Assembly (NCBI GenBank): GCA_945862455.1 | Contig: CAMAXU010000002.1 | Coordinates: forward strand, 257 to 64,256 | Length of the DNA stretch: 64,000 bases | From: Rickettsia typhi | GTDB lineage: Bacteria > Pseudomonadota > Alphaproteobacteria > Rickettsiales > UBA1997 | Direction: 5' to 3' | Shown: in pieces, positions 1 through 64,000 of the stretch | Numbering within the stretch: position 1 is the stretch's first letter | How the letters are laid out: each line of letters opens with the position of its first letter | Notes under the pieces: model-generated | What the model was told of the DNA's origin: nothing | What the model saw: the letters and a program-made list of their open reading frames with translations, nothing else | The model's database searches: none | Position numbers and translations under genes: made by a program

Positions 1-1
1 A

Positions 2-958
2 AGCGGAGTTACTGCTACCGGAGTTGCCGTTGGGAACAATGTTACCATACAATGCAACTCCAGTGGTTATAGTGGAAATTATACTTATAGCTGCAATAGC
101 TCTGGCGTACTTTCCGTTGTTACAGCCTGTCCAGTACCACCTTGTACCGGAGGAGATAGCATTGTTGACGCCACAATTAGCGGTGTCAGTTATAAAATTC
201 ATACCTTCAACTCCTTTGGAACTTTTAGATGTCCATCACAAAGGTCTGTTGATGTTTTAGTGGTTGGCGCTGGTGGAAATGGAGGCGGAAGCACTGGAGG
301 CGGAGGAGGCGGAGGCGGAGCTGGTGGAGTAGTATTTAAAACCAATCATCTATTAACTGCTCAATTATATTCAGTTACCGTAGGCTCTCCAAGCGCTAAT
401 ACTGGCACCAAAGGAGGAGATTCAATATTTGATACAATAACAGCTTATGGCGGTGGAGCTGGAGGTGATTACAAAATTAATGGTCAAAGCGGCGGATCGG
501 GAGGTGGTGTTGGAAGAGATTTTGTTGGAGTCAGTTCAACAGCTACCAAAGGAATTGGCGGCGGAACGCTTTATGGAAATAACGGTGGAATTGGTGCAGC
601 CAGTATTTGGTCTGGCGGAGGTGGCGGCGGGGGAGCTGGCGGAGTTGGATCAAATAGCATAGGCGGATCTCAAGCTACTGAAAGAGCTGGAGCTGGAGGT
701 GCTGGAATTGCCAATCCAATTTATTCAACACCAGCTTTTATTGCTGGCGGCGGAGGTGGTGGAAACGAAGGAAACCAAAATGTGGCGCTAGGAGGTTCTG
801 GTATTGGAGGCAATGGAGGCACTCGTGCTTATGATATTATTCATATACAACCAACGTCAGGAGCATCAAACACCGGTAGCGGCGGCGGAGGCGGCGGAGG
901 TGGCAGCGAAATGGGATACGGCAGCTCTGGTATTGTAATTGTTCGTTATGTCAAATAA
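2..958 (+). CDS. glycine-rich domain protein, 5'-truncated by window edge
   Basis: Frame 2 is open from base 2 directly into the listed 260..958 ORF (..SYKIHTFNSFGTFRCPSQRSVDVLVVGAGGNGGGSTGGGGGGGGAGG..). Long GGxGG runs; C-terminus ..SSGIVIVRYVK. The GTG at 260 is internal, not the true start. Confidence 0.7.
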   Translation, partial: SGVTATGVAVGNNVTIQCNSSGYSGNYTYSCNSSGVLSVVTACPVPPCTGGDSIVDATISGVSYKIHTFNSFGTFRCPSQRSVDVLVVGAGGNGGGSTGGGGGGGGAGGVVFKTNHLLTAQLYSVTVGSPSANTGTKGGDSIFDTITAYGGGAGGDYKINGQSGGSGGGVGRDFVGVSSTATKGIGGGTLYGNNGGIGAASIWSGGGGGGGAGGVGSNSIGGSQATERAGAGGAGIANPIYSTPAFIAGGGGGGNEGNQNVALGGSGIGGNGGTRAYDIIHIQPTSGASNTGSGGGGGGGGSEMGYGSSGIVIVRYVK

Positions 959-963
959 TTCCT

Positions 964-1124
964 ATACCAAAGTAACTATTTACACTCCCAATTAAGCCTC
1001 GTCTTTTTGGTAAAAATTTTCTCGGATAATGAAGTTGTGCCGCTTGGTACAACTTCATTATTTGTCGTAATTTTTGCTCAAAAATACTTTGCTTGATGGG
1101 AATATAAATCAGTTAGTTTGGTGC
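964..1124. repeat. nested palindromic element, family PE-1 (full copy)
   Basis: Imperfect terminal inverted repeats, taccaaagtaactatttacactcccaattaagc / gcttgatgggaatataaatcagttagtttggt. Core ttttggtaaaaattttctcggataatga + hairpin (aatgaagttgt/acaacttcatt) + cattatttgtcgtaatttttgctcaaaaa, shared with 47008..47168 and 8212..8318. Confidence 0.8.
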
Positions 1125-1135
1125 AGATCTGCAGT

Positions 1136-2665
<1,530 letters not shown>

Positions 2666-2724
2666 TTATTTTTGGCTTCAAAAAATAAAAAACAATTAAT
2701 AACTCCCTAACAAACCTTGAAAAT

Positions 2725-3141
2725 ATGCCTTCTCAAATTGAAAAACTTTGTTTTGATCGCAATATAAAATTAACTGAAAACCGCCGCATCATCGCGCGCG
2801 TGATTTCTGACAGCGTCGATCATCCCGATGTTGAAGAGGTTTTTTATCGCGCTTCAAAAATTAATCCTAAAATCGGAATTGCCACAGTTTATCGCGCCGT
2901 AAAAATGTTTGAAGAACTCGGCGTAATTGCCAAGCATGACTTCGGCAGCAAGGGTCGCGCTCGTTATGAAAAACTTGAAGGCGAAGATCATCACGATCAT
3001 TTGGTCGATATTACGACTGATGAAGTTCATGAATTTTTTAATGAAGAATTAGAAAAATTAAAAACTAAAATTGCCCAAGAAAAAGGTTTTGAATTGATTG
3101 GGCATAGATTAGAGCTTTATTGCAGACCATTGAAGAAGTAG
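2725..3141 (+). CDS. Fur-family transcriptional regulator (Irr/Mur-like, no CxxC pairs)
   Basis: Winged-helix region ..RRIIARVISDS.DHPDVEEVFYRA....IGIATVYRAVKMFEELGV.. and an EDHHDHLVD metal site. It lacks the structural-Zn cysteines. Confidence 0.8.
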   Translation: MPSQIEKLCFDRNIKLTENRRIIARVISDSVDHPDVEEVFYRASKINPKIGIATVYRAVKMFEELGVIAKHDFGSKGRARYEKLEGEDHHDHLVDITTDEVHEFFNEELEKLKTKIAQEKGFELIGHRLELYCRPLKK

Positions 3142-3190
3142 TCTAAAGGATCATTGCGCTTCATTTTCTAACCTAAAATCACCGCTTTTT

Positions 3191-4057
3191 ATGACCGACA
3201 TCCTTAGAAAAATTCTTCTTTCGCAACTTCAATTTGAAGGCGCAGATAATCCTGAAAAATTTCTCAAAACTTTTGCCGATTTATACCGCATCGAACTTTT
3301 CAAAGATGGTCTAGATTTAATTCTCACCAAAGTTCAACAAAAACAACTCCGCTTCGAAATCAAGATTATCAAGGGTTGGGATACAAATGTCGGTTGTTTT
3401 TTAACCGAACAAAAAAGTCTTTATGATAAAACTTTGGGACGTTTTATAAAAAAAGCTGATCTCAAAATTACTTTACGCAGCCTCACGCATAATGTTCTCG
3501 CTCATGAAATGGCGCATGCTTGGGAATTTGAAGGTGGCATAAATTTAGGCGAAGATTTTCGTAAAGCTATCGGCTTTGATATGAAAGATAGATCGCCCCA
3601 AAGCTTGCCGCTAAAAGCCGAAATAAAAAGATTGATGGTTGAAGGCATGAATAGATATCCACAAAATCAAATTATTTCTGAACTTTTTGCCCGCTATTTT
3701 GAATTACTTAGCATCTCGCGCGATGTTCGCACTTTTGGCGAATTTTCTACCAGAGATGTCATGGACTTTTTTGAAAACACCACTAACTTTATTGCGAAGA
3801 TTTTTAATCCCCAAATCAGAGTAAAAATTGATCCGAAAGTTGCCGTAGAAACGTCTGAGATAGCTAGACAAATCAAGCTTTCAGCGCCAGAACAAAAATT
3901 CTCAGATCGAATAGATTCATTTCACAGCAAAGCAAAAAATCCTCAAGAAAATAAGCCAATAGAAAGAAGTTGGGCCAAAAGCACAAAATCAAATTCTATG
4001 TGGCAAGCCGGTTGGCAAAAACATCAAGAAATTAAAGATACCAAGGGGGAAAAATAA
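3191..4057 (+). CDS. hypothetical protein with HExxH metallopeptidase-like motif
   Basis: The only recognisable motif is VLAHEMAHAWEF. Its stop overlaps the thrB start (TAATG). Confidence 0.55.
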   Translation: MTDILRKILLSQLQFEGADNPEKFLKTFADLYRIELFKDGLDLILTKVQQKQLRFEIKIIKGWDTNVGCFLTEQKSLYDKTLGRFIKKADLKITLRSLTHNVLAHEMAHAWEFEGGINLGEDFRKAIGFDMKDRSPQSLPLKAEIKRLMVEGMNRYPQNQIISELFARYFELLSISRDVRTFGEFSTRDVMDFFENTTNFIAKIFNPQIRVKIDPKVAVETSEIARQIKLSAPEQKFSDRIDSFHSKAKNPQENKPIERSWAKSTKSNSMWQAGWQKHQEIKDTKGEK

Positions 4058-5010
4058 TGGCTATTTATACCAAATTAACTCGTCAGGAAATCGAAGATCA
4101 TCTTACCAATTACAAATTGGGAACTTTGACAAATTTTAAAGAAATTATCGAAGGAATTGATAATACAAATTTGCTTATCGAAACCACGCAAGGCAGGTTT
4201 ATTCTAACTATTTTTGAATCACGAATTGATAAAAATTCGCTGCCTTTTTTTATTAATTTTAAAATTCATTTGGCACAAAAAGGCATTTGTTGTCCAATTC
4301 CTATTGTTGCCAATACAGGCGCTTCAATAGTTGATTTGAAAGGTAAAAAATCAACGATAGTAACTTTCTTGAATGGCTCGTCTTTAAAAGCTCGCGAAGA
4401 TGGATATTATGATAATATTAAGCCACATCATTGTTACGAAATTGGCAAAGTTTTAGCTCGTTTACATTTGGCGACAGCAGATTTTAACATGTTGCGCGAG
4501 AATGAATTAAATCCTTTGGTTTTAAGAAATTTATTTAACAAAATTCAATATTTGCACCGCAATTTACGTGCAGAAATTTTAGGAAATTTAGATTTTCTTG
4601 AAAAGAATTGGCAATTGAATTTACCAAGTGGCGCCAGTCATTTAGACCTTTTTCCGGATAATGTTTTTTTTGATCAGGAAGCTAAAATGAGCGGTGTAAT
4701 TGATTTTTATTTCGCTGCCAATGATTTGCTGATTTATGATTTTGCGATTGCAGTTAATGCTTGGTGTTTTGATGAGAAAAATAATTTTGATCAGCAAAAA
4801 TTTGATGAGATGTTTCATGGTTATGAAGAAGTCAGAAAATTTTCTACTGAAGAAAAAGACTTCTTAAAAATTGCCTTGGTTGGAGCAGCGATGCGCTTTT
4901 TGCTAACAAGGCTTCACGACATGTTTGTTGTTTCAACTGAAAATTTGGTTAAGATTAAAAATCCGAAAGAATATTTAACAAAATTAAGATTTTTTAAGTC
5001 GAAATTATGA
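4057..5010 (+). CDS. thrB: homoserine kinase, type II (APH-like ThrB)
   Basis: N-terminus MAIYTKLTRQEIEDHL.NYKLG.L..F..I.EG..NTN; HLDLFPDNVFF catalytic loop; GVIDFYFA. Confidence 0.85.
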   Translation: MAIYTKLTRQEIEDHLTNYKLGTLTNFKEIIEGIDNTNLLIETTQGRFILTIFESRIDKNSLPFFINFKIHLAQKGICCPIPIVANTGASIVDLKGKKSTIVTFLNGSSLKAREDGYYDNIKPHHCYEIGKVLARLHLATADFNMLRENELNPLVLRNLFNKIQYLHRNLRAEILGNLDFLEKNWQLNLPSGASHLDLFPDNVFFDQEAKMSGVIDFYFAANDLLIYDFAIAVNAWCFDEKNNFDQQKFDEMFHGYEEVRKFSTEEKDFLKIALVGAAMRFLLTRLHDMFVVSTENLVKIKNPKEYLTKLRFFKSKL

Positions 5011-5699
5011 GCGTAAAATTCCATTTTTTTGGCAAAGATTGTATAGTTGATCGCGCGATTACTGATCGCAAAGATTTAAAGCGATCCTTGCTCGAGAAGG
5101 GTTTTGAGTTTGATGTAATTCAATTTGTGAATCAGGTTCATAGTAACAATGTAATTACAATTGATGCACATAGTAAAATTCATGGTGATCAAAATTTACC
5201 AAAAGCAGATGCAATTGTAACCAATTTAAAAAAAGTTGTGATTGGTGTTTTTACAGCAGATTGCGCTCCGATTTTTTTATATGATGAAGAGAGAAAAATT
5301 GTTGCCGTTATTCATGCTGGATGGAAAGGAGCCAAGAATGGCGTGATTAAATCTACTATTACAGAAATGAAAAAATTAGGTGCAAAAAATATTATAGCCT
5401 TAATTGGACCGATGATTCAGCAAAAATCTTATGAAGTTTCGCAAGAATTTTTTGATGATTTTACCAGCGAAGATGAAGGAAATAAAATATTTTTTGCAGA
5501 TGGCAACAAAGCGGATAAACATATGTTTGATTTGCCGAGTTATGTAGGAAAAAAATTATGTGAGGAAGGGATTTTTGAAATTAAAAATTCAGGAATTGAT
5601 ACTTATGAAAATGAGAAAGAATTTTTTAGCTACAGAAGATCGACGCATCGCGCGGAAGTAGATTGCGGAAGAAATATTTCGGTGATTGCGCTGGGATAA
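5007..5699 (+). CDS. pgeF: laccase-domain / peptidoglycan editing factor PgeF (YfiH family)
   Basis: QVHSNNV, DAIVTN, TADCAPIF, HAGWKGA and FFSYRR motifs. ATGA overlap with thrB. Confidence 0.85.
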   Translation: MSVKFHFFGKDCIVDRAITDRKDLKRSLLEKGFEFDVIQFVNQVHSNNVITIDAHSKIHGDQNLPKADAIVTNLKKVVIGVFTADCAPIFLYDEERKIVAVIHAGWKGAKNGVIKSTITEMKKLGAKNIIALIGPMIQQKSYEVSQEFFDDFTSEDEGNKIFFADGNKADKHMFDLPSYVGKKLCEEGIFEIKNSGIDTYENEKEFFSYRRSTHRAEVDCGRNISVIALG

Positions 5700-5770
5700 A
5701 AGGAATTCTATTCGTGACGGCGTTCGCCTTTGACGACCTACAGCTTTGGCGACTACAGCGCGGCATCACA

Positions 5771-5833
5771 CTTCGTTAACACTTCATCTCGATTGCTTTT
5801 TGCGGATCAATCGAGATGAAGTGTTAACGAAAG
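5771..5833. repeat. perfect 25-bp-stem palindrome immediately 3' of tRNA-Phe
   Basis: cttcgttaacacttcatctcgattg / caatcgagatgaagtgttaacgaaag around a 9-13 nt loop. It may terminate the tRNA transcript. Confidence 0.75.
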
Positions 5834-5837
5834 CGGA

Positions 5838-5913
5838 TGGTGCCTGAAGCCGGAATCGAACCAGCGACACAAGGATTTTCAGTCCTTTGCTCTACCAACT
5901 GAGCTATTCAGGC
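5838..5913 (-). tRNA. tRNA-Phe (GAA)
   Basis: The reverse complement gcctgaatagctcagttggtagagcaaaggactgaaaatccttgtgtcgctggttcgattccggcttcaggcacca folds as a cloverleaf with anticodon loop CTGAAAA. CCA is encoded. Confidence 0.95.
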
Positions 5914-5918
5914 ATAAT

Positions 5919-6052
5919 GAGTCTGTCTCGTAAATCAAGCTTTTCGCAATTCTGATTTTTTTGAAACGCACGTACATCTGGGTACGCTTACCTTTCAAAA
6001 AAATCAGAATCACAAAAATTTCTTAGAAAATTTTGATTTACGCAACAGACTT
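5919..6052. repeat. nested palindromic element, family PE-4
   Basis: TIRs gagtctgtctcgtaaatcaa / ttgatttacgcaacagact; inner repeat gcaattctgatttttttgaaa / tttcaaaaaaatcagaatcac. The termini match the mini-element in the GNAT gene at 63016..63061. Confidence 0.8.
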
Positions 6053-6141
6053 ATAATTTATTTCTACTCAAAACGAAGGCGTGCAAGCTAAGAATGGTCT
6101 TTTATTTTGCAAGCTTGCTTAAAAATTAATTTCAAAAATTT

Positions 6142-6282
6142 ATGGAAAACCTTACGGATTATTCAAAATATGTTAATGCTGCTTATTTAATAGCTGGTCT
6201 TTGTTTGTCTATGTTGATGTTGTTTGTTGTGACTAATTTCTTTCGCGTAAAATCAAAAATAAAAAATGAAAAATCAGCGTAA
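6142..6282 (+). CDS. ccmD: heme exporter protein CcmD (46 aa, absent from ORF track)
   Basis: MENLTDYSKYVNAAYLIAGLCLSMLMLFVVTNFFRVKSKIKNEKSA: a single TM helix and a Y..YV..AY motif. It overlaps the ccmE start, the usual ccmD-ccmE arrangement. Confidence 0.7.
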   Translation: MENLTDYSKYVNAAYLIAGLCLSMLMLFVVTNFFRVKSKIKNEKSA

Positions 6283-6721
6283 AAAAAAGCGGATAATTTT
6301 TGTTGGTTCGATTTTTCTGATTTCGATTTTGGCTTTGGCTTTCGTAATTTCAAATTTTCGCGACAATATGGTTTTTTTCTATTCTCCGAGTGAATTGCTA
6401 AAAATCGAAGTTTTGCAAAAAGTTCACAATCGCCAAATCAGGATTGGCGGGTTGGTAAAAGAAAATAGTGTAAAGAAAATTGATGCTTTAACTACACAAT
6501 TTGTAGTTACCGATATGCAAAAAGATTTGGTGATTGAGTATGTGGGAATATTGCCTGACTTATTTCGCGAAAAACAGGGCGTAGTGGCAAAAGGGAAATT
6601 TGATGAAGAGAAAAATCAATTTTTTTCCAAAGAAATGTTAGTGAAACATGATGAAAAATACATGCCGCCTGAAGTGGCTAAAGCCTTGAAAGATAAGGGT
6701 GTGTTTGAGGGAAATAAATAA
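6266..6721 (+). CDS. ccmE: cytochrome c-type biogenesis heme chaperone CcmE
   Basis: N-terminal TM anchor, RIGGLV, GVVAKGKF, and C-terminal LVKHDEKYMPPEV (heme-binding His). Confidence 0.92.
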   Translation: MKNQRKKKRIIFVGSIFLISILALAFVISNFRDNMVFFYSPSELLKIEVLQKVHNRQIRIGGLVKENSVKKIDALTTQFVVTDMQKDLVIEYVGILPDLFREKQGVVAKGKFDEEKNQFFSKEMLVKHDEKYMPPEVAKALKDKGVFEGNK

Positions 6722-7447
6722 TTATTTATTAGCTTTTTCTACCAACTCGTTACTTTTTTTTTCAGTCACGCTTTCTAATTTTGTCATAAATTCTTGTTTT
6801 GAAAGTCCGGGATTTATTGGTTCCAAAAATTCTAATGTAATTCTTCCTGGTTTTTTCGGAGTTCCCTTGCCCCAAAAAACTCCTGAATTTAAAGCCGCTG
6901 GCACAACTTTTACGCCGATTGAAAGATATAAAGCAGCAATTCCTGCTTGATAAGGAAATTTATCGGATTCAACTCCGACGGGAACTCGAGTTCCTTGAGG
7001 AAATAAAACTATGCTCTGTCCTTTTGCTAAATAATCTTTTGTTTGTTTGATAAGTGCTTTAAGCGCCTTAGCGCCACCGCTTCTATCAACAATAATTCCG
7101 CTCATCACTCTTAAATACCAACCGTAAAATGGGATTTTTAATAATTCTTTTTTAAAAGCATAAGCTGGACGACTAACTATCAAATGCATGATAATTGTTT
7201 CCCAAGCTGATTGATGTTTGCAGGCTATGATACAAGGTTCTTTAGGTAAATTTTCTAGGCCGATAAATTCATAATCAATTTGGCATAATTTCTTTAACAT
7301 CCACATCGCACCAATTGCCCAAATTTTTGCCCCACGATCAGCAATTTTGGCGCTTCTAAAAATAAATGCCGGAAAATAAATAATTGGAATGATTGCGCCC
7401 CATAAATTGAGGAAAATGGTGAAAATTATCGAAGTGATGCGGTTCAT
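6722..7447 (-). CDS. plsC: 1-acyl-sn-glycerol-3-phosphate acyltransferase
   Basis: Acyltransferase blocks CKHQSAWET.., FPQGTR and PAALNSG. Confidence 0.85.
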   Translation of the reverse strand: MNRITSIIFTIFLNLWGAIIPIIYFPAFIFRSAKIADRGAKIWAIGAMWMLKKLCQIDYEFIGLENLPKEPCIIACKHQSAWETIIMHLIVSRPAYAFKKELLKIPFYGWYLRVMSGIIVDRSGGAKALKALIKQTKDYLAKGQSIVLFPQGTRVPVGVESDKFPYQAGIAALYLSIGVKVVPAALNSGVFWGKGTPKKPGRITLEFLEPINPGLSKQEFMTKLESVTEKKSNELVEKANK

Positions 7448-7450
7448 AAT

Positions 7451-8008
7451 CTAATTTTGAATTGGTACTTCTTTGAATGGTTTGCCATTAATTAATAAAG
7501 TATTGATTTTGGATTTATGATTTTGATCAACATCAATTAGAACTTCAATTTTATCGACTCTTTTTATGGGCTTCTTCATTTTCGGACTAATAAAATATTC
7601 CTCAATTCCATATTCGATTCTGCCGTCAGGCTGCATAAAACCTTTAATTGCAACTTCACCATCTTTGAGTTTCTCCGAGTTATCGTAAACAAGTCTTTCT
7701 GAAATATAATACTTACCTTTTGGGCGCAAGATTGCATAGATTTCATTATTGTCAGACTTGATTTTGTTTACATCTTTTTTTATGCCAAAATTGTTGCCAT
7801 AGGAAAAACTGTAAAGCAAATAAATGCCGTTTTCTTTTATTAATTTGGGCTGGTTGGATAATGAAGCTCTTATTAAAACCGTTTCTGCTTTTGGGCTGGA
7901 TAAATTTTTATTTTCAAAGGCAAACCAAGTTAAAAAAGTAAAAACTTGCAGCAGAATTAACAAAAGAAATTTCTTAATTTTTCCGTTAAATGTCATCGCC
8001 TTAATCAT
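7451..8008 (-). CDS. membrane-anchored hypothetical protein (possibly GDYXXLXY-family)
   Basis: Start moved to M32 (MIKAMTF..) because the track start overlaps tRNA-Thr. TM helix FLLLILLQVFTFLTWFAF. RIEYGIEEYFISP resembles the C-terminal motif of GDYXXLXY proteins, but the family call is weak. Confidence 0.5.
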   Translation of the reverse strand: MIKAMTFNGKIKKFLLLILLQVFTFLTWFAFENKNLSSPKAETVLIRASLSNQPKLIKENGIYLLYSFSYGNNFGIKKDVNKIKSDNNEIYAILRPKGKYYISERLVYDNSEKLKDGEVAIKGFMQPDGRIEYGIEEYFISPKMKKPIKRVDKIEVLIDVDQNHKSKINTLLINGKPFKEVPIQN

Positions 8009-8066
8009 TGTAGATTTTTCTTCTTTGGACAGAAGCTGTTTTGCGAAGCAAGAAAAAAATTGAAAC

Positions 8067-8141
8067 TGGTGCCGATTGAGAGAATCGAACTCCCGACCCA
8101 CTGTTTACAAGACAGTAGCTCTACCTCTGAGCTAAATCGGC
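8067..8141 (-). tRNA. tRNA-Thr (UGU)
   Basis: The reverse complement gccgatttagctcagaggtagagctactgtcttgtaaacagtgggtcgggagttcgattctctcaatcggcacca folds as a cloverleaf with anticodon loop CTTGTAA. CCA is encoded. Confidence 0.95.
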
Positions 8142-8211
8142 ATTTTAAGAGGCGGGAAACTATTTTTGCGCAAGAAAAACTGCAAGGAATTTTTCCAAAT
8201 TCTTTTAATAT

Positions 8212-8318
8212 ATATACCAAATTAACTATCTCTTGATAGCCATAACTTTGTCTTTTTGGTAAAAATTTGCTCAGAAATACTTCGTTAGCGCTATTAAGAG
8301 ATAGTTAATTTGGTATAT
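8212..8318. repeat. nested palindromic element, family PE-1 (short form)
   Basis: TIRs atataccaaattaactatctcttgatagc / gctattaagagatagttaatttggtatat. Core tctttttggtaaaaatttgctcagaaatacttcg, with the central hairpin deleted relative to copies 964 and 47008. Confidence 0.8.
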
Positions 8319-8334
8319 TCCTATTCAATTATAG

Positions 8335-8376
8335 AAATAAAAAACCGGATCAACCTTTTGGCTGATCCGGTTTTTA
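8335..8376 (-). terminator. rho-independent terminator (bidirectional shape)
   Basis: Stem aaccggatca / tgatccggtt with T-runs on both strands, directly downstream of the 8399..8743 gene. Confidence 0.7.
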
Positions 8377-8398
8377 AACTCAGTTAAAAGTAATTAAA

Positions 8399-8743
8399 TT
8401 ACTTTTTAGCAGGAGCTTCAACAGCAGCTGGAGCAGCAGCTTCTTCGGCTTTCACTTCAGCTTTTTTAGCTTTTTTATGAGCTTTTTTAGCGGCTTTAAC
8501 TTCAGGTTTAGCTTCAGCAACTTTAGCATCAGCTTTAACTTCTGCAGTTTTAACTTCAGCTTTAGCAGCTACTGGAGCAGCAACTTTAGCATCAGCTTTA
8601 GCAGCAGCTACTGGAGCAGCGGCTTTAACTTCAGCTTTAGCAGCTACTGGAGCAGCAGCTTTAACTTCAGCTTTAACAGCTTGAGCTTGAGCAGCAGTTG
8701 CGAAAAGAGAAACTGCAGCAATGATCAATGAAATTTTTTTCAT
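8399..8743 (-). CDS. secreted Ala/Lys-rich tandem-repeat protein
   Basis: Start set at MKKISLIIAAVSLFATAAQAQA (signal peptide), followed by AKAEVKAAAPVAA-type 13-aa repeats (about 39-nt DNA period) and a KKAHKKAKK tail. Confidence 0.7.
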   Translation of the reverse strand: MKKISLIIAAVSLFATAAQAQAVKAEVKAAAPVAAKAEVKAAAPVAAAKADAKVAAPVAAKAEVKTAEVKADAKVAEAKPEVKAAKKAHKKAKKAEVKAEEAAAPAAVEAPAKK

Positions 8744-8893
8744 TTTATTTATACACCAAATTGGTTTTGAGAGGCTAATCATTTCTGATTAGTTTCTTTC
8801 GATAATTATTAAGCTTAGCAGCTTTTAAGGGGCTGCAGGCAAAAATAACAGAAAGGCGGGCGGCAAAATATGGACCCAAATTTGTTTGTCAAA

Positions 8894-10318
8894 TTAAAAG
8901 TGAATCACTTTTTGGTAAGCATCTAAAACCGCTTCATGCATCATTTCTGACATTGTTGGATGAGCAAAAATTGTATGCATTAAATCTTCTTCGGTTAATT
9001 CTGCCTGTTTCGCGATTACATAACCTTGAATCATCTCAGTAACTTCAGCGCCAATTAAATGCGCACCTAAAAGCTCACCAGTTTTTTCATCAAAAATAAC
9101 TTTAATTAAACCTTCGGTTTCACCCATCGCAATTGCTTTGCCATTCGCCATGTAAGGAAAGCGACCGACTTTAATTTTTTTACCGGCGGCAATTGCTTTT
9201 TTCTCAGTCAAGCCAACAGAAGCGATTTGCGGCATTGAATAAGTGCAACCCGGAATATTTTCTTTTTTGATCGGGTGAATTTTTTTGGCATCATGTTTAC
9301 CCATTTTGCTGGCAATTTTTTCAGCAGCAATAACACCTTCGTGAGATGCTTTGTGAGCCAGCCAAGGAGCGCCAGCAACGTCGCCAATTGCAAAAATATT
9401 GGCATCAGCAGTTTCTAAATAACCATTAATTTCGATATTGCCTTTAACCACTTTTACTTTGGTTTTTTCTAAACCTAAATTTTCAGTATTGGCAACAATT
9501 CCAACTGCCATTATAACTTTTTCAGCAGTAATTTCTTCCAATTTTCCAGCGATTTCAACTGATGCAGCAACTGATCCTTTGCCTTTTTTCAAAGATTTAA
9601 GCGCGGCGGAAGTGTAAATTTTAATGCCTTGTTTTTCGAAAGATTTGCGTGCCAATTTTGAAATTTCTTCATCTTCAACCGGAAGAATATTTTCTGCCAT
9701 TTCAATTAGTGTAACTTCTGAACCCATGTTTTTGTAGAATGAGGCAAATTCACAACCAATCGCGCCCGAGCCAACAACCAACAAAGATTTTGGTAAAGCT
9801 TTCGGAGTCATTGCTTCGCGGTAAGTCCAGATATTTTCCACATCAGGTTCCATGCCGGCAATCACACGCGCGCGCGCTCCTGTTGCGATGATGAAATAAG
9901 CAGCTTCAACTTGCGCAACTTCTTTATTATCTTTTGAAACCGAGATTTTTTTTGAATCTAAAAATTTGGCAAAGCCATCAATAACTTCGATTTTATTTTT
10001 CTTCATCAGACCACCAATTCCACCGCTTAATTTTTTAGAAACACTGCGTGAACGTTCAATAATTTTAGCAAAATCAAAAGTAATTTTTTCAGCGGCAAAG
10101 CCATATGATTCAAGGTTATGCAACATATGATTAACTTCTGAAGATTTCAAAAGCGCTTTGGTTGGAATGCAACCCCAGTTCAAACAAATTCCGCCTAAAT
10201 GATTAGCTTCAACAATACCAACTTTTAATCCAAGTTGAGCGGCGCGAATTGCAGCTACATAGCCGCCCGGACCAGCACCAATAACACAAAGGTCGAACTT
10301 TTTTGCTTGAGAAGTCAT
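8894..10318 (-). CDS. lpdA: dihydrolipoyl dehydrogenase (E3)
   Basis: GAGPGGYVAAIRAAQLG, redox-active CLNWGCIPTK, a second NAD fold VVGSGAIGCEFA, and C-terminal HAHPTMSE. Confidence 0.95.
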   Translation of the reverse strand: MTSQAKKFDLCVIGAGPGGYVAAIRAAQLGLKVGIVEANHLGGICLNWGCIPTKALLKSSEVNHMLHNLESYGFAAEKITFDFAKIIERSRSVSKKLSGGIGGLMKKNKIEVIDGFAKFLDSKKISVSKDNKEVAQVEAAYFIIATGARARVIAGMEPDVENIWTYREAMTPKALPKSLLVVGSGAIGCEFASFYKNMGSEVTLIEMAENILPVEDEEISKLARKSFEKQGIKIYTSAALKSLKKGKGSVAASVEIAGKLEEITAEKVIMAVGIVANTENLGLEKTKVKVVKGNIEINGYLETADANIFAIGDVAGAPWLAHKASHEGVIAAEKIASKMGKHDAKKIHPIKKENIPGCTYSMPQIASVGLTEKKAIAAGKKIKVGRFPYMANGKAIAMGETEGLIKVIFDEKTGELLGAHLIGAEVTEMIQGYVIAKQAELTEEDLMHTIFAHPTMSEMMHEAVLDAYQKVIHF

Positions 10319-10324
10319 AAAAAA

Positions 10325-10512
10325 TTTTAGATTTAAGATTTAGGGATTTATAATTAATCAAATTCGACTTTCGTCGAATTTGGGTTTTTTTGAATTGCTA
10401 CGCGGCGAGTTAATCGCCGCATCCGCAATAGATTTTATTTTTTTAAAAGATCGATATCTTCAATCAGTTTGACTATGGAACAAACATTAAATCCTAAATC
10501 TTAAATCTAAAA
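10325..10512. repeat. nested palindromic element, family PE-3
   Basis: TIRs ttttagatttaagatttagggattta / taaatcctaaatcttaaatctaaaa. The internal module aattaatcaaattcgactttcgtcgaatttgg..tgaattgctacgcggcg is also at 52363..52415. The internal module ttgcggatgcggcgattaactcgccgcgtagcaa has a relative at 12243..12285. Confidence 0.8.
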
Positions 10513-10522
10513 TCTAAAATCA

Positions 10523-11624
10523 ATGTCCGCAGAAATTGAAAATTTGATCAGCCAGGTTGAAACCTCACTGGCTTTGATTAAGAGGTGTCTTTGAGCCGGA
10601 AAAAATTAAAGAAAAATTAATAGAATTAAATCAAAAATCAGAAGATCCTGAATTGTGGAATGATAAAACAGAAGCACAAAAAATTCTTAAAGAGAAATCA
10701 ATTTTAGAAACCAAATTAAACCAATTTTTGGCAATTGAAACCAGCTTAAAAGATAATCGTGAATATGCAGAATTAGCAAAGTTGGAAAGTGATTTGCAGC
10801 TTTTAAAAGATATTGAAAAAACTTTAATTTCTCTCAAAAAAGAATCCGACAGTTTTGAAGTTGAATGTTTGTTTTCTGGCGAAACCGATTTAAATAATTG
10901 CTTCGTTGACATCAACGCTGGCGCTGGCGGAACTGATTCTTGTGATTTTGGCGTGATGTTGCTTCGTATGTACGAAAGATTTGCCAATTCCAAAAAATTT
11001 AAAGTAGAAATTGTCAGCATTTTAGATGGCGAAGAAGCTGGAATTCGCAGCGCTACAATGAAAATTTCAGGACGTTTTGCTTATGGTTGGATGAAGATGG
11101 AATCAGGAGTTCACCGCTTGGTTCGCATCTCGCCATTTAATGCTAATGGTAAAAGACAAACCAGCTTCACATCAGTTTGGGTTTATCCCGAAGTTGATGA
11201 TGAAATTGAAATCACGATTGAAGAAAAAGATTTGCGCGTTGACACTTTTCGCGCTTCTGGCGCTGGTGGACAACATGTTAATAAAACCGATTCTGCTGTG
11301 CGCATGACGCATTTGCCAACCAATATTGTTGTGCAATGTCAAAGTGATCGCTCGCAAATTCGCAATCGCGCCGAATGTATTAAAATGCTGAAATCGCGGC
11401 TTTTTGATTTGGAAATGAAAAAGAAAAAAGAAGCGCAATCGCTTTCAGAATCAGTTAAAACCGACAATAGTTGGGGTCATCAAATTCGCTCTTACGTGTT
11501 GCATCCTTACCAATTGGTGAAAGATTTGCGCACCGATTACGAAACAGGAAATATCCAAGCCGTTTTAGATGGCGAAATTGAAGGTTTTATCAAAGCAGCT
11601 TTGGCAGAAGGTTTAAAAAAATGA
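10523..11624 (+). CDS. prfB: peptide chain release factor 2, programmed +1 frameshift
   Basis: ORF0 MSAEIENLISQVETSLALIKRCL ends at in-frame TGA (10592..10594). The +1 frame continues EPEKIKEKLIELNQKSEDPELWND.. into the listed 10653..11624 ORF (SPF tripeptide, GGQHVNKTDSAVR). Confidence 0.93.
10581..10595 (+). promoter_or_regulatory. RF2 autoregulatory +1 frameshift site
   Basis: agaGGTGt CTT TGA g: an internal SD-like GAGG three nt upstream of the slippery CUU-UGA, matching the canonical prfB recoding cassette. Confidence 0.85.
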
Positions 11625-12232
11625 ATGAAAAATTAGTTAAAGTGCAAACTCTTTTTGAGCTAAAAAACTTCGCATTATCAAAAATAAAAATAATTAAGAA
11701 GCCCGTTACTCATACAGAAATACTATTTTACTACTCGGCTTATTTTTATTACTTCGACTCTTTGGTTGATTTTATGAAAAAAGATAGAATTTCCAAAAAT
11801 TTTACAGAAAAAATGGAAAAATCTTTTGGAAGCAATAACCGAGAATTTTTATCCAAAATAAGAAATTCATTTACACATCATGGTGAAATGATCAGTAGTA
11901 CTGTTCACGTTGGACATGATGGCGTGTTTTATCCCATTTGCTTTGAAGACGCGCAAAGATTTGATCCGCCAAAAACTTATTTATCGGAAATAATCGAATT
12001 TTGTGAAGAAAGAATAGGAAAAGTGATTTTGGAATCGCTTGAAGAGGCTCAATTATTTGGAAATAATATGAACGAAAACCAGATAAGGCGGGAAAATCTT
12101 CGAACTATTAATCGCATTAAAGAACATCAACATGTTCCAGATTTTGCGAAAACAAATTTCCCTTCTATAGATTTTAATAAAGTTATCTCAGATCAAGAAA
12201 ATACATTGAAAGAGCTTTTATTGAAAAAGTAA
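11621..12232 (+). CDS. hypothetical protein with Rx4H (HEPN-like) motif
   Basis: ATGA overlap with the prfB stop. The only motif seen is FLSKIRNSFTHHGE (R81-x4-H86). No other family recognised. Confidence 0.5.
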   Translation: MNEKLVKVQTLFELKNFALSKIKIIKKPVTHTEILFYYSAYFYYFDSLVDFMKKDRISKNFTEKMEKSFGSNNREFLSKIRNSFTHHGEMISSTVHVGHDGVFYPICFEDAQRFDPPKTYLSEIIEFCEERIGKVILESLEEAQLFGNNMNENQIRRENLRTINRIKEHQHVPDFAKTNFPSIDFNKVISDQENTLKELLLKK

Positions 12233-12321
12233 TAAAATTTATTTTGTTGCGGATGCGCGGATTTACTCCGCGCGGAGCAACTCAATTTTCCCTAAATTTT
12301 TGAAAAAAATTTAATTTATTT

Positions 12322-12774
12322 ATGCGCTGCCCATTTTGTGGAAATATGGAAACCCAAGTTAAAGATAGTCGCATTTCTGATGATGGCGAATCAATCAAGA
12401 GAAGACGTTATTGTGCTGCTTGTGATTCTAGGTTTACAACTTACGAGCGCGTGCAATTGCGTGAAATTTTGGTGATTAAAAAAAATGGCGAAAAGAAAAT
12501 TTTTGATCCGGAAAAATTGAAAAAATCAATTGAAATGGCGGTGCGTAAAAGGCCGGTTTCTGAGCTTCAGGTTGAAAAATTAGTGAATAATATTGTGCGT
12601 CAATTGGAGATGGAAAGTGAAACTGAAATTGCCTCATCAAAAATCGGCGAAATGGTGATGATGGCGCTGGAAAAGCTGGATAAGGTTGCTTTTGTGCGTT
12701 TTGCTTCGGTTTATAAAAATTTTGAAAAAGCTGATGATTTCCAAAAATTTATTAAACAGGTGGTAAAACAATGA
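12322..12774 (+). CDS. nrdR: transcriptional repressor NrdR
   Basis: MRCPFCG....V.DSR...DG..I+RRR.C..C..RFTT.E zinc ribbon plus ATP-cone. Confidence 0.95.
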   Translation: MRCPFCGNMETQVKDSRISDDGESIKRRRYCAACDSRFTTYERVQLREILVIKKNGEKKIFDPEKLKKSIEMAVRKRPVSELQVEKLVNNIVRQLEMESETEIASSKIGEMVMMALEKLDKVAFVRFASVYKNFEKADDFQKFIKQVVKQ

Positions 12775-13643
12775 GCAAAGATATTACGGAAGCGCTGCGT
12801 TTCTATCTCGATAATAATTTAGATGAAGTGGTTGCGGAAAATCCGCAAAATTATTTTGCACAAAAAGACAAAATAAAAAAACCAATCGAAACAAAAAAAC
12901 CTGTAGCTTCAAATACGCCACCAATTCAAAATTTTGTTCGACCACAATTTTCAACAAGTGAGGCACTTTCAACTTTGGCTAAAAAATCTTTACAAATTCC
13001 GGCTTCAGATCAGAAATTTCAATCATTAAATGAAATTGTAGCCAAGGCTAAAAAAGCTGCTGACGCGTCGCAAAATCTTGCTGAATTACGCAAAGCAGTC
13101 GAAAATTTTGATGGCTGTAATTTAAAAAAAATGGCGACAAATACAGTTTTTTCTGACGGCAGCTCTAATTCCAAAATAATGGTTATTGGCGAAGCGCCCG
13201 GAAATCATGAAGATTTGCAAGGTATTCCATTTTGCGGTGATTCAGGAAAAGTTTTGGACGACATGTTTCGCGCCATCAACATGACGCGCCAAGAAAATTT
13301 CTATATTACCAATGTGATCTTTTGGCGACCACCCGGAAATCGCCGCCCGACTGATGAAGAATTAGCAATTTGTCGCCCTTTTGTGGAGCGTCATATTCAA
13401 CTTTTAAATCCGGAAGTTTTGGTTTTAGTTGGCGCAACTTCAATGGCGGCGGTGCTTGGAATTCATGATCCAATTGGTCAAGTGCGTGGAAAATTTATGG
13501 ATTACGCGCCGAAATTTTTATCGCGCCCAATAAAAAGTTTCACGATTTTTCATCCATCTTATTTAATGCGTCAATCTTCTAAGAAAAAAGTGGCGTGGCT
13601 TGATATGTTGGCGCTGGAAGAATTTTTAAAAACTAAAAAATAA
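12771..13643 (+). CDS. uracil-DNA glycosylase, family 4 (long N-terminal extension)
   Basis: GEAPGNHEDLQGIPFCGDSGKVLD, ..NVIFWRPPGNR.P and HPSYLMR motifs in the C-terminal half. Confidence 0.85.
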   Translation: MSKDITEALRFYLDNNLDEVVAENPQNYFAQKDKIKKPIETKKPVASNTPPIQNFVRPQFSTSEALSTLAKKSLQIPASDQKFQSLNEIVAKAKKAADASQNLAELRKAVENFDGCNLKKMATNTVFSDGSSNSKIMVIGEAPGNHEDLQGIPFCGDSGKVLDDMFRAINMTRQENFYITNVIFWRPPGNRRPTDEELAICRPFVERHIQLLNPEVLVLVGATSMAAVLGIHDPIGQVRGKFMDYAPKFLSRPIKSFTIFHPSYLMRQSSKKKVAWLDMLALEEFLKTKK

Positions 13644-14563
13644 TGCAAAAACAACTTTTACCCGTTGGATTTTACGATCTGCTTTTCGATGAAGCGGAAA
13701 AAAATCATGAAAATATTAACACAGCTTTAGGCGCGTTTTTAAAGGCTGGATATCGTTTGGTGAAAACTCCGCTTGTTGAATTTGAAGATAATTTTTCTAG
13801 CGAACAAATGAAAAATTCTTTTCGTGCAACCGATGTTATTTCAGGGAAAAATCTGATTTTTAGAAATGATATTACGCTGCAAATTTCACGACTTTTGGCA
13901 ACGCGTTTAAAAGAAGAAAAATTGCCCTTAAAACTTTGTTATGTTGGTGATGTGCTTTGTGCAAAAAGCGAAAATCTTTATGCTGATCGTCAACAAACCC
14001 AAGTTGGAGTTGAGTTGATAGGCTGCGACAAAGAAAAATCAAATTTAGAAATTGTTGAAACTTTGTTGATCGCGCTAAAAAAATTAGAGATGAAAAATTT
14101 ATTAATTGAATTTTCTTTGCCCAATTTTTTAGGAATTTTTTTGGATGAAATTGGAATTAAAGAAAAAGTTGAGCTTCGCGAAGCAGTGATGAAAAAAAAT
14201 CTTTCAATTATCAAAAATCTTGCTGGAAAAAATGCTGAAATAATCAGCAAAATCGCCACTTCTAACGATGATTTAGAAAATCTGGTTCAAGAAATTTTGG
14301 CGCAAATTAAATCGCCAAAAATTGTGGAAGAGTTGGAAAAAGCTCAAGCAATTTCGGTATTTTTGAAAGAAAAATTTTCCGAGGTGAAAACCCGTTTTGA
14401 TTTATTTGGCGATCATGAATCTTCATATCACAGCGGAATTTCTTTTGATGTTTTTAGTGGTGATTTTTCTTACGCAATTGCCCGCGGCGGAAGATATGAA
14501 ATTGAAAAACTCGATGCAGTTGGAGCAACAATTTACATGAATCGTTTGCGCAGAATTGGGTAG
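13643..14563 (+). CDS. hisZ: ATP phosphoribosyltransferase regulatory subunit (HisRS-like) HisZ
   Basis: LLPVGFYDLL.DEA, GY.LVKTP.VEFED, FRNDITLQISRL, and YVGDV.....Q..Q.GVELIG class-II aaRS-like blocks without an anticodon-binding domain. It is shorter than typical HisZ. Confidence 0.6.
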   Translation: MQKQLLPVGFYDLLFDEAEKNHENINTALGAFLKAGYRLVKTPLVEFEDNFSSEQMKNSFRATDVISGKNLIFRNDITLQISRLLATRLKEEKLPLKLCYVGDVLCAKSENLYADRQQTQVGVELIGCDKEKSNLEIVETLLIALKKLEMKNLLIEFSLPNFLGIFLDEIGIKEKVELREAVMKKNLSIIKNLAGKNAEIISKIATSNDDLENLVQEILAQIKSPKIVEELEKAQAISVFLKEKFSEVKTRFDLFGDHESSYHSGISFDVFSGDFSYAIARGGRYEIEKLDAVGATIYMNRLRRIG

Positions 14564-14567
14564 AAAT

Positions 14568-14903
14568 CTATAAGCCAAAAACTTTTTGCGCAGTTCCAAA
14601 TAAAGCCAAAAGCCCGCTCATGATGACTGACATTTTGATTATGATGTGAGATTCCATGAGTTTCATTTCGGTTCTGACGAGAGCAAATTCTTGCCTAATT
14701 TCTTTTCTGAGTAAGGTAAATTCAGATTCGCTTTTTTTCTCCAAATCTAAAACATCCTGCTTCGTTGCTAAATTACTTTCATTTAATTCCGTAACAATTT
14801 CGGCATGAGTTTCAGCTTGTTCTTGTGTGAAACCGACTTTTTTAAGGCGGTGCATTATTTCGATTTGTGTGAGTGGATGTGGCATAGTTTGTAGTGATAG
14901 CAT
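14568..14903 (-). CDS. DUF1640-like coiled-coil membrane protein
   Basis: L+KVGFT.EQAE..AE.....E..LATKQD...LE, then a C-terminal TM helix. The start could be M7 (14885). Confidence 0.6.
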   Translation of the reverse strand: MLSLQTMPHPLTQIEIMHRLKKVGFTQEQAETHAEIVTELNESNLATKQDVLDLEKKSESEFTLLRKEIRQEFALVRTEMKLMESHIIIKMSVIMSGLLALFGTAQKVFGL

Positions 14904-14998
14904 AAGTTGGTGGAACTTAAGGGTTAATAATTTCGCTAACTTGGTTTTAGTTAGTTGAAGCGGAAATTATTTAACCAAAAATATTTGTCAAATAACAA

Positions 14999-15949
14999 TT
15001 ACAACCACTTATTACGTTTGAAAACCCAGATCGTGGCAATTGAAGCTACAGCCATCAGCGTTAGCGCGAAAGGATAACCCAACATCCAATCTAATTCCGG
15101 CATGATTTTGAAGTTCATTCCATAAATGCTCGCGATCAATGTTGGTGGCATAAAAATCAAAGAGGCAACGGTGAAAATTTTGATAACCTTATTTTGTTCA
15201 ATATTAATCAAACCAATAAAGCTGTTTTGTAGATATTCTAAACGTGTGAAATTGAAATTGGCGTGCTCAATTAGTGAATTGATATCTTTTACGATAATGC
15301 GTAAACGGTTGTAATTTTCGACCATCAAATCTTCATTTCTATGAAGCGAAGAAATCACGCGCTGCTTATCAAACAATGCTTCGCGCAATGACATTGTTAA
15401 TTCCTGACATTCATTAATCCGCAAAATCATCTTTTCGTCGAGATTTTGATTATAATTAATTTTTCTGCTGATTTCAGCGGTATAACGCGAAACTGATTCA
15501 ATTAAATCAGCATCAAAATCAACGCGCGCTTCCATCAAGGCGATTAAAATTTTTGACGGATTAGAAAAAATCGCTGGAAATTGTTTAATTTTTTTAATGG
15601 TTTCAGAAATCACTTTGCTTTCAAAATAACGCAAACTGAAAAGCACTTTTTCAGTGACGATAAATGAAATTTCACTTTCTTCTAATTTGCTGGTTTGCGG
15701 AATTAAATTAATGAAAGTCGAGTTGATTTTAATGATGCCAGAATTTTCTAAATAGCGCGAACTAGTTTCGATTTCTTCTTGTTGTTGGCGGGTTGGGAAA
15801 GTTATTTTGTAAAATTCTTCAACCTGTTTAATTTCGTCAATTGTTGGATTTTGCAAATCAATCCAAACCGCTTGCGCTAAATCTTCCACTTCATCGAGAG
15901 AGAAAACTTTTTGCTGATTATATTCTGGCAGGTGAAAAATTCTGATCAT
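14999..15949 (-). CDS. corA: magnesium/cobalt transporter CorA
   Basis: C-terminal two TM helices with the YGMNF signature (IYGMNFKIMPE). Confidence 0.9.
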   Translation of the reverse strand: MIRIFHLPEYNQQKVFSLDEVEDLAQAVWIDLQNPTIDEIKQVEEFYKITFPTRQQQEEIETSSRYLENSGIIKINSTFINLIPQTSKLEESEISFIVTEKVLFSLRYFESKVISETIKKIKQFPAIFSNPSKILIALMEARVDFDADLIESVSRYTAEISRKINYNQNLDEKMILRINECQELTMSLREALFDKQRVISSLHRNEDLMVENYNRLRIIVKDINSLIEHANFNFTRLEYLQNSFIGLINIEQNKVIKIFTVASLIFMPPTLIASIYGMNFKIMPELDWMLGYPFALTLMAVASIATIWVFKRNKWL

Positions 15950-15962
15950 AATCTAATCCTTT

Positions 15963-18284
15963 TTAAAAACTTGTTCCAAAACTAAATCGGAAATTCTGGG
16001 TTTGATCATAAACTTCACGCTTGGCGACTTTAGCAAAATCTAGGCGGATTGGGCCCAAAGGCGAAGACCAGGCGAGACTAAAGCCATAAGATGAACGTAG
16101 AGATCCGGAATCTGCAACTTGAGTTCCTTTTTTACTGATTGAGTCAACTCCTTTTACCGTGCCATTATCGCTAAAGAGAATGCCGTTAATTCCCAATTCT
16201 TTTGGCAAACCAAGCGGAAAGCGAAATTCTGCGGTTCCGACATAATAAATTTTACCACCGATTACACCGCCGCCAACTGCGCTGCCATTGGTTAAAGCGC
16301 GTGGTCCAATACCAGCATATTGGAAACCGCGGAAGTTGTTGCCTCCTAAAAAGAAACCGTAATTGCTACGAACTCCAGTTCCGTCAACTGCCTCAATCGC
16401 ACCACCGCGAACCAAAAATTTCAAGATAAAATCTTCGCTAAAAGTTGGTAAATAATATCCGGCTGAACCTTCGTGTTTAATAGTTTTGATATCGCCACCC
16501 AAGCCGGAATATTCCTGACTTCCTGAAAGATAATAACCGTTTTTCGGATTCATGCTGTTGTCGCGTCTATCATAAAGAAGGCTTTGACCGACGGCGGAAT
16601 TTACGAAACTGCCTTCCAAATTTCTCACGCCTATAGTTGCAGCTGAGTCAACATTACTGATGGTTTGTTGACTTAAAGAATAGTGAATTTGATGCGACAA
16701 AAATTCGGTGATTGCGTAATTTCCGCGGAAAGTTGCGCCGCTAGAATCTTGATCGTAAATCAAGGTATTACGTTTATTTTGTTGATATTTGAAAAGGTCA
16801 AAACCGACATCAATTTGGTGATCCATGAAATAAGGTTTGGTGTAATTTATTTCGCCAGTAAAATTGCTATAAGATTTTTGGATATTTAGACCCAATTCCT
16901 GACCCGTTCCATTCAAATTGCGCTCTTTGATTCCAGCGTTGGTCGTAACTTTATTTATGGTTGAATAACCAAGTCCTAAATTTAATTCGCCGGTTTTTTT
17001 CTCTTTTATTTCAATTTCCAAATCGACCTTGTCACTGTTGCCGAGCCTTTTGGTATTGAAAGTAACTTTTTCAAAAAATCCGAGATTTTCCAAGCGTTGT
17101 TTTGAACGGTTGATTTTAGTGATATTGTAAGGATCGCCTTCGCGCAGGCGTAACTCGCGGCGAATAACTTCATCCAAAGTTCGAGTGTTTCCGGTAATGT
17201 GGATTTGATTTATATAAATGCGTGGAGTCTCGTTAATTACAAAATCAATATTCATGATTTTTTTCTCGCGATCACGTTTTAAAACTGGTTCAATATTGGC
17301 GAAGGCGTAAGATTTTTCTGACAAAATTTCGACCATTTTTTCAACGGTTTTTTCAATTAATTCTGAGTTAAAAACTTTGTCTTTTTTAATCAGAATTTCT
17401 TTTTCTAAAATACTAGCATCAAGCTTTTCGATGTGATTAACTATATTTACTTCTCCAACGTTATATTTAATGCCTTCTTCGAGTAAGAAAGTTATGAAAA
17501 ATTTATCTTTGGTTGGTGCGATTTGCGCAATTGAAGAAATCGCAGCAAAATCGGCGTAGCCTTTAGAGCCATAAAAGCGGCGTAATTTTTCTTTATCAAA
17601 TTCAACGCGGTCAGAATCATAAGTGTCAGCGGAAGATAAAAATTTCCACCATTTGCTGCGCGCCGTTGTAATTTCTTCGGATAATTCCTTATCGGAATAA
17701 GCTTCATTGCCCACGAAATAAATATCGGCGATTTTGGCTTTTGACCCTTCAAAAATATCAAAAATCAACTCAATTCTATTTTGTTCTTTTTGAATAATTT
17801 TTGGTTCAACTTTGGCTAAAAATCGTCCGGATTTTAAGTAAATATCATTGATGCGCTTGAGATCATTTTGCAATTTTGCTTTTGTGAAAACCGAGCGTTT
17901 TTTTAAAGAAATTTCACTTTGCAAAGCTTCATCTTCAATCTTTTTATTTCCGACAATTTTGACATCGGAAATTATTGGATTTTCTTTTACTTCAACAACA
18001 ACCTGACCATTTTCGTGGTAAATTTTTGATTCAGAAAAAAGATCAGATTCATAAAGTTTTTTTAATGAATTCTGAACTGCTTTTTCCAAGCCTTTTTCTA
18101 AGGCATCAATATCGAGATAAGAATTTATGGTTTCTTCATCAATTCTTTCATTTCCCTTGATAATAATGGCTTTAGAAGTGGTTTTTTTAACTAGCTGGGC
18201 TTTAGCGAAGGCAGAAAAATTGCACAAAAAAAACGGCAAAAACAGAGACAGGAACAAAGTTGTTTTTGCAGAGTTTTTTAGCAT
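15963..18284 (-). CDS. bamA: outer membrane protein assembly factor BamA
   Basis: Signal peptide, five POTRA-like repeats (I..I.I.GN....), and a C-terminal beta-barrel ending ..NFRFSFGTSF. Confidence 0.93.
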   Translation of the reverse strand: MLKNSAKTTLFLSLFLPFFLCNFSAFAKAQLVKKTTSKAIIIKGNERIDEETINSYLDIDALEKGLEKAVQNSLKKLYESDLFSESKIYHENGQVVVEVKENPIISDVKIVGNKKIEDEALQSEISLKKRSVFTKAKLQNDLKRINDIYLKSGRFLAKVEPKIIQKEQNRIELIFDIFEGSKAKIADIYFVGNEAYSDKELSEEITTARSKWWKFLSSADTYDSDRVEFDKEKLRRFYGSKGYADFAAISSIAQIAPTKDKFFITFLLEEGIKYNVGEVNIVNHIEKLDASILEKEILIKKDKVFNSELIEKTVEKMVEILSEKSYAFANIEPVLKRDREKKIMNIDFVINETPRIYINQIHITGNTRTLDEVIRRELRLREGDPYNITKINRSKQRLENLGFFEKVTFNTKRLGNSDKVDLEIEIKEKKTGELNLGLGYSTINKVTTNAGIKERNLNGTGQELGLNIQKSYSNFTGEINYTKPYFMDHQIDVGFDLFKYQQNKRNTLIYDQDSSGATFRGNYAITEFLSHQIHYSLSQQTISNVDSAATIGVRNLEGSFVNSAVGQSLLYDRRDNSMNPKNGYYLSGSQEYSGLGGDIKTIKHEGSAGYYLPTFSEDFILKFLVRGGAIEAVDGTGVRSNYGFFLGGNNFRGFQYAGIGPRALTNGSAVGGGVIGGKIYYVGTAEFRFPLGLPKELGINGILFSDNGTVKGVDSISKKGTQVADSGSLRSSYGFSLAWSSPLGPIRLDFAKVAKREVYDQTQNFRFSFGTSF

Positions 18285-18497
18285 TTATTTTGTTTATCAT
18301 GTAGAGTGTTGGGAAGGAAGATTTTATTTAACATATTTTGCAGTTTTTATGATTTCAACACCTTAAACCGGACGCAATTCCATTCTGACTTAACGCGAAA
18401 AAAAATTTGACTTTTGCAAAAAAAACCTGACTATCTCGCCCGCTTATCTAAGCGATATAACCGTTCCTGCATGGCTAATAATAACTAAACGACGGAT

Positions 18498-19529
18498 ATG
18501 TTGCGATTTTTATCTCTCACAGCTTCAGTGTTTTTACTACTCATTTCTTCAGCGTTGGCGTTTAAAGCTGCACCAAGAAACCACATTCAAATTGTAGGCT
18601 CATCAACTGTTTATCCTTTTACAGCGGTGATTGCCGAAGCTTTTGGACGAGATACCGAATTTAGAACTCCAATCGTAGAATCAACCGGAACTGGCGGCGG
18701 CTTTAAGCTATTTTGTTCGGGAGTTGGCTTTAACTATCCTGATTTTTCCAATGCTTCCAGAAAAATTGAACCCAGCGAAATTAAAAAATGTGCCGAAAAA
18801 GGCATTGAAGGAATTGTTGAAATCAAAATCGGTTATGACGGAATTGTGCTTGCCAACTCAGTTGCCGGAACAAAATATAATTTAACCAAAGAGCAGATTT
18901 TTTTAGCTTTAGCACAACAAGTTCCAAGCAAAGATGGAAAATTAATTGCCAATCCTTACCAAAAATGGCAGGATATTGATGCCAGATTGCCAGCAATAAA
19001 TATCGCAGTTTACGGTCCGCCAACAACTTCTGGAACAAGAGATGCCTTTGTTGAATTGGTTATGGAAGAGTCTTGTTCAAAAATGAAAGAATTTGCCGAC
19101 GCTTTTCCTGATTCAAAAATCCGCAAGAAAAAATGTCATGTCATCAGAAGTGACGGCAAATTTATTGAAGCTGGTGAAAATGATAACCTGATCGTACAAA
19201 AATTAAAAAATGATAATAATGCTTTAGGAATTTTTGGCTTTAGTTTTTTAGAAGAAAATCATGACACAATTCAAGCGGCAACAATTAATAATGTTGTTCC
19301 GAGCTTTACTAATATTGTTTCTGGAGCCTATCCGGTTTCACGCCCGCTTTTCATTTATTTCAAAAAAGAGCATCTGAATCTGATTTTAGGAATGCGAGAA
19401 TTTGTGCAAGAAATAATCAGCAAAAACACGATTGGCGCTGACGGTTATCTGCTGCAAAAAGGCCTCATCCCGTTAACTGATTTAGAGCTTAAAAAAGTGC
19501 GGGACGAGGTGATGAATAATCTTAATTGA
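18498..19529 (+). CDS. pstS: phosphate ABC transporter substrate-binding protein (PstS family)
   Basis: Signal peptide, GSSTVYPF, TGTGGG, SGTRDAF. No pstCAB follows in this window. Confidence 0.85.
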   Translation: MLRFLSLTASVFLLLISSALAFKAAPRNHIQIVGSSTVYPFTAVIAEAFGRDTEFRTPIVESTGTGGGFKLFCSGVGFNYPDFSNASRKIEPSEIKKCAEKGIEGIVEIKIGYDGIVLANSVAGTKYNLTKEQIFLALAQQVPSKDGKLIANPYQKWQDIDARLPAINIAVYGPPTTSGTRDAFVELVMEESCSKMKEFADAFPDSKIRKKKCHVIRSDGKFIEAGENDNLIVQKLKNDNNALGIFGFSFLEENHDTIQAATINNVVPSFTNIVSGAYPVSRPLFIYFKKEHLNLILGMREFVQEIISKNTIGADGYLLQKGLIPLTDLELKKVRDEVMNNLN

Positions 19530-19759
19530 TTTTTCGTTAGTGTTTTTGGAGTTCTTCGCGTAGTCGATCTTTTTCAAGACCGATTTTGTGGTAGATTCCT
19601 TGTCTTAACTACTAAATATCTAACTAACATGATCTTTATTCCACTCGCAGTGTTAGTTACGTTATCTGTAGTTTCTTCATTGAGCTAAGGTAACATAATC
19701 GTCTTTTCCTTTATGGAAAGATGAGGGGTTTATCCAAGCGATAACTTCTTTTCACGAGG

Positions 19760-19791
19760 CCCGTCACAAGAAAGCTTGTGGCGGGTTTTTC
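19760..19791 (+). terminator. rho-independent terminator
   Basis: cccgtcacaag-aaag-cttgtggcggg followed by ttttt. It closes a roughly 260-nt unannotated transcript space after pstS. Confidence 0.7.
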
Positions 19792-19834
19792 TTATACCTA
19801 GCTCAAAGTTTTCTATTTAAGAATTAAGAATAAT

Positions 19835-19959
19835 GAATTAGACACTGTTAGCCAATTAATTTTATTCCATATTTAGCTCTATAAATATTTACCAAAATTT
19901 TACTAAAAAAGCGCTCAAAATCTGAAATAAAATTAATTAGCTAACAGCGTCTAAGAATT
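19835..19959. repeat. palindromic element, family PE-5
   Basis: Arms ..aattagacactgttagccaattaatttta / taaaattaattagctaacagcgtctaagaatt. An arm remnant lies at 38249..38272. Confidence 0.75.
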
Positions 19960-19999
19960 AACAACTTGGTTCAAATCACATTTTAAAATACACATTTCC

Positions 20000-22861
20000 A
20001 TGGAAGAAAAATTCATCAAAGTTACTGGCGCGAAAGAACATAATTTAAAAAATGTAAATATCGAAATTCCAAAAAATCAGCTTGTTGTTGTTACCGGTTT
20101 AAGCGGTTCGGGAAAATCTTCTTTGGTGTTTGATACTATTTATGCTGAAGGTCAGCGCCGTTTTATTGAAAGTCTTTCATCTTACGCCCGTCAGTTTTTA
20201 GACATGCAAGACAAGCCTGATGTTGAATCAATCACTGGTCTTTCACCATCAATTGCAATTGATCAAAAAACTACTTCTAGAAATCCGCGCTCAACAGTTG
20301 GAACTGTTACTGAAATTTACGATCACTTTCGCTTATTATTTGCCCGCGTTGGCGTTCCGCATTCGCCAGAAACCGGCTTGCCGATTGAAAGCCAGTCTGC
20401 TTCGGTGATGGTTGATAAAATTTTACAATTACCGAAAAAAACTAGAATTTATTTACTTGCTCCAATCGTCCGTGGTCAAAAAGGCGAATATCGCAAAGAG
20501 ATGATGAACGCCCGCAAACAAGGCTTCCAACGCATTAAAGTTGACGGAAAAGTTCACGATTTAAACGAAATTTTACCACCGCTAGATAAAAATAAAAAAC
20601 ATGACATCGAAATTATTGTTGATCGCGTTGTAGTTTCTGACGATCTCGGCAACCGCTTGGCCGATTCGGTTGAAACCGCCCTAAAAGTTTCTGAAGGTTT
20701 GCTTTATGTAGAAATTGTTAGTCTTCCTGAAGGCGCAAAATCAACTCATAAAGCCGGAGATGTTTTGGTTTTTAGTGAAAAATTTTCTTGCCCAGTTTCT
20801 GGTTTTACAATTTCCGAAATCGAGCCGCGTTTATTTTCTTTCAACTCGCCATTTGGTGCTTGCAAACATTGCGATGGTCTTGGAACTGAACTTTATTTCA
20901 GCGAAGATTTGGTTGTTGAAGATGAAAATTTAACTTTGCGCCAAGGTGCAATTTCAGTTTGGCAAGGCGTGCAAGAACGCTTCTACCAACAGGTTTTGCA
21001 GGCTATGAGTTTGCATTATAAATTTAGTCTTGATGTTCCTTTTAAAACTTTAACTCCGGAAGTTAAAAAAATTATTTTCTATGGAACCGGAACGGACGAA
21101 GTTGAAATTAAAATCGAAGATGGGCTGAAAGCAATTAAAGTTAAAAAGTCTTTTGAAGGCGTGATGAACAGCTTGAAAAAAAGATATTTAGAAAGCGAAA
21201 GCGAATCAATGCGCGATGATTTAGCGAAATTTCAAACTCTAAAAACCTGCGAAAAATGCGAAGGACATCGTCTGAATGAAGAAGCTTTGTCGGTAAAAAT
21301 TGCTGGTCTTCACGTTGGACAAGTTAGCAGAATGTCGATCGAAAAATCAGTTGATTGGTTTAATGAATTGGAAACCAAATTAACTTCAATGCAAAACCAA
21401 ATTGCCGAAAGATTGCTTAAAGAAATCACGCGTCGCTTGGGTTTTTTACGCAATGTTGGTTTGGAATATTTAACTATTAATCGCGAAGCCGGAACTTTAT
21501 CTGGCGGCGAAGCGCAGCGTATTCGTCTGGCTTCACAAATTGGTTCTGGGCTTTCCGGAGTTTTGTATGTACTTGACGAACCTTCAATTGGTCTGCATCA
21601 ATCTGATAACGATAAGTTGATTACAACTTTGAAAAACCTGCGCGATTTAGGAAATTCAGTGATTGTAGTTGAGCATGATGAAGAAATGATGCGCGAGGCT
21701 GAATATTTAATCGATGTTGGTCCGGGAGCCGGAATTCATGGTGGCGAAATTATTTCTGCTGGCTTGCCAGACTATGTAATTAATGATCCAAAAAGTATTA
21801 CTGGTCAATATTTAAGTGGCAAAAAACAAATCGAAATTCCAAAAAAACGCCGCAAAATTGATCCAAAAAAAGTTATTACTTTGAAAGGTGCGACAATCAA
21901 CAACTTGAAAAATGTTACGTTGAATTTGCCACTTAAAATTTTCACCGCAATTTCCGGAATTTCAGGCGGCGGAAAATCAAGTTTGATCATCAAAACGCTT
22001 TATCCGGCGTTAAATAAAATGATCAATAAATCAAAAGCAGTTCCGGGACCTTTTGAAGCTTTAATTGGCGCCCATTTTATTGATAAAATTATTGAGATTG
22101 ATCAATCGCCAATTGGACGCACTCCGCGTTCAAATCCTTGTACTTACGTTGGCGCTTTCACTTTTATCCGTGAATTTTTCACCGCTTTGCCGGAATCAAA
22201 ATCGCGTGGTTACAAAGTTGGCAGATTTTCTTTCAACGTGAAAGGTGGGCGTTGCGAAACTTGCCAAGGCGATGGTTTGATTAAAATCGAAATGCATTTC
22301 CTTCCTGATGTGTATGTACGTTGTGATACTTGTCACGGCAAACGTTACAATCGCGAAACTTTGGAAATTAAATATAAAGGCAAATCAATTTCTGATATTT
22401 TAGAAATGACCGCTGATGATGCAGCTATTTTCTTTTCTAGCATGTCGCATATTTACGATAAATTTAAATCTTTATGCGAAGTTGGTCTTGGCTATATGAA
22501 AATCGGTCAAAGTGCCACAACGCTTTCTGGTGGCGAGGCACAGCGAATTAAATTGGCGAAAGAATTAAGCAGAAAAGCTACTGGTGACACGCTTTATATT
22601 CTTGATGAACCAACTACAGGTTTACATTTTGAAGATATTAGTAAGTTACTAAAAGTTCTGCATACTTTGGTTGACGCTGGAAATTCAATTTTAGTAATTG
22701 AACATAATCTCGACGTTTTAAAAACCGCAGATCATATCATTGATATTGGTCCATGCGGTGGTGAAAAAGGTGGTTATATTGTTGCTGAAGGAACTCCGGA
22801 AGAAGTTGCGAAAAATAAAAAATCGGTAACCGGAAAATATTTAGCGAAGATTTTAAAATAG
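20000..22861 (+). CDS. uvrA: excinuclease ABC subunit A
   Basis: Two ABC modules ([18 protein letters not shown], two LSGGEAQR), and zinc fingers CxxCxG. Confidence 0.97.
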
Positions 22862-22876
22862 TTAACCAAAAATGAG

Positions 22877-22926
22877 ATGTAATGTTAAGCCTGTCAAATC
22901 ATGCTTCGACAGGCTTAACATTACAT
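22877..22926. repeat. 19-bp-stem palindrome after uvrA (family PE-6 motif)
   Basis: atgtaatgttaagcctgtc / gacaggcttaacattacat. It shares the 14-mer cttcgacaggctta with the hairpin at 28525..28551. Confidence 0.7.
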
Positions 22927-22962
22927 TGAGTAGCTTCTTTTAATAAAATTCACAAAGAAATA

Positions 22963-23859
22963 ATGTTTAACAGCTCCCTTCAAGAAGCCATTCTAGCTTG
23001 CTCAATCCTAGTGCAAAAGCGTATGGATGAATTACTTCCCGAAGAGTTTCATGATTCAAAATTAGTTGAAGCAATGCGCTACAGCGCTCTTTCCGACGGC
23101 AAAAGAATTCGCCCATTTCTAGTAATTGCCTCGGCACAGATTTTTGGAATTTCACCTTTAGTTTCTCTAAATTCCGCAACGGCGATGGAATTTGTGCATG
23201 TTTATTCTTTGATTCATGATGACTTGCCGGCGATGGATAATGATAATGTGCGTCGCGGCATTCCGACTTGCCACAAAAAATTTGATGAAGCGACTGCGAT
23301 CCTTGCGGGTGATGCTTTGCTGACTTACGCATTTGAAATTTTAACTGATCCAGCAACTCACAAGGAAACTTCGGTGCGTTTGGAATTGGTAAAAACTCTA
23401 GCTAAAGCTGCAGGATTTATGGGAATGGCGGGTGGACAAATGATTGATTTAGAAAAAGCCGACCAAAGAATTTCTAACGAAGAATTAGCAAAATTACATC
23501 GTTTAAAAACTGGCGAACTTTTTATGGCTTCCGCCGAAATGGGCGCGATTTTGGGTCACGCTGGAATTGACCAAAGACACGCGCTACGCAATTTTGCTCA
23601 TGATTTGGGTTTGGCTTTTCAGATTAAAGATGATATTTTAGATCATTATGGAATCAGTATTGGCAAGGTTGAAATTGATGAAGCGGTTCATAAAAAACCA
23701 AAAGAAAATGCCAGCATTGTTGATGTTTTAGGAATGGAAATAGCGCAAAAACAATTGGAATTATTAAGAGATCAGTCGATTGCGCATTTGAAAGTTTTTG
23801 GAGCGAAAGCGTCGCTTTTGGTGGAGTTGGTGAATTTTGTGATTATGAGAGAAAAATAA
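22963..23859 (+). CDS. ispA: (2E,6E)-farnesyl diphosphate synthase / polyprenyl synthetase
   Basis: FARM LIHDDLPAMDNDNVRRG and SARM FQIKDDILD. Confidence 0.9.
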   Translation: MFNSSLQEAILACSILVQKRMDELLPEEFHDSKLVEAMRYSALSDGKRIRPFLVIASAQIFGISPLVSLNSATAMEFVHVYSLIHDDLPAMDNDNVRRGIPTCHKKFDEATAILAGDALLTYAFEILTDPATHKETSVRLELVKTLAKAAGFMGMAGGQMIDLEKADQRISNEELAKLHRLKTGELFMASAEMGAILGHAGIDQRHALRNFAHDLGLAFQIKDDILDHYGISIGKVEIDEAVHKKPKENASIVDVLGMEIAQKQLELLRDQSIAHLKVFGAKASLLVELVNFVIMREK

Positions 23860-23884
23860 CTTTTTCGACAAAATTTTGTTATTT

Positions 23885-24475
23885 CTAATTCGGCTGCGTA
23901 ATCTTTTTCAAGCTCACCAAATTTCCCCTGATATTTTTCAGAGATTCCCTAATTCTTTTTCTAACTAATGGATCAATTGCTGAAATTTTTATCTTAGAAA
24001 AATCTCTAATTTTCGCTGTTGGATCAATTGGGACATCGGTTTCAATTTCCGGCTTATTTTTTGGATCAATAAACTCTTCAATTGCATGATCTTCTAATCT
24101 AGTTGCTTCGGGGATTTTATCATCATGAACTATTTTTGAAACCAGCTTTTCATCGGATAAAATAATATCTAAATCTTCTTCCTTGTGATCATCATGTTTT
24201 CTTTTTTTCAAAAGCTTCTGCAATCCGGCGACTGTGTATCCTTCTTCGTATAAAAACTTTTTGATTCTTTTTAAAATCTTCAACTGCTTGTTGTAATAAT
24301 AACGCCTTTTTCCGGCACCGATTTCGGGTTTTATTTGCGGAAAATTCTCTTCCCAAAAACGAATAACATGAGTTTCAACTTTTAATTCTTTGGCAACTTC
24401 ACCAATCGATCTTTTACGATCGACCCCAAGATCATCTGCTAATTTTTGTACTTCGTGAGCAATGTTGTGAAGCAT
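23885..24475 (-). CDS. MerR-family transcriptional regulator
   Basis: N-terminal HTH SIGEVAKELKVETHVIRFWEENF.....G.G.RRYY. Acidic C-terminal half. Confidence 0.8.
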   Translation of the reverse strand: MLHNIAHEVQKLADDLGVDRKRSIGEVAKELKVETHVIRFWEENFPQIKPEIGAGKRRYYYNKQLKILKRIKKFLYEEGYTVAGLQKLLKKRKHDDHKEEDLDIILSDEKLVSKIVHDDKIPEATRLEDHAIEEFIDPKNKPEIETDVPIDPTAKIRDFSKIKISAIDPLVRKRIRESLKNIRGNLVSLKKITQPN

Positions 24476-24476
24476 T

Positions 24477-25532
24477 TTAGGTAAACCTTTTCTTATATTC
24501 CAAAGCGAAATGTTTAATGATCACGCCGCAAATTGCGGTTAGAGGAACTGCTATTAAAACTCCGAAAAAGCCGAATAAAACACCGAAAACAAATAATCCG
24601 AAAATCAACCAAACTGGGTGCAAACCAATTTTGGCACCGATTAATTTTGGAGTCAGGAAATTTGATTCAACAATCTGGCCAAAAACAAAAATTAGCGAAA
24701 CGGTGGCAATATGCGTCACATCAAAACCCCATTGAAATAAGGCAACAATGATTGCGGTTGTAACGCCGCACAACATTCCAACGAAAGGAATGAAAGAAAA
24801 TAATCCGGTTAACAGTCCGATTAAAAATCCAAAATTAAGACCGGTGAAACTTAACAGACCAGAGTAAATCAAACCCAAAATCAGGCAAACATTAAATTGA
24901 CCGCGAACGTAGAAAGATAATGTTTTATCTATATCTAAAGCAATTTTGCGAGTTGAATTGGCAACTTGGCGCGGCAAATAATCGCCGATTTTTTTGATTA
25001 AAATTTTCCAGTCTTTTAAGAGATAAAAAATCAGAATCGGAGTAATAAAAATCAGAGATAAAATATTGATTAATGTCAGCGAAGAGGTGAAGGCGTTGTT
25101 GACAATATTTTTTGATAAATCGACAAATTTGGCAGTAATTTGTTCATTCGATAATAAATACGATAAATCTTTATCGATTCTAAAGCCAACGCCATCAAGA
25201 ATTGAAAGCGCTTTCGGATAAAAATCATGTAAAATAATTTGAAAATATCCGGGCAAAGCGGTGAATAAGTCAGTGAATTGGGCGCAAAGAATTGGCAGTA
25301 AAATTGCGCCAAGCGTGATTAAAATTGTAAGGAATAATCCTAGAATTAAAGATGTGGCAAGTGCGCGCGACATTTTGTATTTTTTACAAAAGAAATCGAC
25401 GATTGGATTTAAAAAATAAGCGATGATGAATGAGCAGATAAAGGGCGTTAAAACTGATTTCACCAAATAAATCAACCAGCAGAAAATAGCAAAAATTACA
25501 GCTATTGAAATAAGTTTGTCTTTTAATTTCAT
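24477..25532 (-). CDS. AI-2E family transporter (PerM/UPF0118)
   Basis: About 8 TM helices and the typical ..SFIPFVG...G and LHPVWLIFGL blocks. Confidence 0.85.
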   Translation of the reverse strand: MKLKDKLISIAVIFAIFCWLIYLVKSVLTPFICSFIIAYFLNPIVDFFCKKYKMSRALATSLILGLFLTILITLGAILLPILCAQFTDLFTALPGYFQIILHDFYPKALSILDGVGFRIDKDLSYLLSNEQITAKFVDLSKNIVNNAFTSSLTLINILSLIFITPILIFYLLKDWKILIKKIGDYLPRQVANSTRKIALDIDKTLSFYVRGQFNVCLILGLIYSGLLSFTGLNFGFLIGLLTGLFSFIPFVGMLCGVTTAIIVALFQWGFDVTHIATVSLIFVFGQIVESNFLTPKLIGAKIGLHPVWLIFGLFVFGVLFGFFGVLIAVPLTAICGVIIKHFALEYKKRFT

Positions 25533-25539
25533 GAATTAC

Positions 25540-26592
25540 TTAGTTATTTAAAACGTAAAGGTTGTCAGTTTTTTTAATTAAATTTATTCCAACTTTCATA
25601 AATTCTTGCACAATATCAGTGCCGTTATTTGGGTAATTTACCGTGATCACAGCCATATCGCGCGAGATTGATTCGATATTAATTTGCGTCACCAAATTAC
25701 TATTTTCGATGCGGCTTTTTGTAATCATCCAATTGCTCAAAGTTGAAACTGGAATCTTAATTTTAACTGAACTGGAAGTGGCTTTGCTATCGGCATTTTG
25801 CGAAGAAACCAAATAGTCGATTGTTTTGTTAGCAACTTTTTCTAGCAAGGCATCAAAACTTAATTGATCAACATTAACGAAGTTTAATTTGACCTGTTTT
25901 TTCTGTAATTTTCTTAAATAAGTGACACTAATATTTACTTTATTTTCAATTTCATCGTAAGAGAAAAATAAGGCGTAAACTGATTCAGATTTATATTTAA
26001 AAAGCAGCGGTTCAATCGCCACGTAATCAAGCAAAGCAACATTGATTGAACTTATAATTGCGATATTACTTAAATCTGCATCGGGCACTACGAATTTTCC
26101 TTGGCCTTTTTTAGCGATAGTTTTTTCAATGGCTTTTCTCCAGTTATTATCATTTTCCCATAAAAGCATTGAGCGCTTGTTAACTTTTACCGGTAATAAA
26201 ACATAAGTTTCGCCAGATTTTTCTGCTTTTTTCACAGCTTTTTTAGAGAGAATATGTTCAACAAAATCCTTGGCGAACATTATATTCATTGTGGCGCTAT
26301 AATTATTGCCGGCGATTTTTTCAGCATCAATTTGTTCGGATCGCACCATGTCAGAAATTTCATCGTTAGAAATAATATCGGCAACTTTGGTGGCGATTTC
26401 TAAGCGCGTTAATAAAATCAAAAAAGCATCGCGTTGACCGCTGGCAATGGCAGCATTTCTGGCATCGGTTGGCGATTTTCCAGTGGCGCTCACATTAACG
26501 CCCTCAATCATGTAAGGACTATTTTCTACAGCGTAAGAAGCGCCTTGAAAAGAAAAAAACAAAGTTAGAAAAAGTAAAAAAATTCTCGACAT
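25540..26592 (-). CDS. secreted hypothetical protein (DUF2066-like, purM-divergent)
   Basis: Start set at MSRIFLLFLTLFFSFQGASYA (signal peptide). Its position divergent from purM and the N-terminal ..ARNAAIASGQRDAFLILLTRL resemble DUF2066 proteins, but the family call is weak. Confidence 0.5.
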   Translation of the reverse strand: MSRIFLLFLTLFFSFQGASYAVENSPYMIEGVNVSATGKSPTDARNAAIASGQRDAFLILLTRLEIATKVADIISNDEISDMVRSEQIDAEKIAGNNYSATMNIMFAKDFVEHILSKKAVKKAEKSGETYVLLPVKVNKRSMLLWENDNNWRKAIEKTIAKKGQGKFVVPDADLSNIAIISSINVALLDYVAIEPLLFKYKSESVYALFFSYDEIENKVNISVTYLRKLQKKQVKLNFVNVDQLSFDALLEKVANKTIDYLVSSQNADSKATSSSVKIKIPVSTLSNWMITKSRIENSNLVTQINIESISRDMAVITVNYPNNGTDIVQEFMKVGINLIKKTDNLYVLNN

Positions 26593-26679
26593 ATCGGAAT
26601 TAAACTGAAATATTAAAAACATCTCCTTCGAAGCTGGATTCAGTAAGCTTCTCGCCTCACTTCTTAAATCGCAAGAAAA

Positions 26680-27672
26680 ATGTCTTTAAACTATAAACAA
26701 GCTGGTGTCGATATCGATGCTGGGAATGAATTGGTTAATCGTATTAAACCTTTCGCAAAAGCAACAAGCCGCGTTGGGGCTAATTCCGACCTTGGCGGAT
26801 TTGGCGCTTTATTTGATTTAAAAAAATGTAATTTTAAAGATCCGGTTTTAGTTTCATCAACCGACGGCGTGGGTACAAAATTAAAAGTCGCAATCGATGT
26901 TGATAAACACGACACAATCGGAATTGATTTAGTTGCAATGTCAGTAAATGACCTTGTAGTTCAAGGTGCCGAGCCACTTTTTTTTCTTGATTATTTTGCT
27001 TGTTCCAAACTTGATGTTGAAGTTGCAAGCCAAGTTGTAAAAGGAATTGCTGATGGTTGCAAACTTGCTGGCTGCGCTTTAATTGGTGGCGAAACCGCCG
27101 AAATGCCCGGAATGTACAAAGCTGGAGATTATGATTTAGCTGGATTTGCCGTTGGCGCAGTTGAGCGCGATCAAATTTTACCAAGATCAACAAATGCCGG
27201 AGATATTTTAATCGGCTTAAAATCAAGCGGAGTTCACTCAAACGGCTATTCTTTGGCGCGTTTTATTTTAGAAAAAAATTCGGTTAATTTTTCCGATAAA
27301 TTTTCTAGTGAAAAAACAGTTGGCGAAGCTTTGTTAACGCCCACAAAAATTTATGTAAAATCTTGTTTGGAAGCGATTAAAACTGGCAAAGTTAAAGCTC
27401 TTTCACACATTACTGGCGGCGGTTTAACCGAAAATTTACCGCGAGTTTTATCAAAAAATGTTACTCCAGAAATTGATTATAAATCATGGAATCGTCCCGA
27501 GATTTTTGATTATTTACAAAAACTCGGCAACGTAACTGACGAAGAAATGCACCGCACTTTCAACTGCGGAATCGGCATGGTTCTAGTAGTTGCGCAAGGT
27601 GATGAAAATGAAGTTAAAACTATTTTAGAAAAAGCCGGCGAAGAAGTTTTTGTAATTGGAAAGTTAATTTAA
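26680..27672 (+). CDS. purM: phosphoribosylformylglycinamidine cyclo-ligase
   Basis: [41 protein letters not shown]. Confidence 0.96.
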
Positions 27673-27689
27673 TTTATTTCGGTTCAAAC

Positions 27690-28499
27690 ATGATTAACCG
27701 CAAATCCTCAGTTCATCTGCAAGATTTCCCTGACATTTCTTTTTTACCAAATGAAAAAGAACTTGTCGCCGACATGGATTTAGTCCGCAGCATTGCTTCA
27801 ACCGCACTTTCAATTCGCGATAATAAAAACCTCCGCGTGCGTTTGCCTTTAAACAAATTAATCGTAATTGGCAAAAGTGCAGCGCGAATTTTGCCTTTTA
27901 AAGAAATCATCGCTGATGAAGTAAACGTAAAATCAATCGAAATCAAAGAAGACATTGCCGAACTTGCCGAATTAAAATTACAAATAAATTTCAAAAAAAT
28001 CGGTGCCAAATTTGGTTCAAAAATTAAAGAAATTACCATCGCTTCCAAAACTGGTGATTGGAAAAAAATTTCCGATAAAGAAATCGAAATTGCCGGAATA
28101 ATTTTAAGCGATGATGATTTTGAATTAAAGTTGGCAACAAAAAATAACGACGAAAAAAAATTCGCAATTTTAGCTCTTCCAACCAATGATTATTTGGTTC
28201 AATTGGATATCGAAGTTACTCAAGATTTAGAAGATGAAGGCATCGCGCGTGACATTGTTCGTGCGATTCAACAAAATAGAAAAGACGCAGATTTAAATAT
28301 TTCCGATCACATTAATTTAAAAATTTTCTCAACAAATTCACGAATTTTGGAAGTGGCAAAATCTTTTGAAAAATATATTAAAGAACAAGTTTTAAGTGAT
28401 TCTTTAAGCTGTGTCACAAATGCAGAAGAAGCAAAATTGGCAACGAAATTTTCCTGTGAAAATAAGCTTGATGATGGTGATTTGGTGATTGGATTTTAA
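27690..28499 (+). CDS. stand-alone C-terminal fragment of type-2 isoleucyl-tRNA synthetase
   Basis: SVHLQDFPD.., VRS.AS.ALSIRDN.NLRVRLPL, ..EDEGIARDIVRAIQQNRKDADLNISDHI.. match the last ~270 aa of eukaryote-like IleRS. No catalytic HIGH/KMSKS part lies upstream (purM ends at 27672). Confidence 0.65.
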   Translation: MINRKSSVHLQDFPDISFLPNEKELVADMDLVRSIASTALSIRDNKNLRVRLPLNKLIVIGKSAARILPFKEIIADEVNVKSIEIKEDIAELAELKLQINFKKIGAKFGSKIKEITIASKTGDWKKISDKEIEIAGIILSDDDFELKLATKNNDEKKFAILALPTNDYLVQLDIEVTQDLEDEGIARDIVRAIQQNRKDADLNISDHINLKIFSTNSRILEVAKSFEKYIKEQVLSDSLSCVTNAEEAKLATKFSCENKLDDGDLVIGF

Positions 28500-28599
28500 A
28501 AATTATCCTTGAAACAAAATACATGTCACCCTTCGACAGGCTTAGGGTGACCTTGCGCTTTGTTAAGACGATCTAAAATTTCTCATACCTAAGTTGCGA

Positions 28600-29667
28600 T
28601 CAATCCTCTTCCGACATTTTCTTTGCTTGATCATCCGCAGTTAGCGCATCGATAAATTCATCCAATTCGCCAAGCATAATATCATCAATTCTGTAGCTGG
28701 TTAAATTAATTCTGTGATCAGTAACGCGGCTTTGTGGGAAGTTATAAGTTCTAATGCGTTCTGATCTATCGCCACTTCCAACTTGCTCTTTGCGGTTTGC
28801 AGAACGCTCTTTATCAGCGCGATCGCGTTCAGCTTCATAAAGACGAGATCGCAAAACTTTCATCGCTTTTTCGCGGTTTTTAATTTGCGATTTTTCATCT
28901 TGCATTGAAACCGTAACTCCGGTTGGAACGTGAACAATTCTAACCGCAGAATCTGTTGTATTTACTGATTGTCCGCCTGGACCAGATGAGCGAAAAACGT
29001 CAATTCGCAAATCTTTTTCTTCAATTTTAATATCAATATCTTCGGCTTCTGGAAGCACGGCAACTGTTGCGGCTGATGTATGTACACGACCTTGCGATTC
29101 GGTTTCAGGAACTCGTTGCACGCGATGAACTCCCGATTCATATTTTAAACGCGCAAATACGTTGCGACCTGTGATTGTAGCAGAAGCATCTTTATATCCG
29201 CCCAAACCAGTATCTGAAATTGAAAGAATTTCAAACTTCCATTTTTTCTTCTCGGCATATTTTTGATACATCGCAAAAAGCTTGTAAGCAAAGAGCGCCG
29301 CTTCTTCGCCGCCGGTTCCGGCACGAACTTCGAGAATAGCGTTTTTTTCATCCGCCGCGTCACGTGGCAAAAGCGCAATTTTCATTTGTTGCTCAAGATC
29401 AGGAATTTTTTTAGTTAAATCAAAACGCTCATTTTCCAGCAAATTACGCATTTCTTGATCTGTAGTTGATGGCAAAATTTCATCAATATCAGCCAATTCT
29501 TTTTGCGCCTGCTTATATTCGCCAATCAGCGCCACGACAGGAATCATGTCAGAATGTTCTTTAGAAATACGCGCAAAATTTTGACCCAAGCTTGAAGGAT
29601 CAAGCAGTTTTTTTTCTAGATCGGCAAATTTGGCAACAATGCCGTTAAGCTTTGGTGTGAAAGACAT
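28600..29667 (-). CDS. prfA: peptide chain release factor 1
   Basis: PAT-region, [20 protein letters not shown], and overall RF1 layout. Confidence 0.96.
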
Positions 29668-29669
29668 AT

Positions 29670-30329
29670 TTAATTGAATTTTTTTAAGAATTTTTTAAGG
29701 GGTTCTAAAGCTTTGTGATCGAGGTTCCAATAGCCAACTTTTTCATCCGCAACAACTCCAACATTGTTAAAACCTTTTTGAATTCCGATTGCTGAAATTA
29801 AAAGTTGCGAGCGCAATTTATCTTTTTTATTGATTGAAGGTTTTGCGCCCAAACATTTTAAATAATCATCGACGCAGCTAGATTTTTCAGTAATTTTTTT
29901 GGTGGCGCATTGCAAAAAAAGTGAGTCCAAATTGCCGTCGTTTTTGTTGTCGGGCAAAATAAAGAAATCAATTTCTTTATTTTTGAATTCTTTTTTTAGC
30001 TTAGAAATAAGGGGATTTAGAGTGTTTTTAGTTTTCTGAAATCCGTCGTAGGATTTTTTATTTTCCTTAAAATCAGCATCACAAATTAACAAAATTTTTT
30101 TGGGATTTTCTGAAGTTTTATCGATTAAATTTTTAATATTTTTAATCGTGAACTCATGCTCTTTTCCAAAAAAATCTGTTTTTCCTCCACGAGGAGAAAT
30201 TTTTTCTATCTGAAATCTTGTCTCGTCCAGCCCTACTTTTTTACAAATTTCGAAAGTGAATTTTTTATCGCTTTCACCTTCAACGATTATTCCTATTTCT
30301 TTTTCAAAAATATTTTGTTCGTTTTTCAT
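29670..30329 (-). CDS. small Toprim-like protein (DUF4435/DUF4276/RloB-type), partner of upstream ATPase
   Basis: N-terminal strand [13 protein letters not shown] (Toprim Glu), ILLICDADF (DxD), a later acidic patch [14 protein letters not shown]. Its start shares one base with the ATPase stop (TAATG). Its stop is 2 nt before the prfA ATG. Confidence 0.6.
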
Positions 30330-31414
30330 TATCTAACCTCCAAGCCAGATTCAACTTTGGCTTCAATTTCTTCGGCATTGTAATCGCCAACCAAAATTTC
30401 TTCTTTGCTTGTCTTTCTAATTTTAAAAAGCCGAATCTCATCTTCGCCCAAATCTTTTTTGCCCCTTCTTTCAAAAACCTTGCTCAACGCTGCAACCGAT
30501 TCATCTGAATGAGTTGTGGCAAAAATTTGCAGATTTTTATTTTTTTTCAAAAACTCAAACATAACTTCCCAAAAAATCTCTTGTTTGCTGGGGTGAAGTC
30601 CGTTGCCGATTTCGTCAATTGAAATTATTGCGGCTTCATCTTTTAAATTTTCAATCGTTAACAGAATTGAAAGAAATCTTACGAAGCCAGTTCCCATATA
30701 AGAAAAAGACACGGTTGATTTATCGTTTTTTTCAAAAATCAAATCATCGCCTGCTTGCTTTATGTTGCAAAGTTCGGGCTCAAATATTTTTAATATTTTA
30801 ACATATTCACTTTCTCTGCTGGCTCGCGCTATCGGCACAAATTGTTTAACAATTTGCTGACCTTTTGGCGTTGTATCAGAAATAAAAATATGTTTTACGC
30901 CAAAGCTTTCGCCAATGGTTTTACCGGTTCCATTGGTTGAAAGACCTAATTTTTGTGAATCTTTGCCAAGTGAATATTTGGCAATAAAGCTGTTGATTTC
31001 TGAAATGCGCTGATCCTGCGTGTTAATTACTTGATCAAACTTTTCATAATCTTTACTCAAACAAACTTCTAGAGATAATTTTTTTTCAGATTTTTTTGCT
31101 CCAGATTTTGCAAAGATAGACTCTATTTTGAAAGGTTCGGTGTAGTTTCCATTATAAAATTGCTTATCAAGAGATGGCAAATTTATCATAGAATCTACGC
31201 TGTTTTTATCTTTATTAATTTGCATGTATCCAAGCTCGCGCATCGCGACGATTCGAAAAAAAGTAACTAAATTTGGATAAAGAATTGTCGTGGCTTCAAG
31301 CACACTCGTTTTCCCCGAATTATTATCGCCAACCAGCAAATTAATCCGCTTAAAATCTTTAATTTTTAAGTCTTTAATGCCGCGATAATTTTGGATGTGA
31401 ATGTCTTTTATCAT
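30329..31414 (-). CDS. ABC-type AAA ATPase (AAA_15/AAA_21 class; AriA/AbiLi/OLD-N-like)
   Basis: Start set at MIKDIHIQNYRGIKDL. Walker A GDNNSGKTSVLEA, signature-like YMGTGFVRFLSIL, Walker B IISIDEIGNGLHP, H-loop FATTHSDE. Confidence 0.75.
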   Translation of the reverse strand: MIKDIHIQNYRGIKDLKIKDFKRINLLVGDNNSGKTSVLEATTILYPNLVTFFRIVAMRELGYMQINKDKNSVDSMINLPSLDKQFYNGNYTEPFKIESIFAKSGAKKSEKKLSLEVCLSKDYEKFDQVINTQDQRISEINSFIAKYSLGKDSQKLGLSTNGTGKTIGESFGVKHIFISDTTPKGQQIVKQFVPIARASRESEYVKILKIFEPELCNIKQAGDDLIFEKNDKSTVSFSYMGTGFVRFLSILLTIENLKDEAAIISIDEIGNGLHPSKQEIFWEVMFEFLKKNKNLQIFATTHSDESVAALSKVFERRGKKDLGEDEIRLFKIRKTSKEEILVGDYNAEEIEAKVESGLEVR

Positions 31415-31508
31415 GACTAAATTTCTTTGTTGAAATGTTGACTGCTGCGAATGAGAATAGGCGCAAAATAGGCTCTTCATAGTCCAATCCTCAAATTAAA
31501 AATCAATC

Positions 31509-33080
31509 ATGGTCACAAAGAACAAAGAAAATTTTTACGTAACTTCCCCAATTTATTATGTAAACGACGTGCCACATATCGGTCACGCTTACACTTCAAT
31601 TGCTTGCGACGTGGTGGCGCGTTTTAAAAGATTGAATGATTTTGAAGTGTATTTTTTAACCGGAACTGACGAACACGGGCAAAAAGTTGAAAAATCAGCT
31701 TTGGCGCGCGATAAAAATCCGCAACAATTTTGCGATGAAGTTTCGCAAAAATTTCGCGAATTGGCAAAATTATTGAACTTGTCGAATGATGATTTCATTC
31801 GCACCACTGAAGAGCGTCATAAAAAAGGTGCACAAAAATTTTGGGAAATTTTGGAAGCCAATGGCGCGATTTACAAAGGCACTTATGAAGGTTGGTACGC
31901 GGTGCGCGACGAAGCTTTTTACGTCGAAGATGAATTAATAAATGGCAAAGCCCCAACTGGTGCGGAAGTTACTTGGCACAAAGAAGAAAGTTATTTTTTC
32001 AAGCTTTCGGCTTTTCAAGAAAAATTATTAATGCTTTACGAAGCCGCGCCCGACTTCATTCGCCCGCAATCACGTTTCAACGAAGTTGTGTCTTTCGTAA
32101 AAGGCGGATTGAAAGATTTATCAATTTCGCGCACTTCATTTTCTTGGGGCGTAAAAGTTCCCGGTGTTGAAAAGCACGTGATGTATGTTTGGTTGGACGC
32201 TTTAACTAATTACATTTCGGCACTTGGATTTCCTGATGAAAAAAATGAACTTTTTCAAAAGTTTTGGCATAATACTTCTGAATCTCCGCTGCACATAGTT
32301 GGTAAGGACATTGTACGTTTTCACGCCGTTTATTGGCCAGCCTTTTTGATGGCGGCAAATTTGAATATTCCCCATTCAATTTATGCTCATGGCTGGTGGA
32401 CAAATGAAGGTCAGAAAATTTCTAAATCAGTGGGAAATGTGATTGATCCGCTTCAAGAATTAGAATGGTTGGAGTCTTTTGGCTGTAATCGCGAAACCGC
32501 AATTGATTATTTTAGATATTTCTTGCTGCGCGAAGTTCCGTTTGGCAATGACGGCGATTATTCGCGGATAAGTTTCTTGACCAGAATCAATGCCGAATTG
32601 GCGAATAATATTGGCAATTTAGTGCAAAGATCTTTGTCGATGATTTTTAAAAATAGCGATGCACAAATTGTTGATTTTAGCGGATATTTAGATGCAACGG
32701 ATTTGCTAAAAAGTGCTTACGAATTAAAAGAAAAAATCTCGCAAAAAATGGCGAATTTTGCTTTCGATCAAGCGATTGGAGAAATTTTAGCGCATGCTTC
32801 AAAATGCAACGAGTTCTTTAATATCAAGGCTCCATGGAATTTAAAAAAAGAAAATAAATTAGAAGAAATGAATCTGATTTTATCGGTGATTGCAGAAAAT
32901 CTGCGCGTGATTGCGATTGCACTTCAGCCATTTTGCATAAATTTGGCGCCGAAAATTTTGGATATTTTGCAAGTTGAAGAAAGAGATTTTAGTTTTATCG
33001 ATTCTAAATTCGCACTAAAAGCGGAGCATAAAATTAACGAGCCGAAAGCTGTATTTCCAAGGTTGGAATTAAAAAAATGA
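31509..33080 (+). CDS. metG: methionyl-tRNA synthetase
   Basis: PIYYVNDVPHIGHAYT (HIGH) and KISKSVGN (KMSKS). Confidence 0.96.
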   Translation: MVTKNKENFYVTSPIYYVNDVPHIGHAYTSIACDVVARFKRLNDFEVYFLTGTDEHGQKVEKSALARDKNPQQFCDEVSQKFRELAKLLNLSNDDFIRTTEERHKKGAQKFWEILEANGAIYKGTYEGWYAVRDEAFYVEDELINGKAPTGAEVTWHKEESYFFKLSAFQEKLLMLYEAAPDFIRPQSRFNEVVSFVKGGLKDLSISRTSFSWGVKVPGVEKHVMYVWLDALTNYISALGFPDEKNELFQKFWHNTSESPLHIVGKDIVRFHAVYWPAFLMAANLNIPHSIYAHGWWTNEGQKISKSVGNVIDPLQELEWLESFGCNRETAIDYFRYFLLREVPFGNDGDYSRISFLTRINAELANNIGNLVQRSLSMIFKNSDAQIVDFSGYLDATDLLKSAYELKEKISQKMANFAFDQAIGEILAHASKCNEFFNIKAPWNLKKENKLEEMNLILSVIAENLRVIAIALQPFCINLAPKILDILQVEERDFSFIDSKFALKAEHKINEPKAVFPRLELKK

Positions 33081-33871
33081 AAATAGTTTCTTGGAATATT
33101 AATTCGCTGCGTTTGCGTTTGCCTTTGTTAAAAAAATTTATCGAAGAAGCAAATCCGGATGTAATTTGTTTGCAGGAAATTAAAGTTTCTGATGAGCATT
33201 TTCCGCATTTAGATGTGCGCGCTTTAGGTTATGAATTTGTCGAATTTTCTGGCGAAAAATCTTATAATGGCGTGGCGATTTTATCGAAATTTGCGCTGAC
33301 TAAAATCGAAAAAATTGACATCGAAAATTACGGCCACAAACGCCATATTTCTGGGGCTTTACAGACTAAACAAGGTGAAGTTTTTTTACATAATTTTTAT
33401 GTGCCGGCGGGTGGCGATATTCCTGATATTTCCTTAAATCCAAAATTCGATCACAAGCTAAAATTTATTGATTGGATGAGTCAATATTTTGCGCCGCAAA
33501 AAGATAAAAAAATTATCATTGTCGGTGATATGAACATCGCGCCGCTGGAGCATGACGTTTGGTCGCATAAACAACTTTTAAAAATTGTTTCGCACACGCC
33601 AATTGAAGTTGAAAAAATGACTAACTTGCAAAAAACTTTAAATTGGATTGATACGCATCGTCATTTTGTTGATTCGAATGAAAAACTTTATAGTTGGTGG
33701 AGTTATCGCGCGCAAGATGCGCTTGGTGCTAATAAAGGTCGTCGTCTCGATCACATTTGGGCGACACCAAATTTAAAAGACCAAATCGAATCGATGAAAA
33801 TTTACAAAGATTTTCGTAGCTATAATCAACCTTCAGATCACGTTCCAATCGAAACTATTTTTCAACTTTAA
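33077..33871 (+). CDS. xthA: exodeoxyribonuclease III
   Basis: MKIVSWNINSLR, LQEIK, GDMNIAP, SDHVPI. Confidence 0.93.
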   Translation: MKIVSWNINSLRLRLPLLKKFIEEANPDVICLQEIKVSDEHFPHLDVRALGYEFVEFSGEKSYNGVAILSKFALTKIEKIDIENYGHKRHISGALQTKQGEVFLHNFYVPAGGDIPDISLNPKFDHKLKFIDWMSQYFAPQKDKKIIIVGDMNIAPLEHDVWSHKQLLKIVSHTPIEVEKMTNLQKTLNWIDTHRHFVDSNEKLYSWWSYRAQDALGANKGRRLDHIWATPNLKDQIESMKIYKDFRSYNQPSDHVPIETIFQL

Positions 33872-33881
33872 TTAAAAGAAT

Positions 33882-35024
33882 ATGACTCAATTTACAGATG
33901 ATTTAAGAAATTTTATCAAGGAACGCAATTTTTTGGAGGCTCGAGAAATATTTGGCGGCAAAATTCTAGAAGAAGAAGAAATAAAAGTGGTTAAAGTATT
34001 GTTTAAAGAAGCGCTTGAAAAGCGTGATATAAGAGAAATTGCTGCATTTAACGCTGCAGGAAAAGAGGTTTTTAATATTTTGATTCGAAGTATCATTGCT
34101 CCCAGTGATTTATTAGAAAGAGAATTGGACACTAAGATAAAAAAAATATCTGACATAAATTTTGCCAATGAATGGGAGGAGAAGGTTAAAACTTTCTGCG
34201 ATGATGATAATGAAGAAAGTCGTCAAAAAATTTGTGATTCTATACCTGAAGCAATGCAATGGGAATTTTTCAATGGTATTGAAGATTATCTTGCGCAACA
34301 AGATATTAAGAATGATGTAGAATGTGATCCCTTAGATTCTCCTGATGTTCATAAATTTAAATTCATCCTTTCTTACGGTGGCTTAAAAGCTGCCCAAGAA
34401 GAATTCAAAAAGTCTGATCAGTTGACTCTGACTCACTTGATTTTAAATGATCGGGGTTGTGAAGGATTCGCGAATGCGGTTCGATCTAATAAGCCTAAAA
34501 TAGTGGATCTTGTTCTCGCCAAAGTAGACCAAAAAGATGGATTAAGTATAATAAAACAATCTTTGTCTGGGATTAGTGAAGCTTTTCGAGGTCAAGATGA
34601 TGAGTTAAAGCATATTATAGAAACAATGTTTAAGTCTTTGGATGATGATTTGGTGATTGATTTCATAAATGATTCTCAGCTTGAAGAGGTTTGGCAAAAT
34701 ATGGCAGTTCTTAACCAATTGGGGTCATTGGAGTTCGTTTTAAATAAAGTGGAAGAATGCGATCGATTAGAATTAATAGATATGATCGATGGCAATATAC
34801 GCTACACTCTTCCAGAAGATGATGGCTTTTTAGAAGCTTGGGACGAATTAAAAAATTCTTTAGAAGAGTCGCAAAGCGATATAACCGAGGAGGATTTTGA
34901 GGAGCAGGAATTAGAATCTAATTTAGGCAAAAGATCCTTATCTTCAAAAGGATCAGTTCCAAATTCGTCAACTAATCCTAAAGGGAAAAAAAGAGTGAAG
35001 TCAGATGAACAGAAGGCGTATTAA
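33882..35024 (+). CDS. acidic hypothetical protein with basic C-terminal tail
   Basis: No family recognised. Helical, D/E-rich, ends ..NPKGKKRVKSDEQKAY. It overlaps the tsaE start by 20 nt. Confidence 0.6.
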   Translation: MTQFTDDLRNFIKERNFLEAREIFGGKILEEEEIKVVKVLFKEALEKRDIREIAAFNAAGKEVFNILIRSIIAPSDLLERELDTKIKKISDINFANEWEEKVKTFCDDDNEESRQKICDSIPEAMQWEFFNGIEDYLAQQDIKNDVECDPLDSPDVHKFKFILSYGGLKAAQEEFKKSDQLTLTHLILNDRGCEGFANAVRSNKPKIVDLVLAKVDQKDGLSIIKQSLSGISEAFRGQDDELKHIIETMFKSLDDDLVIDFINDSQLEEVWQNMAVLNQLGSLEFVLNKVEECDRLELIDMIDGNIRYTLPEDDGFLEAWDELKNSLEESQSDITEEDFEEQELESNLGKRSLSSKGSVPNSSTNPKGKKRVKSDEQKAY

Positions 35025-35433
35025 AAATCTTGAAGAGATGTCTAACTTTGCCAAAGAAATTGCAGCTTCGGTAAATATTGGCGATGTGGTTGGCTTAAAG
35101 GGAACTTTAGGTGCCGGGAAAAGTTTCTTCGCAAGGCACTTTATTAATTCTTTATGTGAAAAACCTGTCGAGGTTTTAAGCCCAACTTTTAATTTGGTTT
35201 ATTCATACGAAACCAAGGTCGGCGAGGTTTTTCATTTTGATCTTTATCGTTTAAAAAGTGCCGATGAGTTGGAAAATATCGGTTTTTTTGATGCTTTGCA
35301 TAATGGAATTAGTCTGATTGAATGGCCGGAAATTGCTGAAGGGTTTTTGAAAAAAAATTATCTCGAAATTGAAATAAAAACTATTGCCGCCTCTGACGAA
35401 GAAGTGCGGGAGGTTTTTTTGAAGAAAAAATAA
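35005..35433 (+). CDS. tsaE: tRNA t6A37 biosynthesis ATPase TsaE
   Basis: GLKGTLGAGKSFFARHF P-loop, PTFNLV..Y, HFDLYRL, EW. Confidence 0.88.
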   Translation: MNRRRIKNLEEMSNFAKEIAASVNIGDVVGLKGTLGAGKSFFARHFINSLCEKPVEVLSPTFNLVYSYETKVGEVFHFDLYRLKSADELENIGFFDALHNGISLIEWPEIAEGFLKKNYLEIEIKTIAASDEEVREVFLKKK

Positions 35434-35441
35434 TTGAGTCT

Positions 35442-35640
35442 GTATCTAACTCGTATGGACCCCGTCGTGAAGACGGGGTGACAGTGGAGGTAGATCTTCC
35501 CATACATGTCGTGAAGACGGGGTGACAGTGGAGGTAGATCTTCCCACGCATGTCGTAAAGACGGGGTTACTGTGGAGTGGAGGTAGATCTTCCTCCACTG
35601 TCACCCCGTCTTCACGACGGGGTCCATACGAGCTAGATAC
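35442..35640. repeat. complex nested palindrome, family PE-2, with internal 44-bp tandem repeats
   Basis: 49-bp arms (35442..35490 / 35592..35640, 1 mismatch) containing gaccccgtcgtgaagacggggtgaca. Between them are about 2.9 head-to-tail copies of gtcgtgaagacggggtgacagtggaggtagatcttccca..cat. Confidence 0.9.
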
Positions 35641-35664
35641 ACGATCATAAAATAAATAAATAAA

Positions 35665-36645
35665 ATGGAAAAATTTGAATTTGAAGTTGCTGAAAATGAA
35701 GGTGGAATTCGTCTTGATAAATTCCTGACTGAAAAATTTGCCGAAATAAAACCTGAAATTAACCGCACTAAAGTTCAACATTTGCTGGAAGAAAAACTAG
35801 TTTTGGATGAAGCAGGCAAAGCTTATGTCAGCGCTTCGCAAAAAACAAAAGTTGGACAAAAGTTTTTTGTAACTCCGCTTCCGCCACGTCCGTCGCATTT
35901 AACTGCTAAAGAAATTCCCTTCGAAATTATTTTTGAAGATGACGATTTGTTAGTAATTAATAAACCTGCCGGACTCACTGTTCATCCCGGTGCAGGCAAT
36001 CAAGATGAAACTTTGGTTAACGCACTTTTATTCACGCATCAAGATCGTCTTTCATCAATTTCTGGTGAATTTCGCCCCGGTATTGTGCATCGTTTGGATA
36101 AAGATACATCTGGCTTGATGTTGGTTGCAAAAAACGATTTTACGCACCAAATTTTAAGCCAAAAATTAAAAGACCGCGATATTAAAAGATCATACGCCGC
36201 CTTTGTTTATGGCTATATTTCGCCAGCGCGCGGCATGATTGAAAAAAATATTGTACGCTCAAAAATGAATCGCATGAAAATGTCGATTTCACGAACTTTG
36301 GGACGCGTTGCAATTACCAATTACGAAACCGTGGAAACTTTTCACGAAGGTTTCGCCAGCCTTATTGAATGCAGGTTACAAACTGGTCGTACGCATCAAA
36401 TTCGCATTCACATGGAATCAATTAAACATTCATTAATCGGCGATAAACTTTACAATTCTTGCAAAAAAATGGTGCCGTTAAATTTTTCACCAGAAGCTGT
36501 AAATTTTATAAAAAACTTTCCAAGACAGGCGCTGCATTCATATAAAATAAGCTTCGAGCATCCGCGCACTTTGCAAGAAATGTCTTTTGAAATTGATTTG
36601 CCACAAGATTTAAAAGATCTAAAAGAACATTTAAAAAATGGTTGA
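35665..36645 (+). CDS. rluD: RluA-family 23S rRNA pseudouridine synthase (RluD-like)
   Basis: S4 domain N-terminus, HRLDKDTSGLMLVAK, TGRTHQIRIH. Confidence 0.9.
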   Translation: MEKFEFEVAENEGGIRLDKFLTEKFAEIKPEINRTKVQHLLEEKLVLDEAGKAYVSASQKTKVGQKFFVTPLPPRPSHLTAKEIPFEIIFEDDDLLVINKPAGLTVHPGAGNQDETLVNALLFTHQDRLSSISGEFRPGIVHRLDKDTSGLMLVAKNDFTHQILSQKLKDRDIKRSYAAFVYGYISPARGMIEKNIVRSKMNRMKMSISRTLGRVAITNYETVETFHEGFASLIECRLQTGRTHQIRIHMESIKHSLIGDKLYNSCKKMVPLNFSPEAVNFIKNFPRQALHSYKISFEHPRTLQEMSFEIDLPQDLKDLKEHLKNG

Positions 36646-37534
36646 AAGAATCTTAATAATTTCTGGCGCAACTGCTTGCGGAAAATCTGGCTTGGCGATT
36701 GATTTGAGTGCCGAAAAAGATATTGCAATTATTAACGCTGATTCGCTGCAAATTTACGAAGGGCTGCCGATTTTATCTTCGCAACCGACAAAAGATGAGC
36801 AAAAAAAAGTTCCGCATTTTTTATATTCACATTTTAAACCACAAGAAACTTCATCCGTTGGATCATGGCTTAAGCTTTTAAAATCAAAGGTTGAAGAAGT
36901 TATAAAATTAAAAAAAATGCCCGTAATTGTTGGCGGTAGCGGTATGTACATTTCAAAATTGGTGGATGGAATTTCAGAAATTCCTGAAATTGATGAAGTG
37001 ATTAGAAATAATGCCCGCGAGCTTTATGAAGAAATTGGTCACGTTGAATTTCAGAAAAAATTAGTAGATTTAGGAGAAGATGAAATACTCGACAAGCAAC
37101 GCCTAACAAGGGCTTACGAAGTTTTGCAGCAAACCGGAAAACCGCTTTCTTGGTGGCAACATCAACCGCCAAAAAAGATTTTTGAAAATGTGGAATTTTT
37201 GCATGTAAATCTTGAATTAGAACGCAAAAAACTTTATGAAAATTGTAATTCGCGCTTTGAAAAAATGTTGGAGCTTGGCGCTTTCGAAGAAGTGAAAAAC
37301 CTTGTCAATCAAGGAATTTCAGATGATAAGCAAATTACTAAAACTTTAGGATTTTTAGAAATTCGTGAGTTTTTAAATGAAAGAATGAGTCACCAAAAAA
37401 TGGTAGAAATTGCGACACAAAAAACTCGAAATTATGCCAAAAGACAATTAACTTGGTTTCGTCATCAATTGCCGCAGAAGCATGTGTTTAGTGATTCCGC
37501 TGCAGCATTAAATTTTTTGAAAAATGAAATTTAG
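36638..37534 (+). CDS. miaA: tRNA dimethylallyltransferase
   Basis: ISGATACGKSGLAIDL, NADSLQIY..L.IL..QP, GGSGMY. Confidence 0.92.
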   Translation: MVERILIISGATACGKSGLAIDLSAEKDIAIINADSLQIYEGLPILSSQPTKDEQKKVPHFLYSHFKPQETSSVGSWLKLLKSKVEEVIKLKKMPVIVGGSGMYISKLVDGISEIPEIDEVIRNNARELYEEIGHVEFQKKLVDLGEDEILDKQRLTRAYEVLQQTGKPLSWWQHQPPKKIFENVEFLHVNLELERKKLYENCNSRFEKMLELGAFEEVKNLVNQGISDDKQITKTLGFLEIREFLNERMSHQKMVEIATQKTRNYAKRQLTWFRHQLPQKHVFSDSAAALNFLKNEI

Positions 37535-38252
37535 CGACTGCGGAATTATCATCAGTCAAAAAAAATACGGCGAAAATTCTTTGATCGTGAAAGTTTTTTC
37601 GCAAGAGCATGGTGTTTATCGAGGCTTTGTTCGCTTTGCCAAATCGGCTAAAGATAAGACAATTTTTCAAATCGGAAATTTAATTTCTTTTGAATATAGA
37701 AGTCGCTTGGAAGATAATTTAGGTCAGTTTTGCGCCGTTGATTTGATTCGTTCTTATTGCTCAAAAATCATTTTTGATAAAGTAAAACTCGATTGCGTAA
37801 ATTCATTATTTTCAATAATTGATGAGTCGTTTTTAGAGCGCGAAAACCACAAAAATCTTTTTGAAAAATTACGGCTTTTTATGCATAAAATTGCTGAAGA
37901 AAATGCGCCGAAAGATTTTTTGTCAGATTATGTGCGCTTAGAATTAGAAATTTTAAAAACTCTGGGTTATGGAATTGATTTATCTTCTTGCGCGGTAACT
38001 GATTCAACGGTGAATTTAGCTTTTGTATCACCAAAATCTGCCAGAGCAGTTTCGTTTGAAATTGGTCGACCTTATCAAAATAAATTGTTGAAATTGCCAA
38101 ATTTTTTAACGGCGAATGATGAAGAAATTCAGGATAAGGATTTGCATGATGGCTTGAAGTTGAGTGGATATTTTTTAGAAAAATTTATTTTTGAAAATAA
38201 GCCAGAGAAGCTGGCGAGTAGGAAGAAATTGGAGAAGATTTTTGCTATTTAA
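37524..38252 (+). CDS. recO: DNA repair protein RecO
   Basis: OB-fold N-terminus (GIIISQKKYGENSLIVKVFSQEHGVYRGFVR), size and miaA/era-type neighbourhood. Motifs are modest. Confidence 0.75.
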   Translation: MKFSDCGIIISQKKYGENSLIVKVFSQEHGVYRGFVRFAKSAKDKTIFQIGNLISFEYRSRLEDNLGQFCAVDLIRSYCSKIIFDKVKLDCVNSLFSIIDESFLERENHKNLFEKLRLFMHKIAEENAPKDFLSDYVRLELEILKTLGYGIDLSSCAVTDSTVNLAFVSPKSARAVSFEIGRPYQNKLLKLPNFLTANDEEIQDKDLHDGLKLSGYFLEKFIFENKPEKLASRKKLEKIFAI

Positions 38253-38266
38253 TTAGCTAACAGTTT

Positions 38267-39064
38267 CTAGAACATTAGCATTCCAACCAATTCAACTGGA
38301 TCAATTTTTTTTCCAAAAAGTAGGCATAAAAAAAATGCAAAACAAATCGCTGGAGCAAAAGGAAAAGTTTCATCTTTTTTGATTTTTTGCCACAATATTC
38401 CAAAGATAATTCCACAAATTCCGCTGAGCATCATAAAGGTCAGAAATCCTTGCGCTCCTAGCGCCAATCCTGCGATGAAAAAGAATTTAATATCATCAAT
38501 TCCAATCGCTTCGACTTTTATAGTAAAATAAAAAAATGCCAGAAGCGCCAATCCAAAAGCCATGTAGAGAAAGGCGGCGGGAAGATTGTGTAAAACCAGC
38601 GCATTTCCGCCTTTCATAATTACCAAAATCGTTACCAGAACAGTTAGAAAATATTGAGTGGAATTGGGAATGAAATATTCTTCCAAATCAACAACGCACA
38701 TTACAATCAGTGTGCCAGCAACTAAAAAATAAATTATCATTTTCAGGTCGAGCTGGCGATTTAAAACGAAAAAAATTGTTAAAAAAACTGCTAAAAAACT
38801 TAATTCAATTAATGGATAACGCGCTGAAATTTTAACTTTACAATTACTGCATTTACCGCGTTGAAAAAGCCAAGAAAATACTGGAATTAAATTTCTTATT
38901 TTTAGCGCCACGCCACAATTGGTGCATTTCGAACGCGTAAAAACCATCGGCTGTTTGCGCGCCATTCGATAGCTGATGAGACTGGCAAAACTGCCAAAAA
39001 TTAGGCCAAAAATTGATATTAAAAGAATTTGTTCTAATGGAGCGAATTGAGAAAAAAATTGCAT
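38267..39064 (-). CDS. type IV prepilin leader peptidase (A24 family)
   Basis: CxxC...CxxC N-terminal Zn module (CTNCG..., CSNCKVKISARYPLIE), multiple TM helices with D..EY and GIDDIKF aspartate sites. Confidence 0.85.
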   Translation of the reverse strand: MQFFSQFAPLEQILLISIFGLIFGSFASLISYRMARKQPMVFTRSKCTNCGVALKIRNLIPVFSWLFQRGKCSNCKVKISARYPLIELSFLAVFLTIFFVLNRQLDLKMIIYFLVAGTLIVMCVVDLEEYFIPNSTQYFLTVLVTILVIMKGGNALVLHNLPAAFLYMAFGLALLAFFYFTIKVEAIGIDDIKFFFIAGLALGAQGFLTFMMLSGICGIIFGILWQKIKKDETFPFAPAICFAFFLCLLFGKKIDPVELVGMLMF

Positions 39065-39147
39065 GAAGAGTCGTTAAAATTGCTAATTTGAAAGTCACAA
39101 ATAAAGTGCGGCAACCTTTCAATTAATCAATCTATTTAATCTAGAAA

Positions 39148-40065
39148 ATGAAATTTTTTCTCAGAGTTTTTTCTAGCTTTTTGATTGTGTTTCTTTTGTT
39201 TTCATGCAGCCAAAAACCTGCGAAAATAGTGAATCGCAGTAAAAATGTTTATAGCAAAAATAATGCAAAAAATCGCGATGTTAGAAAAGTGGAAAAACCA
39301 AAAAGCCGCGAGGTTGAAGTTGCTGAAAGCGACACTGTTTATACCGTTTCCAAAAAATATCAGGTTCCAATCCAAGACATCATAAAACAAAATAACCTGA
39401 AAGCGCCCTACAACTTCAAGGGTGGGGAAAAATTAACTCTTCCAGCCCCGACTTATCATGAAGTAAAATCTGGCGAAACTCTTTATGCAATTTCGCGTCA
39501 ATATAACATGAAGATTGATAATATTATTGAGCTCAATGATTTGAAAGAGCCTTACAGCGTCAAGACGGGACAGAAGTTGAAAATTGCCAATGTGGTTGAG
39601 AAAAAAACTGATGAAAAATTGAGGCAAGCACCAGAAATAAAGGCTGAGGTAAAATCTCCGGAAACTATTGTTGAAAAAATCGCTGACAAATTTAACCATT
39701 TTTCTTGGCCGGTTCGCGGTACAATTGTTTCAAAATTTGGACCAAAAAGCGGCGGACTTTATAATGACGGAATTAACATAAAAGCCAAAGAAGGCTCTGA
39801 TGTTAAGGCTTCAGAAGATGGCGTTGTTGCTTATGTTGGCAATGAACTTAAAGGCTATGGAAATTTAATTATTGTAAAACATGCCGGCGGCTGGATCACA
39901 GCTTATGCGCATTTAGGAAAATGGACAGTTAAGCGCGGGGAATCAGTTAAAAAAGGTCAAAAAATTGCTAATGTTGGATCTACGGGAAATGTTAATTCAC
40001 CGCAGCTTTATTTTGGTTTGCGTAAAGGCCGCGATGCGGTAAATCCTGAAAATTATTTGAAGTAA
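39148..40065 (+). CDS. LysM-M23 murein hydrolase activator lipoprotein (NlpD-like)
   Basis: Lipobox LLFSCS, two LysM repeats (YTVSKKYQV.., GETLYAISRQYNM..), and an M23 domain (GINIKAKEGSDV.A..DG.V.Y....KGYGN.IIVKH..G..T.YAHL). Confidence 0.88.
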   Translation: MKFFLRVFSSFLIVFLLFSCSQKPAKIVNRSKNVYSKNNAKNRDVRKVEKPKSREVEVAESDTVYTVSKKYQVPIQDIIKQNNLKAPYNFKGGEKLTLPAPTYHEVKSGETLYAISRQYNMKIDNIIELNDLKEPYSVKTGQKLKIANVVEKKTDEKLRQAPEIKAEVKSPETIVEKIADKFNHFSWPVRGTIVSKFGPKSGGLYNDGINIKAKEGSDVKASEDGVVAYVGNELKGYGNLIIVKHAGGWITAYAHLGKWTVKRGESVKKGQKIANVGSTGNVNSPQLYFGLRKGRDAVNPENYLK

Positions 40066-40994
40066 TGTCATTTTTAAAAATTTTCTCCAGATCAAAAATC
40101 AGCGATCAGCTAAAAAGTAGTTCCGGCAAGATTTCGACAGCGATCGCGCAGATTTTTACTCATAAAAAACTTGATGCTTTAACTCTCGAAGAGTTAGAGG
40201 AAGTTCTGATTTTAAGTGATATGGGAAGTGAGGTGGCGAGTTCGATAATTACAAATTTGAAAGCGCAAAAATTTGAAAAAAATATCGATGAAAATGAGAT
40301 TAAAAATTTTCTAAAACAGGAAATTGAGAACATTTTAAAACCTTGCCAAAAGGCGCTGGCGCTGGATGAATCTAAAAAGCCGCAAGTAATAATTTTTAAT
40401 GGCGTAAATGGCGCTGGCAAAACTACAACAATTGGAAAAGTTGCACAAAATTTAAAAAATCAAAATAAAAAAGTTTTAATCGCCGCCTGCGACACCTTTA
40501 GAGCAGCGGCTTCACATCAATTAGAAATCTGGGCTAAAAGAGTTGGTTGTGAAATTGTAATGCCAACAAAAGATGGTGAAGATCCGGCCGCAGTTGCTTA
40601 TCGCGCTTTTGATTTAGCCAAAAAAAATGATTTTGATGCGGTGTTGGTTGATACGGCTGGAAGGCTGCAAAATAAGCAAAATTTAATGGATGAACTCAAA
40701 AAAATTAATTCAGTTTTAAAGAAAATCGACGGCGCTGCACCGCATGAAAATTTGCTAATTTTAGATGCAACAACTGGTCAAAACGCCAAATCGCAATTAG
40801 AAATTTTTAACCAGATTGTTGGAATTACTGGCATTGTAATAACTAAATTGGATGGCTCTGCTAAAGGTGGCATCGTGGTTGCTCTTGCTCAAAAATTCTC
40901 CAAACCAATTTATGCAATTGGAGTTGGTGAAAAACTTGATGATTTGCAAGAATTTGATGCTGCAAGTTTTGCCAAGAATTTGGTTGGGCTTTAA
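40065..40994 (+). CDS. ftsY: signal recognition particle receptor FtsY
   Basis: NG domain: GVNGAGKTTTIGK, DTFRAAA, DTAGR, TKLDG.AKGG. Confidence 0.95.
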   Translation: MSFLKIFSRSKISDQLKSSSGKISTAIAQIFTHKKLDALTLEELEEVLILSDMGSEVASSIITNLKAQKFEKNIDENEIKNFLKQEIENILKPCQKALALDESKKPQVIIFNGVNGAGKTTTIGKVAQNLKNQNKKVLIAACDTFRAAASHQLEIWAKRVGCEIVMPTKDGEDPAAVAYRAFDLAKKNDFDAVLVDTAGRLQNKQNLMDELKKINSVLKKIDGAAPHENLLILDATTGQNAKSQLEIFNQIVGITGIVITKLDGSAKGGIVVALAQKFSKPIYAIGVGEKLDDLQEFDAASFAKNLVGL

Positions 40995-41221
40995 TATTAT
41001 TAGTTTGTTGCGGTTCCATCAGAAAGGTTACAAGCAGTTGATTCCCCTGATTCAGATAGGGCATAATTAAAAAAATGTGGGGCTTTTTTCAATAATTTTC
41101 AAACTAACTCATAGTCATGTTGAGCTTAGTTTCTCAGTTTTTTAATTATACCCAGATTTGCGACAGCGCCATAATGCCTCGTTGGCTTAGGGTTGAAGTT
41201 ATAAATTTCTGGAAGGCGGTG

Positions 41222-41327
41222 AAGACCGAGTGGACCCCGTCTTGAAGACGGGGTGACAATGATTATAGTTTATCCAACTAACTTTACACTTGTCACCCCG
41301 TCTTCAAGACGGGGTCCACTCGGTCTT
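41222..41327. repeat. palindromic element, family PE-2 (simple copy)
   Basis: Perfect 37-bp arms aagaccgagtggaccccgtcttgaagacggggtgaca / tgtcaccccgtcttcaagacggggtccactcggtctt around a 32-bp spacer. Confidence 0.9.
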
Positions 41328-41338
41328 TAAAAATCTAT

Positions 41339-42838
41339 CTAAACAAATTCTCGAATTCTTTCGCAAGCCTTTATTAAAGCCTGTGCTTTATTGATGCATT
41401 CCTGATATTCCGATTTTGGATCTGAATCAAACACAACTCCTGCTCCTGCTTGCAAGTAAATTTTACCATCTTTAATCAATGCTGATCTAAGTGTAATGCA
41501 GGTTTCCATATCGCCATTACTAGCAAAATAACCAACACATCCAGCGTAAAAACTGCGTTTAACTTTTTCAATTTCTTCAATGATTTCCATAGCGCGGATT
41601 TTGGGAGCACCACTGACTGTTCCGGCCGGAAAGCCTGAGATCAAAGCATCCAGAGCATCAAGATTATCGCGTAAAATTCCTTCAACATTGGAAGAAATAT
41701 GCATTACATGCGAATAATGTTCGATCACCATTTTTTCAGTCACAACTACGGAGCCTTCCTTAGAAACGCGTCCGGCATCGTGGCGACCTAAGTCGATAAG
41801 CATTAAATGTTCGGCTATTTCTTTTTCATCATTCAAAAGTTCGGCGGCAATTCTTTTATCTTCTTCTGGATTTTTACCTCTTTTGCGCGTTCCAGCTAAA
41901 GGTCGCACCGTAACTTTTTTATCTTTGAGTGAAACCATGATTTCAGGACTGGAGCCGATTAAAGCGAAATCATCAAATTTTAAATAAAACAAAAAGGGTG
42001 AAGGATTTACTGAACGCAAAGCGCGATAAAAAGCAAATTCCGAAATGTTAGAATTGAAATTAGAAGTAAATCTTTGTGAAGGTAAAACCTGAAAAATATC
42101 GCCGTCAGTAATATATTTTTTAGAATGCTCAACTGCGTCGCAATATTCTTTTTCGCTATAATTTGAGGCAAAGTTAAAATCGGCTGTAACGGTTTTTGAA
42201 CTAGAAATATAAGGTTTCATCAAGATTTTTTCAGCTAAATCAATTCGCGCTTCCACATCTTCGTAACTTTGTTTTGAAAAAGTCGGCGCACAAATTAAGA
42301 CGCAGTCAAAAAGATTATCAAATACCAAGATAATTTGTGGGCGGATGAAAATGCTGTCAGGAATATTTAACTCATCTTTTAAGCCGCGATTGGAAATTTT
42401 TTCCATCAGGCGAACCATGTCGTAACCTAAAAATCCAAAAATTCCGCCGCACATTGCAGGAAGTGCCGCTGCGCCATAATTTAAATGGCTCCAATCGATG
42501 TGAGATTTTTTTATTAGTTGACGGAAATTGCTTAAAACTTCACCATTTTCTTGCTCAAAATTTTGGGGATTTTCCGCAAAATCAGAATTGATAAAAGATT
42601 TTTCACCAACACATTTCCACACCAAATCTGGCATAAATCCAAGTACAGAAAAACGACCTTTGTTATTGCCATTTTCTGCCGATTCAAAAAGAAAATGATG
42701 ACTAGGGAAAGATTGCGCAACCTTTAATGAAGCCAGAACTGGCGTGATTATATCAGCAGGAATTTTCTTAAATAAAACGGTTGAACCAGTTTTATTTAAT
42801 TCATTTAAAAACTCATCTTTGCTGAAATTATAACTCAT
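41339..42838 (-). CDS. trpE: anthranilate synthase component I (TrpE family)
   Basis: FLFESAENGNNKGRFSVLGF (LLES..GRYS-type), C-terminal chorismate-binding GAGVVFDSDP..E..E. PabB-type function cannot be excluded. Confidence 0.8.
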   Translation of the reverse strand: MSYNFSKDEFLNELNKTGSTVLFKKIPADIITPVLASLKVAQSFPSHHFLFESAENGNNKGRFSVLGFMPDLVWKCVGEKSFINSDFAENPQNFEQENGEVLSNFRQLIKKSHIDWSHLNYGAAALPAMCGGIFGFLGYDMVRLMEKISNRGLKDELNIPDSIFIRPQIILVFDNLFDCVLICAPTFSKQSYEDVEARIDLAEKILMKPYISSSKTVTADFNFASNYSEKEYCDAVEHSKKYITDGDIFQVLPSQRFTSNFNSNISEFAFYRALRSVNPSPFLFYLKFDDFALIGSSPEIMVSLKDKKVTVRPLAGTRKRGKNPEEDKRIAAELLNDEKEIAEHLMLIDLGRHDAGRVSKEGSVVVTEKMVIEHYSHVMHISSNVEGILRDNLDALDALISGFPAGTVSGAPKIRAMEIIEEIEKVKRSFYAGCVGYFASNGDMETCITLRSALIKDGKIYLQAGAGVVFDSDPKSEYQECINKAQALIKACERIREFV

Positions 42839-44779
42839 TTATTTTGCCGCTTCTTCTTTTTTTCCTAAAAGTTTTTCATTAACTTTAACCGGATTTTCTT
42901 TGAGCAAATAAGTGTTAAATTCTTGCAAAAGTTCTGTTCTGAAATCTTCGGCAGCCTTTTGTTTGACTGCTGTAAGTTGGTTAGAATCAGTAGTTGGTTT
43001 TTTAATTTCGCGTAAAATTCCGATCATAATTTCTGAAGATCCACTTGGAAAAGCGTCAGTTACTTGACCGATTTTCATACTAAATAAATCATCCAAAAAT
43101 TTATTTTGATAAGGAATTTGACGACCTTGGAAATTGATGTAGAAAACGCGTGGGAAGTCGTGATTTTTTTCTAGTTTCAATTTGTATTTAGTCGCAATTG
43201 AAGCAACTTGCGAAGGATTTGCTTTAATTTCTTCATCAATTTTTTTAGCTAAAACCAACAAAGCTTCCTGCTTCTTAACTGCATTTAATTCTTCCAAAAT
43301 TAATGTTTTAACTTCCGGCAAATCTCTTTCGTGAGCAGCGTTAATTTCTTCAAGTTGCAAAACGTAAAATCCCTCCGAATTTTGAGCGTAGAAAACTTTA
43401 GAAACCTGTCCTTTCTTTAGGGCAAAACTATTATTAGCAAAATCAGCAAAACCTTTGATTTCATTGACTTCAACACCTTTAGCATTTTGACCTTTTTGAT
43501 TGATTGTGACCGCTGGCGCAACCACGCCAAGATTGAATTTTTTAGTGATATCAGTCAGAGAATTTGTCGGAGAGTTTGAAGTTAAAAGAGCATCATCAAT
43601 TTCAGTAATTTTTGATTGCAAAATTTTATCTTCTCTTCCTTCCAACATTTTTTGTTTCAAGCTGGCTTTAACATCAGCAAAAGCCATTGGTTGAGATGGC
43701 TTAATTTCATTCAACAAGAAAATGTGATAACCAAGCGGGCTTGAAAGTGGCGGGCTATATTCGTTAAGCGCCATTTTAAAAGTTGTTTCGGCAAGTTCGG
43801 GAATTAAATCTTTTTTGGAAAAATTATTTAAAGTAATCGCCTTTAAATCTTTCTTTAAAATTTCTTTAGCAAGTTTAGCAAACTCAGCTTGAAGCTTTGA
43901 TTTATCTGCTGCGTCGAGTTTTTTAGCAAATGCTTTAGCATCATCTTCTTTTTCAAAAAGAACCTGATAAAAATTTCTGCTTTCTGGTTTGATGAAGGTA
44001 TCTTTATTTTTTTCATATTCAGCCAAAAGTTCGGCTTCGCTAATTTGTAAATCTTTAGCAAAATCTTTTTTGGAAAAATGTAAGTAAGAAACTTTTCTTA
44101 ATTCAGGAACGGCATATTTCTCTTTGTTTTTTTCGAAATATTTTTGCACTTCTTCGTCAGTTACTTTTTGGGAAATTTTTACATCTTTATCAGAAATTGT
44201 AATTACATCGGCAATACGTTTTTCTTGTTTGAAATTTTCTTCTTCCAAAAGCATGGCATAATTGATTGGAGCTGCCATTGACATAGTTTGAATAATCATT
44301 GTCGCGGTGATGTCATTAGCAACTTCGCTGACATATTTTTCTTCATTCAAGCTGTTTTTAGCTAAAAATTTCTTGAAAGCTTCGTGATCAAATTTTCCTT
44401 CTTTATTTTTGAAGTTTGAATCTTTGGCAACCATTTCCAGAATCAGCTTTCTGCTTGCTTCAACGCCGAAATCATCATGAAGTTTTTCAATCATTATGCG
44501 GTTTACGGTGCGACCTAAAACGTCAGATTTAAATTGGTCGGAATCCAGATATTTCATGGCTTCTTCGCTTTTATTCGCAGCTAAAATTCTTTCACGCTCA
44601 TTTTGCATGCTTTTATTAAAAGTGTTTAAGCCGACAGTTGTATTGCCAACTTTAACTACCCAAGAATTAGGATTTCCTAAAATAAATCCGCTCACGCCGA
44701 AGAAAACAAAGCTTAGAGCTAGGATTGCCAAGAAAATTTTAAAAAGGATATTGCCTGCGAGTCTGCGAAATATATGCAT
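42839..44779 (-). CDS. ppiD: periplasmic chaperone / peptidyl-prolyl isomerase PpiD-like
   Basis: N-terminal TM anchor, SurA-N-like region, and a central parvulin-like segment. Abuts trpE. Confidence 0.8.
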   Translation of the reverse strand: MHIFRRLAGNILFKIFLAILALSFVFFGVSGFILGNPNSWVVKVGNTTVGLNTFNKSMQNERERILAANKSEEAMKYLDSDQFKSDVLGRTVNRIMIEKLHDDFGVEASRKLILEMVAKDSNFKNKEGKFDHEAFKKFLAKNSLNEEKYVSEVANDITATMIIQTMSMAAPINYAMLLEEENFKQEKRIADVITISDKDVKISQKVTDEEVQKYFEKNKEKYAVPELRKVSYLHFSKKDFAKDLQISEAELLAEYEKNKDTFIKPESRNFYQVLFEKEDDAKAFAKKLDAADKSKLQAEFAKLAKEILKKDLKAITLNNFSKKDLIPELAETTFKMALNEYSPPLSSPLGYHIFLLNEIKPSQPMAFADVKASLKQKMLEGREDKILQSKITEIDDALLTSNSPTNSLTDITKKFNLGVVAPAVTINQKGQNAKGVEVNEIKGFADFANNSFALKKGQVSKVFYAQNSEGFYVLQLEEINAAHERDLPEVKTLILEELNAVKKQEALLVLAKKIDEEIKANPSQVASIATKYKLKLEKNHDFPRVFYINFQGRQIPYQNKFLDDLFSMKIGQVTDAFPSGSSEIMIGILREIKKPTTDSNQLTAVKQKAAEDFRTELLQEFNTYLLKENPVKVNEKLLGKKEEAAK

Positions 44780-44947
44780 TTGTAGAGGAAAATTAGTTTT
44801 GTGAATTAAGGATTTTTTTAAATCTTTTAGTTTTCGTTAATTCATAAATCAATTGTTTTGGCAATTCTTTCGTCAATTTATACTTGAGAAAATTCTTCAA
44901 ATAAAAAAAATGCATCGCTCCTTCACTTAGTTAAATCAATCAAACAA

Positions 44948-46189
44948 ATGTTAATTGTACAAAAATTTGGCGGTACTTCCGTTGGTGATATAGGGCGCAT
45001 AAAAAATGTTGCTAAAAAAGTAAAAGCCGAGCTCGACAAAAAAAATAAAGTTATTGTGGTAGTGTCGGCGATGTCTGGTGTTACTAATCAGCTTGTAGAT
45101 TATTGTAACCAAGTTTCATCTTTAATGTCGGATGAAAGTTTGGCGGAATATGATTCAATTGTCGCAACTGGCGAGCAAATTACTTGCGGTTTGTTGGCTT
45201 TGGAATTGCAGTCGATTGGCTACAAAGCCAGATCTTTTCTGGGCTGGCAACTTCCAATTGCAACTGACGATGTTCATAGCAAGGCTAGAATTGATGTAAT
45301 TGACGACGCCGCTTTATTAAAATCTTTAGAAGAATTTGATGTTGTAGTAATTGCTGGTTTTCAAGGAATTCACCTTGAATCAAATCGGGTTACAACTTTG
45401 GGACGCGGCGGTTCTGATACTTCGGCTGTTGCAATTGCAGCGGCAGTAAAAGCTGATTTATGTGATATTTACACCGACGTAAATGGGGTTTACACAACAG
45501 ATCCACGCATCACCGATAAAGCCAGAAAATTGAAAAAAGTTACCTACGAAGAAATGCTAGAAATGGCATATAGCGGTTCGAAAGTTTTGCAAACTCGTTC
45601 AGTTGCAATGGCGATGGCGCATAATGTGCGGGTGCGAGTTTTATCAACTTTTGAAGATGTTACAGAATTATCGGGAACAATCTTAGTAAATAATAACGAG
45701 GAAATCATGGAAAGAAGAGTTATCACTGGCATTAGCTATAGCAAAAATGAAGTTCATATCACGCTTGAAAAAATGCCCGATCATCCGGGTCTTTCAGCGG
45801 CAATTTTTGGTGTGTTAGCACAAAAAGAAGTAAATGTTGATATGATTGTGCAAAATATCAGTGCTGATGGAAAATTTGTTGATATAACTTTTACAACCGG
45901 AAAAGAAGAAATTGAGCGCGCCCGCTTGGCGATTGAATCAATTAAGGATGAAGTAAAATACGCCGAATTAAAAATTGACGATAATATTGCAAAAATTTCG
46001 GTAATCGGCGTGGGCATGATTAGCCATTCTGGCGTTGCGCATACAATGTTTAAAACTTTGGCCGATAAAGGAATTAACCTGCTTTTGATTTCTACTTCTG
46101 AAATTAAAATTTCGGTTTTGATTGCGAAAGAATATGGCGAATTAGCAGTGCGTGTGTTGCATGATGCTTATGGCTTGAGTAAGGCTTAG
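44948..46189 (+). CDS. lysC: aspartate kinase
   Basis: VQKFGGTSV, VVSAM.G.T, GRGGSDT, and two C-terminal ACT domains. Confidence 0.95.
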   Translation: MLIVQKFGGTSVGDIGRIKNVAKKVKAELDKKNKVIVVVSAMSGVTNQLVDYCNQVSSLMSDESLAEYDSIVATGEQITCGLLALELQSIGYKARSFLGWQLPIATDDVHSKARIDVIDDAALLKSLEEFDVVVIAGFQGIHLESNRVTTLGRGGSDTSAVAIAAAVKADLCDIYTDVNGVYTTDPRITDKARKLKKVTYEEMLEMAYSGSKVLQTRSVAMAMAHNVRVRVLSTFEDVTELSGTILVNNNEEIMERRVITGISYSKNEVHITLEKMPDHPGLSAAIFGVLAQKEVNVDMIVQNISADGKFVDITFTTGKEEIERARLAIESIKDEVKYAELKIDDNIAKISVIGVGMISHSGVAHTMFKTLADKGINLLLISTSEIKISVLIAKEYGELAVRVLHDAYGLSKA

Positions 46190-46192
46190 TTT

Positions 46193-46242
46193 TATTGAGA
46201 TTATTAAGATCCTGAACTTGCTTCAGGATCTAATTCTAATCA
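46193..46242. repeat. short palindrome between lysC and birA
   Basis: ttgagattattaagatcctgaa cttgc ttcaggatctaattctaatcaa. It shares caagttcaggat/atcctgaa with the prmC insertion. Confidence 0.65.
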
Positions 46243-46250
46243 AAAAATCT

Positions 46251-46982
46251 TTAAGCCACATCTGCCGCCGAAATTTTAAGAATTTTCTCGCCAGTTTTCA
46301 AAACTAAATTTCCCTCTTCATCCAAATCTTCAAAAATTCCTTCGATTTTTTCTTCATCAAGTTTCACCGTAATTTTCTCGCCTAATTTATAAGCATTTTC
46401 CAGCCATAATTTTCTTATGCCTTTAAATCCAAAATCATGCCAATTTTGGTAAAGTTTTTCAAATTCATCCAAGAAATTTTGTAGTGCTAATTCTATTGAA
46501 ATTGTGATTTCAAAATCTTTCAAATTTCCCGCTGGAAAAATTACATTATTTGGATTTGACTCAATATTTAAGCCAATTCCCAAAACTACAAATTCGCAAT
46601 TTTCACCAGAAATTTTACTTTCTAAAAGCAATCCCGCGACTTTTTTTTCATCAATTAAAAGATCATTTGGCCATTTTGCCAAAACAGAATTTTTAGCAAT
46701 TTTCGCGATTGAATTTCTAAGCGCCGTAATTGCGATAAAAGAAATTTGGAAAATTTCTGCAGCGGAAATTTTTGGTTGCAAAACCAAAGAAAAATAAAGA
46801 TTTCCTGATGGTGAAATCCAAGCGCGATCTTTTCTGCCGCGTCCTTGAGTTTGAAAGCGGGCGAGGATAATTTCATTTTCAGAAATCTGGCGTGAATTTG
46901 CTAAACCAAAAGCCTGTGAATTGGTGCTAGATAATTCGTTAAATTCATGGATGGTGAAATTTTTGTAAGTCCAGTTTTTCAT
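46251..46982 (-). CDS. birA: biotin--[acetyl-CoA-carboxylase] ligase (class I, no HTH)
   Basis: QTQGRGRKDRAWISPSGNLYFS and KWPNDLL. Confidence 0.9.
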   Translation of the reverse strand: MKNWTYKNFTIHEFNELSSTNSQAFGLANSRQISENEIILARFQTQGRGRKDRAWISPSGNLYFSLVLQPKISAAEIFQISFIAITALRNSIAKIAKNSVLAKWPNDLLIDEKKVAGLLLESKISGENCEFVVLGIGLNIESNPNNVIFPAGNLKDFEITISIELALQNFLDEFEKLYQNWHDFGFKGIRKLWLENAYKLGEKITVKLDEEKIEGIFEDLDEEGNLVLKTGEKILKISAADVA

Positions 46983-47007
46983 GGTTATTTTGGTTTAAAT
47001 TTATCTG

Positions 47008-47168
47008 ATACCAAGTTGCGATCAAAAAGTGAGTAAATAACTGCAGAATTTTGGTAAAAATTTGCTCGAATAATGACGCTGTATCCCTGATACAGCTTAC
47101 ATTATCTGTCGCAATTTTTCCTCAAAATTTCTTTATTATTTACTCACTTTTTGATCTCAACTTGGTAT
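47008..47168. repeat. nested palindromic element, family PE-1 (full copy)
   Basis: TIRs ataccaagttgcgatcaaaaagtgagtaaataa / ttatttactcactttttgatctcaacttggtat. Core ttttggtaaaaatttgctcgaataatga + hairpin (gctgtatc/gatacagc) + cattatctgtcgcaatttttcctcaaaa. Confidence 0.85.
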
Positions 47169-47924
47169 GACAAAAATCCAGTTTGATTCGTCGGATAATT
47201 TTTTTTCGAAGCGATATTTTTCTTCTTTAAATTCTTTTAAATCTTGCGGATTAGAAATTTTATTTTTAATGGCAAAATTCGTCATTAATCCGCGGGCTTT
47301 TTTAGCCTTAATTCCGATTATTTTTAGCGCATCACCTTTCTTTTCTTTAAAGGCAATATTGATAATTTTTGGTTCAATTTTTTTCAAATTTAGTGCCGAA
47401 AAATATTCTTCTGATGCTAAATTTATAATCGGATTTCCGCTCGCTTCATCATTAAAATAATCGGTAATTTTATCGCCCCAAAATTCATAAAGATTTTTTG
47501 ATAAAAATTTAAATTTTTTAAAATCAGTTCCCATTTCCAAGCGATAAGGTTGCATTAAATCTAGCGGTTTTAAAACTCCATAAAAGCCCGATAAAATTCG
47601 CACAGTTTTTTGGGCAAAATCAAAATCTTTTTTAGTAAAATTTTTCTTATCAATTCCGGCGTAAACATCGCCGTCAAAAGCCAATAAAGACTGACGTGAA
47701 TTTTTTAGATTATATTTATTTTCAAAATTCTGAAATCTGGCAAAATTCAATTCAGCCAGTTTTTTGCTGATTCCCATCAATTTTTCGAGATCAAAAATGG
47801 AGAATTTTTTTAACCCCAAAGCCAGCTTTTGTGTTTCTATTGCGAAATGTGGAATTGTGAAATTCTCTACATCAAATTTTGTGTCGTAATCTAGTGATTT
47901 AGCGGGTGAAAGAAGGATTAACAT
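47157..47924 (-). CDS. yaaA: peroxide stress protein YaaA (UPF0246)
   Basis: MLILLSPAKSLDY, YRLEM. The last 4 codons including the stop lie inside the PE-1 right arm. Confidence 0.9.
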   Translation of the reverse strand: MLILLSPAKSLDYDTKFDVENFTIPHFAIETQKLALGLKKFSIFDLEKLMGISKKLAELNFARFQNFENKYNLKNSRQSLLAFDGDVYAGIDKKNFTKKDFDFAQKTVRILSGFYGVLKPLDLMQPYRLEMGTDFKKFKFLSKNLYEFWGDKITDYFNDEASGNPIINLASEEYFSALNLKKIEPKIINIAFKEKKGDALKIIGIKAKKARGLMTNFAIKNKISNPQDLKEFKEEKYRFEKKLSDESNWIFVIPS

Positions 47925-48004
47925 AATGATTTCTTGCTTTTAAAATTGGACGAGAATTAAATGCGTTTTTAATTCGCATACCTTCCTAAATTTTCCTTTT
48001 AAAA

Positions 48005-48616
48005 ATGACACAAGAATTACCTTTAATGCGCAAGGCAACCGCAGTTTGGTTAGTTGAAAACACTTCGTTAACCTTCACCCAAATTGCCAATTTCTGTGGT
48101 TTACACGAACTAGAAGTTCAAGGCATCGCTGACGGTGATGTGGCTTCAGGAATTATCGGGCAAAATCCGATTTTGTCAGGTCAATTAACTCGTGAAGAAA
48201 TCGCTCGTTGCGAAGGTAAAGAAAATAGTATTTTAATTCTAAATAAAAGTGCGGTTAGCCAAGTTAAATCAACTGAAAAAGATTCGAAATATACCCCAAT
48301 TGCACGCCGCCAAGACAAACCAGACGGCATTTCATATTTGCTTAAATATTATCCTGAAATCACCAATGGCCAAGTTAAAAAGTTGGTCGGAACAACCGAT
48401 AAAATGATTGATTCAATCAGAAGTCGTGCCCATTGGAACATGAAAAACATCAAGCCGCGCGATGTAGTTTTGCTTGGTCTTTGCAGTCAATCACAATTTA
48501 ACGATGTGATTTCGCAAGTTAAATCAGGTGGCGGCGCAGCTGAAGAAAATCCGACTAAAAAAAAGAAAGCCTCAGCAAAAACTCCAAAAATCAAAACCCC
48601 AAAAGCTAAAAAATAA
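48005..48616 (+). CDS. DUF1013 / TrcR-like cell-cycle regulator protein
   Basis: PLMRKATAVWLVENTSLTFTQIA.FCGLHELEVQGIADGDVA.GI is the alphaproteobacterial DUF1013 signature. Lys-rich tail. Confidence 0.8.
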   Translation: MTQELPLMRKATAVWLVENTSLTFTQIANFCGLHELEVQGIADGDVASGIIGQNPILSGQLTREEIARCEGKENSILILNKSAVSQVKSTEKDSKYTPIARRQDKPDGISYLLKYYPEITNGQVKKLVGTTDKMIDSIRSRAHWNMKNIKPRDVVLLGLCSQSQFNDVISQVKSGGGAAEENPTKKKKASAKTPKIKTPKAKK

Positions 48617-49092
48617 TGACTTTAGAAATCGGACAAGCAGCACCATTATTTGCTAATCTAACTGACGAAGGTTCGGAAATTGCTCTGTCAGAATTGAAAG
48701 GTAAAAATGTAGTTTTATATTTTTATCCAAAAGATGACACGCCGGGTTGCACTATTGAAGCCCAAGATTTCACCAAAAAAATCAAAGAATTCGAGGCGCT
48801 TGATTGCGTAGTTTTAGGCGTTTCTAAAGATAATGGCGAAAGTCATTGCAAATTTATCGAAAAATATAATTTGGCTTTCAATTTATTGGTCGATGAAGAT
48901 GGCGAACTTTGCCGCAAATATGGTGTCATAAAAGAGAAATCAATGTTTGGTAAAAAATATATGGGCATTGATCGTAGCACTTTCTTGATCGATAAAATGG
49001 GTAAGATTTTTAAAATCTGGCATTCAGTGAAAGTCAACGGCCATGTTGAAGAGGTTTTAAAGGAATTAGCCAAATTGGCAAAATCTGCTTGA
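48616..49092 (+). CDS. bcp: thioredoxin-dependent peroxiredoxin Bcp
   Basis: VLYFYPKDDTPGCTIEA peroxidatic Cys motif. Confidence 0.92.
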   Translation: MTLEIGQAAPLFANLTDEGSEIALSELKGKNVVLYFYPKDDTPGCTIEAQDFTKKIKEFEALDCVVLGVSKDNGESHCKFIEKYNLAFNLLVDEDGELCRKYGVIKEKSMFGKKYMGIDRSTFLIDKMGKIFKIWHSVKVNGHVEEVLKELAKLAKSA

Positions 49093-49226
49093 TCTTTCTA
49101 CTTCGATGAATAACTTGCCGCGCTCTTTTGTGCGGGACTCGTTGATCGGCCCACAATTTTGACCACAAGATTGATCTTATAAATCCACCTTTCCAATCAA
49201 ATTCAAATAAACTTTTAGGAGTGATA

Positions 49227-49871
49227 ATGTCTGTAGTTTTAAAAGCAGAAAAAAGAGAGCTGTTTGGCTCTTCTGCAACTAGAAAAATCAAAAGAGAAGG
49301 TCGCATTCCAGCGGTTATTTACGCTAAAGATGGCAACATCAATTTGAGCCTTAGTGGCGAAGAATTTGAGCATGAATATTTTAAAGGAATCACTTTAACC
49401 ACAGTTGTTGAGTTGGATCTTGATGGCAAAAAAATTAAAGTAATTGCTCATAAAGTTGAGCTTGATCCAGTTTCTGATCGTCCAGTTCACGTTGATTTCT
49501 TGAATTGCGATAATTCAAAAACAATTCGCGCTAAACCAAAATTGGTTTTTGTTAATCAAGATAAATCTCTTGGTTTAAAAAAAGGTGGCTTCTTGCACGT
49601 AGTTCTTCGTAGAACTGAAGTTATCTGCGAAAATGCGGCATCAGTTCCAGATAAAATCGAAATCGATGCTTCAACTTTGCACGTTGGTTACAAAGTTAGA
49701 GCAGCTAATTTAAAACTTCCGGCTGGCGTACAATTGGCTAAAAAAGACAATTTTTTGATCGCAAGTATTGTTGGTCGCGGTAAATCCGAAGAAGAAGCTC
49801 CAGCAGCAGGTGCAGCTCCAGCAGCAGGTGCGGCTAAAGCTGATGAGAAAAAACCAGCTGATAAAAAATAA
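49227..49871 (+). CDS. rplY: 50S ribosomal protein L25/Ctc
   Basis: ATG at 49227 preceded by AGGAG. R..G.IPAVIY, long Ctc form with Ala/Pro/Lys tail. Confidence 0.9.
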   Translation: MSVVLKAEKRELFGSSATRKIKREGRIPAVIYAKDGNINLSLSGEEFEHEYFKGITLTTVVELDLDGKKIKVIAHKVELDPVSDRPVHVDFLNCDNSKTIRAKPKLVFVNQDKSLGLKKGGFLHVVLRRTEVICENAASVPDKIEIDASTLHVGYKVRAANLKLPAGVQLAKKDNFLIASIVGRGKSEEEAPAAGAAPAAGAAKADEKKPADKK

Positions 49872-49900
49872 GATTGGTTTTCTTAATCATAATTAAAAAA

Positions 49901-49937
49901 GGGAAGTTCCTTAAAAAAATGGAGCTTCCCTTTTTTG
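49901..49937 (+). terminator. rho-independent terminator after rplY
   Basis: gggaagttcc / ggagcttccc stem followed by tttttt. Confidence 0.75.
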
Positions 49938-49972
49938 TATTCATGCTTGATTTGTGACAGAGCCAAAATCTA

Positions 49973-50022
49973 TACCAAAAAGACAAAGTTATAGCTATCA
50001 AGAGATAGTTAATTTGGTATAT
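49973..50022. repeat. PE-1 half element (left half of the 8212 copy, inverted)
   Basis: taccaaaaagacaaagttatagctatcaagagatagttaatttggtatat is the near-exact reverse complement of 8212..8262. It overlaps the SDR gene 3' end. Confidence 0.85.
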
Positions 50023-50792
50023 TCTGCCAAGCCTTTCTTCCTTGGTAATCTCGCAAAAATTGGATCGGTAATTTTTGTTGAAAGCAAAGTTGACAACCAA
50101 ACCACAAAATAAAGGGGGAATGGAAAAGCGATTCGTGATTGATTTTTCTCTAAACCATTTTTAATAATTTTTGCACATTTATGCGCTTCCATAATAAATG
50201 GCATTGGAAACTCATTTACATCTGTCATCGGAGTTTTGACATAACCTGGGCAAATTGCATTTACTTCAATTCCCATTTTCTCTAAATTTCCGCGCAATCC
50301 TTCGGCGTAAACTCTAACTGCCGATTTACTTGCGGAGTAGGCAGGAGAACTTGGCAAGCCACGAAATCCAGCTAAAGAAGACACAATTCCAATTTGACCT
50401 TTTCTGCGGTTTTTCATCTTTTCAATTGCCGGATGAATTATGTTTAAAACGCCATTTAAATTAGTGGTAAAAATTTTTTGAACTTGCGACGCTGCTTCAA
50501 GACCTTCTGAAGTTCCGGCTGAAATTCCGGCATTGGCAATTACCAAATCTAGCGCAAAATTCTCTTCGATTTTTTCAATCCAATTTTTTGTTGCTGCTTC
50601 ATCACAAACATCCAAAATCTCTAAATAAACATTTGCTTTTAGTTCGGCGCAGAGAGTTTTTGTGACTTGTAATTTTTCTAAATTGCGACCACATAAAAAT
50701 AAATTTACTCCGCTTTTTGAGTAAGCAATAGCAAGGGCGCGACCTATTCCGCTGCCGCCGCCTGTGATTAAAATATTTTTAGGATTTTTCAT
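49998..50792 (-). CDS. SDR-family oxidoreductase
   Basis: ITGGGSGIGRALA, NAG and YSASK catalytic motifs. The C-terminal EYTKLTIS-stop is encoded by the PE-1 arm. Confidence 0.88.
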   Translation of the reverse strand: MKNPKNILITGGGSGIGRALAIAYSKSGVNLFLCGRNLEKLQVTKTLCAELKANVYLEILDVCDEAATKNWIEKIEENFALDLVIANAGISAGTSEGLEAASQVQKIFTTNLNGVLNIIHPAIEKMKNRRKGQIGIVSSLAGFRGLPSSPAYSASKSAVRVYAEGLRGNLEKMGIEVNAICPGYVKTPMTDVNEFPMPFIMEAHKCAKIIKNGLEKNQSRIAFPFPLYFVVWLSTLLSTKITDPIFARLPRKKGLAEYTKLTIS

Positions 50793-50795
50793 AAA

Positions 50796-52362
<1,567 letters not shown>

Positions 52363-52415
52363 AATTAATCAAATTCGACTTTAGTCGAATTTGGCTTAAT
52401 TTTGAATTACTTACG
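52363..52415. repeat. PE-3 internal module copy
   Basis: aattaatcaaattcgactttagtcgaatttggcttaattttgaattacttacgcg matches 10352..10402. The hairpin aaattcgac/gtcgaattt may terminate mdh. Confidence 0.75.
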
Positions 52416-52493
52416 CGCACTAGTAAATCAGGGCAGCGTGAAGAATCCAATATTCCACTAAATTCAAAAAAGTTTTGAATTTAAACATCCCTT

Positions 52494-54095
52494 ATGGCTC
52501 ATATCGAAATAAAAAAATCTAGACTCGCTTTTATCTATCTCTGGATCATCGCAGCTTTTTGTGTTATTATAATTCGTATGGTTTTTATCGTTGTTTCCGG
52601 CGATAAAATAAAAATCAGTGGCATTTACGATCCAAGATTGGCAGGCAAACGGGCTAATATTTATGATCGCAATGATGTTTTGGTGGCAACAGATTTAAAA
52701 ACAAAATCACTTTATGTTAGCAGCGTTTTGGTGAAAGATCCGCAGGCAATTGCGCGGGGTTTGATTTCGGTTTTTTCTGATTTAACTTACAGCGAAGTTT
52801 TAAAAAAAATCTCGGACAATAAAAACAGCAAACAATGGATTTTAATTAGAAGAAATCTCAATCCAAACCAAGCTGATCAAGTGCAAAATTTGCAAATGGC
52901 GGGCTTGCTTTTCGAAGATGATCGCATTCGGGTTTATCCGCAAAAATCAATCGCCAGCCATTTTGTTGGTTATGTTGATTTAGATCGCAAAGGCTTGGCA
53001 GGAATGGAAATGCAATATGATCGTAAATTAATGAAAGGCGAAGATTTGCATTTATCGCTCGATGTTCGTGTACAAGATATTTTACATGATGAATTACAAA
53101 ATGGTATGGAAGAATATCGCGCCAAAGCCGCAGCTGGATTGGTTATGGATGTTAATAGTGGTGAAATTTTAGCTCTTTCTTCGCTTCCGGGGTTTGATCC
53201 AAATTTGCAAAATGAAGCCAGCGCCGATCAGCGTTTCAACCGCGTAACTAACGGTGTTTACGAGCTTGGATCGGTATTTAAAGTTTTAACCAATACCAAT
53301 GCTTTCGAAGATAATTTGGTAAAAATGACCGATGTTTATAATGTGCATGAGCCGATAAAATATGGTCGCTTCACGATTAAAGATGATCACGCTGTGAAAG
53401 ATGAAATGACGGTGGCGGAAGTTTTTGCTTATTCATCCAATATCGGAACGGTGAAAATCGCCGAAAAAATTGGCGCTGAAAACCAGAAAGATTTTTTAGA
53501 AAAAATGGGATTGCTCAAAAAAATTGATGTTGAATTTCCGGGAATGGGTCGTCCGATTTATCCAAAAACTTGGCGCGAAATTAACCTTTACACAATCTCT
53601 TACGGTCACGGCATTGCTATTACGCCGCTACATTTAGCATTAGCAGTTTCGGCAATTTCAAATGGCGGAACTTTATATAAACCATCATTTTTAAAATTAA
53701 CAAAACAGCCAAAAGGTAAAAACGTAATCAAGGAAGAAACTTCCGATATAATGCGTAAAATGCTGCGTAAAGTTGTGTTGGAAGGAACGGGGAAAAATGC
53801 TAATATTGAAGGTTATGAAGTTGGTGGCAAAACCGGTACAGCGAATCGCGCAGAATCTGGCGGTTACAACGAAAAATTGACCATGGCTTCATTCGTTGCG
53901 GTGTTTCCTATTTCGCAGCCGAAATATTTAGTTTATGTAATTTTTGATCGACCAAATTATACATTCAACACTGGCGGAATGGTTGCCGCACCAGTTGCGG
54001 GAAGAGTTGTAAAAAACATTGCGCCACTTTTAGGAATTCGTCCAAAATCAGTAAGTGCCGAAGATGCGGCTGCGACTGCGAGTCATAAACATTAA
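52494..54095 (+). CDS. ftsI: peptidoglycan D,D-transpeptidase FtsI (class B PBP)
   Basis: N-terminal TM anchor, with SVFK, SSN and KTGT active-site motifs. Confidence 0.92.
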   Translation: MAHIEIKKSRLAFIYLWIIAAFCVIIIRMVFIVVSGDKIKISGIYDPRLAGKRANIYDRNDVLVATDLKTKSLYVSSVLVKDPQAIARGLISVFSDLTYSEVLKKISDNKNSKQWILIRRNLNPNQADQVQNLQMAGLLFEDDRIRVYPQKSIASHFVGYVDLDRKGLAGMEMQYDRKLMKGEDLHLSLDVRVQDILHDELQNGMEEYRAKAAAGLVMDVNSGEILALSSLPGFDPNLQNEASADQRFNRVTNGVYELGSVFKVLTNTNAFEDNLVKMTDVYNVHEPIKYGRFTIKDDHAVKDEMTVAEVFAYSSNIGTVKIAEKIGAENQKDFLEKMGLLKKIDVEFPGMGRPIYPKTWREINLYTISYGHGIAITPLHLALAVSAISNGGTLYKPSFLKLTKQPKGKNVIKEETSDIMRKMLRKVVLEGTGKNANIEGYEVGGKTGTANRAESGGYNEKLTMASFVAVFPISQPKYLVYVIFDRPNYTFNTGGMVAAPVAGRVVKNIAPLLGIRPKSVSAEDAAATASHKH

Positions 54096-54096
54096 T

Positions 54097-54540
54097 TTAT
54101 ATCGCAGCGCGCGCTAAAATAATTCCGCAAGAAATCGCTACGTTTAACGATCTCATATTATTTTTCATCGGAATGAAAATTCTTTCATCAGCTTTTGCAA
54201 ACACATCATCTGGAACTCCGGCGCTTTCTCTTCCTAACATCAAAAAATCATTTTCTGCAAATTTAAATTTTCTGTAATCATTGCTTGCTTTGGTTGAAGC
54301 TAAAATCAAACGCTGTTTTTTTTCTGCAATTTCTGTTGCATAAAAATCTTCAAAAGAAGCGTGGCGAAAAATTTTGGCATAGTGAATGTAATCAAGGGCT
54401 GATTTCTTTACGCGTTGCATATCAAATGGAAAGCCGCATGGCTCAATTACATGCAACTCTGCATCAAAACAAACACAAGTGCGAATTATTGTTCCGACAT
54501 TACCGGCAATATCGGGTTGAAAAAGTGCAATTTTAATCAT
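54097..54540 (-). CDS. trmL: tRNA (cytidine/uridine-34 2'-O)-methyltransferase TrmL (SpoU family)
   Basis: IALFQPDIAGNVGTIIRTC, LGRESAGVP, IPM....RSLNVA. Confidence 0.88.
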   Translation of the reverse strand: MIKIALFQPDIAGNVGTIIRTCVCFDAELHVIEPCGFPFDMQRVKKSALDYIHYAKIFRHASFEDFYATEIAEKKQRLILASTKASNDYRKFKFAENDFLMLGRESAGVPDDVFAKADERIFIPMKNNMRSLNVAISCGIILARAAI

Positions 54541-54667
54541 AATATTTTTTTCAAAAATGAGATGGAGAATTTTTCTTTACAAAAATTTTTGTAAACCTCT
54601 TTATTTTTTAAATCCCGTTTTTATAAAAACATTTTAATCTGTAATTATTTCCAATCAAAGACTAGCA

Positions 54668-55003
54668 ATGACTGAAACTGTAAAAATTATTTTTATCACC
54701 AAAGGAGAAAAAAAAGAATTCATAGTTCCAGTTGGCACTACAGTTCTCGAAGCTGCTCACAATAATGATATTGAACTTGAAGGTGCTTGTGAAGGCTCTC
54801 TTGCCTGCTCAACTTGTCACGTGATTGTGGATAAAGATTTTTATAGCAAATTAGAAGAACCAACCGAAGACGAGGAAGACATGCTTGATTTAGCGTTTGG
54901 CTTAAGCCCGACTTCAAGATTAGGCTGCCAAATTATCATGACCAAAGAGTTGGATGGTCTAATTCTAGTGGTTCCTGATGAGACGCGTAATGTTTCAATT
55001 TAA
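54668..55003 (+). CDS. fdxB: 2Fe-2S ferredoxin, adrenodoxin type
   Basis: CEGSLACSTCHV ... SRLGCQI cysteine ligands. Confidence 0.92.
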   Translation: MTETVKIIFITKGEKKEFIVPVGTTVLEAAHNNDIELEGACEGSLACSTCHVIVDKDFYSKLEEPTEDEEDMLDLAFGLSPTSRLGCQIIMTKELDGLILVVPDETRNVSI

Positions 55004-55023
55004 AAACCTAAATTTATAAAGTT

Positions 55024-56526
55024 ATGAGCAAGAATATCGTAGTTAAATTAATAATTCTTTTAGTTGTTTCAGCGCTGGTTTATAGCGTATTCTGGTTCTT
55101 TAAAGTTGGTCAGGTTGAAAAGCAGGTGAAAAATTTCATCAGCAAAAATAGTGCTAACATTTCAGTTGGCGACATTTCAGTTTCTGGTTTTCCTCTTTCG
55201 CAGAAAATCACAATCCATGATCTCAAATTTACCATTCCAAGTCCATTGTTCAATAAGCGCCAAGTGATTGTAAAAATGCTTGAAGCCAAAACAGGAATTT
55301 TCTCTTCTGAATTTATAGTTACTTTGCCAGAGCCTGTTACAGTTGATTCTGAAGGCAATATTATGACTGTTGAATTTACTAAGGAACCTGAAATTAAAGC
55401 TTCAATTTCTGAAGGCAGAATTTATAAATTTTCTTATCATGATTTTGGTTATAAAATTTCTGACATCGATAAAAATGTTGTTTATGCAGCTACAAGTTCA
55501 GTTTTGAATCTTGAATCTACAGTTGCTGATGATGATAAAATTACTACCAAGGTTACTGCTGACATAAAAGAAATCGAAGGCTTTAATGTTCTTGATGTTT
55601 ATAAAAACGCTTTCGAGAAAAAAGTTACTGAAGGTATTAAAACTGGAGAAATTATTCTTGGAAATTCTGCTGTAGTTGCGCCAATTCCTTCTGCTGCTTC
55701 TGGCGATGTTGCTGTAGCTAATGGTGAGGCTACTGCTGCAACTACAACAACAGCTACAGCTGCTCCAGCCTCTGTTTCAACCGATCCCGCTGCAGCTAAT
55801 GTTCCAGCTCCTGCGACAGCTCCTCAAGCAAATGTTGTGACTCCTACTAATCTTAATCCTGCTGCTGCTCCAGCTGTAGCTGCGATTCCTGTTGCGCCAG
55901 ATGGAATGGCAGCCCCTGCTGCGCCAATTCTAACTCCAGCAGATATTGCTGCTGCAGCCATGGCAGCCGCTACCGCAAATATTCAAGTGAAAAGCAATTT
56001 GATGATTGATTTTGAATATATTATGTCTCCAAACCAAACTGAACAGCAAGCACAAATTCCAACTGATCCAACCCAAATTCAGGAAGCTCCAGTTCAATAT
56101 AGCAAAGTGATAAAAATCAATAACTTGGATTTTTCTAACTCACTTTACAAAATACTCATTAATGGCGAAATGAACACTCTCGCTGATGATAATATGCCAT
56201 CTGGTTCGGTGACAGTAAAAGTTGAAAAAATCGGTGCTTTGATTGCTCACATTTCAAGCGGATTTACGCAAATGGTTGAGCAGAAAAAACCAGCTTCGAC
56301 TGAAATTCAAACCAGCGATTTAACTGTTAGTGGTATGCCAACTCAAGATTCTTACCAAGATTTCTTAAAAAGAGTTGCAGCTAATATTGGCGCGGTTTCC
56401 AAAGAATTGGCGGCTAAAAATCCGGTAAGTAAAGACGACATTGCTGAATTTGATATCAGAAGAGAAAAAAATCTGGAATTTTTGGTTAATGAAACCTCGA
56501 TTCGTGAAATTCTTGGAAAATTCTAA
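55024..56526 (+). CDS. membrane-anchored hypothetical protein (DUF2125-like) with Ala/Pro/Thr low-complexity insert
   Basis: N-terminal TM ..LLVVSALVYSVFWFFKVGQVEKQV resembles the DUF2125 N-terminus. There is a central ~100-aa A/P/T-rich tract (DNA 55680..55980). The family call is weak. Confidence 0.5.
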   Translation: MSKNIVVKLIILLVVSALVYSVFWFFKVGQVEKQVKNFISKNSANISVGDISVSGFPLSQKITIHDLKFTIPSPLFNKRQVIVKMLEAKTGIFSSEFIVTLPEPVTVDSEGNIMTVEFTKEPEIKASISEGRIYKFSYHDFGYKISDIDKNVVYAATSSVLNLESTVADDDKITTKVTADIKEIEGFNVLDVYKNAFEKKVTEGIKTGEIILGNSAVVAPIPSAASGDVAVANGEATAATTTTATAAPASVSTDPAAANVPAPATAPQANVVTPTNLNPAAAPAVAAIPVAPDGMAAPAAPILTPADIAAAAMAAATANIQVKSNLMIDFEYIMSPNQTEQQAQIPTDPTQIQEAPVQYSKVIKINNLDFSNSLYKILINGEMNTLADDNMPSGSVTVKVEKIGALIAHISSGFTQMVEQKKPASTEIQTSDLTVSGMPTQDSYQDFLKRVAANIGAVSKELAAKNPVSKDDIAEFDIRREKNLEFLVNETSIREILGKF

Positions 56527-56529
56527 TTA

Positions 56530-57486
56530 ATGAAAATTTCCGACGCGTTATCGCAAAGCCGGAAAGATCTCGATATAAAGGGCGTGAGTAACAGTAAATT
56601 GGACTGTCTAATTTTACTGACTCACGCCCTTTCTTGTTCAAAGGAACATATAATTTTTAATCCGGATGCTGAATTAAATATTGAGCAGCAGGAATTTTTT
56701 TTCAAAATGGTTAAACGCCGCGCCGCGCGCGAACCAGTTTCGCATATTATCGGTAAAAGAGAATTTTTTGGTGAAGATTTTTTTGTAAGTTGCGATGTTT
56801 TAGATCCGCGTCCGGATTCGGAAAGTTTGATTGAGTTGGTTCTGGAAAATTTTCAACAAAAAAATAATTCGCTAAAAATTTTGGAACTTGGAGTTGGTTC
56901 AGGATGTTTGATTATAACTTTGCTTAAAGCTTACAAATCAGCGGTTGGAATTGGAGTTGATATTAGTAAAAAAGCACTAAAAATCGCTAGAGAAAATGCC
57001 GCAACTCATCAAGTTCAAGATCGTTTGCAATTGCTACAATCTGATCTTTTTTCAACTCTAAAGATCTCGAAACAAGTTCAGGATGACGATATTGGTAGTT
57101 TGCAGAATTCATCTCTCTTTGTGAATCATCCTGAATTTGATTCAGGATTTATCCAATCTCAAAGCGCAGAAAACCTTCTGAAATTTGATTTAATAATCTC
57201 AAATCCACCTTATATCGCATCGCAAGAAATTGAGACTTTAGAACCGGAAGTAAAAACCTACGAACCACGTCTAGCATTAGACGGCGGCGTTGATGGTTTT
57301 GATTTTTACAGAAAAATAGCCGCAGAATCCAAAAATTTCTTAAAAGAAAATGGTCGCGTAATTCTAGAAATTGGGATTAATCAACAAGAAAAAATAATTG
57401 AATTTTTTATTAAAAATGAATTTCAATTAATTGAGATGAAGTCTGATTTATCAGGCATTATCCGCTCTTTATGTTTTAAAATTTAA
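56530..57486 (+). CDS. prmC: release factor glutamine N5-methyltransferase PrmC, with ~37-aa in-frame insertion
   Basis: EPV.HIIGK.EF.G, LELGVGSGC, NPPYI. There is extra sequence between SDLFSTL and FDLIISNPPY. Confidence 0.9.
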   Translation: MKISDALSQSRKDLDIKGVSNSKLDCLILLTHALSCSKEHIIFNPDAELNIEQQEFFFKMVKRRAAREPVSHIIGKREFFGEDFFVSCDVLDPRPDSESLIELVLENFQQKNNSLKILELGVGSGCLIITLLKAYKSAVGIGVDISKKALKIARENAATHQVQDRLQLLQSDLFSTLKISKQVQDDDIGSLQNSSLFVNHPEFDSGFIQSQSAENLLKFDLIISNPPYIASQEIETLEPEVKTYEPRLALDGGVDGFDFYRKIAAESKNFLKENGRVILEIGINQQEKIIEFFIKNEFQLIEMKSDLSGIIRSLCFKI

Positions 57487-57488
57487 AT

Positions 57489-58325
57489 ATGTTTATCGCC
57501 AAAACCATTTCAGAAATTCGGGGTGAATTAAAAAAATCTGAAAGAAAAATCGCCTTCATTCCAACAATGGGAGCGTTGCATGAGGGTCATCTGGCTTTGG
57601 TGAAAAAAGGTCGTGAAATTGCTGAAAATGTGGTTGTAAGCATCTTCGTTAACAAAGCGCAGTTCGATGATCCAAGTGATTACGTAAAATATCCCAGACA
57701 AGTTGAAAAAGATTTAGAGCTTTTAAAAAAATCCGGCGCTACTCAAGTTTTTTTGCCAGAAAGTTCGGAAATTTTCAAAGATGATTTTGCTTTTAAATTA
57801 TTGCCAATAAAACTTGTTGATTGTCTTTGTGGAAGCTCGCGCCTTGGTCATTTTGACGGTGTGGCGTTGATTGTTACAAAACTTTTTAACATCATAAAAC
57901 CAGATATTGCGATTTTTGGCGAAAAAGATTTTCAACAAGTCGCGATCATTAAAAAATTGGTCGAAGATTTTAATTTTGATCTCGAAATTTTAGGTCATGA
58001 AATTATTCGCGAAGAAAATGGATTGGCGATGTCTTCGCGCAATCAGAGATTATCAGAAAGCTCTAAAATAAAGGCGACAGAGATTTTTTTGACTCTAAAT
58101 GAAATAAAAAATGAAGTTAAAAAATCACCGAATCAAATTGAAAAAATACTGCAAAAAAAACAGGAAGAACTTTTAAATAAAGGTTTTAAAAAAATTGATT
58201 ATCTGGAAATTCGCGAAGAACAAAATCTAAATTTGGTTACAAATCTTGATAATCAAAAACCGTCTAGGATATTTATTGCAGTTTACCTTGACGAAGTTAG
58301 GTTAATTGACAACATGCGGCTCTAA
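57489..58325 (+). CDS. panC: pantoate--beta-alanine ligase
   Basis: IAFIPTMGALHEGHLAL, FGEKDFQQ, GLAMSSRN. Confidence 0.95.
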   Translation: MFIAKTISEIRGELKKSERKIAFIPTMGALHEGHLALVKKGREIAENVVVSIFVNKAQFDDPSDYVKYPRQVEKDLELLKKSGATQVFLPESSEIFKDDFAFKLLPIKLVDCLCGSSRLGHFDGVALIVTKLFNIIKPDIAIFGEKDFQQVAIIKKLVEDFNFDLEILGHEIIREENGLAMSSRNQRLSESSKIKATEIFLTLNEIKNEVKKSPNQIEKILQKKQEELLNKGFKKIDYLEIREEQNLNLVTNLDNQKPSRIFIAVYLDEVRLIDNMRL

Positions 58326-58372
58326 GCGTCAAGCCTCCAAAAAATATTTTCTAAACATAAATAATTCAAACA

Positions 58373-59416
58373 ATGATTTATATCATCATCAGTAATGTCG
58401 GAATGGCCCTCATGATGATTATCATTTATTTGCGCTATTCTCGTTTTCGCCTTAAAACATCTGCAGAAATTAATAGTTTGCGCCAAAAACTTGATAAGGA
58501 AGTTGATGAAAGGCGTGATGTTGAAAATCGATTACTAACAGAGAAAAAAACCGATAGCGATAAAATCGAAAAACTATTGCAGGAAGTAACCGATTTAAGA
58601 AAAGAAAAAGAAGGCGAAATAAGGCTGCGCATCGAGGCAGAAAAGCAAATTGAGTTTGCATTGCACAAAACTGATGAAGTGCAAAAACGCATGAAGGATT
58701 GGAGCGTGGTGCAAGATGCGGTGATGAGAGATTGTAAAGATTCAATCGTAAAAATTGGTAATGATCTTTATAGAAAGCTTCATGACAGCTATAAAAGCGA
58801 GGTTGAAACTAACAAAAATTTGTTAGGTCGCGTTTCTAAAAATATCACCGATTTTTTTGAAAAAATTTCAGTAGCACAAAAAACCGAAAGTCACGTTAAG
58901 CCAGCTATAGCAAGCCCCGCTAAGACAGAAAATAATGACACAAGCACAAATATTGTAATTAAGAAAATGATTGCAGATTTGTCGGCAACCATGAAAGCAA
59001 ATGGTTTGTTAGTTAATAAAGACTATTTTTTGCCGGCAAATTTTGATGCTCAAAAAGCCAAAATGTTTCTTTGTGAAGTTGCTTTTATTACGATTGAAGA
59101 GCTTTATATGTTTGATTTTAAGGTTTGCGCTTATTTTGAGGAATATCACGCAAACAAAGATAAAAATGCTGCCTTTGAACTATTAAAACAAAGACTCGAT
59201 AAATATATTTCTTACATCGGAAATGCCCGTTATCGAGATTCAATTCTAAAAGTAATGGCGACAACTAAAGCCAAGTTTGAAAAAAACATAATAGTTGTCG
59301 CAGTGTCTTCCAAGGCTGATCTACAACTTCTTAAAGAAATCGGTTATTACGATAAATTGCATAAAGTCACGCCGCAAATTATGGATTTCGATGGGGTTAA
59401 TAACCTAGTTTTATAA
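58373..59416 (+). CDS. membrane-anchored coiled-coil protein, divergent RmuC-like
   Basis: The layout (TM helix, long coiled coil, C-terminal domain) resembles RmuC, and MFDFKVCAYFEEY resembles RmuC IDAK..L.AYERY. The GNWGE block is not seen. Confidence 0.4.
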   Translation: MIYIIISNVGMALMMIIIYLRYSRFRLKTSAEINSLRQKLDKEVDERRDVENRLLTEKKTDSDKIEKLLQEVTDLRKEKEGEIRLRIEAEKQIEFALHKTDEVQKRMKDWSVVQDAVMRDCKDSIVKIGNDLYRKLHDSYKSEVETNKNLLGRVSKNITDFFEKISVAQKTESHVKPAIASPAKTENNDTSTNIVIKKMIADLSATMKANGLLVNKDYFLPANFDAQKAKMFLCEVAFITIEELYMFDFKVCAYFEEYHANKDKNAAFELLKQRLDKYISYIGNARYRDSILKVMATTKAKFEKNIIVVAVSSKADLQLLKEIGYYDKLHKVTPQIMDFDGVNNLVL

Positions 59417-59421
59417 TCAAA

Positions 59422-61194
59422 ATGGCTTTTCAGCAAAATCAAAAACAGCGCTTAAACCTCAAAAATCTTTTCGCATTATTGCCATTTTTCAAGCCCTACA
59501 AACGCGAAGTTATGTTGGCTTCGACTGCTTTGTTTGTAACGGCGCTGATGATTTTATTTTTTGGTAAAGTTGTAAAATATATGATTGATTTTGGTTTTTC
59601 GCAGCAGAATCATCTTTTTCTAAATCTAGTTTTGCTCACTTTTATTTTGGCAGTTTTCATCATGGCGATTGCAGGTTATTATCGCTCTTCCTTGATTAAT
59701 TCGGTGGCAGAAAAAGTGATCGCCGATTTACGTAAAAAAGTTTATAATCACATCATTCACGTTTCGGCCGAATTTTTTGAATTAACCAAAGCTGGCGATG
59801 TGATATCGCGCCTTACGGTTGATACCGCTGTGCTTTATAACGTAATCAGCAACACCATTTCATTTTTGCTGCGTAATTCGTTGTTTTTTTTAGGCGGTCT
59901 TTCTTTGTTATTTTTCACCAGTGGCAAACTCAGTTTGTTGACAATGTTGATTATTCCAATCGCCATTTCGCCGATTATTTTTATGGGAAAATCAATCAAA
60001 TCACTTTCTAATAATTCGCAAATGGCATTGTCGTCAGTCGGCGCGCATGTTGAAGAAACGGTGAGTGGCATCAAAACTATTCAATCATATTTATGCGAAG
60101 AAAAAGAAGCGCGCAATTTTTTTGATTTTGTTGATTCGGCGTTAAAAATTTCGCTCGAAAAAATTCGCATAAAATCATTGATGATTGCTTTTGTGATAAC
60201 TTTTTCTTTTGGCGGCATCGCCTTGATTTTGTGGGTTGGCGGGCATGATGTGTTAAGTGGCAAAATCACTTCTGGCGATCTTTCTTCTTTCATTTTTTAT
60301 TCGATTATCACTTCAACATCTTTGGTTTCGTTAAGTCAAATTGCTGGACAATTACAAAGTGCTTCCGCTTCTGCTTCGCGGATTTTTGAGCTTTTGGAAA
60401 TTCAATCTCCCGTCAAAGAAATAGCTCATCCACATCCATTTCCACCAGCAAAAGAAATTACTATAAAATTCCAAGATGTGAATTTTTCTTACCCAAGTCG
60501 CAAAGATTTTGAAGTGTTAAAAAACTTTAATCTGGAAATTAAACCGCATGAAAAAATCGGGATTGTCGGTTCCAGCGGATCTGGAAAAAGCACAATTTTG
60601 CAACTTTTACTACGTTTTTATGATGTTGATTCGGGCATGATTTCACTGAACGGAGTCGACATGCGGGCGCTTTCATTTTCTGATCTGCGCCAAAATTTTT
60701 CTTATATTTCTCAAGATTGTTTTATTTTTTCAGGCACGATTTTTGAAAATATCGCTTACGTTGACAAATCAATCACAGAAGAGCAGGTTGAAAAAATTAT
60801 TGCACAAAATCCGGCGCTCGATTTCATCAATCATTTGCCACAAAAAATGCATAACCAAGTTGGCGAAAAAGGCATTAAACTTTCCGGCGGCGAGCGTCAA
60901 AGAATTGCAATTGCGCGCGCCATTATCAAGGATTCACCGATTTTATTATTAGATGAAGCAACTTCCGCGCTCGATAATCACAATGAAAAAAATATCACCA
61001 ATGCAATTACTAATTTAGCTAAAGAAAAAACCGTAATTACAATTGCGCACAAACTTTCTTCGGTTGCAGCTTCTGATCGAATTATTTTTGTCAAAAATGG
61101 CGAAATAGCCGAAATCGGCTCGCATCAAGAGCTGGTGGCGCAAGATGGCTTTTATAAAAAGATGTATGAAGTTGAAATGTTGGGAGTGATTTAA
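59422..61194 (+). CDS. ABC transporter permease/ATP-binding protein (ABCB/MsbA-like exporter)
   Basis: Six TM helices followed by an NBD: GSSGSGKST, LSGGERQRIAIARA, LLLDEATSALD. Confidence 0.9.
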   Translation: MAFQQNQKQRLNLKNLFALLPFFKPYKREVMLASTALFVTALMILFFGKVVKYMIDFGFSQQNHLFLNLVLLTFILAVFIMAIAGYYRSSLINSVAEKVIADLRKKVYNHIIHVSAEFFELTKAGDVISRLTVDTAVLYNVISNTISFLLRNSLFFLGGLSLLFFTSGKLSLLTMLIIPIAISPIIFMGKSIKSLSNNSQMALSSVGAHVEETVSGIKTIQSYLCEEKEARNFFDFVDSALKISLEKIRIKSLMIAFVITFSFGGIALILWVGGHDVLSGKITSGDLSSFIFYSIITSTSLVSLSQIAGQLQSASASASRIFELLEIQSPVKEIAHPHPFPPAKEITIKFQDVNFSYPSRKDFEVLKNFNLEIKPHEKIGIVGSSGSGKSTILQLLLRFYDVDSGMISLNGVDMRALSFSDLRQNFSYISQDCFIFSGTIFENIAYVDKSITEEQVEKIIAQNPALDFINHLPQKMHNQVGEKGIKLSGGERQRIAIARAIIKDSPILLLDEATSALDNHNEKNITNAITNLAKEKTVITIAHKLSSVAASDRIIFVKNGEIAEIGSHQELVAQDGFYKKMYEVEMLGVI

Positions 61195-62681
61195 TGATCT
61201 TTCCAGCCAATTCTTTTTAAGAAAAATTCATAAGAATCTTCAAAAGTGAAAGTTTTGTTATCGTCGAAAACGATTAATTTATTGGCGATTTGTCTTAAGA
61301 AATGTTCGTCGTGAGTCACGACAATTACAGCACCTTGGAAGTTTTTAATCGCTTCCAAAAGAGCTTCGCAAGATTCCATATCAAGGTGATTTGTTGGTTC
61401 ATCGAGAAGCAATAAATTTACACCTTTCAACAAAATTTTCCCAAGCATCACGCGGCTTTTTTCGCCACCCGAAAGCACAGAAATTTTCTTATTTGCTAAA
61501 TCATTGTTAAACATCATGTTGCTGCAAACCTGACGCACGCGGCTTATCGGAAGTTTTTCATCAACTTTTTGCAACTCTTCATAAACTGTGCGGTTTTTAT
61601 CGAGACGATCAATGTTCATTTGTCCGAAATAGCCAATTTCAGTTTTAGCATTGGTTTTGATATTGCCTTTAAGCGGGATCAAATCTTGCGTGATAAGCTT
61701 TAACAAAGTTGATTTACCTTTGCCGTTTTTACCGATGATGCAGATTTTTTCGCCATCAGCAACTTTGAAACCAAGATTGTGAATCAATAAATGTTCGGGA
61801 TTATAACCAAAGCCAAGATTTTCAGCTTCAACCATATTTTCCTTGCTGGCGTAAGGATTGTGAGTGAATTCAAAATCAAGAGTTGCAACATGCGCCAATT
61901 TTTCTTTCACATCTTGTTTTTCCAACATTTTAACTCGTGATTGCGCGCGACTCGCCATGCTGGCTTTAGCGCCGAAACGATCAATCCATTCTTGAGTTTT
62001 TTGTCTTTGCTTATCTTCGTTGACGCGAGTTTTTTCGTAAATTTCTTCTTCAGCAGCAATTTTTTCGCGAATGCCTTGCGTGTTTCCCGGAACTTTTTTA
62101 AAGGCTTTGCGGTGAATTACCAAAGTGTGTGTAACCACGTCATCCATGAATCCGCGATCGTGAGTGATTAAAATTAATTCGCCTTCCCATTCTTTTAAAA
62201 ATTCTTTTAACCAGCGAATTGAGTGAATGTCGAGATAGTTGGTTGGCTCGTCGAGCAACAACATTTGTGGTTCAACTAAAAGTAATTTTGCCAAATTTAA
62301 TTTAACTTGATAGCCGCCGGAGAATTTTTTTGGATCTTTATAGAGATCGTCGTAAGTAAAGCCCAAGCCGTATAAAATATTTTCACCTTTCCAGCCTTCA
62401 TGCTCGCGATCTTCTGGTAAAACCGAACAAATTTCATCTAAAACTGTTTCGTGAGTGAAATGAATATGTTGCTCCAAATGCCCAATTCTGTAGCCGCGTG
62501 GAATTTCTACGGCACCCGAATCTGGCTCAAGTTTTTTTAGGATTAATTTTAGAAAAGTAGATTTGCCACTTCCGTTGCGCCCAATCAAACCAACCTTCTC
62601 ACGACCGTTAATGATGAAACTGGCATCGGTAAAAACATCATGCCCTGAAAATGAAATAGATAAATCTTTAACTCTGATCAC
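61191..62681 (-). CDS. ABC-F family ATPase
   Basis: Two tandem NBDs (GRNGSGKST, FSGGYQ; GKNGKGKST, LSGGEKSR) with no TM region. GTG start. Confidence 0.88.
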   Translation of the reverse strand: MIRVKDLSISFSGHDVFTDASFIINGREKVGLIGRNGSGKSTFLKLILKKLEPDSGAVEIPRGYRIGHLEQHIHFTHETVLDEICSVLPEDREHEGWKGENILYGLGFTYDDLYKDPKKFSGGYQVKLNLAKLLLVEPQMLLLDEPTNYLDIHSIRWLKEFLKEWEGELILITHDRGFMDDVVTHTLVIHRKAFKKVPGNTQGIREKIAAEEEIYEKTRVNEDKQRQKTQEWIDRFGAKASMASRAQSRVKMLEKQDVKEKLAHVATLDFEFTHNPYASKENMVEAENLGFGYNPEHLLIHNLGFKVADGEKICIIGKNGKGKSTLLKLITQDLIPLKGNIKTNAKTEIGYFGQMNIDRLDKNRTVYEELQKVDEKLPISRVRQVCSNMMFNNDLANKKISVLSGGEKSRVMLGKILLKGVNLLLLDEPTNHLDMESCEALLEAIKNFQGAVIVVTHDEHFLRQIANKLIVFDDNKTFTFEDSYEFFLKRIGWKDH

Positions 62682-62703
62682 TGCTTTTAAATTTTTTAAT
62701 TAA

Positions 62704-63255
62704 TTATAATTCGCGAAACATTATGTAAGCATCAACATAGCCTAAAACCTTATGGTTAAAGCCTTGAGGAATGGTACCAATAGTTTTAAATCCGACTGAT
62801 TGCCATAAGTTTACAGCAGCTTTATTTGTGGAAACAACAAAATTAAATTGCATTGCTTTATAGCCCAATTCTTTTGCGGTGCTAATTGAATGAAGTGCGA
62901 GAGATTTTCCAATCCCAAACCCGCGTTTATTTTCATCAACAATATAACTAGCATTTGCAATATGTGAGCCACGATCTACTCGATTTGGTTTGATTAAATA
63001 AACACCCACAATGAGTCTGTCGCAAATCAAAATTTTCTAAGAAATTTTGATTTGCGACAGATTCACAATTTCGTCATCAATTTTTGCCACAAAAGTTTTA
63101 GCCGATTTATTCATCCATTTGGCGTAAGCTTCTTCTTTTGTGGTTTCATCATCATTTACATAAGTTTCGCCGGCGGAAATTACACTTTTAAAAATGCGCC
63201 AAATCTCATCAAAATTTTCTGTAGTTGCGAGTGTGATTTTAATGTTTAATTCCAT
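62704..63255 (-). pseudogene. GNAT-family N-acetyltransferase interrupted by an in-frame TAG inside a palindromic insert
   Basis: ORFs 63037..63255 and 62704..63030 are in the same frame, separated only by TAG (63037..63039). The joined product has the GNAT core (..RGFGIGK.L..H.I..AKELGYKAMQFN.V..TN..AV.LW...GF). Confidence 0.75.
63016..63061. repeat. PE-4 mini-element (arms only) inside the GNAT gene
   Basis: 20-bp perfect arms tctgtcgcaaatcaaaattt / aaattttgatttgcgacaga around tctaag. The arms match the PE-4 termini at 5919..6052. Confidence 0.85.
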
Positions 63256-63798
63256 CTATTCAGCGGGAGCTGAACATTGTCTGCCAACTTGCGAACCAAT
63301 TTTAAATTCTTTGCCGGCTTTTAAATCTTCTAAAATTTTTAAGAAATTTTCGCTAGTGAGATCTTCGGCAAAGTCATCATTAATTTGAACAACTGGCGCA
63401 TTTACACAGGCGCCCAAACACTCAACTTCTTTCAGTGTAAATACACCATCAAGCGTGGTTTCGTCCATTTCAATTCCAAGTTTTTCTTCGCAATCTTTAA
63501 TAATTTTATCAATGCCGCGAAGCATGCAAGGCGTGGTTTTGCAGAATTGTAATAAATATTTTCCAACTGGTTTTAAGTTGTACATCGTGTAAAAACTTGC
63601 TACTTCGTAAACTTTAATTTCGGGCATTTTTAAAATTTCAGCGATGCAGGCGATAACATCTTTTGAAATCCAATTTTGGTTTTGTCTTTGCGCCAAATCA
63701 AGCAAAGGCATTACTGCAGATTTCTGGCGGTCGGCTGGATATTTTGCCGAAATTTCGCGAATCTTTTTTTGGTTTTCTTCGTTAAATTGAAAAGTCAT
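63256..63798 (-). CDS. nuoE: NADH-quinone oxidoreductase subunit E
   Basis: 24-kDa subunit fold: SAVMPLLDLAQRQ, C....PC and CLGAC 2Fe-2S ligands. Confidence 0.93.
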   Translation of the reverse strand: MTFQFNEENQKKIREISAKYPADRQKSAVMPLLDLAQRQNQNWISKDVIACIAEILKMPEIKVYEVASFYTMYNLKPVGKYLLQFCKTTPCMLRGIDKIIKDCEEKLGIEMDETTLDGVFTLKEVECLGACVNAPVVQINDDFAEDLTSENFLKILEDLKAGKEFKIGSQVGRQCSAPAE

Positions 63799-63807
63799 AT
63801 CCGATAA

Positions 63808-63999
63808 TTATTTAATGTTTTTCCAAACCGCTTTTTTGGCGGCAATCAAGATTAAGAACAAAATGCCCAAGAAAATCATGGTGCGAACGCCCATTTTTTT
63901 GCGATGTTCAGTTTCTGGTTCTGCGGCCCATTGTAAAAAATTTACAACGTCGATAATCACTTGTTCTTTGGTAGCGTAGGTTCCGTCTTTATATTCAAC
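63808..63999 (-). CDS. petC: cytochrome c1 (bc1 complex), C-terminal end only; continues beyond window
   Basis: The reverse frame reads VEYKDGTYATKEQVIIDVVNFLQWAAEPETEHRKKMGVRTMIFLGILFLILIAAKKAVWKNIK-stop, the typical c1 C-terminus plus TM anchor. It is not in the ORF track because no start lies in the window. Confidence 0.8.
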   Translation of the reverse strand, partial: VEYKDGTYATKEQVIIDVVNFLQWAAEPETEHRKKMGVRTMIFLGILFLILIAAKKAVWKNIK

Positions 64000-64000
64000 T

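Follow-up and report, generated by a model that had tools for sequence, protein, structure and literature searches.

A polymorphic inverted REP dimer between tsaE and rluD, probably of the CGTC/TGTC-tagged class, in freshwater Alphaproteobacteria

The hairpin-rich element at positions 35441..35641 of the stretch of DNA analysed here (64 kb, hereafter the window) is very probably an inverted dimer of CGTC/TGTC-tagged REPs, belonging to a family dispersed through the genomes of freshwater Alphaproteobacteria. The class of alphaproteobacterial repeat, selfish or regulatory in kind, is a described one, and what is new to it is a uniform family from uncultured freshwater lineages. Between its two REP units the element carries a tandem array of 44-nt units, and this array is real and polymorphic between strains, not an artefact of assembly.

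Architecture and setting of the element

The features of the element, its neighbouring genes and a second, simpler dimer in the window are as follows.

35441..35641, no strand: whole element, an inverted dimer of REP units arranged tail to tail (tags inward) with an expanded spacer, delimited by a 60-nt-arm inverted repeat
35444..35456, plus strand: left outer arm, about 13 nt, with pairing that reaches 35441 in the window copy
35457..35483, plus strand: left REP unit GGACCCCGTCGTGAAGACGGGGTGACA, an exact match to the family core (tail 35457-35458, stem 35459-35466, loop 35467-35471, stem 35472-35479, tag GACA 35480-35483)
35464..35577, plus strand: tandem array of 44-nt units, from Tandem Repeats Finder (TRF) and unit comparison
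35464-35507, 35508-35551 and from 35552 onwards, plus strand: the array units, the third diverged, from in-register comparison
35576..35599: central small palindrome AGTGGAGGTAGA/TCTTCCTCCACT around AGATCT, the tip of the long hairpin, from an inverted-repeat search
35599..35625, minus strand: right REP unit, an exact core match (tag TGTC 35599-35602, stem 35603-35610, loop 35611-35615, stem 35616-35623, tail CC 35624-35625)
35626..35641, minus strand: right outer arm, from inverted-repeat and arm comparisons
35005..35433, plus strand: tsaE, the upstream gene, with its stop codon 8 nt before the element (TIGR00150, E 2.4e-30)
35665..36645, plus strand: gene for an RluA-family (RluD-like) pseudouridine synthase (TIGR00005 above cut-off)
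41222..41327, no strand: sibling dimer without an array and with perfect 37-nt arms, from arm comparison
41232-41258 (plus strand) and 41291-41317 (minus strand): REP units of the sibling, separated by a 32-nt spacer

A first-pass annotation of this DNA had described inverted 49-nt arms with one mismatch and a hairpin within each, and arm comparison and location of the stems bear out both: the arms at 35442-35490 and 35592-35640 are reverse complements mismatched at 1 of 49 positions, and each holds one hairpin, ACCCCGTC-GTGAA-GACGGGGT. The inverted repeat really spans 60 nt (35441-35500 versus 35582-35641, 95% identity). What had been called nested hairpins are the REP units themselves, and the outermost 13 nt of each arm belong to the repeat as a lineage-specific portion and are not unique sequence. 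Read on the minus strand, the invariant 27-mer is TGTC, ACCCCGTC, TTCAC, GACGGGGT and CC(A)—that is, tag, 8-bp stem, 5-nt loop, stem, and CCA tail. This core occurs 4 times in the window versus 0 times in 100 shuffles, and GACGGGGT was found 10 times in the window against an expectation of 0.27. The G+C content of the element is 53.7%, versus 36.2% for the window, in keeping with the earlier remark that a GC-rich core stands out in an AT-rich genome.

Either strand of the element is predicted to fold as a single long hairpin. The predicted RNA folds reach -138.4 kcal/mol for the plus strand (z -14.3) and -130.4 kcal/mol for the minus strand (z -15.4), and the predicted DNA fold reaches -76.6 kcal/mol (z -13.2), all far beyond shuffled controls.

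The element lies within a tight, co-directional row of genes, with an xthA-like gene, an unknown ORF and tsaE on one side and the rluD-like gene, miaA and recO, the last two overlapping or abutting, on the other. The earlier placement between tsaE and rluD, 24 nt upstream of a start codon, was correct (the ATG is at 35665), with the downstream gene better termed RluD-like, of the RluA family; the RluD equivalog model scores 250 bits on its product, below the cut-off of 351. Several lineages have a REP dimer next to tsaE on its 3′ side or next to rluD on its 5′ side, namely the window and the stretches L084, L148, L078, L003, L005 (77% amino-acid identity in TsaE) and L065 (78% in RluD). Synteny in L005 breaks exactly at the element adjoining tsaE.

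The sibling near trpE, also described in the first-pass annotation, has the same plan in simple form. Both of its loops are the rare variant TTGAA, and it lies 12 nt beyond the trpE stop codon (TIGR00564 above cut-off). It is missing from strain L084, where the ftsY-trpE spacer measures 56 nt instead of 345 nt. This replaced spacer, together with the synteny break in L005, gives some support to the suggestion that such structures are recombination hot spots.

A dispersed REP family and its relatives

The 27-nt core is not confined to this site. The family comprises 304 cores in 169 clusters, from 9 freshwater alphaproteobacterial metagenome-assembled genomes (MAGs), whose titles give Alphaproteobacteria or Rickettsiales, and from metagenome contigs; the core is present in 73 stretches from the 9 MAGs and in 85 metagenome stretches. 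Copies were gathered by exact core match, and part of the core's apparent invariance is therefore an effect of ascertainment; partner units and flanks outside the search pattern are also conserved. The core spans contigs from 32% to 58% G+C, and many contigs end at a core. No sequence similar to the element was found in a plasmid search, and the core has no occurrence in 2.9 million viral contigs.

Among 112 metagenome copies collected with a search pattern that contained neither tag nor tail, conservation reaches at least 88% at each of the 4 positions of the tag TGTC (plus strand GACA), and the 5-nt loop is GTGAA/TTCAC in 103. The bases before the plus-strand hairpin are T (87%), G or A (65% and 23%) and G (90%), which the tag strand reads as CCA or CTA. 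Of the 8 bp in the stem ACCCCGTC/GACGGGGT, the first is A-T and the second C-G.

Simple dimers number 114, with 88 tags-inward versus 26 tags-outward, and both relative orientations, single units and tandem partial units occur in the family. Complementarity between the arms of one copy reaches 13 nt past the core and exceeds that between copies (40 dimers). Homogenisation of the arms within the core is not supported, with 143 one-arm variants versus 1 shared variant inside the core; co-variation between arms is limited to the tail position and the outer arms. Short modules make up the spacers in mosaic fashion. Whole-dimer paralogues occur within one MAG despite unrelated flanks (L039/L045, 95% identity; L026/L034, 90%; L010/L062, 90%). 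The copies lie between tandem, convergent and divergent genes in 32, 10 and 6 cases, respectively, versus 297, 72 and 69 for all intergenic regions, which are background proportions.

CGTC-tagged REPs have been described in Alphaproteobacteria (Di Nocera, De Gregorio & Rocco 2013, BMC Genomics 14:522; PMC3733652). Their tag is often TGTC (TGTC and CCTC are allowed variants), their stem is 8-9 bp long and opens with A-T, their loop has 4-5 nt, and they end in a CCA tail; family CGTC-2 has an 8-bp stem and a 5-nt loop. They form dimers, mostly head-to-head (HH), and have intragenic copies, and no RAYT is flanked by any of them, their transposase not having been identified (PMC3733652). The present family shares with them the terminal unpaired tag TGTC, the 8-bp G+C-rich stem opening A-T, the 5-nt loop and the CCA tail, as well as alphaproteobacterial hosts, a predominance of inverted dimers, whose spacers measure 20-100 bp or more and in some cases contain small stem-loops, a location mostly between co-directional or convergent genes near ORF ends, some in-frame copies, and no flanking RAYT. 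It differs in that tags-inward (TT) dimers predominate, against the published HH rule, in that the second stem pair is C-G, not A-T, in the frequency of arrays of partial REP units (27% of clusters), and in its hosts, uncultured freshwater lineages outside the published survey. The assignment to the class is made on the published architecture.

REP families of other kinds resemble the element in part. It shares with REPINs (Bertels & Rainey 2011; Nunvar et al. 2010) the pairing of two inverted REPs into a single long hairpin, the dispersal of this doublet as a whole without target-site duplication, and a lineage that has a RAYT gene; as in the BIMEs of E. coli (Ton-Hoang et al. 2012), REP orientation alternates, linker motifs are mosaic, and tandem reiteration of the BIME-2 kind occurs. 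Unlike in REPINs and BIMEs, the tag is TGTC, not GTAG, and the RAYT genes found adjoin another hairpin, here termed REP-B. In Rfam searches at gathering thresholds, only two tRNAs reach threshold in the whole window; a permissive search at the element gave matches below threshold only, to generic models of long hairpins (miRNA precursors).

Nine of 131 clusters (~7%) lie inside long ORFs, and 93% lie outside. In-frame copies were found in MnmE (L045) and NadE (L023) and in proteins that are PabB-like (L033) or of the PolyA_pol family (L036); in these, Pfam domains flank the insert or the C-terminus is intact. The frame of MnmE reads through the insert to the canonical C-terminal FCIGK. The same combination characterises RPE-4 and RPE-6 of Rickettsia, namely a palindromic repeat in Rickettsiales-labelled hosts with intergenic copies and in-frame housekeeping copies that preserve the reading frame. 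CGTC-4 and CGTC-1 of R. conorii are RPE-4 and RPE-6 (PMC3733652). The hosts here, however, are not Rickettsia, only ~7% of copies are intragenic, and the two are likened by description.

Mobilisation and possible effects on RNA

A RAYT transposase acting in trans is the leading candidate for the agent that spreads the family. The lineage does encode such enzymes: after repair of a frameshift, positions 1884-2380 of L085 match NCBIfam NF047646 ('REP-associated tyrosine transposase') over its full length (79.1 bits, E 2.9e-22), L112 holds a truncated copy and L027 a remnant, and elsewhere there are intact homologues of 164 aa with up to 95% identity. The contigs of L085 and L112, which come from sister lineages, carry core elements besides the disrupted gene. 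Searches used an HUH + Y motif regular expression, phmmer with E. coli RayT, and the family HMM. No RAYT was found in the 64-kb window, the family HMM detected nothing further in ~1.2 Mb of core-bearing sequence, and two 20-kb loci with an intact RAYT contain no core.

The hairpin that flanks these genes, REP-B, reads GGACGGGGT-TGCAA-ACCCCGTCC. Its 8-bp stem duplex is the same as that of the core, ACCCCGTC/GACGGGGT, with the order of the arms swapped, and its tag and 5′ arm, GTGAGGACGGGGT, nearly equal the loop and 3′ arm of the core, GTGAAGACGGGGT. The stems of REP-B vary (GACGGGAT, GACTGGGT), whereas that of the core does not. All examined RAYTs are flanked by GGACGGG(G/A)T-TGCAA-A(C/T)CCCGTCC (L085, L112, L161-L164), and none of them, including the intact genes of L161-L164, has a core beside it.

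These findings bear on whether the element is a REPIN in the strict sense, that is, a doublet copied by its own cognate RAYT, which recognises the hairpin and a flanking tetranucleotide. The presence of RAYTs in the lineage, the stem duplex and near-equal tag and arm sequence shared with REP-B, and the dispersal of dimers as units without target-site duplication all favour this reading. Nevertheless, we consider it unlikely: every examined RAYT adjoins REP-B and none the core, both copies on core-bearing contigs are disrupted (by frameshift in L085, by truncation in L112), the HMM finds no other in ~1.2 Mb, REP-B stems vary while the core is constant, and the published CGTC REPs likewise have no RAYT association (PMC3733652). 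That the RAYT of the lineage may service CGTC/TGTC-tagged REPs in trans is a speculative proposal, to which we give a low probability. The core could have originated where two RAYT-type REPs in direct repeat meet, and might still display the features that the enzyme recognises.

Lying within a packed co-directional gene row, the element is probably transcribed, by analogy with REPs of E. coli. The transcript would fold into a duplex of ~55 bp or more, which could guard the tsaE mRNA on its upstream side against 3′ exonucleases, lower read-through to rluD, or serve as a substrate for RNase III. In E. coli, REP325 has been described as a partial terminator and a stabiliser of upstream mRNA in a tandem gene pair (bioRxiv 10.64898/2026.03.23.713779). 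What we infer for the tsaE-rluD operon is a possible regulatory effect, drawn from analogy. A canonical intrinsic (Rho-independent) terminator was rejected because the coding strand lacks a T-run after the hairpin, and no U-run would stand directly behind this G+C-rich structure; the subsequent plus-strand sequence is ACGATCATAAAATAAA. Furthermore, a terminator search called no terminator-like site at the element.

It is very unlikely that the element is primarily a dedicated cis-regulatory RNA of the tsaE-rluD operon—an attenuator, terminator or processing site—kept for that role. A REP dimer does occupy the tsaE/rluD spacer in several lineages, the predicted fold is extremely stable, and REPs of E. 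coli can act in this way (bioRxiv 10.64898/2026.03.23.713779). However, the core recurs at >150 unrelated loci, where the neighbouring genes show every orientation in background proportions, and also inside ORFs; the structure at this locus is not conserved, with 0, 2 or 3 array units and a decayed right REP in L078; and neither an Rfam family nor a T-run was found.

Even less probable, to a degree that makes it remote, is a MITE, a deletion derivative of an insertion sequence with a DDE transposase, mobilised via 40-nt terminal inverted repeats. Long terminal inverted repeats of ~40 nt (13 nt plus the 27-nt core) are present, and the element is small, multi-copy and present or absent at orthologous sites. 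On the other hand, no target-site duplication is seen at any offset among 40 dimers, where direct repeats at offsets of 8-21 nt are not above expected counts, and none is visible at either of the two window copies; dimers are both tags-inward and tags-outward, leaving no fixed 'ends'; units standing alone and tandem partial units are common; and no transposase gene bounded by the same ends was found in ~1.2 Mb of core-containing loci. Comparisons with empty sites (L073 versus L043/L024, L027 versus L042, window 61176-61192 versus L050/L019, and L084 versus the sibling) gave no clean insertion boundary, because the empty sites are too diverged or the whole spacer is replaced.

The 44-nt tandem array

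Within the REP dimer, the 44-bp tandem repeat with a diverged last unit noted in the first-pass annotation is recovered at 35464-35577 by Tandem Repeats Finder, with a period of 44 nt, 2.6 copies and 92% matches. The first two units agree in 42 of 44 positions, and the diverged third matches at 25 of 44 in register. Each unit consists of the REP loop, 3′ stem and tag, followed by the spacer module C (GTGGAGGTAGATCTTCCCAYRCA) and then TGTC, and the junction between units reads CA/TGTC/GTGAA.

Comparison of strains at the locus returned 3, 2 or 0 units. Three are present in the window and in L148, with 269 nt from the end of tsaE to the start of rluD; L084, a strain 97-98% identical, has one unit fewer and a distance of 225 nt; and L078, a 93% relative, has no array and a distance of 170 nt, its right-hand REP being decayed. 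Elsewhere, elements at orthologous filled sites with flanks 96-97% identical differ in length (133 versus 172, 115 versus 183, and 128 versus 160 nt), and internal tandem arrays are found in 45 of the 169 family clusters (27%). The earlier description of the array as slippage-prone fits well with a unit count that differs by exactly one between strains 97-98% identical and with the number of family members that carry arrays.

An assembly artefact is extremely improbable as the source of the tandem triplication: short-read contigs do break here, as L003 starts and L075 ends (in unit 2) inside the array, but the array recurs in the independent assemblies L148, L084 and L075, with three units in both the window and L148, each assembly having SNPs of its own, and with exactly two units across the intact 113-kb contig of L084, and many other contigs have comparable arrays in their interior.

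Array units start at core position 1, 8, ~13 or 18, depending on the copy, and because of this varying phase a site-specific origin, such as a nuclease nick in the loop, was rejected. A CRISPR-like array was also rejected, the units between cores being identical to one another and not unique spacers. The array may have arisen by misalignment of the direct repeat GTC/TGTC, between REP position 8-10 and the start of the opposite REP, which would duplicate the segment made up of loop, 3′ stem, tag and spacer. Later growth and shrinkage could have proceeded by slipped-strand mispairing or unequal exchange, and the very stable hairpin probably aids both expansion and contraction. Pneumococcal BOX elements (boxA-boxB(n)-boxC) likewise have pairing terminal modules, an internal module of ~45 nt and a variable tandem copy number; this is an analogy of form only, as sequence and host are unrelated and the BOX termini are not REP hairpins.

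For annotation of the window, the element is repeat DNA, neither a gene nor a dedicated regulator, and the CGTC-tagged class gains a REP family that is well characterised and very uniform, from uncultured freshwater Alphaproteobacteria. In-frame housekeeping copies of the RPE kind are extended to organisms that still encode tryptophan synthesis (trpE). In these genomes, REP dimers act as hot spots for short tandem arrays of partial REP units, which vary between strains 97-98% identical, break short-read assemblies and could be used as strain markers. If true, servicing by a RAYT in trans would link two REP superfamilies by descent and mechanism, and the RAYT-flanking hairpin that shares the REP stem offers a concrete, testable entry to what mobilises CGTC REPs.

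A tail-to-tail dimer of TGTC-tagged REPs

The element lying between tsaE and an rluD-like gene is a dimer of TGTC-tagged REPs joined tail to tail, and its internal tandem repeat varies between strains. The first-pass annotation had missed this identity; its description of the element holds in every detail, as listed below.

Features of the element and its sibling in the window
35442-35490 and 35592-35640: arms of the element, reverse complements with 1 mismatch per 49 nt
35441-35500 and 35582-35641: the inverted repeat, longer than 49 nt, with 60-nt arms at 95%
35464-35577: head-to-tail 44-nt repeat (Tandem Repeats Finder, period 44 nt, 2.6 copies, 92% matches)
41222-41327: sibling element, arms perfect over 37 nt, 12 nt past the trpE stop

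Both arms of the element contain the hairpin ACCCCGTC-GTGAA-GACGGGGT. Units 1 and 2 of the array match at 42 of 44 positions, and the third unit is diverged. The TsaE ORF lies upstream, and the ORF of an RluA-family, RluD-like pseudouridine synthase starts 24 nt past the element. Folding of either strand was predicted to yield a single long hairpin (RNA, -138.4 and -130.4 kcal/mol; DNA, -76.6), with z-scores between -13 and -15 for RNA of both strands and for DNA. The element and sibling share a 27-mer, GGACCCCGTC(G/T)TGAAGACGGGGTGACA, found four times in the window versus 0 in 100 shuffles. On the minus strand, this core reads TGTC (tag), ACCCCGTC (8-bp stem), TTCAC (5-nt loop), GACGGGGT (stem), and CCA (tail), and it is near-invariant across the collected copies.

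Two REP superfamilies, GTAG-tagged and CGTC-tagged, were defined by Di Nocera et al. (2013; PMC3733652). CGTC REPs, in which the tag is frequently TGTC instead, have 8-9 bp stems with A-T as the first pair, 4-5 nt loops, and CCA tails; they occur chiefly in Alphaproteobacteria, mainly as dimers with 20-100 bp spacers that sometimes carry small stem-loops, include intragenic copies—with RPE-6 and RPE-4 of R. conorii being CGTC-1 and CGTC-4, respectively—and lack association with RAYT (REP-associated tyrosine transposase) genes (PMC3733652). The core agrees with CGTC REPs in every structural respect, its 8-bp stem and 5-nt loop being the CGTC-2 architecture, a match at the level of structure. 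It differs in having C-G as the second stem pair, in the majority of its dimers being tags-inward, and in the commonness of partial-unit arrays. The element adds one copy to an already described class of repeat, and is not a new class.

Inverted dimers account for most clusters, with 88 being tags-inward, as are both window copies, and 26 tags-outward. The inverted repeat of the dimers runs ~13 nt past the core into a lineage-specific outer arm, namely tCAAGyCCGAGT in the CAIZZE/CANKYC group of MAGs and TACCGCGCTGACT in the CAIRMX/CAIUFU/CANGQE/CANEVP group, and these outer arms are more complementary within a copy than between copies. A small set of short modules, in mosaic arrangement, makes up the spacers of tags-inward dimers; one of them, module C, tggaggtagatcttccaacgca, occurs in the window element and in the collected loci L021, L029, L032, and L062. 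In contigs of 55-58% G+C, the unchanged core was found paired with a variant REP, TGTC-ATGCCGTC-GAAC-GACGGCAT-CC, whose stem changes are compensatory. No target-site duplication was detectable at any boundary offset of the dimers. Full dimers, spacer included, recur within one MAG at 85-95% identity and with unrelated flanks, indicating that the dimer is the unit of spread.

Spread of the family and polymorphism of the array

When searched as an exact pattern across 185,579 species genomes, the 27-mer was found in 73 stretches from nine MAGs, mostly lake-derived and titled uncultured Alphaproteobacteria, Rickettsiales, 'Azospirillum' or 'Rhizobium'. When metagenome contigs were scanned for the 21-nt hairpin alone, 85 more stretches emerged; ~90% of these metagenome copies have T-(G/A)-G at the 5' flank and GACA at the 3' flank of the hairpin, although the pattern excluded the flanks. 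No viral contig or plasmid searched carried the core. The motif is thus dispersed beyond the window across MAGs and metagenome contigs, with a total of 304 cores in 169 clusters. Many contigs end at the core, as is typical of a repeat that interrupts short-read assembly. Locus L003, from MAG CAIZZE01, matches window positions 35559-41002 at 93% identity, and the window therefore comes from a close relative of this MAG.

The 44-nt array is genuine and polymorphic, and arrays of this kind are typical of the family.

Array state, measured as the distance from the tsaE end to the rluD start
Window: 269 nt, three units
L148 (97.6% identical to the window): 269 nt, three units with its own SNPs
L084 (113-kb contig, 97-98% identical): 225 nt, exactly one 44-nt unit fewer
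L078 (93% identical): 170 nt, array absent and right REP decayed

Indeed, the proposal that the array is slippage-prone is supported by the difference in unit number between 97-98% identical strains and by the presence of internal arrays in 45 of the 169 clusters, whose periods range from 12 to 100 nt and copy numbers from 2 to 9. L075, an ENA contig with an identical TsaE, terminates within unit 2, and the start of L003 also falls within the array. At orthologous filled sites with flanks 96-97% identical, element lengths are 133 versus 172, 115 versus 183, 128 versus 160, and 117 versus 57 nt. Internal arrays often take in part of the core, but in variable phase, which disfavors a site-specific nick as their source and favors generic slippage. 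In the unit junction, ...CCCAYRCA-TGTC-GTGAAGACGGGGTGACA..., position 11 of the left-hand REP follows directly on TGTC, the first four bases of the right-hand REP; judging from this sequence, the simplest origin would be misalignment at the short direct repeat GTC and subsequent slippage or unequal exchange.

In MAG CAIZZE01, two contigs end inside arrays (L013, 3929-4101; L058, 4126-4320) of at least three head-to-tail 60-nt units, each comprising one REP (loop TTGAA/TTCAA) and spacer module A. The arrays are oppositely oriented and may be the two ends of a single unassembled long array.

Genomic setting, rearrangement, and putative effect on expression

The orientation of genes neighboring the elements (32 tandem, 10 convergent, 6 divergent) follows the background proportions of all intergenic regions (297/72/69), and the element usually occupies the larger part of the intergenic space. 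Of 131 clusters, nine fall within long reading frames. As judged with Pfam, the frame is kept in the MnmE copy, through to the C-terminal FCIGK, in NadE, at an inter-domain linker position, and in a PabB-like enzyme and a poly(A)-polymerase-family protein; four of the six core frames are open (GPRREDGVT, CHPVFTTGS, VTPSSRRGP, SPRLHDGV). In-frame behavior of RPEs is upheld by a review of prokaryotic MITEs (PMC10969869). At window 61176-61192, convergent genes nearly abut, and the counterpart junctions in two other species hold REP elements of the family (L050 1393-1489, a single unit with module B; L019 2650-2744, a tags-outward dimer), indicating that either sites of this kind are used repeatedly or the window lineage has lost an element.

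The co-directional, overlapping or abutting genes around the element—an xthA-like gene, an unknown 380-aa ORF, tsaE, the rluD-like gene, miaA, and recO—leave no sizeable gap other than the element itself, which is thus probably transcribed. No T-run was found past it on the coding strand. In E. coli, REP325 within a tandem gene pair limits read-through and stabilizes the upstream message (bioRxiv 10.64898/2026.03.23.713779). By analogy, a long RNA duplex could uncouple tsaE expression from rluD or, alternatively, serve as an RNase III substrate, and either effect could be tuned by unit number.

REP dimers were also observed beside the tsaE 3' end in L005 (TsaE 77% amino-acid identity) and the rluD 5' end in L065 (RluD 78%), each with outer arms of its own lineage's type. 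The other flank of the L005 element corresponds to window position ~12767; synteny therefore breaks at the element, and its suggested role as a recombination hot spot is supported to that extent, in part. The sibling is missing in L084, whose ftsY-trpE spacer, at 56 nt versus 345 nt, differs in sequence, and L003 after ftsY differs from both. Window 40995-41221 (227 nt, ftsY to sibling) is likewise missing from L084, and a ~70-nt segment within 41060-41130 (…aaaaaaatgtggggcttttttc…) recurs in L115 (93%), L135, L098, L081, and L118. The ftsY-trpE intergenic region is therefore pieced together from two or more repeat families. Further repeats are as follows.

Other repeats and compositional features of the window
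1-2000: G+C 45% versus 36% window-wide
280-329, 612-698, 879-908: GGAGGCGGA-type short tandem repeats
999-1089 and 47049-47139: palindromic repeat family ggtaaaaatttgctcgaataatga...tcattat, also in L024, L032, L016, L145, and L146 (84-88% identity)
5940-6056: ~110-nt palindromic repeat beside a tRNA gene (5841-5913), 92-93% identical to segments in L116, L087, L077, and L131
8203-8277 and 49966-50022 (inverted): intergenic short dispersed repeat ataccaaattaactatctcttgatagc...ctttttggta, matching segments of L032, L081, and L116 (94-98% identity)
8399-8782, minus strand: 127-aa ORF with signal-peptide-like N-terminus and Ala/Lys/Val/Glu-rich tandem repeats (AEVKAAAPVAAK...), which explain the Tandem Repeats Finder hits at 8437-8695

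RAYT genes and the REP-B hairpin

Searches with E. coli RayT as probe, and then with a family HMM, detected RAYT at three places only.

RAYT genes and REP-B sites in collected loci
L085, 1884-2252 and 2249-2380: frameshifted RAYT; REP-B, 1765-2423
L112: truncated RAYT ending after the HUH motif; REP-B, 1851-1873 and 2478-2500
L027, 752-817: RAYT remnant of 22 residues
L161, 9888-10702: REP-B
L162, 8816-10693: REP-B

In L085, a stop codon and +1 shift near GAGAGTGAGTGAGG separate the gene's HUH portion (122 aa) from its Tyr-motif portion (44 aa); the repaired gene matches NF047646, 'REP-associated tyrosine transposase', over its full length (79.1 bits, E 2.9e-22; IS200 model, 17 bits). Directly upstream lies a 509-aa ORF (165-1694) with a reverse-transcriptase domain (PF00078, E 6e-12; YRDDYRIF). 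Intact 164-aa homologues, at most 95% identical, are present in public data, and the broken copies may reflect gene decay in core-bearing lineages or sequencing error.

The core never flanks RAYT in the cases examined, intact genes included—the same negative as published for CGTC REPs—and is absent from both loci with intact RAYT. A different hairpin, REP-B, GGACGGG(G/A)T-TGCAA-A(C/T)CCCGTCC, was found there in all examined cases, including the intact genes of 156-kb and 182-kb contigs (L161 and L162); as many as five copies surround the gene, with GTGA/TTGA-like 5' tags. Seven REP-B were counted in the first 158 loci and 0 in the window. Stems vary in REP-B, with compensatory variants (GACGGGAT/ATCCCGTC, GACTGGGT/ACCCAGTC), but not in the core. 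REP-B and the core have an identical 8-bp stem duplex with the arms swapped, GTGAGGACGGGGT of REP-B nearly equaling GTGAAGACGGGGT of the core. This possible kinship of the stems, suggested by sequence comparison, is a lead and not a result; the relation between the RAYT-flanking REP-B and the dispersed core is the one lead worth following.

Follow-up and report, generated by a model that had tools for sequence, protein, structure and literature searches.

A probable decaying CGTC-tagged repeat dimer inserted in frame in the prmC gene of an uncultured alphaproteobacterial lineage

Rickettsia palindromic elements (RPEs) are palindromic repeats of about 100-150 bp that lie in frame in housekeeping genes without inactivating the host gene, and the peptides they encode are thought to be surface-located (Ogata et al., 2000, 2002; Claverie and Ogata, 2003, as cited in PMC3733652 and PMC10969869). 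Two of these families, RPE-4 and RPE-6 of R. conorii, were placed together with the Neisseria dRS3/NTS repeats in a superfamily of CGTC-tagged REPs (Di Nocera, De Gregorio and Rocco, 2013, BMC Genomics 14:522; PMC3733652). That paper describes a unit as a stem-loop flanked on one side by an unpaired tag, CGTC (or TGTC/CCTC); the stem has 8-9 bp and starts with a complementary A-T pair, the loop has 4-5 nt, and a 3-bp unpaired tail resembling CCA completes the unit. The units also form dimers with 20-100-bp spacers that sometimes hold a small stem-loop; they are described as mostly intergenic, with some in frame in genes, as lacking an adjacent transposase gene and as covering a broad range of phyla (PMC3733652). 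One CGTC-1 unit is reported there at residues 109-117 of R. conorii RC1314, a protein of 524 aa listed as a tRNA-G-N7-methyltransferase (PMC3733652). A recent study linked SsnA, a GIY-YIG single-stranded DNA nuclease, to NTS and other Ssn-related motifs (SRMs), its binding and cleavage depending on a GTC before the palindrome and a conserved C after it (Chenal et al., 2025, Nat Commun 16:2388; PMC11893778). SRM-rich genomes include Rickettsia, Wolbachia and Sphingomonas, and a sibling of the tag-plus-stem strings described below, the motif GTCATTCCCGC, occurs in this work (PMC11893778).

In a 64-kb window (the whole stretch of DNA analysed here), the initial annotation had pointed to an RPE-like palindromic insertion of about 37 residues within an essential methyltransferase gene, prmC. 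The identity of the host gene was borne out by a profile search, in which its ORF matched TIGR03534 at 262.6 bits against a cut-off of 199. The word "essential" fared less well; on what is known of E. coli K-12, near-essential is the better label for PrmC. The features of the locus are collected in Table 1.

Table 1. Positions in the 64-kb window of prmC, the parts of its insert and a related intergenic hairpin
Feature	Position	Strand	Basis
prmC, release-factor N5-glutamine methyltransferase, host gene	56530..57486	+	TIGR03534, PF17827 and PF05175 matches
In-frame insert, 111 nt = 37 aa, S180-L216 (SKQVQDDDIGSLQNSSLFVNHPEFDSGFIQSQSAENL)	57067..57177	+	Alignment against insert-free allele L001
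Unit 1, decayed hairpin ATCTCGAA-ACAAG-TTCAGGAT, followed by the tag GACG, which reads CGTC on the opposite strand	57064..57088	+	
Spacer between unit 1 and unit 2	57089..57123	+	Alignment to relatives
Unit 2, perfect hairpin at 57128-57148, preceded by AATC, a decayed tag that is CGTC in L007, and followed by a 3-nt tail	57124..57151	+	
3' part of insert (TCCAATCTCAAAGCGCAGAAAACCTT; peptide ..QSQSAENL), non-palindromic, conserved in all insert-bearing relatives	57152..57177	+	
Lone hairpin with a stem of this family (ATCCTGAA-CTTGC-TTCAGGAT), without CGTC tag	46209..46229	.	Pattern match, folding z = -6.5

The boundaries of the insert were set by alignment to the insert-free relative L001, and its placement can slide by a 6-nt direct repeat, CTGAAA. 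The peptide and DNA strings that had been quoted for it were found in place. The insert lies between strand beta3 and the beta4/NPPY motif, a position occupied by ten or fewer residues in 82 of 126 homologues; about six residues are present there in T. maritima HemK, as compared with 41 in this PrmC. The segment is indeed an insertion relative to most orthologues. The TIGR03534 alignment is split around it (residues 27-182 and about 218-299). The ORF is nevertheless intact, with the GxGxG and NPPY motifs both kept, and the predicted structure resembles E. coli PrmC (2b3t/1t43) with TM scores of 0.79-0.81. In the AF2 model, pLDDT falls below 50 for residues 180-215, between a helix (175-179) and a strand (219-224), while the remaining core is confident and PrmC-like; in this model the insert is a loop predicted to be disordered, and the fold around it is that of PrmC. 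On the basis of class-I methyltransferase topology, this loop would join the N-terminal end of strand beta4, at the sheet edge that lies across the Rossmann fold from the SAM/NPPY pocket.

The arm pairs for which a palindrome had been claimed were confirmed. TTCAGGATGA at 57077-86 is complementary to TCATCCTGAA at 57126-35, positions 57128-57148 form a hairpin free of mismatches (ATCCTGAAT-TTG-ATTCAGGAT), and the arms at 57064-86 and 57126-48 show 83% complementarity over 23 nt. Judged by its folding energy only, the window copy does not stand out significantly from shuffles (-11.5 kcal/mol, z = -1.7, with 13 of 200 shuffles folding equally well), whereas the copy in L007 reaches -31 kcal/mol (z = -9.9). 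Less decayed copies in close relatives consist of two 21-nt hairpins, ATCCTGAA-N5-TTCAGGAT, each CGTC-tagged, that face each other across a 36-38-nt spacer. Each unit comprises the CGTC tag, an 8-bp stem starting with AT (ATCCTGAA/TTCAGGAT), a 5-nt loop and a short tail that begins with C. Unit 1 is intact in L006 and L007 (ATCCTGAA-ACAAG-TTCAGGAT-GACG), and these two loci carry both tags (..TTCAGGAT-GACG and CGTC-ATCCTGAA..); the window copy keeps GACG at 57085-88, the second tag having decayed. Comparison with these relatives identifies the window copy as a decayed variant with an inverted spacer. Nothing resembling a terminator was detected by a scan of the insert and its surroundings, and promoter-like matches were about as frequent as expected by chance (5 versus 3.7 from shuffles).

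The sequence sharing proposed between the insert and an intergenic palindrome at 46193..46242 also held. The solo hairpin within that region (ATCCTGAACTTGCTTCAGGAT) has 19 of 21 bases in common with the insert hairpin and shares an exact 12-mer with 57073-84. It occupies the 61-nt gap between the convergent genes lysC (44948-46189, +) and a birA-like gene (46251-46982, -); the terminator scan found neither a T-tail nor a canonical terminator at this hairpin. In the window, ATCCTGAA-N5-TTCAGGAT with up to two mismatches occurs three times, against 0.01 expected, and solo or paired intergenic units are present in related genomes (L015 at 2798-2823 and 7203-7230, L018 at 6846-6915, L014 at 8366-8402). 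In the genome_contigs collection, at least 120 stretches match the 19-fixed-base unit pattern, compared with about 4 expected by chance on an estimate made for this analysis. Their hosts include Sphingomonadales, Bacteroidota, Patescibacteria, Treponema and Rickettsiales, among others. The CGTC tag was part of the search pattern behind the resulting 140 units, so its frequency among them is not an independent test. The bases after the palindrome were absent from the pattern: the first is C in 122 of 139 units, the next is a pyrimidine in 128 of 139, and A or C follows. The most frequent 5-nt loops among the 140 units are ACAAG (59), ATAAA (23) and TCAAG (21), and 67 of these units are paired with an inverted one no more than 150 nt away. 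Units fall in ORFs of at least 200 codons in 15% of cases, versus 73% of random positions, and genuine in-frame cases exist. A second full-length element of 111-114 nt (units, spacer and 3' part) was found neither in the window nor in about 1.1 Mb of fetched loci; as a single piece, the dimer is thus at most a putative mobile element. The type-B insert peptide gave no candidates among 5.8 billion proteins, the hairpin in its exact sequence did not turn up in the literature searched, and no Rfam family (E up to 1) was found to cover the hairpins of L054, L018 and L007. The Rfam matches that were obtained, all below gathering scores, are plant and animal miRNA models and sRNA models on other long palindromes.

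Among relatives, the insert is kept in frame in all seven DNA variants, at lengths of 111, 114 or 66 nt. The dimer occurs in the PrmC beta3-beta4 connection throughout a species-level clade, which places its entry in or before the common ancestor of that clade, and it has since decayed by point mutation. Relatives do carry a homologous segment at this position, but its DNA is clearly similar to the intergenic repeats; a shared segment free of such similarity, which was to have refuted the RPE-like reading, is thus not what is found. Deletions have followed as well: L005 has lost half of the insert, and the P0009/P0012 lineage, seen on 16 contigs, has lost it completely by deletion between flanking short direct repeats. 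Because L001 nests inside insert-bearing lineages, its insert-free allele represents a secondary deletion and not the ancestral state. As to the marks of a MITE, terminal inverted repeats and a target-site duplication, inverted arms are present in the insert; the 6-nt direct repeat that flanks it in L007 overlaps unit 1, and the sole empty allele of the clade is the secondary deletion just described. The spacer of the window is the reverse complement of that in L002, L003, L004, L006 and L007, with an additional 3-nt deletion. Its alignment to the reverse complement of the L003 spacer gives 30/39 identity and a score of 19, as compared with -10 for the forward alignment and at most 3 for shuffles; similarly, the L007 spacer, when its reverse complement is translated, gives a match to the P0004 peptide (DDDIVSLKMNSS..). 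Both orientations occur among relatives whose flanks differ by only 1.1%, and their distribution on the tree calls for two or more flips, or else for an allele exchange. The spacer has thus been inverted in situ, its breakpoints falling within the inner arms, 12-nt inverted repeats (TTCAGGATGACG / CGTCATCCTGAA); with breakpoints there, inversion keeps the length and hence the downstream frame. Other tagged palindromes sit in the same PrmC loop in the more distant orthologues L015-L018 and in further orthologue proteins.

These observations are best accounted for if the insert is a tolerated, decaying remnant of a head-to-head CGTC-tagged REP dimer, which is probably the case. Its peptide would be a tolerated passenger, with selection solely keeping PrmC open and folded. 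The insertion would have been made by whatever machinery spreads CGTC-tagged repeats. First among the candidates is a GIY-YIG single-strand nuclease of the Ssn type, which would act on hairpins extruded in single-stranded DNA (Chenal et al., 2025); alternatively, replication template switching between repeat copies may have been responsible.

Several other explanations were weighed against a REP dimer. An assembly or gene-calling artefact, for which only the metagenomic origin of the relatives speaks, has a next to negligible probability and is practically ruled out, as at least seven independent assemblies (ENA, JGI, Logan, NCBI) carry the same insert with lineage-specific substitutions. An intein or intron was likewise rejected, with no ribozyme matches, a length of just 37 aa and no catalytic motifs apparent by eye. 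Local direct and inverted duplication of flanking prmC by template switching, with no mobile repeat involved, would explain the resemblance of HQVQD to KQVQD (CAAGTTCAAGAT at 57010, CAAGTTCAGGAT at 57073), the recurrence of AATTTGATT at 57134 and 57182 and of AATCTCAAA at 57155 and 57195, and the likeness of the empty allele GATCCTGAAATTTGAC to one hairpin arm. This origin is nonetheless highly unlikely: in local alignments, once multiple testing is allowed for, the insert halves match the flanks no better than shuffles do (p = 0.03-0.32), the arms belong exactly to a family dispersed over at least 120 unrelated genomic stretches, and the empty allele is derived by deletion, so that what looks like a half site in it is probably left over from unit 1.

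The insert could also be an adaptive, lineage-specific extension of PrmC, such as a new interaction surface, whose resemblance to a repeat is purely historical. Lineages with up to 9-10% divergence at flanking sites all keep it in frame, and its dN/dS of 0.17-0.49 lies below 1 (the counts being small), so that either the peptide or the DNA may be under some constraint; its dN is 2-8 times that of the rest of prmC. About one in four related PrmCs, furthermore, has an expansion in the same loop. An adaptive role is still improbable, given the complete and partial losses described above, the unrelated peptides encoded by the two spacer orientations, the predicted disorder of the insert and the unrelated loop sequences in different orthologues. 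Programmed inversion, in which the dimer would serve as a coding cassette that switches PrmC loop isoforms by phase variation, draws on the same spacer orientations: the flanks are nearly identical, the frame is open in both, and repeated flips or an allele exchange have to be assumed. However, no invertase or recombinase gene was noticed beside prmC in the window or among the called genes of related loci, the arms are decaying in several lineages, and any 12-24-nt inverted repeat can flip via general recombination or template switching, which makes a dedicated switch very improbable. A further reading, in which the repeat dimer itself works as an intragenic flip-flop so that one gene yields two surface loops (..DDDIGSLQNSSLFVNH.. 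or ..DDGKREMSSSSNYQYRH..), is unlikely too. Recombination between the 12-nt inverted inner arms would then reverse the 36-38-nt spacer and leave the frame unchanged. If this were true and flipping were frequent in populations, housekeeping proteins in general could acquire switchable peptides from tagged REP dimers, with no need of a recombinase. In this unlikely reading, the prmC hairpins might also be targets of an Ssn nuclease and limit gene replacement by transformation.

Understood as the remnant of a tagged REP dimer, the insert extends the "protein-coding palindrome" phenomenon, best known in Rickettsia, to an uncultured alphaproteobacterial lineage known from metagenome assemblies only, and ties it to a hairpin family that is nearly identical in sequence across many bacterial phyla. 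Close relatives keep several stages in one gene, namely a well-preserved dimer, point decay, partial or complete deletion and spacer inversion. In addition, three or more tagged palindromes of distinct sequence occupy the PrmC beta3-beta4 loop, which thus comes out as a place where such elements repeatedly land or are tolerated. It thereby offers a natural system for asking how CGTC-tagged REPs spread, with Ssn as a candidate partner, and how proteins absorb them.

Among known systems, REPINs and GTAG REPs, which RAYT transposases mobilise, likewise consist of two inverted hairpin units that form a larger hairpin with their spacer and are non-autonomous (as cited in PMC3733652), but the tag here is CGTC, not GTAG, and no RAYT transposase gene was noticed in the examined parts of the window or in related loci. 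The layout CGTC-AT..palindrome..AT-C-Y is identical to that of NTS (CGTCATTCCCGCGMAVGCGGGAATCYRG). Of the positions critical for SsnA, the C after the palindrome is found in the 122 of 139 units noted above, and GTC, itself part of the search pattern, in L006, L007, L003 and one arm of the window copy. The SRM motif HGTCWYN(0-2)YYVSBRHN(0-5)WNVSBRGN(0-2)RNCYNB matches NTS but neither the AT-rich unit nor the other repeat of the window, nor any other window position. No ssn gene (cd10448, GIY-YIG), a gene that such motifs typically flank, is present in the 64-kb window, and an ssn-like gene lies nearby in just 2 of 120 unit-bearing loci (L066 and L116). A GIY-YIG candidate inside an ABC-F ATPase gene at 61191-62681 proved to be a spurious match.

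At 111-114 nt, the insert is in the size range of RPEs, and like them it is in frame in every variant and compatible with an intact host protein. It differs in that its host is an uncultured alphaproteobacterial lineage, not Rickettsia, and in that a single full-length copy was seen in the 64-kb window and fetched loci; the likeness drawn to RPEs is one of layout. Related proteins are labelled by their sources as belonging to Rickettsiales or Pelagibacterales MAGs. The unit-bearing RC1314 has the length of the NCBIfam model for bifunctional PrmC/TrmB, NF002421 (524 positions), but its insertion site differs from the one described here. With CGTC-tagged REPs, the agreement extends to the tag (in the L006 and L007 units and one arm of the window copy), the stem, loop and tail (8 bp from AT, 5 nt and C-initial, respectively) and the dispersal, with at least 120 stretches, mostly intergenic and often inverted dimers. 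Of CGTC families 1-4, the 8-bp stem and 5-nt loop fit the description of family 2, and CCTGAA is absent from the available supplementary files of PMC3733652. Head-to-head dimers predominate according to that paper; in the present sample of ATCCTGAA-stem units, tag-outward dimers outnumber tag-inward ones by 53 to 14, although "head" may be defined differently there. The insert is thus an example of a known phenomenon and reveals no new kind of element. The comparison of units supports its assignment to the superfamily shared with RPEs, not to any named RPE family, and upholds the original reading of an RPE-like, in-frame mobile palindrome: two inverted units of a dispersed repeat family whose superfamily includes RPE-4 and RPE-6.

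The in-frame insertion that the initial annotation placed in prmC was confirmed by comparison with homologues. The gene product matches the TIGR03534 model at 262.6 bits (cut-off 199.1) in an alignment split in two (residues 27-182 and about 218-299), and 111 nt, encoding residues S180-L216, are missing from homologues of 281-283 aa with 78-81% overall identity. In the search of 5.8 billion proteins that returned these homologues, close relatives (86-99% identity) had 318-319 aa, and a variant of 303 aa was also found. DNA alignment of the window with the insert-free close-relative locus L001, whose empty allele reads TTAAAGATC followed by CTGAAATTTGAC, delimited the insert to 57067-57177; its length is 114 nt in most relatives versus 111 nt in the window. 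At the same place, 41 residues of the window PrmC correspond to about 6 in T. maritima HemK, and the distance from the SD.F motif to KFDLIISNPPY is at most 10 residues in 82 of 126 PrmC homologues and more than 20 in 30 of them. The insertion site of the insert-free outgroup locus L139 (about 5530-5560; protein P0010) is AAAGATCCTAAATCCTAAATTCGAC (LKILNPKFD) and holds a tandem ATCCTAA ATCCTAA, similar to the hairpin arm; this may be what is left of an earlier insert, or the original target sequence.

All strings quoted in the initial annotation were found. TTCAGGATGA (57077-86) forms a stem with TCATCCTGAA (57126-35), there is a perfect 9-bp/3-nt hairpin at 57128-57148, and complementarity between the arms 57064-86 and 57126-48 reaches 83% over 23 nt. 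Folded as DNA, the window copy reaches -11.5 kcal/mol (z = -1.7) and the copy of the relative L007 reaches -31 kcal/mol (z = -9.9). The copies in L003, L006, and L007 are better preserved than that of the window, which is decayed. The order of parts in these three copies shows that the insert consists of a 21-nt hairpin present twice in inverted orientation, both times with a CGTC tag, the tags facing one another.

Features of the prmC insert, its orthologous loops, and other repeats (window positions)
Feature	Position	Strand	Description
prmC	56530..57486	+	318 aa; TIGR03534 (PrmC equivalog) match; PrmC N-terminal domain present
Unit 1 (first)	57064-57088		intact form in L007, L006, L003: ATCCTGAA-ACAAG-TTCAGGAT-GACG
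Spacer (second)	57089-57123		in L007, L006, L003: 38 nt, own small hairpin GAAGATGAgtTCATCTTC
Unit 2 (third)	57124-57151		intact form in L007, L006, L003: CGTC-ATCCTGAA-CTTGA-TTCAGGAT-CTA
3' part (last)	57152-57177		in L007, L006, L003: non-palindromic, ..TCTCAAAGCGCAGAAAAYCTT
L015 loop			decayed; stem type as in window insert
L016 and L017 loop			ATCCTTCGCTTCGCTCAGGATGAC-type arms; peptide ILRFAQDD..HPE; z = -9.45 for L016
L018 loop			GC-rich CGTC-tagged pair; z = -7.1
Further orthologue proteins, loop			single-unit remnants, e.g. EILKQVQDD
Second-family unit	35457-82	-	
Second-family unit	35600-25	+	
Second-family unit	41232-57	-	
Second-family unit	41292-317	+	
Large imperfect palindrome	46999-47177		67-nt arms, 79% complementary, 45-nt centre; between birA-like gene and next minus-strand gene (47157-47924), overlapping the latter's 3' end
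GAGTCTGTCGCAAATCAA repeat	63012-63065		palindrome with 24-nt arms
GAGTCTGTCGCAAATCAA repeat	49947-49964		
GAGTCTGTCGCAAATCAA repeat	5914-6057 region		palindrome holding a string similar to GAGTCTGTCGCAAATCAA
Long inverted repeat	5772-5831		perfect palindrome, 24-nt arms
Long inverted repeat	8212-8318		
Long inverted repeat	19838-19954		
Long inverted repeat	22877-22926		
Gene upstream of prmC	55024-56526		DUF2125-like, 500 aa; long Ala/Pro/Thr-rich low-complexity stretch (about aa 225-330)
Inverted repeat in DUF2125-like gene	55733-55900		37 nt, imperfect

The hairpin is not confined to prmC. With up to two mismatches, ATCCTGAA-N5-TTCAGGAT occurs three times in the window versus 0.01 expected, the third match lying within the insert at 57064-57084, and the octamer ATCCTGAA alone occurs 11 times versus 2.7 expected. 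The similarity claimed for an intergenic palindrome also held, as ATCCTGAACTTGCTTCAGGAT at 46209-46229 shares 19 of 21 bases with the insert hairpin, and an nhmmer profile built from the insert recovered this site. It is a solo hairpin (z = -6.5) with the stem of the prmC insert and no CGTC tag, located in the 61-nt gap between the convergent lysC and birA-like genes; lacking a T-tail, it is not a canonical intrinsic terminator. In other genomes, the profile located the unit GATCCTGAAACAAGTTCAGGATGACG in intergenic positions (L015 2798-2823 and 7203-7230; L014 8366-8402) and an intergenic unit pair at L018 6846-6915.

A pattern scan of 185,579 species genomes for ATCCTGAA-N5-TTCAGGATGAC (19 fixed bases) returned at least 120 stretches versus about 4 by chance, according to our own estimate. 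The matches listed include Sphingomonadales, Bacteroidota, Patescibacteria, Gastranaerophilales, Treponema, Elusimicrobiota, Gammaproteobacteria, Rickettsiales, and others. Among them, loop types are few (ACAAG 59, ATAAA 23, TCAAG 21) and flanks are otherwise unconserved, except for two positions just past the palindrome that the search pattern did not cover: a C (122/139) followed by a pyrimidine (128/139). Also among the matches listed, 67 of 140 units have an inverted partner at most 150 nt away, and only 15% lie in ORFs of at least 200 codons, versus 73% of random positions. In-frame units nonetheless occur in genuine genes, for example a GalU-like gene in L136 (about 849; ..ISHPELDSGSLV..) and a FemAB-like gene in L124 (about 5833; ..CHPELVSGSSLSSEMPKQVRHDK..). 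Another in-frame unit was seen in a further conserved-looking gene, encoding a Cys-rich protein (L031, about 816; ..EILKQVQDDK..). In L054 (47-247; Alphaproteobacteria MAG ZE-Jul18-95), ATCCTGAA-TCAAG-TTCAGGATGAC alternates with a sibling hairpin, GTCATTGAAGGGCTTGACCCGGAATC, in a tandem array with four exact copies within 200 nt. Downstream of many units, as in L043, L056, L097, L101, L128, and L135, short partial "echo" repeats end in ..GGATGAC, for example GGTTCAGGATGAC two or three times over; these point to slippage, or to several rounds of cutting and religation at the tag.

Other palindromes occupy the same PrmC loop in orthologues of 57-60% identity. Judging from L015-L018 and the further orthologues, at least three sequence-distinct tagged repeats are present in this loop across lineages, making it either a preferred target or one of few sites where inserts survive.

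The window overall is palindrome-rich. Within 35441-35641 and 41222-41327 lie four exact units of another family of tagged palindromes, (T)GTCACCCCGTCTTCA[A/C]GACGGGGTCC, arranged as tag-inward dimers with 38-60-nt arms at two intergenic sites (tsaE-like/rluD-like and ftsY/trpE). The layout of this second family resembles that of CGTC/TGTC REPs, whereas its stem starts with AC. The repeat GAGTCTGTCGCAAATCAA has three window matches with up to two mismatches versus 0.02 expected. In L007, long hairpins at 14581-14731 and 9468-9540 match plant miRNA and Aggregatibacter sRNA Rfam models, all below gathering scores, and are probably further palindromic repeats rather than those RNAs.

The history of the insert was followed on a neighbour-joining tree of prmC and panC (1016 gap-free columns, outgroup L139), in which ((L007, L002, L006), L001) is sister to (L005, (L003, L004, window)). 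Because insert-free L001 branches within a group whose other members carry the insert, a secondary deletion between CTGAAA short direct repeats best explains its empty site, and the GATCCTGAA kept in L001 probably survives from unit 1. The L005 insert has lost 48 nt internally. The window spacer is the reverse complement of that in L002, L003, L004, L006, and L007: against the reverse complement of L003, identity is 30/39 and the score 19, compared with -10 for the forward alignment and a mean of -8 (at most 3) for 2000 shuffles. Neither the hairpin loops nor the 3' part changed places, so the flip was confined to the spacer, and its breakpoints lie in the 12-nt inverted repeats on the inner side, TTCAGGATGACG / CGTCATCCTGAA. 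Spacer orientation is opposite in the window and in L003/L004 despite a flank divergence of 1.1%, and L005 and the homologous proteins P0004-P0007 have the window orientation. On the tree, this distribution requires two or more flips, or else an allele exchange. In the reading frame of the flanking sequence, neither orientation introduces a stop (the window encodes DDDIGSLQNSSLFVNHPE, L007 DDAERKMSSSSNYQYRHPE), and insert length is divisible by three in 7/7 DNA variants. Non-synonymous divergence of the insert exceeds that of the remainder of prmC by a factor of 2-8, and dN/dS, based on small counts, is 0.17-0.49 versus 0.13-0.27 elsewhere in prmC. Of all the features of this element, the in-situ inversion of a spacer inside coding sequence was the least expected.

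An AlphaFold2 model of the window PrmC (mean pLDDT 75.8, core confident) matches E. coli PrmC (2b3t, 1t43) with TM 0.79-0.81. Residues 180-215, with pLDDT below 50, connect a short helix at 175-179 to strand 219-224 (FDLIIS), which runs into NPPY. In class-I methyltransferases, the beta3-beta4 connection usually leads into beta4 at its N-terminal end, on the edge facing away from the cofactor/substrate pocket, and by this topology the insert loop would lie opposite both cofactor and substrate. A terminator scan of the insert gave no terminator-like signal, and promoter-like matches were about as numerous as expected by chance.

Other readings of the insert fit these data less well. An assembly artefact is excluded because the insert is present in seven independent assemblies. 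Local duplication of flanking prmC sequence alone is suggested by small repeats common to insert and flanks, but is not supported statistically (p = 0.03-0.32). It is also hard to reconcile an adaptive extension of PrmC with a predicted disordered segment that was lost completely in one lineage and by half in another, and whose two spacer orientations encode two unrelated peptides. An invertible coding cassette acting as a programmed switch is unlikely, with the two orientations as its sole support.

The unit can be compared with two described groups of hairpins. SsnA, a GIY-YIG nuclease, binds and cleaves single-stranded DNA of the NTS repeat, CGTCATTCCCGCGMAVGCGGGAATCYRG; related "SRM" hairpins flank Ssn homologues by the thousand, and Rickettsia, Wolbachia, and Sphingomonas are among the SRM-rich genomes (Chenal et al., 2025; PMC11893778). 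The prmC unit has the same layout as NTS, CGTC-AT..AT-C-Y, whereas the degenerate SRM pattern of that study gives no match to it; no ssn gene lies within the 64-kb window, and a search of L007, L018, and L054 gave no Rfam family for these hairpins. Members of the CGTC-tagged REP superfamily carry a CGTC/TGTC tag, an 8-9-bp stem starting A-T, a 4-5-nt loop, and a 3-bp tail of about CCA; they mostly form dimers with 20-100-bp spacers, sometimes with small stem-loops, include intragenic units, and have no dedicated transposase (Di Nocera et al., 2013; PMC3733652). The prmC unit fits every listed feature that could be tested. Within this superfamily, CGTC-1 comprises Neisseria dRS3 and R. conorii RPE-6, and CGTC-4 corresponds to RPE-4; R. 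conorii RC1314, 524 aa long and annotated as a tRNA-G-N7-methyltransferase, is listed with a CGTC-1 unit at residues 109-117 (supplementary table, PMC3733652). As this length equals that of the NCBIfam bifunctional PrmC/TrmB model NF002421 (524 positions), a tagged REP within a prmC homologue appears to be already on record, at a different site. The 342-aa orthologue P0041 has another in-frame insert of about 40 aa, with repeat-type peptides EPRPRNKCGVT..HPALVAGS, at a second PrmC site between ..IFSDK and LKILELGVGSG, and may parallel the RC1314 unit. The RPE-like reading of the initial annotation is supported: the insert is a decayed CGTC-tagged REP dimer, in frame in PrmC, adding one more case to a known kind of element.

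Follow-up and report, generated by a model that had tools for sequence, protein, structure and literature searches.

The window, by which is meant the whole 64-kb stretch of DNA that was analysed, comes from an uncultured freshwater alphaproteobacterium that carries the label 'Rickettsiales bacterium' at NCBI. On its minus strand a GNAT gene has nuoE on one side and an ABC-F gene on the other, the three being co-directional and tightly spaced; the stop codon of nuoE (...GAA TAG) falls about one base ahead of the GNAT ATG. Translation of the minus strand from 63255 to 62704 stays in one frame and meets only one internal stop (...KIDDEIVNLSQIKIS*KILICDRLIVGVYLIKPN...), which agrees with the preliminary description of this DNA, where two open reading frames (63255..63037, 72 aa, and 63030..62704, 108 aa, both on the minus strand and in a common frame) were said to be separated by a TAG. 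The features that matter for what follows are collected in Table 1.

Table 1 Coordinates, in the window, of the interrupted GNAT gene, the inserted element and the related elements.
Feature	Position	Strand	Remarks
Premature in-frame TAG	63037..63039	-	Supplied by the loop of the element
GNAT N-terminal fragment, 72 codons	63040..63255	-	Last 8 codons (NLSQIKIS) encoded by the element
GNAT C-terminal remainder	62704..63007	-	Includes the acetyl-CoA motif RGFGIGK and the stop codon
52-bp mini-MITE	63013..63064		TIRs of ~19-26 nt (GAGTCTGTCGCAAATCAAA... / ...TTTGATTTGCGACAGATTC) and 6-nt loop TCTAAG; evidence: palindrome, 57-bp gap, family termini
Target-site duplication, copy 1	63008..63012		ACAAT on the plus strand; ATTGT on the gene strand
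Target-site duplication, copy 2	63065..63069		ACAAT
Full-length 134-bp MITE beside tRNA-Phe	5919..6052		5-bp duplication ATAAT at 5914-5918 and 6053-6057
Solo diverged TIR of a related element	49946..49964	-	GGCTCTGTCACAAATCAAG; CTTGATTTGTGACAGAGCC; abuts a second small palindromic repeat

Taken alone, the 72-aa N-terminal fragment gives no Pfam match at all and the 108-aa reading frame matches PF00583 at 2.1e-09, while the reconstructed 164-aa protein matches the same family at 1.5e-14 (54.7 bits, against a cut-off of 20.7). Both in the reconstructed gene and in the uninterrupted alleles described below, the GNAT domain is single and continuous and includes the acetyl-CoA-binding motif; in the window it is split. 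The closest solved structures to the reconstructed protein are PDB 4h89 (1.6e-34) and yeast Mpr1 (~5e-14), and it is in these matches, together with that to PF00583, that its likeness to the Mpr1-like and 4h89-like GNATs lies; the difference is that the window gene is broken by an element. None of the NCBIfam equivalogs attains its cut-off against the reconstructed protein, and one allele of the gene is named 'L-amino acid N-acyltransferase YncA' by JGI. In annotation, the two short reading frames should be treated as the remains of one broken GNAT gene, not as separate genes.

What separates the two parts is a palindrome. The arms of 20 nt at 63016-63035 and 63042-63061 are perfectly complementary, as had been described, and if one mismatch is allowed they extend to 24 nt (63012-63035 and 63042-63065) around the loop TCTAAG at 63036-63041, so that the minus-strand TAG (63039..63037) sits inside the six loop nucleotides. 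The arm has no further occurrence in the window, and in none of 100 shuffles were two matches obtained. As RNA, the element region has a predicted folding energy of -33.5 kcal/mol (z = -6.3). A target-site duplication, which the preliminary description had named as something to look for, is present as ACAAT immediately to either side; a 6-bp duplication (CACAAT) was considered and rejected, since the termini seen throughout the family put the C within the TIR and leave 5 bp for the duplication. The element of 52 bp and the 5-bp duplication together make an insertion of 57 bp, or 19 codons, rather than the roughly 17 codons first estimated. On either strand, only frame 0 of the element is free of stop codons; the GNAT frame passes through it in frame 1 and so meets the TAG.

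Empty, filled and deleted alleles

Relatives were retrieved by exact NuoE sequence, which gave nine metagenome contigs with the gene order petABC-nuoE-GNAT-ABC-F. In seven contigs encoding an identical NuoE the GNAT gene is an uninterrupted one of 495 bp (164 aa), with exactly 57 bp fewer than in the window. On the gene strand the window reads GAA ATTGT (GAATCTGTCGC...GCGACAGACTC ATTGT) GGGTGTT, the part in brackets being the insertion, where the empty alleles read GAA ATTGY GGGTGTT; one of these (L009) has ATTGT once, in the form ATTGTG exactly. The insertion site is codon 63/64 of the 164-aa gene. The comparison of empty with filled sites that had been suggested at the outset can be made at very close range, the closest of the strains with an empty site (L003) being 99.5% identical to the window over 6.7 kb. 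Two more distant alleles (L001 and L002), ~5% divergent in the GNAT gene, are also empty, from which it follows that the insertion is derived.

The filled allele has been found in two assemblies. An exact look-up of the 72-aa N-terminal fragment among contig-encoded proteins returned no record, and it was by way of the 101-aa product of the C-terminal fragment that the second instance was recovered. This contig, L146 (874 bp, from another ENA assembly), carries the identical insertion and differs from the window at 3 of 538 positions. A further contig, L145 (Logan SRR22387980, 915-1202), reads ATTGT-GAGTCTGTCGC-ACTTCATTC, having kept the first target copy and an 11-nt remnant of the TIR; of the 157 bp that it is missing, 41 nt come from the element and 111 bp from the gene, the rest being the second target copy, and the junction lies at a TCGCA microhomology. 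Because it retains the TIR remnant, and because its upstream SNPs are those of L146, L145 descends from the filled allele.

Two contigs carry a different lesion. In L007 (~1245-1659) and L008 (~1665-2079), over a region orthologous to ~62930-63012 of the window, the GNAT gene has suffered a frameshifting deletion of 80 bp. It starts exactly where ATTGT ends, nothing of the element is left, and the flanking SNPs are unlike those of the filled alleles. On a rough estimate the probability that this breakpoint coincides with the element site by chance is well under 1%; it may be that these contigs record a second, independent event at the site, or that the element was lost completely along with flanking DNA. 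There are, then, three allele types with a common breakpoint: the filled allele, the 157-bp deletion with its TIR remnant, and the 80-bp deletion.

Since the filled allele is known from only two assemblies, and since some amplification methods are known to produce palindromic chimeras, it has to be asked whether the palindrome might be a product of assembly or amplification (a hairpin chimera). That this should be so is extremely improbable, and the point may be regarded as excluded: the insert is not a local inverted duplication but belongs to a repeat family with many copies elsewhere (see below), its target duplication is perfect and, at 5 bp, as long as is usual in that family, it was assembled identically in the independent sample that yielded L146, and the derived allele L145 still retains one end of it.

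What the alleles show is a young insertion for which the population is still polymorphic, and a palindrome-bearing allele that is already eroding by way of deletions anchored at the element. Codon differences among the intact alleles amount to ~10 synonymous as against 8 non-synonymous, and these sequences suggest that the GNAT gene is under only moderate constraint. As a separate observation on the same contigs, L001, L002 and L004 carry, at 8629-12141, a gene of 1159-1170 aa without any Pfam match between the ABC-F gene and the ABC-membrane transporter gene; this gene is absent from the window (~61190) and from L003 (8548).

The element family and the preserved frame

The preliminary description held that the arms of the palindrome match the termini of a 134-bp element that lies beside tRNA-Phe (5838-5913) in the same window, and this is confirmed: the two elements share a 25-nt exact match (~6014-6038 against the reverse complement of 63024-63048) and have the same termini (GAGTCTGTC...), differing there by a 2-nt indel. 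Counting the solo TIR of Table 1 as a remnant, the window contains two copies and one remnant, and the 134-bp copy recurs, at the same site, in five contigs from relatives. When JGI metagenome contigs were scanned with the 25-mer common to both window copies, 22 loci were obtained, all from lake metagenomes. A scan of GTDB genomes with a degenerate TIR pattern proved too unspecific, in that most of its 113 matches arose by chance and only two were relevant, namely L060 ('Rickettsiales bacterium') and L109 ('uncultured Alphaproteobacteria bacterium'), both of which have related copies. In total more than 20 MITE-related copies are known outside the window.

The family TIR, GAGTCTGTCGC(GT)AAATCAAA, is conserved across the copies, which fall into size classes of 52-53 bp (the window copy in GNAT, L129 and L143), 130-146 bp (113-146 bp at its widest; the common form, to which the 134-bp copy belongs) and ~300 bp; elements of the last class have another small palindromic repeat nested in them (L128, L133 and L141). 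No family member contains an open reading frame of transposase size. The 5-bp flanks are identical at all five positions in 12 of 20 copies (19 complete copies and one related IS) and at four of the five in three more, the probability of a complete match by chance being 0.0014 per copy, and the duplicated targets are AT-rich (ATTAT, TTTAA, TTAAC, ATTGT, AAGAT). As to how the smallest class is related to the others, comparison of the two forms points to the short one consisting of the left ~38 nt of the full-length form joined to its right ~17 nt at a TTTG microhomology, and it is because of this joining that the short form would be an almost perfect hairpin.

It had been implied that the preservation of the reading frame across the insertion was meaningful. 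The family as a whole gives this idea no encouragement. Element length plus 5, taken modulo 3, is spread evenly over 0, 1 and 2, and 14 of 16 tested copies are intergenic, in the sense that a long open reading frame across the restored site is missing; the in-frame insertion is accordingly a coincidence. Only the window copy clearly interrupts a gene. L125, which was considered as a second in-frame intragenic copy, was rejected, since neither of the two genes that flank the element there is interrupted by it; it ends shortly before the signal peptide of a lipoprotein.

At the level of sequence, the element has everything by which a prokaryotic MITE is recognised: small size without a transposase gene, TIRs, a target-site duplication of fixed length, and dispersed copies. 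With the IS-derived bacterial MITEs such as Correia elements, RUP, MITEAba12 and QMITE it shares its shortness, AT-richness, TIRs, fixed-length duplication and lack of coding capacity, as well as a stable stem-loop, many dispersed and mostly intergenic copies, and the occasional inactivation of a gene. Prokaryotic MITEs range from 50 to 500 bp, and those of type II resemble an autonomous IS in the TIR only (PMC10969869), as is the case here. The differences are that, at 52 bp, the present element is at the low end of that range and is essentially two TIRs and a loop, that its host is an uncultured freshwater alphaproteobacterium, and that the family sequence is absent from the searchable literature, in which the TIR matched only unrelated primers. 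The family is thus previously unrecorded, and its TIR, its 5-bp duplication and its size classes are now defined.

A palindromic repeat that has entered a coding gene without frameshift, in an alphaproteobacterium labelled as belonging to the Rickettsiales, naturally calls to mind the Rickettsia palindromic elements (RPEs). These are ~150 bp long and open in the inserted frame, 44 of them lie within genes of R. conorii, and the proteins concerned stay intact with an added peptide (PMC10969869). The element described here differs in that it brings a stop codon, so that the host protein gains no peptide segment, in that its family has no bias towards in-frame lengths and is mostly intergenic, and in that it has clear TIRs and a 5-bp duplication. 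Judged against descriptions of RPEs, rather than against RPE consensus sequences, it is not an RPE in its behaviour.

A candidate parental insertion sequence

The family members carry no transposase gene of their own, and none is present anywhere in the 64-kb window. One contig (L137) carries, ~600 bp from a truncated MITE, a 1373-bp IS with ends GACCCTGTCGCAAATCC... and GAGCCCGTCGCAAATCC... and a perfect 5-bp target-site duplication (ACTAT). This copy is itself defective, the transposase gene being thrown out of frame, at ~2980-3060 of the contig, where ~59 extra bases separate ...KDKIWF from GYKQH.... The repaired transposase has more than 2,500 homologues, many of them intact at 325-329 aa; contigs encoding one of these (P0048) contain a 1313-bp IS with a 329-aa transposase and ends GAGACTGTCGCAAAC / GAGCCCGTCGCAAATC (GAGACTGTCGCAAACCCAA and GAGCCCGTCGCAAATCTAA). 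P0048 and its relatives have the domains PF05598 (N-terminal), PF01609 (DDE) and PF13612, an IS5-like architecture, and carry the JGI name 'IS5 family transposase'.

The ends of the MITE and of this IS agree at ~15 of 19 positions, the likeness being confined to the TIR and the sequences further in being unrelated, and the IS, like the MITE, makes 5-bp duplications. On the strength of the agreement between the TIRs, the equal length of the duplications and the co-occurrence of the two on one contig, we infer that an IS5-family transposase acted in trans to move the element, such mobilisation being plausible. No IS with exactly the terminal sequence of the MITE was found among the contigs examined, and next to the long variants with a single TIR (L130 and L136) there is no transposase gene, the neighbours being genes such as those for LysR and HtpG.

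Assignment of the candidate partner to IS5 needs some qualification. In favour are its length of 1313-1373 bp, its single transposase of ~329 aa and its TIRs, which start with GAG; the TIR of the MITE also resembles the end of IS903, GGCTTTGTTGAATAAATC. In the ISfinder table, the duplications made by the subgroups of the IS5 family are of 2-4, 8 or 9 bp, by comparison with which one of 5 bp is unusual. Moreover, the transposase stays below the curated cut-off of all the NCBIfam models for IS5, IS1182 and IS982, the best scores being 127.9 bits against 270 for NF033551 (IS1182) and 120.8 bits against 140 for NF033581 (IS5). An IS5-family element is a plausible partner of the MITE family.

Fate of the gene

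The preliminary description left three outcomes side by side: a fresh pseudogene, a two-piece protein restarted after the stop, and read-through of the TAG. The first of these is the best supported. The TAG can be counted as an ordinary stop in this genome because nuoE uses it, and one allele that derives from the filled one, L145, has already lost further sequence. It is nonetheless worth setting out how the GNAT might still work, either by read-through to give a protein with a 19-residue insertion, or by restart after the stop to give two pieces that assemble. The insertion does keep the frame, the C-terminal fragment retains the acetyl-CoA motif and a PF00583 match, and a start codon lies 6 nt past the stop, so that termination-reinitiation is conceivable; the possible restart codons are the TTG at 63030 and the GTG chosen by the gene caller for the 101-aa product (P0036). 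Proteins that tolerate in-frame insertions of MITEs are known in the case of RPEs (PMC10969869), and for bacteria there are reports of internal stops at which read-through is possible (PMC7918605).

Despite these points, a working product is unlikely. Neither the TTG nor the GTG is preceded by a Shine-Dalgarno motif, and both are in or beside the predicted hairpin, the TTG being within its stem; the N-terminal fragment has no recognisable domain by itself; and the element family shows no preference for coding regions or in-frame lengths. By fold position in the alignment with 4h89, the insertion appears to fall not in a surface loop but within a conserved strand region (...EIVG...) that follows the N-terminal helices and precedes the acetyl-CoA motif. 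Finally, the frameshifting deletions at the same site in L145 and in L007/L008 point to loss of the gene rather than its maintenance.

A different possibility is that the element has been recruited as a regulatory hairpin (a REP-like terminator, an attenuator or a determinant of mRNA stability) acting on the downstream ABC-F gene, the loss of GNAT being a side effect. The stem-loop in the transcript is predicted to be very stable, and in a set of co-directional, tightly spaced genes a hairpin combined with a premature stop could, by a polar effect, reduce expression of ABC-F; a role as terminators has been suggested for MITE hairpins (PMC10969869). A scan of the sequence, however, found neither an intrinsic-terminator nor a promoter consensus overlapping the element, and Rfam contains no family for it, the only matches being generic hairpin ones, below threshold, to miRNA precursors of eukaryotes. 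The allele is also rare among the sampled strains, most of which manage without the element, and the deletion alleles remove the hairpin. Recruitment of this kind is very unlikely.

The reading that best accounts for the locus, to which we would give a probability of about 0.88, is that a recent insertion of a 52-bp MITE has made a polymorphic GNAT pseudogene. The sequence of events is as follows. A non-autonomous element, the minimal form of the MITE with two TIRs and a 6-nt loop, inserted at codon 63/64 of the GNAT gene; it would have been mobilised in trans by an IS5-family transposase whose own IS has similar ends of ~19 nt. DDE transposases make staggered cuts, from which a target duplication results, and in this case the 5-bp target ATTGT was duplicated. 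The 57 bp so added leave the frame unchanged, but the loop is read as TAG and translation is predicted to end after 72 residues, giving a fresh pseudogene; GNAT function would thereby be lost. The filled allele has since been eroded by deletions anchored at the element. In its essentials this is the recent MITE-like insertion originally suggested, now supported by the empty sites, the 5-bp duplication, the related copies elsewhere and the IS5-family IS with similar ends.

One may go further, though only tentatively, and suppose that the 52-bp form is itself the transposing unit, which would place it among the smallest active substrates of DDE transposons in bacteria, and that the palindrome triggers deletions anchored at its end, so that a two-step 'hit then erase' loss of a gene is visible in a natural population. 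We consider this extension doubtful, if worth keeping in mind; as an alternative, the 52-bp form may have arisen in place from a longer copy instead of transposing as such. No new mechanism is revealed by the locus, the element being an undescribed member of the MITE class, and its points of interest are the minimal size of 52 bp, the 5-bp duplication and the visible series of alleles. What it does provide is a clean, dated case of gene inactivation by a minimal MITE, in which public metagenomes contain intact alleles side by side with interrupted and partly deleted ones; the series could serve to mark strain dynamics, and amounts to a small natural experiment on the promotion of deletion by palindromic insertions.

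Some minor observations on the related and neighbouring repeats may be added. The solo TIR at 49946 lies just after a terminator-like hairpin (49895-49936), and the second palindromic repeat that it abuts, at ~49970-50025 (to 50030; TATACCAAA...TTTGGTATA), is the one also nested within the ~300-bp elements of L128, L133 and L141. Between the Cu-oxidase_4 gene and tRNA-Phe, at ~5768-5835, the window has a long inverted repeat with arms of ~25 nt (CTTCGTTAACACTTCATCTCGATTG ... CAATCGAGATGAAGTGTTAACGAAAG), in place of which L151 has a different palindrome; at the place of the 134-bp MITE itself, L150 has different, rearranged sequence. The central ~30 bp of that MITE (~5966-5998) are inverted between close strains, L147 and L148 reading GAAACGCACGTACATCT.. 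and L149 and L151 reading GAAAGGTAAGCGTACCTA.., as though the segment had flipped between the inverted repeats inside the element, which recalls the inversions that have reportedly been seen in Correia elements. One 146-bp copy, present at the same locus in L109 (7513-7658), L131 (4807-4952) and L140 (4499-4644), has a small internal tandem duplication (AACTTTTCGTCGAACTTTTCG) and no target duplication that can be recognised (2/5), and is probably an older insertion.
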